Shown: positions 1 through 39,626 of the stretch, piece by piece | Position numbering within the stretch: position 1 is the first letter of the stretch | Layout of the letters: each line of letters starts with the position of its first letter | Origin: Pelomyxa schiedti | Lineage: Eukaryota > Protista > Evosea | Direction: 5' to 3' | Assembly: GCA_020536535.1 (NCBI GenBank) | Contig: JAHLWZ010000948.1 | Span: 1 to 39,626, forward strand | Length of the DNA: 39,626 nucleotides | The notes under the pieces: model-generated | What the model saw: only the letters and a program-made list of their open reading frames with translations | The model's database searches: none | What the model was told of the DNA's origin: nothing | Program-made: the position numbers and the translations under genes

Positions 1-2707
1 TTTTCAAAACCTCTCGGCAAGGGTCTTGGTTTTTTTTTTTTTACCTCTTCCTAATAGAATGCCTTCTGAAGCGCCGTCTAAGGAAGTATCACGTGCATTT
101 CTGAAGCCCAGGTAAGTCTTAACATAGTAGGTTACTGGCTGTTCTCATTCCTTTACCAGAATCAGCAAATTCGGCGGTAATGACTTGGCGTCTACATTGC
201 CACAGGAGGCAGTACGCAGCACCAACCAATTTTTGGAGAGAATATCAATGGTTGATGCTTCAGCACCTCCAGCAGTATTCCCATGGAGTTTTATATTTCA
301 TAATCGAATGAAGTCAATGCAAGATATCTTATCAGCAGTATGGAATATCATCGTAAAAAAGCAATACAAATCACCATGAGTACAGTCCAAAGCTCATAGG
401 CTCGTTGACTTCACAGAATTCGCCCTGAATGTGTCTGATGTTGCCCTAAGACCACGGTACATCATTACTGGATGTACATCATTAATAGTTATATAAATAG
501 CAATAGTAAAGAGTAATTATTTAGGCACAAGGAAATATTGCGAGAATTGAACTCCTACGCTAATTCGCACATATGTGATCTTGACAATTCTCTCATTGGC
601 CTGCAACCATCTTCCTTGTTTCTTTCCGAGATGGCGAAAGCCCAAGCCGCAGCGGTTAAATAATGCCCTGCTGCTTTGTTGCCTCACCTCAAACAGAAAT
701 CCTCTACACTTAAAGTATCTGATTTGAATTTTAATTCTGCACCTTCTTTGTTGGACCTGATTCAATCATGGGCAGCAGTGTCAGATGACCACGTATTCAA
801 ATCCTAGATCTATGCTCTTTACTTACCCTTGTATTAAATAGGTTATTGCAGAAAATGTGCGAAGCCTGTCTTCTATGGTGCCTGATACAATGAGGGTGTT
901 AACCAAAGGAACTCTTGTCCTGGTGAAGCACAATATTACGGTATCTCTCTTCCTACTGTGCTGAGAACTCATATATCTAGACCTTTGTTCCATTTGAAGG
1001 AGCAACGATTACAAATGCACTTGTTTTTGCCCGCGTGAAGGATACTTCCAAAGCGGGAGAAGTGGTGAAAGTCAGTGTTAATCCTGAAGAGAACGACACT
1101 CATGTTGTGGATCGTTTGAATGTGACAGTTGTGCCACCTGCTCTTTTCACGTGTATCAACACCTCAAAATCGATGGAAAAATTTGCCGTGGTATGCTTTT
1201 GACCTGGAAGGGAAAATATTCAAGCCCCACTCTTACAGGATCAATGCGATACTGTTTTTCAAGGCACTTCTTCAGCTCTTACCAAGAAAGTGGACTCACA
1301 ACTCGAGTGTCAAGGCCTTGATACGACTATTATTAAGAAGGTTATACGACAAGACATGAAGAATGCAGAATACAAGACCCTTGATGTTTGTACTGACTCT
1401 CGTCCAAACGGTTTTAATGACTTTTTGCTTTACCAGTGTCTTATAAGACAGCTTGCCGATATGTGTTCAAATACTGACCCGAGTATTGTTGAGTTCACTG
1501 ATAGGGCAGATCATACGATGAGAGATTTTATTGTATGCTGCGTTTTATTCAATGAAATCTAACACTAAGAAGAGTAGAGTTAAAAGTGGTGAGATACGAA
1601 TATTTCCCGCAACCAAGGAGATACAGTTGACTCAGCTTTCAAATATCAACTTTCGGACCCTCTCAAACAACATCCTCAAGTCATACCTTGGTATCTTCCG
1701 AGGCCCGCGCCAAGCTAACAGTTCCTTCAAGGTGCCTGCCAAGGAATGCTAGAAGGCTATCAACTACAAAAAAAGGATTTACTCAACGGTTCGATGAAAA
1801 AAAATATTACAGACTGGTACCTCAAACGCATTAAGGCAAAATCCTCTGGTAATACATACAACCAATAATTATTGACTAGGACCAAGTGAATGTTTTCTTA
1901 ACATCAAGGAACTACGATTTCTCTGCTGTTCCTACGAATTACCTTGAAGAAATGCCATCAAATCTAGACACAGTAAGAAGAAATCTCGAAATTATCCAAT
2001 CAGTTCTGGGTGCTGAGAAGATGAAAGATGTTAGTGCCTCGTAAACCAAGAGGAAGAGTAATAATTTCAATAGGAGCTCATTCAACTTGTGGAAGGCTTA
2101 ATGAGTGAAATTTATGGAAAACTAGATGTTTACTGTGATCTCATGCAGGTTATCTTGCCAAATGAAGTAAAACCAATCTCACGGAAGAAAAAAGTCAGTG
2201 TTATGTGAGGAGCTAAATATTCCCAGTGACCAATTTCAAGTTGAAGAGGCACAACGCAAATTCGAGTCACTTCCAGAAAGCAAAGATATAACCCAAGGTA
2301 CTTTAATTCCTTCATAAGTACTCAGACTCACAAGGATGAAGGGAAAGGAAAGCTGATAAATGACCTTCTTAAAGACATCAAGTACACTAATAGAATGAAA
2401 TACTTGGATAAAACACCCACAGAAAAGGTAACTTCTTATATAGCACAAATACCCCTGCACACCACTCCGCAGGTTGGAATAGACGTAGTTCCCATCTCAG
2501 GCCTCATTGTGGGAAGGCTCTGCCGATTTGAAAACGAGCTCAAAACAGTACTCCAGGTACCAATGTTGAATATTAGCACAAACTACATCGCATCGCCTAT
2601 GCGTTTTATTATTATCAAGTTTCAGCTTCCACTAGTAATTAATTTTCACCTATGAACAGGTATGGGAGAAGCCAAAGCCTGCTGTATCTACAACCCAGTT
2701 GTCATAA
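1..2707 (+). CDS. Multi-exon hypothetical protein, 5' end probably upstream of the window
   Basis: Chain of short + strand ORFs separated by GT..AG introns (e.g. gtaagt at ~112 to ccag at ~159). The last exon GTATGGGAG...TCATAA ends at 2707. The ATG at 59 follows a polypyrimidine/TAG acceptor, so the gene likely starts earlier. No family motif recognised. Confidence 0.55.
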
Positions 2708-2805
2708 CACTGAGTTACTGTACTTATAGAGTGGGTAAAAAAATGCTTTGGGTCTGTCATCCAGACCGACTTATTTTCGTCCTCCTTTAGAGAATAAGGG
2801 TTCTC

Positions 2806-4898
2806 TCACAAGTTAAGAAGGCTAGTCATGCTGAAATCAGGTAAAAGGAAGTTTCTGGCTGCTGCCTCTGGTCTGATTGGAGGTGGGCCACCACTTGAGG
2901 ATTGGTTACGAGAGAGGTCATGCACAAGGGTGGAGTAGGTCTGTCTGAATGCGTGTATGATTACAGACAGGTGCAAAGCGGACACACGGCCGGTGCAATT
3001 TATATCGATGTCCAGGGGGTCCATGATTGTCATGGGGTGGCTTGGGGTTGTTTGGGTGGTGGGTGTGTTGGTAGTCACTGTGGTAGAAGAGGAAGTGAGT
3101 GGTTCTTCAGCACTCACTTGGCTTGGTACTCTTTCCACAGTTGTTGATGTGCCGGGTGCACTTGTCTTCTCTGTTGTAATACTAATATCAGAAGTGGGCT
3201 TAGAGAGTTTCTCCTCACAACCTCCAAGCCTGATGGATACAACATTTTTGGTGAAATCGAAGCACCATCCGTATTGGTAAAGGAAATCCAGAAGGTTACG
3301 GCCCAGTTGACAGGAATCCTCGGTTCTTGGAAGTTCATTGGTTGCACATTTAGCATTGCACTCTGCTGTGGCAAAGTCAGGTTTTACCCACTCAAAGATT
3401 CCTCCTTCTAGTGCTTTCCCTCCAGAGGTAGTAACGCCCTTAGAGTGTGCAGATTCAATCAAAGCCTTGCTTTGCAAATTCGGTAGTATTCCCCGAGTTT
3501 GAAGGAAAAAAAGTAATAGCAGACCAAGCGAATAAGATGAAAATAAACCCTTCTTGCTGTTAACGATTCCACAAGCCTTGCCCCACAGTTTTAATGCAAA
3601 TCCCAAGGTCCACACAGTCTTCTTAATGGAAAAGTAGTCCGACAGTAGTTGGGAGTTGTGTATTCCATGGTTTCGGTCCAGAACTACATCAAACGCGATA
3701 TCATCTCCCTTCATCTTGGTCTGACGAATTATTGGCACTCGAGCCTCAGCAACAACAACAGGGGATCGCGCGACTCCAATAGTCTGCAGTGCTACACAGA
3801 GGCGTTGCAACTCTTGCACCTCATTATTGGTCGTTCCATCTCTATGCACAGTGTCACTGTTTGTAAGCACGGCAACGTCCAGGTCGCTCCCAGGTGAATA
3901 TAACCCCGTTTTGAACGAGCCAAAAGGTATAGCGACAGCATTGCTCCATAGAGTGCGAGCAGCGGCCTCAATTTGGCTGCATAGCTTAATGTACGTGGCA
4001 GTAGATGCCGGAGTTGGGCCGTATTTCGTGCATAAAGATGACAGGTGGGTGGAAAAAGCTGAAAGAGCGGTTGAGTCCAAGGAAGCATGGGGAGGATGTG
4101 CCTGCGAAGAGATAGACGCCAACAGCGAAGCCTGAGAGGAATGCACTACAAACTTATGCGCATCTAGCTCCTTTTTCGGCATTATTTCTCTGCATGTGTA
4201 GCATCTCTCGTTTCCTGATCTAGTTGGCAGGAGAGGAGGGGAAAAAAAAAGGGAAAAAGGAGATACTCACTGGATTTTGCCGGCCTAACGGTAAGAGTGC
4301 AGTCATTGAACGCCAAGCTCATGTTCTTGGCCCTATACATTGTCTTCTTGTCCCGCACATACACGAACGCGTTCTTCCTCTTCACCTTGACGCAGGCGCT
4401 GCCGTCGCTCACCGTCTGCTCGCCACCCATAATCACCTTCACCTGCAGCGGCACGACCCCCCTCGCCTCGAACAACCCGCGCACGCCCTCCTCCGTCGCC
4501 TCGAGCGGCAGCCCGCCCACCCACAGGACAGGCCTCAGCTCCGCTTCCCCGCCGTCGTCCCCGTCCCCTACGCCGTCCACGTCCGCAACGCCATCGCCCT
4601 CGCCATCGCCATTGCCACCATTTGCGGTGCTGCAACTTGTTTTGGTTGCCTTGCCACTTGCGGACGCCGTTGGAGCGGGCGTGTCGAGGGGAGAGCGGCC
4701 CGGCTGCTGTGGTGCATTGGGCGAGTTGTCGAACAACTGGTTGGTGTCTGCCTGGGTGTCGACAGCAAGACCCGCAGAGCCAGTGTACGCCAGTCGCGAG
4801 GTGCCGCGCCCCCTAGCCCTCGTTGGAACCCCTCCTCTTCCCCTATCGTATCTTGTAGTATACGGCCGGTACAAGTTCCCTCGAGACCTGTTCGACAT
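2806..4898 (-). CDS. Non-canonical poly(A)/poly(U) polymerase (Cid1/TUTase family) with N-terminal RG-rich region, RRM and C2H2-type zinc finger
   Basis: Pol-beta NTase motif PFGSFKTGLYSPGSDLDV, third Asp in FDVVL, GLFSSYSLGLLLLFFLQ, and PAP-associated NRM IMDPLDIDINCTG. RRM (LWVGGLP...NAFVYV) lies in ORF 4182-4898. Intron 4270-4215 (gtgagt...atcag) joins the two ORFs in frame and creates CYTC-x11-H-x4-H. Confidence 0.88.
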
Positions 4899-5116
4899 GA
4901 AGACGGTGTCTTCTTGTTTGCTTTTTTGAATTTTCTTCTGATGTCTTGAGGGCTGGTTCTATTCTATCTTTCTTTTTTTGGTAGTGCACAAAGGCGTACC
5001 GCACTGAATAGCGAACCTTGCTGGTAAGTACATGAAGTGGGCCCGCAGCTAATAATCAAATAAATTATCCAACGAGGTGCCACCAACCTTGATTGCATTG
5101 CCGTCTTTCATTGCCA

Positions 5117-6825
5117 ATGTTCCCGGCAATTCCATGGGAAGTTGTGGTCCTCTCTTTGTCTCTTGGTGGAACAGTCATAAAGAACAGTTTCTACAGCACT
5201 TTGTTTGGTGAATATAGGAATATCCAGGTGTACCTACCACCTGGAAGTGAATCCTACGTCGAGTCATCTCTACCACTAGCTTTATTCCTGTATGCATGCG
5301 TACTTGAGAGTTGATTGCAAATCTTGTATTTTTGGATAAAAACATTACCTCCCCAAGTCCAGGAACTGAACTGAATGAGACGGATTATCCAGAACTATTT
5401 TCCACAGTGGATGAACTCATACAGCTTGGCACTATCAATCCTATAGTGGTAGTTAAGATTGATGGCAACTGGTATCCTCCTCCAACTGTATCCTGGGATT
5501 GCACTGCAATGTAGAATTTCCCGAACTGTTATTTAAACTCACTGTGTTAAGGCCAACCTGGTATAATAATAATAGTGCAATCGGAGATTTTCACGTAATT
5601 CCTCTTAAATACTCTTTGCATAATCTAAAATGAAGAATGCAGGGCCTTATTGTGAATGAATTACTTCCCTACCTTTTCAGCAACTATCCAGCAATAGACT
5701 CATCGAGGATTGCTATCACGGGACATTCTGCAGGAGGATGGGGAGCCCTATCCCTCGGCGTTCGATTCCCAGAAGTATTCAAAGCAATAGTAGCAATGTC
5801 CCCTGTGTGGTCGCTGGCCAAGATTGCCTACGATCTCGTTGATAACCCAGCAGCATCTTGGCTCAGAGTAGTGGATTATTCTGCACTGCCGCCTTCCACA
5901 ACACAATCTCCAGAAAATGGATACTTCAGGTATGACCCATTGCGATAACTCGGCACCTAACAGGAATTTCAGTGATGTCCAGTTCAAGTTGTGCTATGCC
6001 GCTTCTCCAGCTTCTTCTTTTCACCGTATTGGAGGAGACTGGAGCGGATCCTTTTCTTTGTCAGATGTGGACAATTTTGTAGTTGGCCACCCGGTGGCCT
6101 CGTCGATTGAAAACGTTACCCTTGATGAGCAGGTAAAACCATTCGTCATGTAAATACTGAGTACGCACCAAAGGTCGTTGAGAGAATTGCCCTGCTTGAC
6201 GTAGTGAAGTGGATAAATAAAGAACAGCTTGCGCAATGGAATTCTCTGTTTTACTTTGATGTCGGAATGTTAGTTCCTAAGTCACGAGTGCCGCTAACAT
6301 TGATAGGTACGACCCTTTACTCCTTACCTCCGCAAATGAAGAGGCACACGATTTCCTCAGTCAACAGGGAATAGAGCATCACTTCGAGGTAACTTCTCGT
6401 CACTATTTTTGTTTGGAACAAAACCATTCTGTGCTCACGGCAGGTTTTCAGTTCAGGAATAGGATGCCTCAACTGCAGTGGGAATGTTAACCCCGCCACT
6501 GGGAACTGTACAGAACCCAATGTTTACATGTATGATCTGCCTCCCTTAATATGTGAATGACAGATGGCAGGTGTGGGCAACACTTTGCTGATTGGGATAA
6601 CATGAAACATGGTGCGTGTATCAGTAAGGCATATAATGGTTTGCCGTACGTTGGAGCAATCAAATCCAGGCTTCAGGTGGCCCTCCCACTCTTGAATGAG
6701 GTGTGTTTGTTTGCTCAGCATTTATCCAACTAATACCAAAAAAGGCTCTTAAGGATTCTGTGAGCACCAGTGCTGCACCCCCCACAAACTGTCCTACATT
6801 CCTCCTGGTTCTGATGATTGTGTAA
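5117..6825 (+). CDS. Alpha/beta-hydrolase putative esterase (Fes/XynC-like family), multi-exon, possible signal peptide and hydrophobic C-terminal tail
   Basis: FYSTLFGEYRNIQVYLPPG, IVNELLPYL, nucleophile elbow IAITGHSAGGWGAL, candidate catalytic His in GQHFADW, and C-terminus RLQVALPLLNEAL...FLLVLMIV*. Start and last exons are inferred. Confidence 0.75.
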
Positions 6826-7064
6826 GAGTGGTGGTCTAGGAGAGGGACGTTGTGGACTGAATAGTGTTGCTGTTCTCATATGTTTGTGTTTGCTTATATA
6901 ACAACTTTGTCTTAACTATTTACACGATACAGAGGGGGTTTATAAGGTGGGTCGGTTGGCTGGTGCCTGTTAGCTTGAACACACTCGTTCCCGTGAATGA
7001 CCATAATTAGTTGGCCAACTTGGCGCCCAATCACCGCGGCAAGATTCCCTGAATCCATCGGCCA

Positions 7065-7343
7065 TCACTCCTCACAGTTGTCTTGTAGGTATTTCTCAAA
7101 GTGTTTTGTATCCAAAATGCACCCCTTTGTGCGGCGTCACAGGAGATGGGTAAAAAAAAACAAGGTTCCCACCTTGGTCAAGGCTGAGGCACCTTCACTA
7201 TCGATTTGAGACTGCCAAAAAGATCTTGTGGAGTGGTCTGTCACTCTCAGAATGAAGTTGTGCGCGGCCGACCCTTTGCAAAACTCAATGTGAAGCGCCG
7301 ACAACTCTATCTTTACATCCGTTACGCTGGTCGTGGCTGCCAT
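7065..7343 (-). CDS. Mirror copy of the small two-exon gene in left arm
   Basis: Reverse complement of 8840-9118. Confidence 0.45.
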
Positions 7344-7387
7344 CTTATCTGTGACGTACGACGCTTTTGGGTTTAAAAGCGTTGAGA

Positions 7388-7997
7388 AACTAACTTTGGG
7401 ACTCACACTAAAAAATTCGTTTTGATGAATCAGAGTGTTGTTCTCAGTCGGGGGTGGATGGAAAAATCTGCTCTTTTGGATTTAGCTGGCCCAAAGGGTG
7501 GACCAGAAAATGTGCTTGGTCCTGCAGCAGTCTCTGTGCCCTGAAGGGAGAAAGGAATTTTTTTTGCCCAAAAGTGCCCTGGTCCAGAAAAAAAAAAATC
7601 CGGTCCGGAAAAATAATTCTTTTTTTCTGTGAAATAAACACACATGCAGCAGGCACAGAGGACATTAAATGTGCATGGCAATGCTGTTGTAGTCACCCAT
7701 AACAAGTTGTACTGAGATGGCACAGTGTCTCTCTGGAGGTGACTTGTCCTCAGTGTGACGTTGACTCAATACCTTGGTTTTAAGTCATTACTGTTGCTGG
7801 TTGTGACAATAATATTGAGTTGTCCATGTTACAACAAGCTCTGACAACCACATGCCTCACACCCTGTGACAAAACCACAGGCCACAGAAATTCACAGAAA
7901 AAAAGTATTTTTTTTACGGACCGGCTTTTTTTCCCCTGGACCAGATTTTCCTTTTTTGGACCAAAAACCCCCTAGTGTGAGTCCCAGAAGTGTAGTT
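7388..7997. mobile_element. MITE-like ~600-bp sub-element nested in left arm
   Basis: Perfect 14-bp IR TGGGACTCACACTA (7397-7410) / TAGTGTGAGTCCCA (7973-7986), extendable with two 1-nt gaps. Degenerate ~54-bp internal IR at 7580-7633 / 7891-7943. Repeated GGACC/GGTCC motifs. Confidence 0.55.
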
Positions 7998-8185
7998 GAC
8001 TACAACACCAAGTTGGTTTGGTGTGTTCTGTGAGTAATCCCGTTGAAAAAGTGGGAATAGGAAGACCACCATTAGTAAATCGAAACTTACTACTACTTAT
8101 TCTTGGGAGAGCATTCATTGGTCAATAAACAAGTCGTGATTGGTTTTACTCGACTTAGAAAATGCATTTCACAGAATTTGTAGTT

Positions 8186-8795
8186 AACTACACTTCTGGG
8201 ACTCACACTAGGGGGTTTTTGGTCCAAAAAACGAAAATCTGGTCCAGGGGAAAAAAAGCCGGTCCGTAAAAAAAATACTTTTTTTCTGTGAATTTCTGTG
8301 GCCTGTGGTTTTGTCACAGGGTGTGAGGCATGTGGTTGTCAGAGCTTGTTGTAACATGGACAACTCAATATTATTGTCACAACCAGCAACAGTAATGACT
8401 TAAAACCAAGGTATTGAGTCAACGTCACACTGAGGACAAGTCACCTCCAGAGAGACACTGTGCCATCTCAGTACAACTTGTTATGGGTGACTACAACAGC
8501 ATTGCCATGCACATTTAATGTCCTCTGTGCCTGCTGCATGTGTGTTTATTTCACAGAAAAAAAGAATTATTTTTCCGGACCGGATTTTTTTTTTTCTGGA
8601 CCAGGGCACTTTTGGGCAAAAAAAATTCCTTTCTCCCTTCAGGGCACAGAGACTGCTGCAGGACCAAGCACATTTTCTGGTCCACCCTTTGGGCCAGCTA
8701 AATCCAAAAGAGCAGATTTTTCCATCCACCCCCGACTGAGAACAACACTCTGATTCATCAAAACGAATTTTTTAGTGTGAGTCCCAAAGTTAGTT
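8186..8795. mobile_element. Mirror copy of MITE-like sub-element in right arm
   Basis: 14-bp IRs at 8197-8210 and 8773-8786. Confidence 0.55.
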
Positions 8796-8839
8796 TCTCA
8801 ACGCTTTTAAACCCAAAAGCGTCGTACGTCACAGATAAG

Positions 8840-9118
8840 ATGGCAGCCACGACCAGCGTAACGGATGTAAAGATAGAGTTGTCGGCGCTTCACATTGAGT
8901 TTTGCAAAGGGTCGGCCGCGCACAACTTCATTCTGAGAGTGACAGACCACTCCACAAGATCTTTTTGGCAGTCTCAAATCGATAGTGAAGGTGCCTCAGC
9001 CTTGACCAAGGTGGGAACCTTGTTTTTTTTTACCCATCTCCTGTGACGCCGCACAAAGGGGTGCATTTTGGATACAAAACACTTTGAGAAATACCTACAA
9101 GACAACTGTGAGGAGTGA
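8840..9118 (+). CDS. Small two-exon gene or gene fragment carried in right arm (76 aa; weak resemblance to XRCC4/SAS-6/CCDC61-type head domain)
   Basis: ATG 8840, exon 8840-9010, intron 9011-9058 (gtggga...caaag), exon 9059-9118. Product: MAATTSVTDVKIELSALHIEFCKGSAAHNFILRVTDHSTRSFWQSQIDSEGASALTKGCILDTKHFEKYLQDNCEE*. Confidence 0.45.
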
Positions 9119-9343
9119 TGGCCGATGGATTCAGGGAATCTTGCCGCGGTGATTGGGCGCCAAGTTGGCCAACTAATTATGGTCATTCACGGGAACGAGT
9201 GTGTTCAAGCTAACAGGCACCAGCCAACCGACCCACCTTATAAACCCCCTCTGTATCGTGTAAATAGTTAAGACAAAGTTGTTATATAAGCAAACACAAA
9301 CATATGAGAACAGCAACACTATTCAGTCCACAACATCCCTCTC

Positions 9344-12300
9344 CTAGACCACCACTCTTACACAATTGTCTCCCCCCCCCTCCCCCTCCCCCTCACCAAC
9401 AAAGTGATTTGTTGAACCAAGTGCAATGACAGTGGGGGCATCAGTTTGAGAAGATGGAGTTGTTTTGGAGGTTTTGGGTCTTTTTGAAGCTTTTGGCTGA
9501 GTCACCCCTGAAACAGACCTCTCCTTGTGGATGCAAGCACCAATGGCCTCACAAAGACCCACAGCTACATCTAGACAAACTTGTACATCAAGGGAAAAGT
9601 GCCACTGAAACATTGAGCTTTTTCCCTCCATCTCCTCTTGTCCATAGAGTGTTAAACAGGTTAAAAAAGTGTTTCCCCACATTTTCCAGGCGTCGGTGCG
9701 CATGACAAGGCCCTCAGACCCATCGGTCATCAGTTCTCAGAAAAAACTCCGAGCGAAATCGTGGGGTTAGTGGTAATGAAGTCCGAAAACGAACCCCCAA
9801 AGCACAGGCACAACCTTCCAATGTTCTGTGCAAATGTTTTTAAGCTCATGCGGTACCATTTTTGGGTTTTTAGAGTAAACCCAATTTTTGCCACACCTCA
9901 ACACTGTTGGGTAAGGAATGTAATTGTTGTGTAAGATTGATTCTTTCTTCTGGATCCTGCACATGAAGAACTATCATCTTCTCAATTCTTCCCATCTGTG
10001 TGCATGATACACATTTAAGTGGTAGACTTACATAAGCGGAAAGACATACTTCCTGTTGACATAGTCTCTTTGTTATAAGGTCAATTAGAGTCAATCCTTG
10101 TTCCTGGGTGCACTGGTTGTGAGGTAAGGCTCTCATGTAAATATTGTAACTCTTAAGAATAATATCTCGCAGCGAGTTCAATGCAAGCTTTTGGTTGATG
10201 TTGGGCACAGTGTGCACTAGCCGACACAACTTCTCTTAAGGAAATCAGGTGTTTTTTATAGACGAGTAACAAGTGCCTTTTACCAGTGTTTTCACATCGG
10301 TTTGGTCTTCTAAGAGTAATTTGAGACCTTAGTGAGATACATTGAAATATGTAGTTTGTACCAGGGGTACTTGGCACATTGTCTTCCACCATGCCTGCAC
10401 AATATGTGTAAAGGCAATGAAAAGTAGACAGTATTACCATAGCACAGCTGATACTTACAACCATCAATCAGAGAGTGCAAAATGGCGGAGGAACCAAAAA
10501 GGAAGAGGGTGGAAGTGGACAAAATAATAAACTGCTTGTATGTACTCTACCAAAATGGTTGGGGGGAAAAAAAAAAAACGTGTTCTACCAGTGAGTTCGT
10601 TGCTGGATGTAGAAACTTCTCTAATGTTAGATACTCTGGTTCTTTGTATAAAGGAATATCACTTATAAAAATCGCAATTACTATCAATAAAAAAGATGTG
10701 AGAATGGTAAAGGAGAATAGGGATGTGAAACCAGGCTCAGGAGTTGCACTGCAGTAGGAAAAAAACTCGAGACATAGAGCCACAGATTGACTGCATGGGA
10801 CATTACATGAGAATCTAATATTCACTTTTTTGAGGTATTTGTAAGAGAAGGGAAAGCTAAAGGTTGTTACTACTACCTGCAGAATGCAAAGGAAGTGGTA
10901 GGGGTCTTTTTAACTCTGTACCTTTATTGGCTGAGATACAAAATATCAAAGGAATACACTCACATAACAGTGCCACACTTCGAAAGTCAACGATATTGCA
11001 TAAGTCAGTGTCCCAACTGCACAAAGAAATCTTTTCAAAGGCAATAGAGTCAAGAGGCACTTCAGCTACGGATTTGTGTATCCATATGCAGTTCGGCTTT
11101 AAGTCTACATTTAACATATTTAATAGATATAGCTAGATCTGTTGCTTATAGGTAGAAGAACACCTGTATAAACTCTGTAAGGTGTTGTCTTGAGCATATC
11201 CCTCCACAGAAAAGACCAGGGTTTGGCCAACTCAGTTGCCATGCTGTAACAAAACATTGCATGCTTGAGGTTTGTCATTGCATTGAGTGGTTCCTTGAAA
11301 ATTGTGCAATAAACCTACAGAAGGCTAGAAAGTATTAAATATGTACACACAGAGCATTGCAGCAGCGAATTTGGCAAGAGGCAGCAAGTCCAAGCAAAGG
11401 GTGGTGTTGCAAGGAGACCTCCATCGACAGGAACAACAGATAGCAAGCCACACCTGTTGAGATTGCTGCCAATTGCCTTCAGCTTTTCGCAGCTGAGGGA
11501 GCCCTCTGGAAAAAACAGAGTTTTTGATGAAAACTCCCAATCGGAACTCCCCCCAAGGTGGAGAAACGCGTCAAGGTCGTGCTGCTGGGCCTTGAGGTCC
11601 TTCACATAACTGAAATGATCCCCCAAAGAAAAAGGGAAAGAAATTGTAAAAAAAAACAGAAAAAAACAAAGGGACATACTGTTGCAGTGTTTGGGTCCAG
11701 GCATTTAGCACATACTGCTGCAGTGATGGCATTATCAACCTTTGACAGGACTCCTTGACTCTACCAAAAAAAAAAAAAAAAAAAAAAAATTACATTTACT
11801 GTACAATAACAAAAGGAGGGGGCCACATACTGGGATAGAAAAGCCTCAAAACAATAAGGGAGACCCGTGAGCAAGTTTGCCACCTTGGTGCATCATAATC
11901 CCCCTATAACAATGAAAGCTAAGATGACTAACCTTCTCCATCTCCACATCAGGGTTGGAACCAAAAATTGGGGAAGACAAGCCAAAGAAATGAACAAGTG
12001 CCTTCAGAATAAGAGAAGAGTCAAGGGCAGAGCCCTATATTTTGAGAATGCAGAATTAAAGTTAAAAAAAACCTAAAATGAAATCAAATAGAAGGAGCAC
12101 AAACCAGGCATGACTTGAAGACTTTACGGGGGAGGCCTGAATGAAGCAAAACCAAGGCATCAGGCCCAGATATAAAGACTGTTGTCCTAGCAGAGGTCCG
12201 CATATGATCCAAAGTCATGAATGCAGTTTGAAATTTGCTCTTATCTTCTTCCTATCAGTAGTTTGTGTTAGTGTTGGCTGAGTGGCAAAAATGATACAAA

Positions 12301-13008
12301 CTGCAAATTGACAGTGTGTGAAATGCATGATTTGATGTAGATGTAGCAGTTGCTGCTGGTTCAGCACTGTTGCTTTTTTGTAAAAAAAAAAAGTGTTAGT
12401 GTTATGCTGCAGCATAGTATGGTGAGGATGTTACCAGTAGAACAGGCACTCAACAAAAAAGAGAATGGCTTTTCAAAATAAGGCAAATGCAAAGCTTGTG
12501 CAAGCTCTTTGACATTGGAGGGCACTTCTTCCCCCCCTGTTTTTTAAATTAAAACAGTGCTGTGTGTGGGGTTGTTAGGCTGTGAAGTACCCCAGACAGC
12601 ATAGATGCAGCTTGAACCACTACTGATATGTTCTGCCACTTCATGGAACTCCGGCGTGGAGAAGAATAATGGCAGTGGGCTGACTTGTGGTGGACAATTC
12701 TCCCAGTAAAGAACTGCTGACCCAACACTTGGTTGGTAACGTCTTTCAACAACAATGTTGGAAGAGGAGGTGATTGTTGCCTGAGGTGCGTTTTTCGCCG
12801 CTGTTGTTGCTTGAGTCGTGTTAGAGCAGTCGGGTTGGGGGATATCTTCGTTGTCAGACTCCTGGTTTTCATCTTCTTCACTGTCCACCATCACCTCCTC
12901 CTCCTCCCCTCCTCCCCCCTCTGCCTCTTCATCTGAGACCGTCGTGTGTGCTGCTGTGCTGCATTCTGTGGAGTCAGCCAGCCTCGGCCCGCGTCCTGGT
13001 TCCTGCAT
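9344..13008 (-). CDS. Long multi-exon hypothetical protein with acidic N-terminus (could be more than one gene; possible frameshift near 9740)
   Basis: Succession of minus-strand ORFs (12544-13008, 11315-11704, 10857-11117, 10547-10825, 9870-10229, 9344-9730), several of which join through short GT-AG introns. No family recognised. Confidence 0.5.
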
Positions 13009-13446
13009 GCAGCCTGCCGGGTGCGAGTGCGAGTGCTAGTGCCCTGCTTTTGGGTGGCCGTGCGGGTTCGATTGGAGTAGGTCCGACGCAACGTGACGGC
13101 AACAAAAAAAAAAAAAAAAAAAAAAGGATGCTTACTTGATTGTTTCACTATTTCACACTAACTAGCGTAGCGCGACAGAATCGACTGCCAATCGCCGAGA
13201 GAAGAAAGAATAGAACAGCTAGTCACGGCACCTTCTCCGACTGGGTGCTTTCAAAAAAAAAAAAAGTAATTGCTTTTCGTGTTGCCGATAGAACTCACAC
13301 GAAGTTACCAGTTACCAACTTCGTTCTGTTCTTTGAAGCCCCAGGAGCCGCTCCGTTAGCCGTTCCCTTGCTGGTGTGGGTGACGGATTAGGACTTACAC
13401 CGATTTGCCAGTCGCTTCTGTCGTTTTTTTTTTTTTCCCTTTTTTT

Positions 13447-13750
13447 CTAACCCAGGCACAACAAAACAGCACTGACGACCAGTGTCAACAACACCCCGGC
13501 TCTTGGGGGTGGGTAACCCAACAAACGGCGGCCGTTACGGCGCGACACCGCCATGCCATGACAACTCCCGTTTTTCCCGTGTGGCGCGGGCCTTGTGCCT
13601 TCTGTGATCCCCCCCAGTCGGGCAGCATTGTGCCTGTTCCTTGCCACCCCGGGGAGTCTTTCCTTTGGCGCTCGCAGCACCGCCAATTCACCATCGTGTA
13701 GCCCCTTTGGCCCGGCGAAGGGGCTCTCCTGTATTGAAAATCTACGGCCC
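13447..13750. other. GC-rich, hairpin-dense intergenic segment (candidate structured RNA or bidirectional promoter)
   Basis: At least six stem-loops in ~300 nt between divergent genes. No known family recognised. Confidence 0.3.
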
Positions 13751-13885
13751 TTCGAAATCAATCTTCAGTACCATCATCACCGAGAGCCTCCTGCCAAACA
13801 AAGCAACTCGAGAGTTTCGATCAAAACAAGATTAAAAATTCGGAACAAAAAGAACGAAAACATCACCATTAAACAAACAAAAATA

Positions 13886-16800
13886 ATGGCAGCCAGGACA
13901 CCCGAAGTAAAGGTCAACATAAGCCTCAATAACACCAGTCTTCCAAAGCCTCGAACCACGCACATTATTTCTCTTTGCGGTCTCTATCACTGAATTTTTG
14001 AAACAGGGATGGTTGATTAAAAAACCAGAGGGAAGGGGTGCCTCAAAGAAAAGGTGGTTTTATCTGTCCCCTGACAATAGATACTTGCACTACTGCAAAA
14101 AAGAAGGAGATGGTATCCACTTTCGTTACTTTTTGTCTCCTTACCACTAAACAAAAATTTGAAGGTAAGAGTTTGGGCGCCATTGACCTAAAAGCCGTTA
14201 AAATGGTAAAAGAAGTTGATAAACGGGTATGAATCATACAGCTGTATCCACAGTGTTTCTAAATTTTTTCTCCATTCACATAAAGGAAGGGTCTTTCACA
14301 ATTAGTACCCCAGAACGAACTTTCGAACTTCGCACTGTGACGCCAGAAGAATTACCCCTCTGGTACACATACATATTTTTTTTGAAGTACTCACTATGGG
14401 AAAAGGATCAAGTTAATACAACAAGCTGTTATAAGAGCTGATACTCCCGGTGAAGACATGATGTTACAAGCTCAGGTTTGGTGCCGCCAGCCATTCCTCT
14501 TCTTATTCAATTGCCAGAGGGCGAAAGAGAGCGAGATAACTGCACTACGAACAGAGATTTCTGCATCTAAGATGGCCTTCGAAAAGTAAGTAGAAATTCC
14601 CACATTAATATTGTTAATGCGGAAGAAAAAAAGAGAGATAGCCCTCCTCAAAAAACACTTACAAGAAAAAACGGAAGAATGCAATGTGGTCACTGCCAAA
14701 GCTACACAATTTGAGCAACAAGTATCTCTCTTGCAATCTTCCAAGGAAGCTGTAGAAAAAAATATGGCAATAATGAAATCCGATATGGAACAGGTTTTCA
14801 CCTTCTAGTTCAGTCTTTATCTAATACTTGTGAAGCAAACTGCTACTGAGGTGAAAGCAAAAGAGGTATGCTCACCCATTTCGTTGAATTGTTTTTAAAC
14901 AAAACAACCAGGACTTGAAGAGAGAGCTAGATGAAAGCAAAACGGTAGGATTTTCATGTCGTTTCCCATCATCTAATGCTTACCTACTAGGAATCTCAAA
15001 AAACCATCTCCGCTCTTCAATCGGATGTAGAAGATCTCAAACTAGAACTCAAAAAGGAGGCTGAAAAGCCAACACAAGATAATGCTCAGCTTCAGAGATA
15101 TGCAGCTGAGAATAGCTTATATCAGAATAAGATCCGAGAGTTGGAGATGAAACTGCAGGGTGAACGCAGTGACATTGCGAATAAACTGCGTAACAGTGAA
15201 CAGAGAGTTGAAGGAGAACGACTGGAGGGGGAGAGACGATTCAAAGATATGGAGGACAAACTAGTAGAAAAGGATAATAGGATTAAAGAAATCGAAAATG
15301 AGCGCAACGAAATGTCAAAGAGATTACGGGAGAAAGAGGAAGCCATGGGCGCGAAAATGTGTGTTGCAAGTTTGTTCAACCACTTCTAACCTTTCTTTTC
15401 ATCACTCCTTTATATTCATGGCATTATCTAGTGCAGAGCACACTGAGGCACTTTCCAAGTTGGCCTCACAGCTACATGCTGCAACTGACCAGCATTCCTC
15501 CTCGTCTCGCAAGTTTGAATTGGAGAAACAAGATCTGATGTCACAGATCCAAGAAGCTACTACCAAACAGACCCTGCAGGAGCACACAATAAACGAATTG
15601 ACAACGAAGCTTAGTGAGAGAGAAAAGGCTCTTACAGAATTGAAGGAAACCAAAGACAGTTTCCAGACCCAGGACATACAACATAGAAGCGAGTTGACAC
15701 AAATCAGAGATGCTAACGCCGTTCTCACTCAACGTATTGGGTGGGTGAATGACGAAAATGAAAGATTAAAAAAGCAACTGGATGAGCAGAAAAGACGCAT
15801 TAAAGATGCGGAGTCAATGGTTGCAGACAAAGTCCGCAATTTTGAGGAGCAATTGCAACATTCTACTGAGAAAGCAAATTCCCTAGCATTACAATTGCAG
15901 CGAGTTGAAGCCTCTCGTCAATCTGAGCAGGCGGCCTTCTCCAGAGAACGGGAGGAGTTAACAGATAAGCTTTCCACAGCTGAAAATGACTGGGGGCGAA
16001 AGCATGCAGCTGCTCTTCGCGAAGCAGAGCTGAGTGCACAGCGACTTAAAGTTGCACAAGAGGAAGCAGAGAGTAATCATCTACTTATTGCAAAGCAAAA
16101 AGCTGAGTTGGCAGCAGCTTCTGAGAAGCTCTCAGCAGCTAATTTAGCTTGTGCAGAGTTGCAGAAAAGTCTCGCCAGCAAGCAGGATGAATTGAAAGCT
16201 GCTGAGGATAGATGCACAAAGCGTGTGCAGGAGTTAGAAGACGAAGTGTCAAAAATCAGGCAAGCGAATACAGAGACGGCGTCAAAGTACCAGAGAGCGG
16301 AACTTGATTTAAAAGCCAAGATACAACATGCCAGCGATCTTGAGCAACTTCTCTCTGATACTCAAAATAGCAACTCCCAAATACAAACTGAAAAAGTTAA
16401 ACTCGAGTCCGATTTGAGCCAGGCACGAAGCGCAAATGCACAACTTAACCTCAAGTTTACCGATGTAGAAGCTTCTCTCTCAAAAAAAACCAAAGAAAGT
16501 GAAGAGCAGCAACGTTCTCTCTCTTCACAGTTACAAACTTTCAAAACGACTGCTGCCTCCGCCGCTTCTCAGATTGAGGCTCTCAACACAGAGAAGAAGC
16601 AAATAGCCCAAAAGGTGGAGGTACTGGAACAGAAGCTACTAGCCGAGCAAGAGTCCAGACAGAAACTAATGGAGACCATTTCAAAAGTTGATAATGCTGA
16701 AGGTAGCTTAGCTATTTTAAAGGGTGAAGTGGATTCCCTCAAGCAGCAAGTTTCCAAGGAAAAAGAGGAGAAAGATCAAATTGCGACTCAATTTGACGGG

Positions 16801-19288
16801 ATGCGTGACCAACAACAGAAGACTCAATTGCAACTTGAAACAGCGCAGCGTGAGTTGGAGCAAGTTAAGCAAGAAGCCAGCAACTCCGATAAGGACCTAC
16901 AGAATGCACGAAGTCAACTTCAGGAGGCTGAAATCAAATTACGTGATGCACAACACGCCAATACTGCCCAAATCGAGGAACTTGGTTCACTCAAGGCAAA
17001 GGTTGCTGAATTACATGACAAAAACCAGGCGCTTGAGCTGCAACTGAAGAAAGAGCGACAGGAGTTGAATATGCGCATATCCGATCTCTCCACTTCAGTT
17101 TCTGTAGCCCAAACTGGCATGGAACAAGCAAAAGCAGCACTCACTGCAGAAAGTGACCAGGTTTCAAGACTTAGAAAGGAAGTAGAGACGTGGCACAATA
17201 GCTATAAACAAGCAAACGAATCAACAACCTCTCTTAAGGATAAATTGAAGAAACGCAAATCTGCCATAAAGACACTTACTATGAATGAAGAAACAACCAA
17301 AAAGCGCGTGGAAGAGTTGACCCTTGAAGTGGAGAAGCAACAACAATCTGCCTCAAGGCAAGTACGAGACATTACTCAACAGCTGGAGGCAGAAAGATTG
17401 GCACATCAATCTACAGTTACTGAAGTCCAAGAATTAAGGACAAAGATTTCAAAGGCGCAACAAGACCAACGGAAGGCAGCTACTGGTATGTTCCTTTCCT
17501 GAGATTTTCGCTCACACTTTATCAGAGTTGGGGGCAGCTACCGATTCCGCAAGAGACGAAGCCACTAGAGCGAAGCTGGAGGCAGAACAACTTAAGCGCG
17601 ATATTGAACAGTTAAAAAAACAAGTGAAGCAGCTTCAGGATGAAAAAACTCAACTGGAGACAGCTGCTGAAACCAGTGACAAAGAACGCTCAGCGGCAGT
17701 GGAGAAACAAACAACAACACATTACCAACTCCAACAAGTGCAAGCCGAGCTTAAAGCTAAGGTGGATGAATGTGCTTCACTGACCGCTCTTCTGGAAAAT
17801 AGAAAGAGAGCTGCAGCATCGGCTAGTGAACAAGAAGCAAATATGAATGCGGCAAGTAAAGAAGAATTGGAAAAAGCAAAGAAGGAACTGGAAGACTGGA
17901 AAGAGAAGGCTCGATTAGAGAAGCACGGAAAAAGACTTGCTGAAGATGCAACTGCGAACCTCAAAGGAAAACTCTTAATGTTGGAGAAAGATGTTCAATC
18001 CAAAACAGAAGCCCTCAAAAAGGAAAGGGAAGCAACTTCAACTACACGTATGTTGAAGACTTTACAATATGTTTTTTTTTTAATTTTAATTACTGTTGAA
18101 AAGGAGGTGAAATGGCTGCTCTGGAAGATACTATAAAGCTATTGACGCAGCAACTGGATGCACAGGTTTGTTTGTGAACTTTTTAATACCTAGCAAGACC
18201 CTTTTTTTTGTTCAGAACAAGTCGTTTGCCAGTAGGTCCCCTGCTTCCAGTGAAGTGGTATTTTATTGTTTCGTCATCCCCTTGACTCAGTGAGTTTCCT
18301 TCAGATGACCTTGAAAAATAAAATTCAAATTCTGGAAGCGGAGAAGCAGCAACTTGAGGATGACTTCAACAACAAGCAACTTGCGTGGAATGAGGAGAAG
18401 GCCGAGCTGGAAACCGTCAGTCTCCACTCTTTAAACAAATCCGACTACCTATGCTGACATCCCACAGAGGATGACGGAAGGAGGTGGACCTGCCATTGCC
18501 TTCCTTAAGCAAGAGAACGAGGCTCTCACACGCAGATGTGCTCTTGCAGAAGAAGAACTTTCCACACGCATTAAGAAAATTGATGATACCTTGGAAGCCG
18601 CGCAGGTATCATCCCCAACTAAAGAGCTTCTCGCACTTTGACTGTTTTCTTTATTCAAAAACAGAGTTTCTTGTCTGGCAAAACATCCAAGCTATTGGTT
18701 GCCAAGCTAGAGGCATCCAAGAATCCTTTCGCTGAAGAAATCAGTGCCTACAAATCACACAGTTCAATGCTCATGGTGGAAGTGAGCACCCCCCTGTTGG
18801 TTCATCACTTGCACTAATAATTCCCATCACGCAGATGAATCGGTTGCAAAACGAAGTCAAACTCAAAGATGCCCAACTCTCCCGCCTACGGAAAGACCTG
18901 GACAGCAGACCGGCTAAATCAAGCCACACCACAACCTCTACTACTTCTGCCGCCGCACCGGCTCCCGATCCAAGAATCGCCGAGCTGGAGGAGTTGAAGT
19001 CTAGATACTTCCTCACCCTCGGAAGATCAATCAAGCTACAGGGTTCTCTTCTTGGCTGGTTTTTTCCCTCTTCCCTTAATTTAAACTAGAAATTTATGTT
19101 TCATCTGATTCAATTAACAAACACACAACCCCATTCTGAGGTGCCGTTCAACTTGACTTACTTTCCCCAGGTATTCCAATGTTGACCTTGATGAACTGTA
19201 TGAAACAGTACTAAGGGACAATATTCCACTTGATAAATGGCCAGCGTGGGTCACTGAACAAGTCCAACGTGCCAAACAACTTCTGTAA
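13886..19288 (+). CDS. Large PH-domain plus extended coiled-coil protein
   Basis: Spliced N-terminus VKGWLIKKPEGRGASKKRWFYL...SLGAIDL...FTISTPERTFEL...W is a PH domain. It is followed by >1000 aa of heptad-rich E/K/Q/L sequence and a small globular C-terminus (LKSRYFLTLGRSIKL...LDELYE...IPLDKWPAWV). Stop TAA at 19286-19288. Confidence 0.85.
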
Positions 19289-19422
19289 ACTCCCAAAAGT
19301 ATTATTAGCTGGTATTTTAATACACCGCGTTTATTTGACTCCTCCAAAAAAAGAAGAGTCTTCTGTTTCAGCAGTTTGGTTTTTTGGTGTTTTAGTGGTG
19401 GGTCTATTGTGAGGTATTTGCA

Positions 19423-21812
<2,390 letters not shown>

Positions 21813-22243
21813 TTTTTAATATCGCCTTTGATCAGATGGAACGGCAGATCTGGATTAAGTTCCGGGCACGCCAAACACAGTAAAACCCTGCACCTAATCC
21901 ACGCAACGCACGAATGCAACTGCATAAGGTTCTTTGTTTGGGAAGGCACAGGCACACCAACACGCGCTCCCTCGAGGATTCCTTTTGGACCGTTTTGGCC
22001 TCCTTTGGGTGGAAGCTTTTTTTGGTTGTTTTTTTTTGTTTTGTTGTCACAACACTGTGATGCAAACAATGAGTGGTCTGTATGTAGGACAAGAAGAAAG
22101 GTGCAAGTCGGAATTAACTTTCACTAAAGCTTCTCACGTTCTTTGTCCAAATGAAATATTTTTCTGTTTTTAGGTTAACACAGGGGGATGTGTAAGAGGG
22201 CATACCTGGGTACCAAACCACTCAGCTAGAAGTGATGTGGGTG

Positions 22244-22737
22244 TTAGTGGCCACTGGCTTGCATCTGTTGTTGTCTAAGGGCAACAAGGCGATCTCTTTG
22301 TGCCACGGTCTTTCCTTCCAATTCAGTGGTATCCGCTTCAGTCTTTTTCAGCTCTGAATTAATGAACTCGATGCGTTTTCGAACATTGGAACGCGCTTCC
22401 GATGTCTCTTGTGCTATCAATACAGGTCCAACGAGTTTGAACACCTAAAATACAAACAAAGGCAGCAAAAATGCTAGGTAAATAAAATAGCCAAAAAAAA
22501 AAGGGGGAGTTAGAGGACACACTTGGGCACTGGCGTCAACTGCTTCCAATTCTTGGGATACGAGTTGGTTCTCATTCAATTGCGTGAGTAACTTTTCTTT
22601 TTTCCTTGTTGACTCCTCAAGTTGCTTCTGAAGACTACGAAACTTCCTGCCCTTACACACACAAATGACGCCAGTCAGCTCAAAACAACCATTTCATTTG
22701 TCTTCGGTACCTCGTCTTCAAGATCCAGCGCCGTCAT
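22244..22737 (-). CDS. PFDN6: Prefoldin subunit 6 (beta-type)
   Basis: Three exons; LLTQLNENQLVSQEL...VFKLVGPVLIAQETSEARSNVRKRIEFINSELK. Confidence 0.93.
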
Positions 22738-22936
22738 CACTCAACGATTTATTCTTGAATAGTGATTTCGTTAGCCGTAGATTCTCCTGATCCGGAGTCT
22801 TGGGCTTAGATTGATAGATTGGCAGGTTTCTAATGTGTCTCGGCAATTGCACAGTTGGTAATTAATCTAGCGAGATTCTGTCTTCATTTCATAAAAACTA
22901 AAAAACCAAGCACCATCAAGCGTTGCGGTCGGCACG

Positions 22937-23668
22937 ATGTCGTGGGGAGCTCCCAGAGGTGATTTCCGTGGTGGGCGTGGCGGAGCCGGTTTTCGCGGAG
23001 GACGCGGAGGAGATTTCCGCGGTGGTCGCGGTGGCTCCCGAGGCGGTTTCCGTGGAGGACGCGGCGGGCGAGATTTCGCGCCAATGGGACCCCCTGAATC
23101 AGTGATTGAAATCGCTTCATTTATGCACGGTAGTTACCCCTTTTTTTTTTTGTTAAAAAAAAAAACCCTTGCTCTCCGTCTCTTGTTCTTGCTCTGACTT
23201 GGTTTTAGCTGCGGAAAGCGATTTGGTATGCAAAATACTGCTTGACAACAAGGTAATTTGTTGGTTTCTGGAAGTGGGGGTTTTATTTATTCCATCCAGG
23301 TGCCGATGTTCAACAGTTCCATATTTCTCAGCAACAAGGTCGAAGTCGGAAAACTTGACGAAATCTTTGGCCCATGGAACGAAGTTTACTTCACCGTTAA
23401 GCCTGCAGAGGGCGTATTGGCTTCATCGTTCAAAGCCGGTGATAAGGTGTACATTTCTCCGGACAGACTCCTCCCCAAGGACATGTTTAAAGATGAGGAA
23501 AAAGCACAGAGAGGAAGAGGCGGTGCTAGAGGAGCCCGCGGTGGAAGGGGAGGCAGAGGTGGAAGAGGATCCTTTGGAGCCCGTGGCGGCAGGGGTGGAA
23601 GAGGATCCTTTGGTGGAGGCCGTGGGGGAAGGGGTGGTGCTCCAAGGGGCAGAGGAAGAGGTTTCTGA
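22937..23668 (+). CDS. GAR1: H/ACA ribonucleoprotein complex subunit GAR1
   Basis: RGG boxes at both ends; core GPPESVIE...[26 protein letters not shown]...FTVKP...LLP; two canonical introns. Confidence 0.96.
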
Positions 23669-23913
23669 GCACTTAACTGTTTTTGAACTTGTGCAATATC
23701 TTGTTGACCCATTCCTTCTTTTTATCACTACAAGCAGTACTCTCCTTTTTTGCACTTCCTGGCCCTCTTCAAATCCAACGTTTACCAAGATAGAGCAAAA
23801 AAAAAAAAAAAATCCTCAAAAAAAACCATCCCTAGACTTTCACCCTTCTTCCCTACCGTCACACCACAAGAGGGGTGACAGTTTGCAATTTCTGGGTTTT
23901 TCTTAGTCCTCGC

Positions 23914-24025
23914 TGTGGGTCACACTACACCTTTGTAGTTTCACCGTGTCCGGAGGCTACACAAATTCGGCCAGCTGAGTTTGTGTATCCAGGGGAATGC
24001 AGCTTAAACGCACTTATGGTCTACA
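23914..24025 (+). other. Candidate structured RNA element between GAR1 and the RNA ligase gene
   Basis: 13-bp stem 23958-23970/23975-23987 with two G-U pairs, 6-bp hairpin 23924-23939, and closing stem 23914-23922/24017-24025. Confidence 0.3.
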
Positions 24026-24127
24026 ACACAGGCTTCGTAAAAACAACAACAACAAAAAAAAAAAGGAGAACAAGGAAATGTTCCAGGATTAACCTTAAGA
24101 CGCAATGGGGATACGGAAGGCTACGAC

Positions 24128-25678
24128 TTAAGAAAGAGCCCGTTTGGCTAGGTCCACGGCCACGGCGGCCACGGCGGCGGTGAGTCTTGGTCTCTGTTGA
24201 GCAGGTACGCTGTCCATTGTTGCGCCGAGATTCGGGTCGTCCTCCTTGGCTTGTGTGAGTGCATCTTTAACAAGGAGTTGGGCAAGATCTTGTGCCGAGA
24301 GGTGCCGGCCGGATTTGGAGAGCTGAGTTTTTAATCAGATCGCGGAGACTTTTTCTTTAATTGGGTTTTAGGGGAGTTGGAAATATACCACACTATTCAG
24401 TCTGGCCTGATTTACGTATTGTAGAAGCTGCTCTTCCAGCTATGCCACAGAGTTAATATCCCTATTTAAATTTAAAGGAGTCTTACTCTGGTCAGGGTTT
24501 CCTCAATGGCAACCCAGTCATTTGGGTCTGCGGAAGTGCCAGTTGTGGCCGCATGGCGTTCTCTGGCATATGAGTGTTGACTTTTGGATGACTTCGCCAC
24601 GCACTCACAAAATTGGTGTGCCTTTTTCTTCACTATGGCCCGGACTTCACCTTTATTTGTGTCCACATAGACAACACGCTTATGTGGCTTTATAACTACT
24701 CCTTCAGCTTTATTATTTCTGAGAGGAGGAAGGCTGATTATAATAGTTAGTGCCGAGTCACAAGACTCGAGTTGGATGCATACCCAAGTCTGCCGGGTAT
24801 AGTGGTGATAAAATCGACATTGTATGCTAGTGCCTTTTCAAGAGGCCCAATGAAAAGTGGTGTAGCGTAAAAAAACCGAAATTCTTCAAAAAGAGCCATC
24901 GCCACATCGTACGGGAGGTATTCTTTATAGGTGTCAAGAAAATTGAAGTTAGACTCAAGAGTACCTCTGGTCATACTGGGCTCTCTTGCTGTTGTGATGT
25001 CAAAAGCATAAAATTCGTGATTGGGGCAATAAAAAATCTGTGCATGGAGTCAAAGGTAATGTTAATTTAGTGCCCGACCTCGGATTGCACTAGATTATTC
25101 ATCTGCTCAGGTGTCAAGGGGGTACCGTGCTCAACATATCCTCCACCAATCAATTCACCAAATATGGAAACTCTGAGTGGAAACAGTAAGCATACAATAG
25201 AACAGTTGGATGAGCACTTGGAAATTGTTGGATCCTCACGATGAAGTTTGGCAAACAAATCTAGTGCGTTTTGTTGGTATTTATTTTGAACTTCTTGGAA
25301 ACTTTCAACTCTTAGTTCAGAAGGAACAGAGACAGGGGGAGATACCCAAAGAAGTCTTCATTTGTCTTCAAGAAAGAGCTTCGTTTGGCAACCTTTACTC
25401 CAGCAGTGGAACATACGAAACTGAGTACTGGCCATAAGAGTACTACACAATGAGAAACAGGAGTATGTATACCAAAAGTTTGCCCCGTGTGCTTTTTCTA
25501 ACTATCGTCACTCCAACTTTAACCCAAACAAAATAAAATGACATGCACAATACACAATGCTATATTTACCTGTAACAACCCAAGCCCCCTTCAACTTAGC
25601 AACTGAAAGCCACCCCGAAGTTGTCTCTGACATCTTCTCATACTCCTGGTGCTCTTCATCAGCCTCCACAGCAGACAT
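24128..25678 (-). CDS. ATP-dependent RNA ligase, Rnl2 family (T4 Rnl2 / kinetoplastid REL-like)
   Basis: After splicing: motif I WVVTEKAHGANF, Ia VAKR, III IFGELIGG, IIIa HEFYAFDI, IV AEGVVIKP, V IVKKK, plus a C-terminal helical domain. Stop at 24128-24130. Confidence 0.92.
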
Positions 25679-25863
25679 TCTCTACCCGCGCTTCGCACAG
25701 TACGAAACTCCAACACTGATTTTACTAAAACTGAAACAGCCACACAGACCCACACAACAACACAATCCTTCCTTTTCTTGATCTCATCACGAAAGTTTCC
25801 AGCAAGTGGGTGATGGGTTGAATTCGTGTTTCGGTTTTTTTTTTCCTCACCCGTTCCCGCAAG

Positions 25864-27704
25864 ATGGTCGAGGTGAGGCTTACAAGGAAGGAGAGCCTGG
25901 CGATACTGGGGCTGTCGTCGCCGCCCGAGCCGAGCGAGGATGATGTCAGGGGTGCGTATCGTCGACTGGCAATGAAGTGGCACCCTGACAAGAACGAAAA
26001 CTCAAAGGAAAGCACTGTGATGTTTCAGAAAATATCGAGTGCCTATCAGGTTCGTTGTCCTTTTTTTATTGTCTCATCTTCTGTGAGTAGCTGAGTTTTA
26101 TTTTATTTTTTTTGCACAGTGTTTGATGACAAAGGAAGAGGACTTTATTGGCGGAATGAGATATGTTGATGCTATAATGTTGTACAACGCCTTGATAAAA
26201 AGTCTTTTGTCTCCTACTGCATCTTCAGCTGCAGCATGGGCAATGTTGCGAACATTGCTTCCGAAGGACACTAGGTTACCTTCAAACTCTCCCCTTTAGT
26301 TTGTGACTCCGTGAAAAAAGGACTCCTGAGGAGATGAGGAAGGCCTGGGAAGAGGAAGAGAGTAATAGGTTACTGGTTTTACATAAAATCGATGCTGGGT
26401 TTCGCAGAAATCAACACCCCCTTGCTGTAATGATGCCTCACTTTTTATGTCTCACCTGAATTGCTTTTTCTGTACATATTACTCTTCGGCGCATATTACT
26501 CTTCTGTACTTTCTACCCTGAAATTCTTCTAATTCCAAATACAACACAAAGTGTGCTATTAGGGAAAATCGCATCAGTGAAGTTCGAAGTCTCGTGCAAC
26601 AAGACCCCACACTGCCAGTATCTGAACTTGGCATATTTAATACACCTGTTCACTTTGCGTGTTTTTATGGCAATGTGCGTTTTACTCCCCCCAAAACCAA
26701 CCTTTTCTTAAATCAAAATGAAAAGTTAATGCCTTACATTACAAACAATGTAATGAGCAATAGAAAGAAATTTTAGATTTTTTGCTAGAAAATGGAGGAA
26801 TGCCTGCCCTTAAACAAATGAATCTGGATGGCTATACACCCCTAGAAATTGCAAAGCAAGAGTGTCACTTTGAATTGACAGAATACCTGACCAAGTAATC
26901 CAATGAACCTTTTGTTTGCCGCTTACTGGAAAAACACAAAACCTTCTCCCCTTAGACGACTGGGTATTCCCGAACAACCTCCAGTGACTCCTCCCGACTG
27001 CTTTTCAGATCGTCCAGACTGGAGGCGTCACTTCCGTAAAGACTACAAATCATCCATACCACTCACTACTCCAGTTGCCACACCAACTCCCTCTTCAACT
27101 CCCTCCCCCTCTTCTCCCAACTCAACAGCAACGCCATCCATCAAACCTGTGGTACTCACATCAACAACCCCTTCTTCTACACCCATTGTCACTCCAGCAG
27201 CAACCTCTCCTCCATTACAAACGACATCATCAGCAACATTTGTTAGTCCTACCAGGACTTGCACATCTTCCAGTTCAATATTTGCACCACAGACCAGGTC
27301 TAGCTATGCATCAAAGAGAACGACAACATCCTACAAATCCACACGGTCTTATTCTGAAATCCTAGAGGAGCGCATGGCACAAAGAGCTTCTCAGAGCCAG
27401 AAAGTAAGTTCCTTTATGAAATGTAGAAGAACCTTTCCCTTGACCCTCACTAAAGAATTCTCTGCAATCGGCTGAGGTTGTGCCAACAATAGATGCGCGG
27501 GTAGTAATACCACAAGAATCAGTTGACTCACAACAAGAACGCCGGCGTGAATTTGAGCTCAATGAAGAAAGGATAAGACGTGAAGCCAAACAAAGGTTTC
27601 CATCAGACCAACCTTCTTACACTCACAAAAATAGGGAAGATGAAGTCAAAAAAAGGCAGGAGAATTGGCTACAGCAAGAACAATCTCGCCGTGCCTTATA
27701 TTGA
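25864..27704 (+). CDS. J-domain (DnaJ) protein with ankyrin repeats and a Ser/Thr/Pro-rich region
   Basis: AYRRLAMKWHPDKN...FQKISSAYQ J-domain; ankyrin-like NTPVHFACFYGN and DGYTPLEIA. The 3' end is uncertain. Confidence 0.85.
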
Positions 27705-28546
27705 AGTAAATCAAAAGACCGAGACAGGATGGTGCTTGGCAGGGTGATTGTAACACAATTTTTTCCCAACTTTTGCAAGAGGTCTCTTTTCATTATCTGG
27801 ATCCTAAAGTTTTTCTATTGTTAGCTGGCCCTTTCTCAATTGGATCAATAAAAAACGACTACGAAAACCCTGATAACCAGGAGCCTAACAGATTAGCTTT
27901 AGAACCACCAAGTCATTCTAACCTCCTTTTTCCTCTTTAGAGCTGCCAAATAATACTAACAATTGTCTCGAAAAATCCACTTTTTTGAATTATTGAGTCA
28001 TGTGAATTTCTGTTGATCAAAAGTGACGCGGTGAGAAGTGATGACTTCAGGCAAAAGGGAATCACAATGTCGGCCCTGAGCGACCCACAGAAGTCGAGTT
28101 CTGGGAATTCAATGACGTGATGCTGTGCTGTGGGTCCACTGAATACTTGGAATTCACAGGAAGAAGCTGGGCTGAGAAGCAACGCGCACCACCAGATCAA
28201 CATTTATAAAAAAAGTTTGTTGCTTCAGTACGAACACGTCCGTATTCTCCCAGTCTTTTTCTTTCCTCCTTGGTACCCAGTCTGTGGCATTACTACAACA
28301 CCGGTTTTGACACCAACACATGTCTGCGGCCACAGACACCATGCACCACGTCACGACACCCAGCTCAGTGTTCTGTCTAGCCTCAGCTAAAAAATGATTT
28401 TTTTTCGCCGATGGTTGTCAGTTAGCTCAGTGATACGTATGAGTTAAGGGGTAGCACTGGGACGAGACTGGGTGCTTTGAACTCGGTTTTTTTTTTAACT
28501 GTGGGAAAGTCCCAGATTAAAGTAGCTCCTTTAAAATCCTTTTTTT

Positions 28547-29875
28547 TTAGAGGGCGTAGGCTCCGGTGGGGTAAGAGATTGCCTCAGCAATGCCGCACAT
28601 ATCACTGCCCCTGTAAATGCGCTGTGGGGTGGTATTAGTTTAGTACAACTTGTTGATTAATAGACATACTATGTAACCCTTCTCTCCCCAGTCAGCACCC
28701 CAGCTGTTCTTGACCTTCCAGTATGGTGTGGTTCCATCAGTGCCATACCCAACAAGAAGAACGGCGTGGTTGAGCACTTCTCCAGTGCACTTCGCGATGT
28801 TCATGACCCCTCCAGTGTAGGCCTGGAAAGTTTTTTACAAAAGGTCTCTGCTGAACTAGATACATACATTAAAGTAATTAGCATTGAGAGCAATAGAGAG
28901 CGGCCCAACGGTAGTGAGGTAATTCAGAAGTGTAGTCTCGTCATAGGCCTTGGTGTCAGTGGACTGAGTAAGGCACGCATAGCCAGTAATTGAGTACTTG
29001 AGAGCTAGAGAAGTGGGGCAAGTCGCCACGTCCTTAATGTCATAGGGCAAGGCAGATTCCATCGGAAGACCTTTGATATAGGTCTCGATAGCAGAGTTGG
29101 AGAGATCTGAGACAAGGTCAGTACGATTATACCGAGGGTCTCTAACTCACCGCTGAAGGCGGTCCAGGGCCATCCTCCATTGCATCCTCCGTTGCAAACT
29201 GTGGTGTTCCTCTTCTCGTAAATCTCAGATGTGCATCCCTTGCTGCATGCTGTGACATAGGCTGGGGAGAGGGAATCGGTGCCCCATCCAGCGAAGCCAG
29301 ACATTTGTCCAACTTGTCCCTCGACTGCCTGAGCAGTGGAGAAGGCCCAGCAGCTTCCACATGATCCCTGGTTCTTAACTGCTGTGACAACGTTGGGGTT
29401 TGTGCTCCAGTCAAATTCATCGGCGCGGGTGGCAGGGCCAGGAGTTGGCAGGTAATCTGGCAAGATGAGGCACGACTTGGCAAGGTAGTCGCTAGGTGCG
29501 CCTGGCATGAGGTATTGGCTCCTGAACCTGTTCAAGAGGAAAACGATTACTAAAAGAAAAGATGAGAAGTATCAAAAGAAGCATACTCCTCGTCAGTCAA
29601 GTCAGAGAACTTGGTCTCACCAAAGACGTTGTTCTCGAGGTTGAGGTGACCAGCCTTGCGGAGGTTGGACCTGTAGATCTTCATCCTGTGGACGTATTCG
29701 GCACCCTCGTATTGCTTTCCATACCTGTTGTAAAGTCGTTAGAAGTAATGAAACCACCATTACGAGAGAGGGAAAACGAGAATGGAGGTAAGTCGGCACA
29801 CTTCTCCAAGAATCGGTCGAACTGTTGGTCTGCTACGACCACACAAACAAGAAGGAGTACCAGAATCGCCTTCAT
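28547..29875 (-). CDS. Papain-family (C1A) cysteine protease precursor, copy 1
   Basis: Signal peptide [16 protein letters not shown]29 prodomain ([10 protein letters not shown]), [25 protein letters not shown] and YWKVKNSWG. Confidence 0.96.
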
Positions 29876-30148
29876 GTGTTCTTCGAGTTGTATCTTTTTT
29901 TTTTTTTTTCCCCTCTGTGTGTCGATTAAAAGTACTGCTTCGTCGGTTTAAACCCGTGATTTTGGGGTTTCCCAAAATCCCCGTGTTTCGGTTTTTACTT
30001 TGTCGGAAGAAAAGTTGCAGACTGGAAGGGCTTTGCGTCTGTGGGATGTGACTGAAATCTTGGGTCGACCACTATGAAGGGGACGAGTTATGGAAATGCT
30101 GGGCTAAAAGACTTTCAAGTTTTTTTTTTTACCCGAAAAAGTGGTAAC

Positions 30149-31531
30149 TTAGAGTACTGGGTAAGAAATGGCCTCAGCAATGCCGCACTCGTCGCTTCCC
30201 CTGAGGATACGCTGTGTGGAGTTGTTTAATTAGTACGGGGCTGTGAACATGAATGGACATACGATGTAACCCTTCTCTCCCCAGTCAGCACCCCAGCTGT
30301 TCTTGACCTTCCAGTATGGTGTGGTTCCATCAGTGCCATACCCAACAAGAAGAACGGCATGGTTGAGGACTCCGCCAGCGCACGTGGCCTTCAGGATTCC
30401 TCCAGTGTATGCCTGAACAATAAGAAGAAATGTAAGGGGAATTGAAGCAATGTCAGCGGGAAAAGAATGCACACGCTGAAGAGGTTGGCATTGAGAGCAA
30501 TTGAGAGTGGTCCAACGTTGGCGAGGATATCAAGAAGCTGGGTCTCGTCATAGGCCTTGGTATCTGTGGACTGAGTGACACACTTGTATCCAGAGATGGT
30601 GTAGCTCTTGGTGAATGCAGTTGTTGGGCACTTGTAAACATCCTGGACAGTGTATGGCCACTCGCTCTCAAGTGGAATTCCAATCTTGATGTATGTGGGA
30701 GATGCAGTGTTGGAAAGATCTGTTTGATACTTAGTTCCGCAGTAACCATAAAAGGAAGAAGTCATACCATCGAAGGCGGTCCATGGCCATCCTCCGTTGC
30801 ATCCTCCGTTGCAAACTGTGGTGTTCTTCTTCTGGTAAATCTCAGATGTGCATCCAGTGCTGCAGCCGCAGACGAAAGCCTCAGAGAGGGAATCAGTCCC
30901 CCATCCGGCGAAGCTAGCCTGTTGTCCGATTTGGCCCTCAATTGCTTGTGCGGTGGAGAATGACCAGCAGCTTCCGCATGATCCCTGGTTCTTGACAACG
31001 GTGACAACGTTGGCGTTTGTGCTCCAGTCGAGTGAGTCGGGGGCAGTTGCGCGGGGGACTGGTGCTGGCTGGTAATCGCTCAGGATGAGGCATGACTGGG
31101 CAAGATATGTGGCCTCAACTCCCTCCATGAGGTATTGGCTTCGGAACCTACACAGATAAGGGCAATGAGCAAAAAGTTGGAAAAAGTGAGTGGATGTACG
31201 CACTCCTCCTCGGTCAAGTCAGAGAACTTGGTCTCACCAAAGACGTTGTCCTCGAGGTTGAGCTGAGCAGCCTTGCGGAGGTTGGACCTGTAGATCTTCA
31301 TCCTGTGGACGTATTCGGCACCCTCGTAGTGCTTTCCATACCTGTGGATAATTAATGAGCGAGGAATGAAAGTGAGGAAGGAGTAAGGAGGAGAGAGGAA
31401 GAATGGGTTTGTGTGAAGAAGGTAAGGAAGAGAGAAGGAAAGCAGCTAAAAACACACTTGGCCAAGAAGCGGTCGAATTGCTGGTCAGCCACTACGGCTG
31501 CGACAAGAAGGAGGATAAGAACTGCCTTCAT
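30149..31531 (-). CDS. Papain-family (C1A) cysteine protease precursor, copy 2
   Basis: Tandem paralog with the same intron positions; [20 protein letters not shown] and YWKVKNSWG. Confidence 0.96.
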
Positions 31532-31922
31532 GTTGTTGTGTCTTTCTACTGTTGGCAAACTCTTTCGAATTTTTTTTTGTTTGATTTTAATAGAAAAAAT
31601 GAAACGTTGCCGCCTTAAAAGGGCAGCTAACGGCTGTGTGCTTTTGGGGTGTCACGAAAAAAGCAAGTTTTGGGGCGATATTTCCCCGGCGAAATCAACC
31701 ATCACTTTCCGCCCCTTCTTTTTAAAGGAGGACCCGCCCCCGGAAACCCAGTAAATTGGCTTGTGAATCGTACAACTTTTCATCACAGCAAGCAGTGAAG
31801 CAGTGAACTAAACAACACATAGAAACATCTTTTTCTTACTCTTCTCAGCATCAACAACTGTGTGATGTATTCTAGTTACAGTGTGCACTTTAGATCAATC
31901 TAGTAATTTTTTACATTGTCTC

Positions 31923-34900
31923 ATGCAGTGCACCTCGGGTATCGTTGAAGAGTGCGGCCAACACGTCGCCCTGTTGAAACACATAAACTCAAGACAAAGA
32001 TTCAAGGTTCTCTCTTTCCGCGGGTTTTGCCTTTTTTTTCCCCTTCTCGTTTGACTGTCGTTTCTAAATCGCTTACAATGTCGCTTCTCCCTCTCACTTT
32101 GTTGCTAGGCATTAGAAAATTTGACAAGAGTGGTTTCGCTGGACGCTGTGACGAGCGGCGTCGTGGAGTCTCTTGTGTCGGCGTACGACGTAGTTGTCAA
32201 AATAATTGGGTGCTTCTCTGATCCCGACAGCGATACTTGCAGAGAAGCTTCTGTTAAACTGTTGTTTTGGTATGCTGTCATCTTTTTCGTCCAACATTTC
32301 AACACTTTTTCATTCCCTGACTTTTTTTTCCCTCATTGGAACAGCATACTTTCAAAAGGGGGAAGACATATGATATCACAATATGCACCATGCTTGTTTC
32401 CCATCATGTTAAGTCGGTTGGGAAATAAAGGAGGTTCCACTGAACCTACGGAAGAAGTACTATCATTGAGTACTTATTTCTTTCCTTAGCTTACTCTAGG
32501 TAAGGCTGGCATGGCTGAATGTTTTGAATTTGATTGCTCAGAACACATCTCTTGCTCCTGCCCATATAGATACTGTCAAGGCTGTATTGACCAATTCATT
32601 TTATGATCGCTGTGATGAAGTGAGAATTTCTGCATGTAATGTAGTCAGTCAATTGTCAACAAACGCACCTGCAACTCTCTGTTTGGTGGGGGACCCTCTG
32701 GTGCGTTCGATTTTGGGAATGGCAACTTCCAATGAAGTACCTTTACCCCCATCCCCTCTCTATGGCGGCACCCGTTGGCACGCAAACCCGACATGCCTTT
32801 TGTTTCACAAGAAGTTTAAAATTCGGCTCAGCGCCATTGCTGTACGACTTTCCATGCCATCTTCCTGAAACTGAACCTGTTTTTTCAAGGCACTCGATTC
32901 TATTGTCTTAAGTGGTTCCGTCTCCCATATTGACGAGATAGCTGTACACATGGCCCAGCTCCTACTGCAAGACAGCTCTTCACAAGTGAAAATATCTGCC
33001 ATTAAGGCTTGTGCTGGATGGGTTATGCGAGGATGCACTGAAGACGACAAGATTATTCCTTTGTTGGTAGCGGGTGTAGCTGATCAGGTTATTTCTTGCG
33101 TCCACCTGTCTTAATTGCTTAACAGTTGTAGTTCGCTGACGTTCGTACAGTCTCCTACGAAAAGCTCCTTTGTCTTAGTTCCCGTAGCATGTACTAAATA
33201 ATCCATACAAACAAGAGATAACTCGAATAGGGCAGATGGACTACAGCCTGAACCTGAACCAGTGACTCATATCCACTATCCCCCTCCTTTCCCAGGTATT
33301 TTGTACTGATGATATTCTCCATTCATCATCTAAAAGGAAGACCTCCTGTGGAAACTCGCTCTATGGTTACCAGAAAATATCCACTCATAATGTCATTTTT
33401 ACTTTCAACAGCGAGCAGCCCTTCCATTGACCACCTAATCCGTTCTCTAACTCTCTTGCGTGCAATGATAGTGTTTTCTGAATCTCAAATCCAGGTTTAC
33501 CTTTTCTTCCGACAACCTTACACTAATACTACACTCAGCAAAGTCTTCCCAGTATCATTCAGTTCCTGTGTGATATGGAAGGTGCAACTACAGATCAAAC
33601 CATATTGAAATTAGTACTTTGCCCCTTTATTCCTTTTTACTTTAACATTTTTAAGATTGAGGAAGTTGGTTGCATGGTTGGCACATTTTCTGGTCCTCAG
33701 GGATTTCTTCCATGCATCCTTCCTCAAATTGTACAATCCACCCAGAGATGGACAATCTTGCAGCTACTTTCATATTTTATGCAAGGATGCTCCTCACTTT
33801 CCTGCTTGCCTCACCTTGCAGATCTGATCCCTCCTCTTGTAGGTGTTCTATCCCTTTCCTCTTCAATTACTTGTACTCGATGACGGCACTAACAAGGGGG
33901 AAACTCACACAAATAGAGGTTGCCTCATGCCTTTTAATAGACAGTGACATGAAATCTTTTGGCGCCCTAGTGGCTGTTTGTAGGTTGGCAAGTGGCCTTT
34001 AAAGCACTAATAAATGATCTCAATTCGTACCAACAGACTGCCCTCCCCCCTCAAAAAGGTCTTTATTTTTCAATGTTGGATCTCAGTGGAATAGCTGCAA
34101 GAAAGATATTTGTTTGCAGGCCCTTTGTCTCATTTTGGTGATTCATGCTGAAGAGTCGAGATCTGAGTCATTTGTCAGTTCACAATCTGCAACCGCACAT
34201 AAGGAAAGTTTTGAATCGTTTGTGGCATCTTGCGGTGTAGATACACTTGCCAAAATGATTGAGCCACACTTCAATGCCTTAGTCGAGCATTTGTCAAAAT
34301 TTGTACTTCAATGGAATGGGGCAACTTGTGATAGCAAAGAGGCACAAATTTTCGCTGAGTTATTACGGTGTGCCTCAGCTTCATCATTGCACCAATATGA
34401 AGCTGATCTCTGCGGGTTTCTTGGAATTAATTGCAATGTAAATGTGGACCTAAAGAAGCGCGCTTGGTAGGTTTTGTTTTTTCATACTTACCAAACTGCC
34501 TCCGACTAATATTGACAAGGGCTCTTACTCAGTTGAGAACTATTTCTGAACACAATCAACTGATTACTGATGTTATTCTGGCTAAAAAAGTTATCTGCGA
34601 ATATTTAGTACCAAATCTTTCGTGGGCACCTGGTGCTCCTTCGTTAATGTTGAGAAAGGTGCGCCTGTACTCTAATAGCCAGTTCTAAGTGCAAATTAGA
34701 TAGCCATTGATTGTAGCCGACTAATACTACGAAAATTTGCACAACTCCACCAAACAACCGTACCCAATACATTTTCTTGGCTGGCCTCCACATTATCCAT
34801 ATATACCGCAAGATTTGACGAAGAAGATGACGGTTTGCGTGTATGGATTTGTGAAATAGTATCTGCCATCCTTACTCTGTCTTCCAACAACCTGAGCGGT

Positions 34901-35395
34901 AGACCCCAGTGCACCATAATCCTTGTGCCACTTATATTTCGTCAGATACAGATGCTGCAGAATTGTGCAAGTTGTTAATTTCTCGACTTGATGACAACTG
35001 TAATACTGTTCGCGTTGCAGTAGCCAAAGGACCAATTGTCACATTTGCACAAAAGTACCTGGCCAGCCACTACTCTGCTCCAAGTAGCCAGCAAATTCTC
35101 GGCGATGTTACGAAAGTACTACTTATTCACATGGATGACATTGACCAAGGAGTTCAGGTACTGCTCCCATGTCAACTCAAACAATACACAAAACACATAA
35201 GAAGCGTCAATCATACACATCTCTTTAACAACACACTAGGAAGCTGCGTTTTCTGGATTGGCATCTCTAGCACAAGTGGATCCCATTATTGTTGGGAGCC
35301 TGGCGGCTCAACAACTCCCTAAATTCCGGTCACCCTTTTTATGCACAAGACTTATCGCCTTATGCACTGGCCCAGAAACACAACAAAACTCCTGA
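31923..35395 (+). CDS. DNAAF5: HEAT-repeat protein, DNAAF5/HEATR2 (dynein axonemal assembly factor 5)-like
   Basis: CFSDPDSDTCRE, EPTEEVRL, HKKFKIRLSAI, YPPPFPGRPP, LVPNLSWAPG, ISRLDD and LLIHMDD occur in the order I recall for HEATR2. Confidence 0.75.
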
Positions 35396-35449
35396 TTATT
35401 TTAAAAAAGGGTTTTTCCTCATCGTTTACAATGACGTTACGTTGTCTAC

Positions 35450-38400
35450 TTACAGTGATTTACATATATCCTCTTTCAACTTCTTGAGGTATGCTCGTTT
35501 GGATTCTGTGTCAAGAGTGGAGTGCTTGAGGTGGAACAGTTTCTCAGCAAGCTGAGTGCGTTTTATGTCAGGTCATTGAAAAGGGGTGGGTGAGGTGGCC
35601 ATACGAGCATCGCCGCCTGTTCGGGATTTCCACATGTGCAGGTTTGAGCATCGTCGGAGGTTGCTTCTGCTTGAAGCGTGTCCCGGACACGTAGTGCATA
35701 GTCTATCACGGTTTTTGGCATGCCTGATACCTCCGCAACTGCTATTGCGTATCTCAATCGCAAGTCAGCTGCGTAGCAGAAAAAGTTCATGACAATACCT
35801 GGAGTTGGAAGAATTCCCTCCCTGTGACAGTAGGAAGAGGGGTCGAAATCCTTCCCTCGAATTCCGCTCCACCTATTATAACTTAAGGAGAGAATGGGGG
35901 TGGGGTAGAGCTCTATTAACTTGGAAGTGATAGGTGGCAATATTTGGGTAAAGCTCTTGCAGCAGAGACAAGCGAGAGTAGTGGGTTACAAAAAGAAAAT
36001 GCCCGAAGCTTCGCAAGGCAAGATGTTCAGAAATACTCCATGCTAATGCTTCCCCTTCTGCTGTCGATGTACCTATTACCGGGAGTCACAATCTCTGTCA
36101 ACGGCTCTCTTTTTTTTGTTTTTTTCTTGCCTCTTCCAAGTTCATCTGGGCGGGTATTTCCCAATGTGCAGTGTTAATGTTATTTCAATTTCCTTAGTAC
36201 TTCATTTTTACCAATAAGAACAAGGGCTCTGTCTGACTGATTCTTTTTTGGTTGTTTTTTTTTTTTAGTGATGATCTCTCGTGATTTTGGGTATATACCT
36301 GTAAGATGTAGTGAATTTCACGCATTTCAGTCATAAAAGAGGACGCATTGCCCTCAGTACTTTCATCTGACCCGATTCTTGTTTATTGGTTGAGACAGGT
36401 CAATCTTTTGTCGTTACCTGGAAAGTATACGGTCCACCAATCGAAACGAAGCGAAAGTTGCAGGAACAAAGCAGCCAATATGTGCCAAAATTGTGAGGAG
36501 CGCGACCTGCCGAATGTAGGTGCTTTTTCCGGACATATTGGGTCCTGAATGGAATAAGAGCCACCAGACATCTAGAAAAACTATTTACCCAGAATGATGT
36601 GATAAGACGAGGTATCACATATGTAAGAGTCGTTCTGCAATGCTTAGCGGAAGTAAGTATCAATAAAAGGGGGATACTGGCACAAATCCTCCATGTAAAA
36701 TCTTTTCCAGGATGGGATGTCTTCCTTGCGTAATGGCAAGTGGTCCATCTGCTGTGATCAACGGTCTCACTACAGGAAATTGGGTGCGTAAATTTTTTGG
36801 TTGTGTGGAAGACCGCAATTGTTTTCCATAGAATAGGTTGCAAAGGAGGTAAGCATGTCAAGTAGAGCCTTGTTCGGAATTAAGTTACCATAACCGACGA
36901 AAAAGTAATCACCATGGATTCCTCACTTTCGATGTTAGTACTAAACTAGAAGCGTGGCATTTCGTACAGTTGATGTAGATAGGCTACTTGCTGCCTAAGA
37001 AGCTCCGTGAGAATACAGTTATTTTAGAAAATGGTTTGTTGTCTGTTGTCACCTGATTTGCGTGAAGAGGCCTTGGATAATTCTATTTTTGAAGGAATTT
37101 TTAAAGAGTGAAATTTTGAAAAGATATGCAAAGAGAGCCCACTTTTCAGAGAGGAAGTAAATCTCGTCAGCGGAATCGGTATTTTTCCGGTTCAATGAAG
37201 CCAGTTCAGGTGTGGAGAATGTCCAATTTACGGGTCCTTTATGTATTTGAATGACACCAGAGACCAGTGCTGGATCCGACCCTACTAATTCCCCTGGGGC
37301 TTCCAAAAAGTACCCTCGTCTTACAGCATACTTAGAGGAGGATGTGAGAGTAAAACCTACTTGACGGGCGAAAAAACCTTAATTTTGATTGGAAGGCCTG
37401 ACTGGGAGAGATTGATTTTGCCCAATTAATTGGAAAATGAATTCTTATTGAAACACAGATGGATACCTTTTTGTAGTTCTCCACAGTTTGATGAATATCT
37501 GAACTCGGTGTTAAATTGTGCTGATGTAAGGGCAAGGGCCTGCCATCAATAGATTCAGTATAAGTCTTCCGTGCAATATCCAGCAATGTGTTCACATTAG
37601 CTTTTACAGCGAAACACAACTCCGTTTTCAGCTGATGGGCAGATTTTGTCAATACAGCTTTTTCTTCCACCACTTCCTTTGAACAAGATAAGACTAATTG
37701 TTTCAATCAATCACGTGGAACAATACCAATATCCAAGTTACAATTTCGGACAGACTGGAATTATCCTGTGTTACTTGAGTTAATGTACTGTCACATATAA
37801 TCTCCCCTGGTGGCAGACCAGATTTTGACGTATGAGGCTAAACAAGGGGCACGTTGCACAACTTAAAGTTTGGGCCAGTTGTGGAGAAAGTTGTAGAACG
37901 TGCTTAAGTTCCAACTGTTTCGAGATTTTGGGGGGTGTCAGCAGAATGCTTAAGTGTATGTTCCATTTGTTACCAGGCACTTGATTGCCGATCTGGTTTG
38001 CTTCTTGGAGGAGCCGAAATTTGTCAACATAAGTTGGTCGACCAGTCTTCCCACATCCACTGTGAATTTTGGAAACAGGTTGCTTATGTTATTGTGTAAG
38101 GTGGGATTGCTAATTATTTCCTCAACAGCCTCATGTCGAAGAGCGATAGTGGGCATATCTAGACCTGGGTCAAAATTGCGGTGTTGAATCATCTCAAATA
38201 CTCACCTGCAAGTGGACTGACAATGGTACTTAGTAACAATCTCCCTGAGAAAAAAAGGAAAGTTAGTTGACCCAGGGCAAAATCTTGACAGGTGACACAC
38301 ACCTCCAGACTTGGTTGCTGTGAAATTGATTGTGGAGAATAGGGTATTCTGTCTACTGCCAGTGCGAAAATTTCGGATCAATTCAAGGTGCTCCACGGTA

Positions 38401-39393
38401 ACTATTGAAGGTGTTATCACTCCCAATTTACAGCAGAGATAGGCAGGCATCCTACTTGGGGGTATCAACATTTTTCCTTCCGCAGAGTGCATGGAAACCT
38501 AAAAAGGTTCAATTAGACGGGACTGCTTTTGGCCTCCACAAACCTTGAGGGAAGAGGAGTGGAACGCTAGAGAGGAATAGTTGCAGGACAAGAATTTAAG
38601 GAGGGCACAAGCAGAGGCTAGACAAAGGTGTCTGCATAAATTTGGTAAGGGAAAGGGAAATGTTTTAAAACCTGGGTACCTTGTTGGTGATTCCAAGTCC
38701 AAGGTCCTGACAGAAGTAGTGAATGAAATTGAAGATTGAGGTAAAGCGCGTTACGATGTCTCTTTCAAGGCCAAGCGTTTCACTTCCAACAGTCCTGACA
38801 AAAGCATTCAGTCCCAAACAAACAAAAAAGCCAACAGAGGCCTCAACCTTCGTTTTCATTGAAGTTTGAACGAGGAGAAACCAGAATTCGCTCTGGGGAG
38901 AACATATTTCTGAGCAGCAACGACAACGTAGAGCTGTCTGTTGTTTGCGAAATGAGAATCTGCACCTGCTCGTGAGACAAAGTGGCAGGTGAGACTCTGG
39001 CCACAACCTGCACGGGATTCAGAGCATACAAATTCGTGGCAGCAAAAATGTGTGTCTTGTTGTCTACGAGCTGCATCAGTTTCAGTTCGCCGCCTCCAAT
39101 TCCGTACGCAGCAATCCCCACCTGCAAACAACAAGTCACACATTGAATCACATGGTACCGCTACCACACCTCTCCATATCTGCCCTCTGCCACTGCACAA
39201 ACCACCTGTCTTTCTCCAAGATCTTGTTCCATCAACAGAGTTTTTCTAGAGAAAAATAGCAGAGGCACCCTCACAGTGCGATTGTAAATTGGAGTGACAC
39301 CCCGCCAGGCAAATTAAGGTGTCAGTCAGAGGACCAGATCCAGTACACTGGGTTCTTGGAAGTTGACGACCTACATCTGTGATATTTCTCCAT
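35450..39393 (-). CDS. MSH4: Meiosis-specific MutS homolog 4
   Basis: N-terminal [15 protein letters not shown] and [10 protein letters not shown], with no mismatch-binding domain I. Walker [33 protein letters not shown], and an MSH4-like C-terminus LAEKLFHL...RAYLKKLK. Start uncertain (39232 or 39393). Confidence 0.9.
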
Positions 39394-39626
39394 CTCGAGT
39401 TTTTTGTACATACATGGAAATAGCAGAATTCCAGCTTTCTTGGTTTCGTTCTTTACTGTAAAAACGTCAATTGTTGTTAACGTTGTTTTATTTACTGTTT
39501 GCTGCACCACAAACAACTACAAAAGGTTGGCACACAACAACCTACACAGACACATTTCACAATGAGACAAAGTAATGACTGGGAGTTGGACTTGGCAAAG
39601 ACAGACCGTTTGCACCATGTAGAAAT

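What the first reader, a model, noticed from the sequence alone, without database searches (positions are those of the whole stretch)
6817..9366. 2.55-kb near-perfect palindrome wedged between two convergent genes: candidate novel foldback element
Seen: two 1189-bp arms with only three mismatches found and no indels, a 172-bp spacer, ends TGTGT...ACACA flanked by AT on both sides, and no transposase. Inference: a young non-autonomous foldback/long-TIR element of no superfamily I can assign, or an inverted duplication made by aberrant transposition of the inner element. Long palindromes are normally unstable, so it is either recent or maintained.
Basis: partly seen in the sequence, partly recalled or inferred. 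Interest (0 to 1): 0.8.

Follow-up and report, generated by a model that had tools for sequence, protein, structure and literature searches.

The report
One-off palindrome of patched-together MITEs
The 2.55-kb palindrome is in the assembly as described, but it is not a new kind of transposon. Each arm is a patchwork of three unrelated small repeats of the amoeba Pelomyxa schiedti, joined at short palindromic motifs, and it may well be a by-product of the single-cell DNA amplification used to sequence this genome.

Summary
The arms are 6817-8005 and 8178-9366, 1189 nt each, with 3 mismatches, no indels and a 172-nt spacer. No ORF in the arms hits a protein family.

The main interpretation, a new foldback or long-TIR element, fails. 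No second copy of the arm exists in the 52-Mb genome. Each arm is a mosaic:
- MITE "A": 256 bp, 4-bp target duplication, dozens of copies.
- Segment "B": 320 bp, 100% identical to contig C823.
- MITE "C": 590 bp, 5-bp target duplication, 100% identical to the copy in contig C721.

The centre is a tip-less piece of a fourth MITE, "D". The fold-back joint lies inside D's 14-nt palindromic motif. The right outer joint lies in a 6-nt palindrome (CAATTG). It can be read as a strand switch between the two ends of a plain A insertion with target duplication ATTG.

The genome is Pelomyxa schiedti: seven phi29-amplified single cells, Illumina plus Nanopore, SPAdes co-assembly. Both joints match the usual signature of amplification chimeras. 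Contigs of four libraries confirm the left joint only. They do not show the right joint or the 270 bases after it.

My odds:
- amplification or assembly chimera: about 0.5
- real recent fold-back duplication: about 0.37
- mobile composite or new family: about 0.1

Interest is low.

The parts
6817..6820 (.). ATTG: four bases outside MITE A that are still part of the inverted repeat. This equals the length of A's target-site duplication and is the putative left copy of a TSD.
   Evidence: The A family has 4-bp TSDs in 8 of 13 copies examined.
6821..7076 (+). MITE A, left copy. It is 256 bp with imperfect 14-nt TIRs (TGTAAGAGTGGTGG at the left end). It carries the family base C at 6848.
   Evidence: There are at least 25 other loci at 85-99% identity, with termini and TSDs aligned.
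7077..7396 (+). Segment B, a low-copy 320-bp stretch. It starts with GTTG and ends with AACTT next to C.
   Evidence: It is 100% identical to C823:62802-63120. Apart from the two arms and C823:62802-63120, the only relative is a 71% fragment 1.2 kb away in C823. C823 has no A in front of GTTG.
7397..7986 (+). MITE C, left copy. It is 590 bp with a perfect 14-nt TIR (TGGGACTCACACTA) and an internal 42-nt inverted repeat. Its flanks AACTT and GAAGT do not match, so it has no TSD. It has a private C at 7951.
   Evidence: Other copies have 5-bp TSDs (GAAGT in C721, AATAT in C822, AACTT in C929, AACTT/AATTT in C823).
7987..8196 (-). Piece of MITE D lacking both of its tips. It runs GAAG, a 14-mer at 7991-8004 (G variant), D interior, a 14-mer at 8179-8192 (A variant), then CTTC. 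The novel fold-back joint is at 7987-8004. The native C-to-D joint is at 8179-8196.
   Evidence: Positions 7991-8787 are 100% identical to C721, where D is complete with tips GGGACGGCCAAT and C sits in it with TSD GAAGT. The 29-mer across the fold joint is unique in the genome.
8197..8786 (-). MITE C, right copy. It is identical to the C721 copy over its whole length.
8787..9106 (-). Segment B, right copy. It is identical to the left copy and to C823.
9107..9362 (-). MITE A, right copy. It has a private CpG C-to-T change, read on A's strand, at 9335.
9363..9368 (.). CAATTG, a 6-nt palindrome at the right outer joint. Bases 9363-9366 end the inverted repeat. Bases 9365-9368 (ATTG) can be read as the right copy of a 4-bp TSD, preceded by CA, the last two bases of an A right end.
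   Evidence: This is read directly from the sequence. The TSD reading is an inference: given CAAT, TG follows by chance 1 time in 16.
9367..9814 (.). Right flank. It holds a 43-nt C-rich unique stretch, a 180-nt fragment (9410-9589) of a longer repeat, and a second repeat (9642-9814). None of 9384-9524 appears in the contigs of four libraries.

Best explanation
The palindrome is a single-copy chain of ordinary repeats (A, B, C, a piece of D, then C, B, A reversed). It is held together by two strand-switch joints, each in a short palindromic motif. Most likely it does not exist in this form in the amoeba.

Shown:
- The DNA came from seven phi29-amplified single cells, co-assembled with Nanopore reads.
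- The parts between the joints are 100% identical to stretches of other contigs.

Inferred:
- In one amplification reaction a growing strand folded back at D's 14-nt motif pair, which lie 202 nt apart.
- A second switch joined the two ends of a plain MITE A insertion. That insertion has target duplication ATTG, the overlap is ATTGTG, and the ends lie 260 nt apart.
- The assembler threaded a path from the left flank to the right flank through these two flips and through the collapsed repeats A and C.

The true locus would then be simpler, possibly just one MITE A in an intergenic repeat patch.
For: 1. The assembly matches Pelomyxa schiedti (52.4 Mb, 5337 scaffolds). It was made with GenomiPhi MDA of single cells, Illumina plus Nanopore, and SPAdes --sc co-assembly.
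2. Inverted chimeras are the commonest MDA artefact. Overlaps are mostly 5-8 nt, hot spots are at 12-13 nt, and distances peak at about 80 and 250-300 nt. The centre joint has a 14-nt overlap at 202 nt. The right joint has a 6-nt overlap at 260 nt.
3. Everything between the joints equals other contigs: B matches C823 at 100%, and C plus D matches C721 at 100% over 797 nt. C has mismatched flanks, so it was not inserted here.
4. Contigs of four libraries bridge the left joint in three of them. No contig reaches past 9383, although X1 and X3 cover 9770 onward at 14x and 52x. The left-flank unitig ends at 6847 in X1 and X2, which implies the right-joint word is absent there. X1's B unitig runs past B into letters that are not A. 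B is absent in X3 and X4.
5. The two private base changes both sit on the side of the two novel joints.
6. Another follow-up in this genome also suspected an amplification artefact, for a 449-nt in-place inversion (not checked by me).
Against: The A-to-B joint is a clean transposon-end joint found only here. Something real must therefore carry A next to B, and the expected other side of such an insertion in C823 is not in the assembly.

SPAdes normally needs read-pair or long-read support at every repeat exit. Physical molecules with this order must therefore have existed, and that needs several switches in one amplified molecule.

The arms differ at two positions unseen in any other copy examined, whereas a pure fold-back copy should be identical.

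No other inverted repeat of 100 nt or more above 95% identity was found in the rest of the window or in 104 kb of other loci; the only hit there was a 186-nt pair at 94% identity in L008. Such artefacts are therefore not rampant.

The tool warns that holes in contig coverage prove nothing, and I laid contigs at 97% likeness.
Confidence: 0.5

Rival explanations
1. The palindrome is real and young. A break at or near a resident MITE A (target duplication ATTG) was repaired by DNA synthesis that wandered between dispersed repeat copies. It first used an A copy lying next to B in a C823-like site. It then used the C copy of C721, folded back at D's 14-nt motif and copied itself back. It rejoined at 4-6 nt of microhomology (CACAAT / CAATTG) at A's old right junction. 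This would be break-induced or microhomology-mediated replication with template switches. It has no function of its own, though it could give hairpin RNA if transcribed.
For: - The contig runs through with unique flanks and no Ns.
- The outer ends fall at A's tip plus exactly 4 nt on both sides, and ATTG recurs at 9365-9368.
- The A-to-B joint looks like a normal A insertion at the GTTG that starts B in C823.
- Each arm has one private change, one of them a CpG transition.
- The assembler needed physical support for each step.
- In X2 the B unitig breaks exactly at 7077, so an A-to-B context exists in at least one cell.
- Short inverted repeats are known to seed inverted duplications in vivo (PMC10766183 and PMC4689423, titles and abstracts seen).
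Against: - The right joint and the following 270 bases are missing from the contigs of all four libraries, although both sides are covered in X1 and X3.
- There is no A-to-B branch in X1, and no B in X3 or X4.
- It needs about five template switches among three loci, all so recent that the pieces are still 100% identical to their sources.
- A palindrome with 1.2-kb arms and a 172-nt loop should be unstable.
Confidence: 0.37
2. The whole 2.55-kb unit formed elsewhere and was then moved here as a composite transposon. MITE A's transposase would have used the two outward-facing A left ends, making the 4-bp duplication ATTG.
For: - Both outer termini are A left ends.
- The A family makes 4-bp TSDs.
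- ATTG lies at 6817-6820 and again at 9365-9368.
Against: - The right ATTG is offset by two extra bases (CA).
- There is no second copy and no donor site in the genome.
- No transposase for A has been identified.
- The read evidence against the right joint applies here too.
Confidence: 0.07
3. One reading: this is a member of a new family of foldback or long-TIR non-autonomous transposons.
For: It has long near-identical inverted arms, no coding capacity and short flanking repeats (AT, TG or ATTG, depending on the parse).
Against: - No other copy shares the arm.
- The arm splits into three families or segments that occur separately at many loci.
- The centre is a truncated fourth element.
- The internal MITE C lacks its own TSD.
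Confidence: 0.02

Closest known systems
Inverted chimeras of phi29 multiple displacement amplification (review PMC9984789)
   Same: Two segments on opposite strands a few hundred nt apart are joined through a short overlap. Here the overlaps are 14 nt at 202 nt and 6 nt at 260 nt. The DNA was amplified by this method.
   Different: A single chimera returns to the same flank. Here two flips plus passages through dispersed repeats are needed to reach a different right flank. The arms also differ at two bases.
Fold-back inverted duplication seeded by short inverted repeats in vivo (for example the ODIRA model in yeast, PMC10766183 and PMC4689423; I read only their titles and abstracts)
   Same: The novel joint lies inside a short interrupted inverted repeat, the copies are head to head, and the arms are nearly identical.
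   Different: Going by those abstracts, ODIRA gives interstitial inverted triplications of local sequence (PMC4689423). Here there are two copies of a mosaic whose pieces match three different loci, and the outer ends are transposon ends.
Foldback (FB-type) transposons (from my own knowledge of Drosophila FB elements)
   Same: Long inverted arms, little or no coding capacity and a short central spacer.
   Different: FB families are multi-copy, with arms built from their own subterminal tandem repeats. Here there is one copy, and the arms are built from unrelated MITEs.
Nests of MITEs in intergenic DNA
   Same: A, C and D each have TIRs, fixed-length target duplications and many dispersed copies. 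C sits inside D in contig C721, as in ordinary nested insertion.
   Different: In the window the junctions B/C/D and D/C' are not insertion junctions: there are no TSDs and D has lost its tips.

Membership tests
Foldback / long-TIR transposon family | Several genomic copies share both arms and termini in different flanks. | tested here: not met
   One search finds only the two arms themselves matching full length. The fold-joint 29-mer is unique, and B occurs otherwise only in C823.
Foldback / long-TIR transposon family | The arms are the element's own terminal sequence, not a string of unrelated elements. | tested here: not met
   Searches show that the arm is MITE A, then segment B, then MITE C. 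Each is found separately elsewhere with its own ends.
Foldback / long-TIR transposon family | A target-site duplication flanks the whole unit. | tested here: inconclusive
   Three parses are possible: AT/AT (palindromic, part of the repeat), TG/TG, or ATTG/ATTG with a 2-nt offset. No empty site was found.
MITE family A (256 bp) | Terminal inverted repeats, a fixed-length TSD and many dispersed copies. | tested here: met
   Searches show 14-nt imperfect TIRs, perfect 4-bp TSDs in 8 of 13 copies, and at least 25 loci. The window copies are flanked by ATTG and GTTG (3 of 4 bases match).
MITE family C (590 bp) | Terminal inverted repeats and a 5-bp TSD. | tested here: met
   One search shows a 14-nt perfect TIR and TSDs in C721, C822 and C929 (4 of 5 bases in C823). 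The two window copies themselves have AACTT on one side and GAAGT on the other, so they were not inserted where they lie.
MDA inverted chimera | The template DNA was amplified by phi29 strand displacement. | tested here: met
   (PMC8887013 methods).
MDA inverted chimera | The joint links opposite strands less than a few hundred nt apart through a 5-14 nt overlap. | tested here: met
   For the centre, against the figures. For the right joint this holds only under the inferred plain-insertion reading.
MDA inverted chimera | The joint is present in one amplification reaction only and absent from unamplified DNA. | not testable with these tools
   Only assembled contigs of four runs could be laid, once. 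They lack the right joint but cannot show which library holds it.
In-vivo short-inverted-repeat fold-back duplication | The joint lies within a short interrupted inverted repeat. | tested here: met
In-vivo short-inverted-repeat fold-back duplication | The structure is present in independent cells or in unamplified DNA. | tested here: inconclusive
   The left joint is in three libraries. An A-to-B context is inferred in one (X2). The right joint is in none of four.

The most novel reading that the evidence does not exclude
The palindrome is real and is transcribed by read-through from a neighbouring gene. It would then fold into a 1.2-kb hairpin RNA that feeds small RNAs against the still-young MITE families A and C. 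That would make it a self-made transposon silencer, comparable to maize Mu killer (from memory). Another follow-up of this scan (not checked by me) reports an RNA-dependent RNA polymerase gene in this genome.
Probability: 0.07. Interest if true: 0.55.

Novelty: not a real feature. Interest (0 to 1): 0.15.

Why it matters
If it is an artefact, it is a useful warning. This much-used single-cell assembly of Pelomyxa schiedti can contain internal chimeric paths with two joints. These paths look like exotic mobile elements, and short palindromic motifs in MITEs are where they arise. Other 'foldback', 'inverted exon' and 'in-place inversion' findings in this genome should be checked against per-library reads.

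If it is real, it is a clean natural example of repair synthesis hopping between dispersed MITE copies and folding back at a 14-nt motif. That is known in principle, so it would be of modest interest.

Either way, three MITE families (A, C, D) with defined ends and target duplications are described for an organism whose transposons are uncharted.

Tried and rejected
- **Second copies or an empty site.** The whole arm, both flanks, the fold-joint 29-mer and a predicted 'C823 flank + GTTG + A' junction were searched in the genome. There is no second copy, no empty site and no alternative haplotig.
- **Census of long palindromes.** I scanned 104 kb of loci already held instead.
- **Junction-spanning ORFs in other public assemblies.** Nothing is on record.
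- **Rfam.** The one hit (MIR4208, 61 bits against a gathering score of 140) covers the central hairpin. I take it for chance.
- **Coding capacity.** The longest arm ORFs have no Pfam hit.
- **Contig C1571 as a test of misjoins at A copies.** Its A copy shares a left flank with C247 but has another right flank. Its flank turned out to be a multi-copy segment, so it is uninformative.
- **The other first-stage note on this stretch (s1-595731).** It says that removing the palindrome restores a 38-nt intron. GT...AG ends do exist on the minus strand. But the supposed upstream exon lies in repeat fragments and the downstream one would add five codons, so I cannot tell.
- **Depth ratios from the laid contigs.** I rejected these as a copy-number measure, because amplification bias is too strong.
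Full report
**1. Observation**

The inverted repeat is exactly as reported. The arms are 6817-8005 and 8178-9366, 1189 nt each, with three mismatches, no indels and a 172-nt spacer. Complementarity stops sharply at both edges. It is the only inverted repeat of 60 nt or more in the window. ORFs inside are short, and the two longest have no Pfam match. The left neighbour is an esterase D-like gene on the + strand. The right side is more repeat fragments, and a convergent gene there is not verified.

**2. What the arm is made of**

I searched the arm against the window's own genome, which has 52.4 Mb in 5337 contigs. No second full-length copy turned up. Three classes of partial hits did. Alignment of copies with their flanks gives these parts.

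- **MITE A, 6821-7076.**
  - It is 256 bp with imperfect 14-nt TIRs.
  - There are at least 25 copies at 85-99% identity.
  - Perfect 4-bp target duplications flank 8 of 13 copies.
- **Segment B, 7077-7396.**
  - It is 100% identical to C823:62802-63120.
  - It is otherwise found only as a 71% fragment nearby in C823.
  - In C823 no A precedes it, but B starts with GTTG. The A/B joint therefore looks like a normal A insertion at GTTG.
- **MITE C, 7397-7986.**
  - It is 590 bp with a perfect 14-nt TIR.
  - It has 5-bp target duplications in C721, C822 and C929, and 4 of 5 bases in C823.
  - In the window C is flanked by AACTT, as in C823, on one side and by GAAGT, as in C721, on the other. This copy was therefore not inserted where it lies.
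  - Both window copies are identical over their length to the C721 copy. The C823 copy differs by a 7-bp and a 3-bp deletion.

**3. The centre**

Window 7991-8787 covers the spacer plus the right copy of C. It is 100% identical to C721. There the 'spacer' is the inside of a fourth small element, D, of about 240 bp. D has tips GGGACGGCCAAT and a subterminal 14-nt palindromic motif at each end. Further copies lie in C590, C1090 and C669, and in C721 C is inserted in D with a perfect GAAGT duplication.

In the window D has lost both tips. After the second 14-mer the sequence continues with the reverse complement of what precedes the first 14-mer. So the right arm plus the spacer is the native order. 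The left side of the spacer (7987-8004) is a novel fold-back joint inside the 14-mer pair, whose members lie 202 nt apart. The 29-mer across it is unique in the genome. The mismatch 7998/8185 is just the native difference between D's two 14-mers.

**4. The outer ends**

The repeat extends exactly 4 nt (ATTG) beyond A's left tip on both sides, which is the length of A's target duplication. At the right joint the sequence reads A-tip, CA, ATTG, then the flank. That forms the palindrome CAATTG (9363-9368).

One reading is that the locus once held, or still holds, a plain A insertion with duplication ATTG. The right joint would then be a strand switch from A's right junction to its left junction, through the shared ATTGTG, 260 nt away. 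This is an inference. Given CAAT, the chance that TG follows is 1 in 16.

**5. Where the DNA came from**

The genome paper gives the same size and scaffold number. It describes GenomiPhi (phi29) amplification of single cells, seven Illumina libraries, and Nanopore sequencing of debranched amplified DNA. It also describes SPAdes --sc co-assembly.

A review of amplification chimeras says the following:
- Inverted chimeras are the most common type.
- Overlaps are mostly 5-8 nt, with hot spots at 12-13 nt.
- The preferred distances are about 80 and 250-300 nt.
- Each chimera is particular to one reaction.

Both novel joints here fit these figures. In-vivo template switching would look the same.

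**6. Reads**

Only assembled contigs of four runs of one sample could be laid, and only once.

- The left joint is bridged in three runs: X1 and X2 to 6847, X3 to 6846.
- I checked on the B unitig that these contigs end at the last copy-specific 31-mer. That unitig ends at 7421, as expected from the AACTT flank it shares with C929.
- By the same rule, an end at 6847 means that the word ATTG plus A had a single predecessor in X1 and X2. The right joint is therefore not in those runs.
- No contig reaches past 9383, and depth over 9384-9524 is zero in all four runs. Yet X1 and X3 cover 9770 onward at 14x and 52x.
- X1's B unitig continues 25 nt past B into letters that are not A. This fits the C823 context and shows no branch.
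- X2's B unitig stops exactly at 7077, so there is a branch and an A/B context exists there.
- X3 and X4 have the left flank but no B.

The tool warns that holes prove nothing. I also used 97% likeness, so a diverged allele would be missed. Even so, the palindrome-specific joints other than the left one have no positive support in these four libraries.

**7. Weighing**

For an artefact:
- the origin of the data;
- the two canonical joints;
- the 100% identity of everything between them to other contigs, which is expected if they are the same graph edges;
- the mismatched flanks of C;
- the read evidence;
- the fact that the two private base changes (7951 and 9335, unseen in any other copy) both lie on the side of a novel joint, as low-coverage junction reads would give.

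For a real structure:
- the assembler needs physical support at each repeat exit;
- the A/B joint is a true transposon-end joint found only here;
- the arms are not identical;
- long palindromes are not common in the assembly.

I put an amplification or assembly chimera at about 0.5. I put a real, very recent repair-synthesis product (break at A, template switches through an A copy beside B and the C copy of C721, fold-back at D, rejoining at microhomology) at about 0.37. A composite moved by A's transposase gets about 0.07, and a new foldback family about 0.02.

**8. Comparison and novelty**

The structure fails the defining tests of a foldback transposon family. It has no further copies, and its arms are made of unrelated elements. 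It works like, and may simply be, an inverted chimera.

If real, it belongs with short-inverted-repeat-seeded fold-back duplications and with nested MITE patches, which are both known kinds.

The only genuinely new material is the description of MITE families A, C and D in an organism without a transposon catalogue.

Another first-stage note covers this same stretch, seen in another window (s1-595731). This scan has also noted other foldback-like structures elsewhere in the same genome.

**9. What would settle it**

Per-library read mapping to the five junctions, and PCR or long reads on unamplified DNA, as set out under the next steps.

Noticed in passing
window 9410-9589; L025 (C1813) 1203-1667: The 180-nt repeat right of the palindrome is a fragment of a longer multi-copy unit. 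The other copies share both flanks, and in them it lies inside a 154-aa minus-strand ORF of unknown nature. The window copy is 93-96% alike, without indels, and cut at both ends.
   Followed up: partly
window 9371-9396: This is a C-rich tract, with runs of 9, 5 and 5 C, directly after the palindrome. It is G-quadruplex-like on the minus strand. It might contribute to the coverage hole seen in all four libraries.
   Followed up: no
L004 / L028 (C721:114470-115300): This is a clean nested insertion. MITE C sits inside MITE D with a perfect 5-bp duplication (GAAGT), and D lies in an AT-rich stretch. The TIRs of C and D both start TGGGAC, so they may belong to one superfamily.
   Followed up: partly
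L014 (C1571:1674-1933) versus L017 (C247): Two contigs share the same left flank and the same MITE A copy but differ on the right. Only C247 has the proper AATC duplication. The flank is itself a segment present at least three times, so this is either a paralogue or a misjoin at the repeat.
   Followed up: partly
window 2806-4898 (-): An intron-poor Cid1/PAP-type nucleotidyltransferase ORF (458 aa) is directly preceded by a 238-aa ORF with a weak RRM hit. The two may be one gene.
   Followed up: no
window 7928-8254 (-): The central hairpin gives a sub-threshold Rfam match to a plant microRNA precursor family (MIR4208, 61 bits against 140). I take this for a chance effect of the hairpin shape.
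   Followed up: yes
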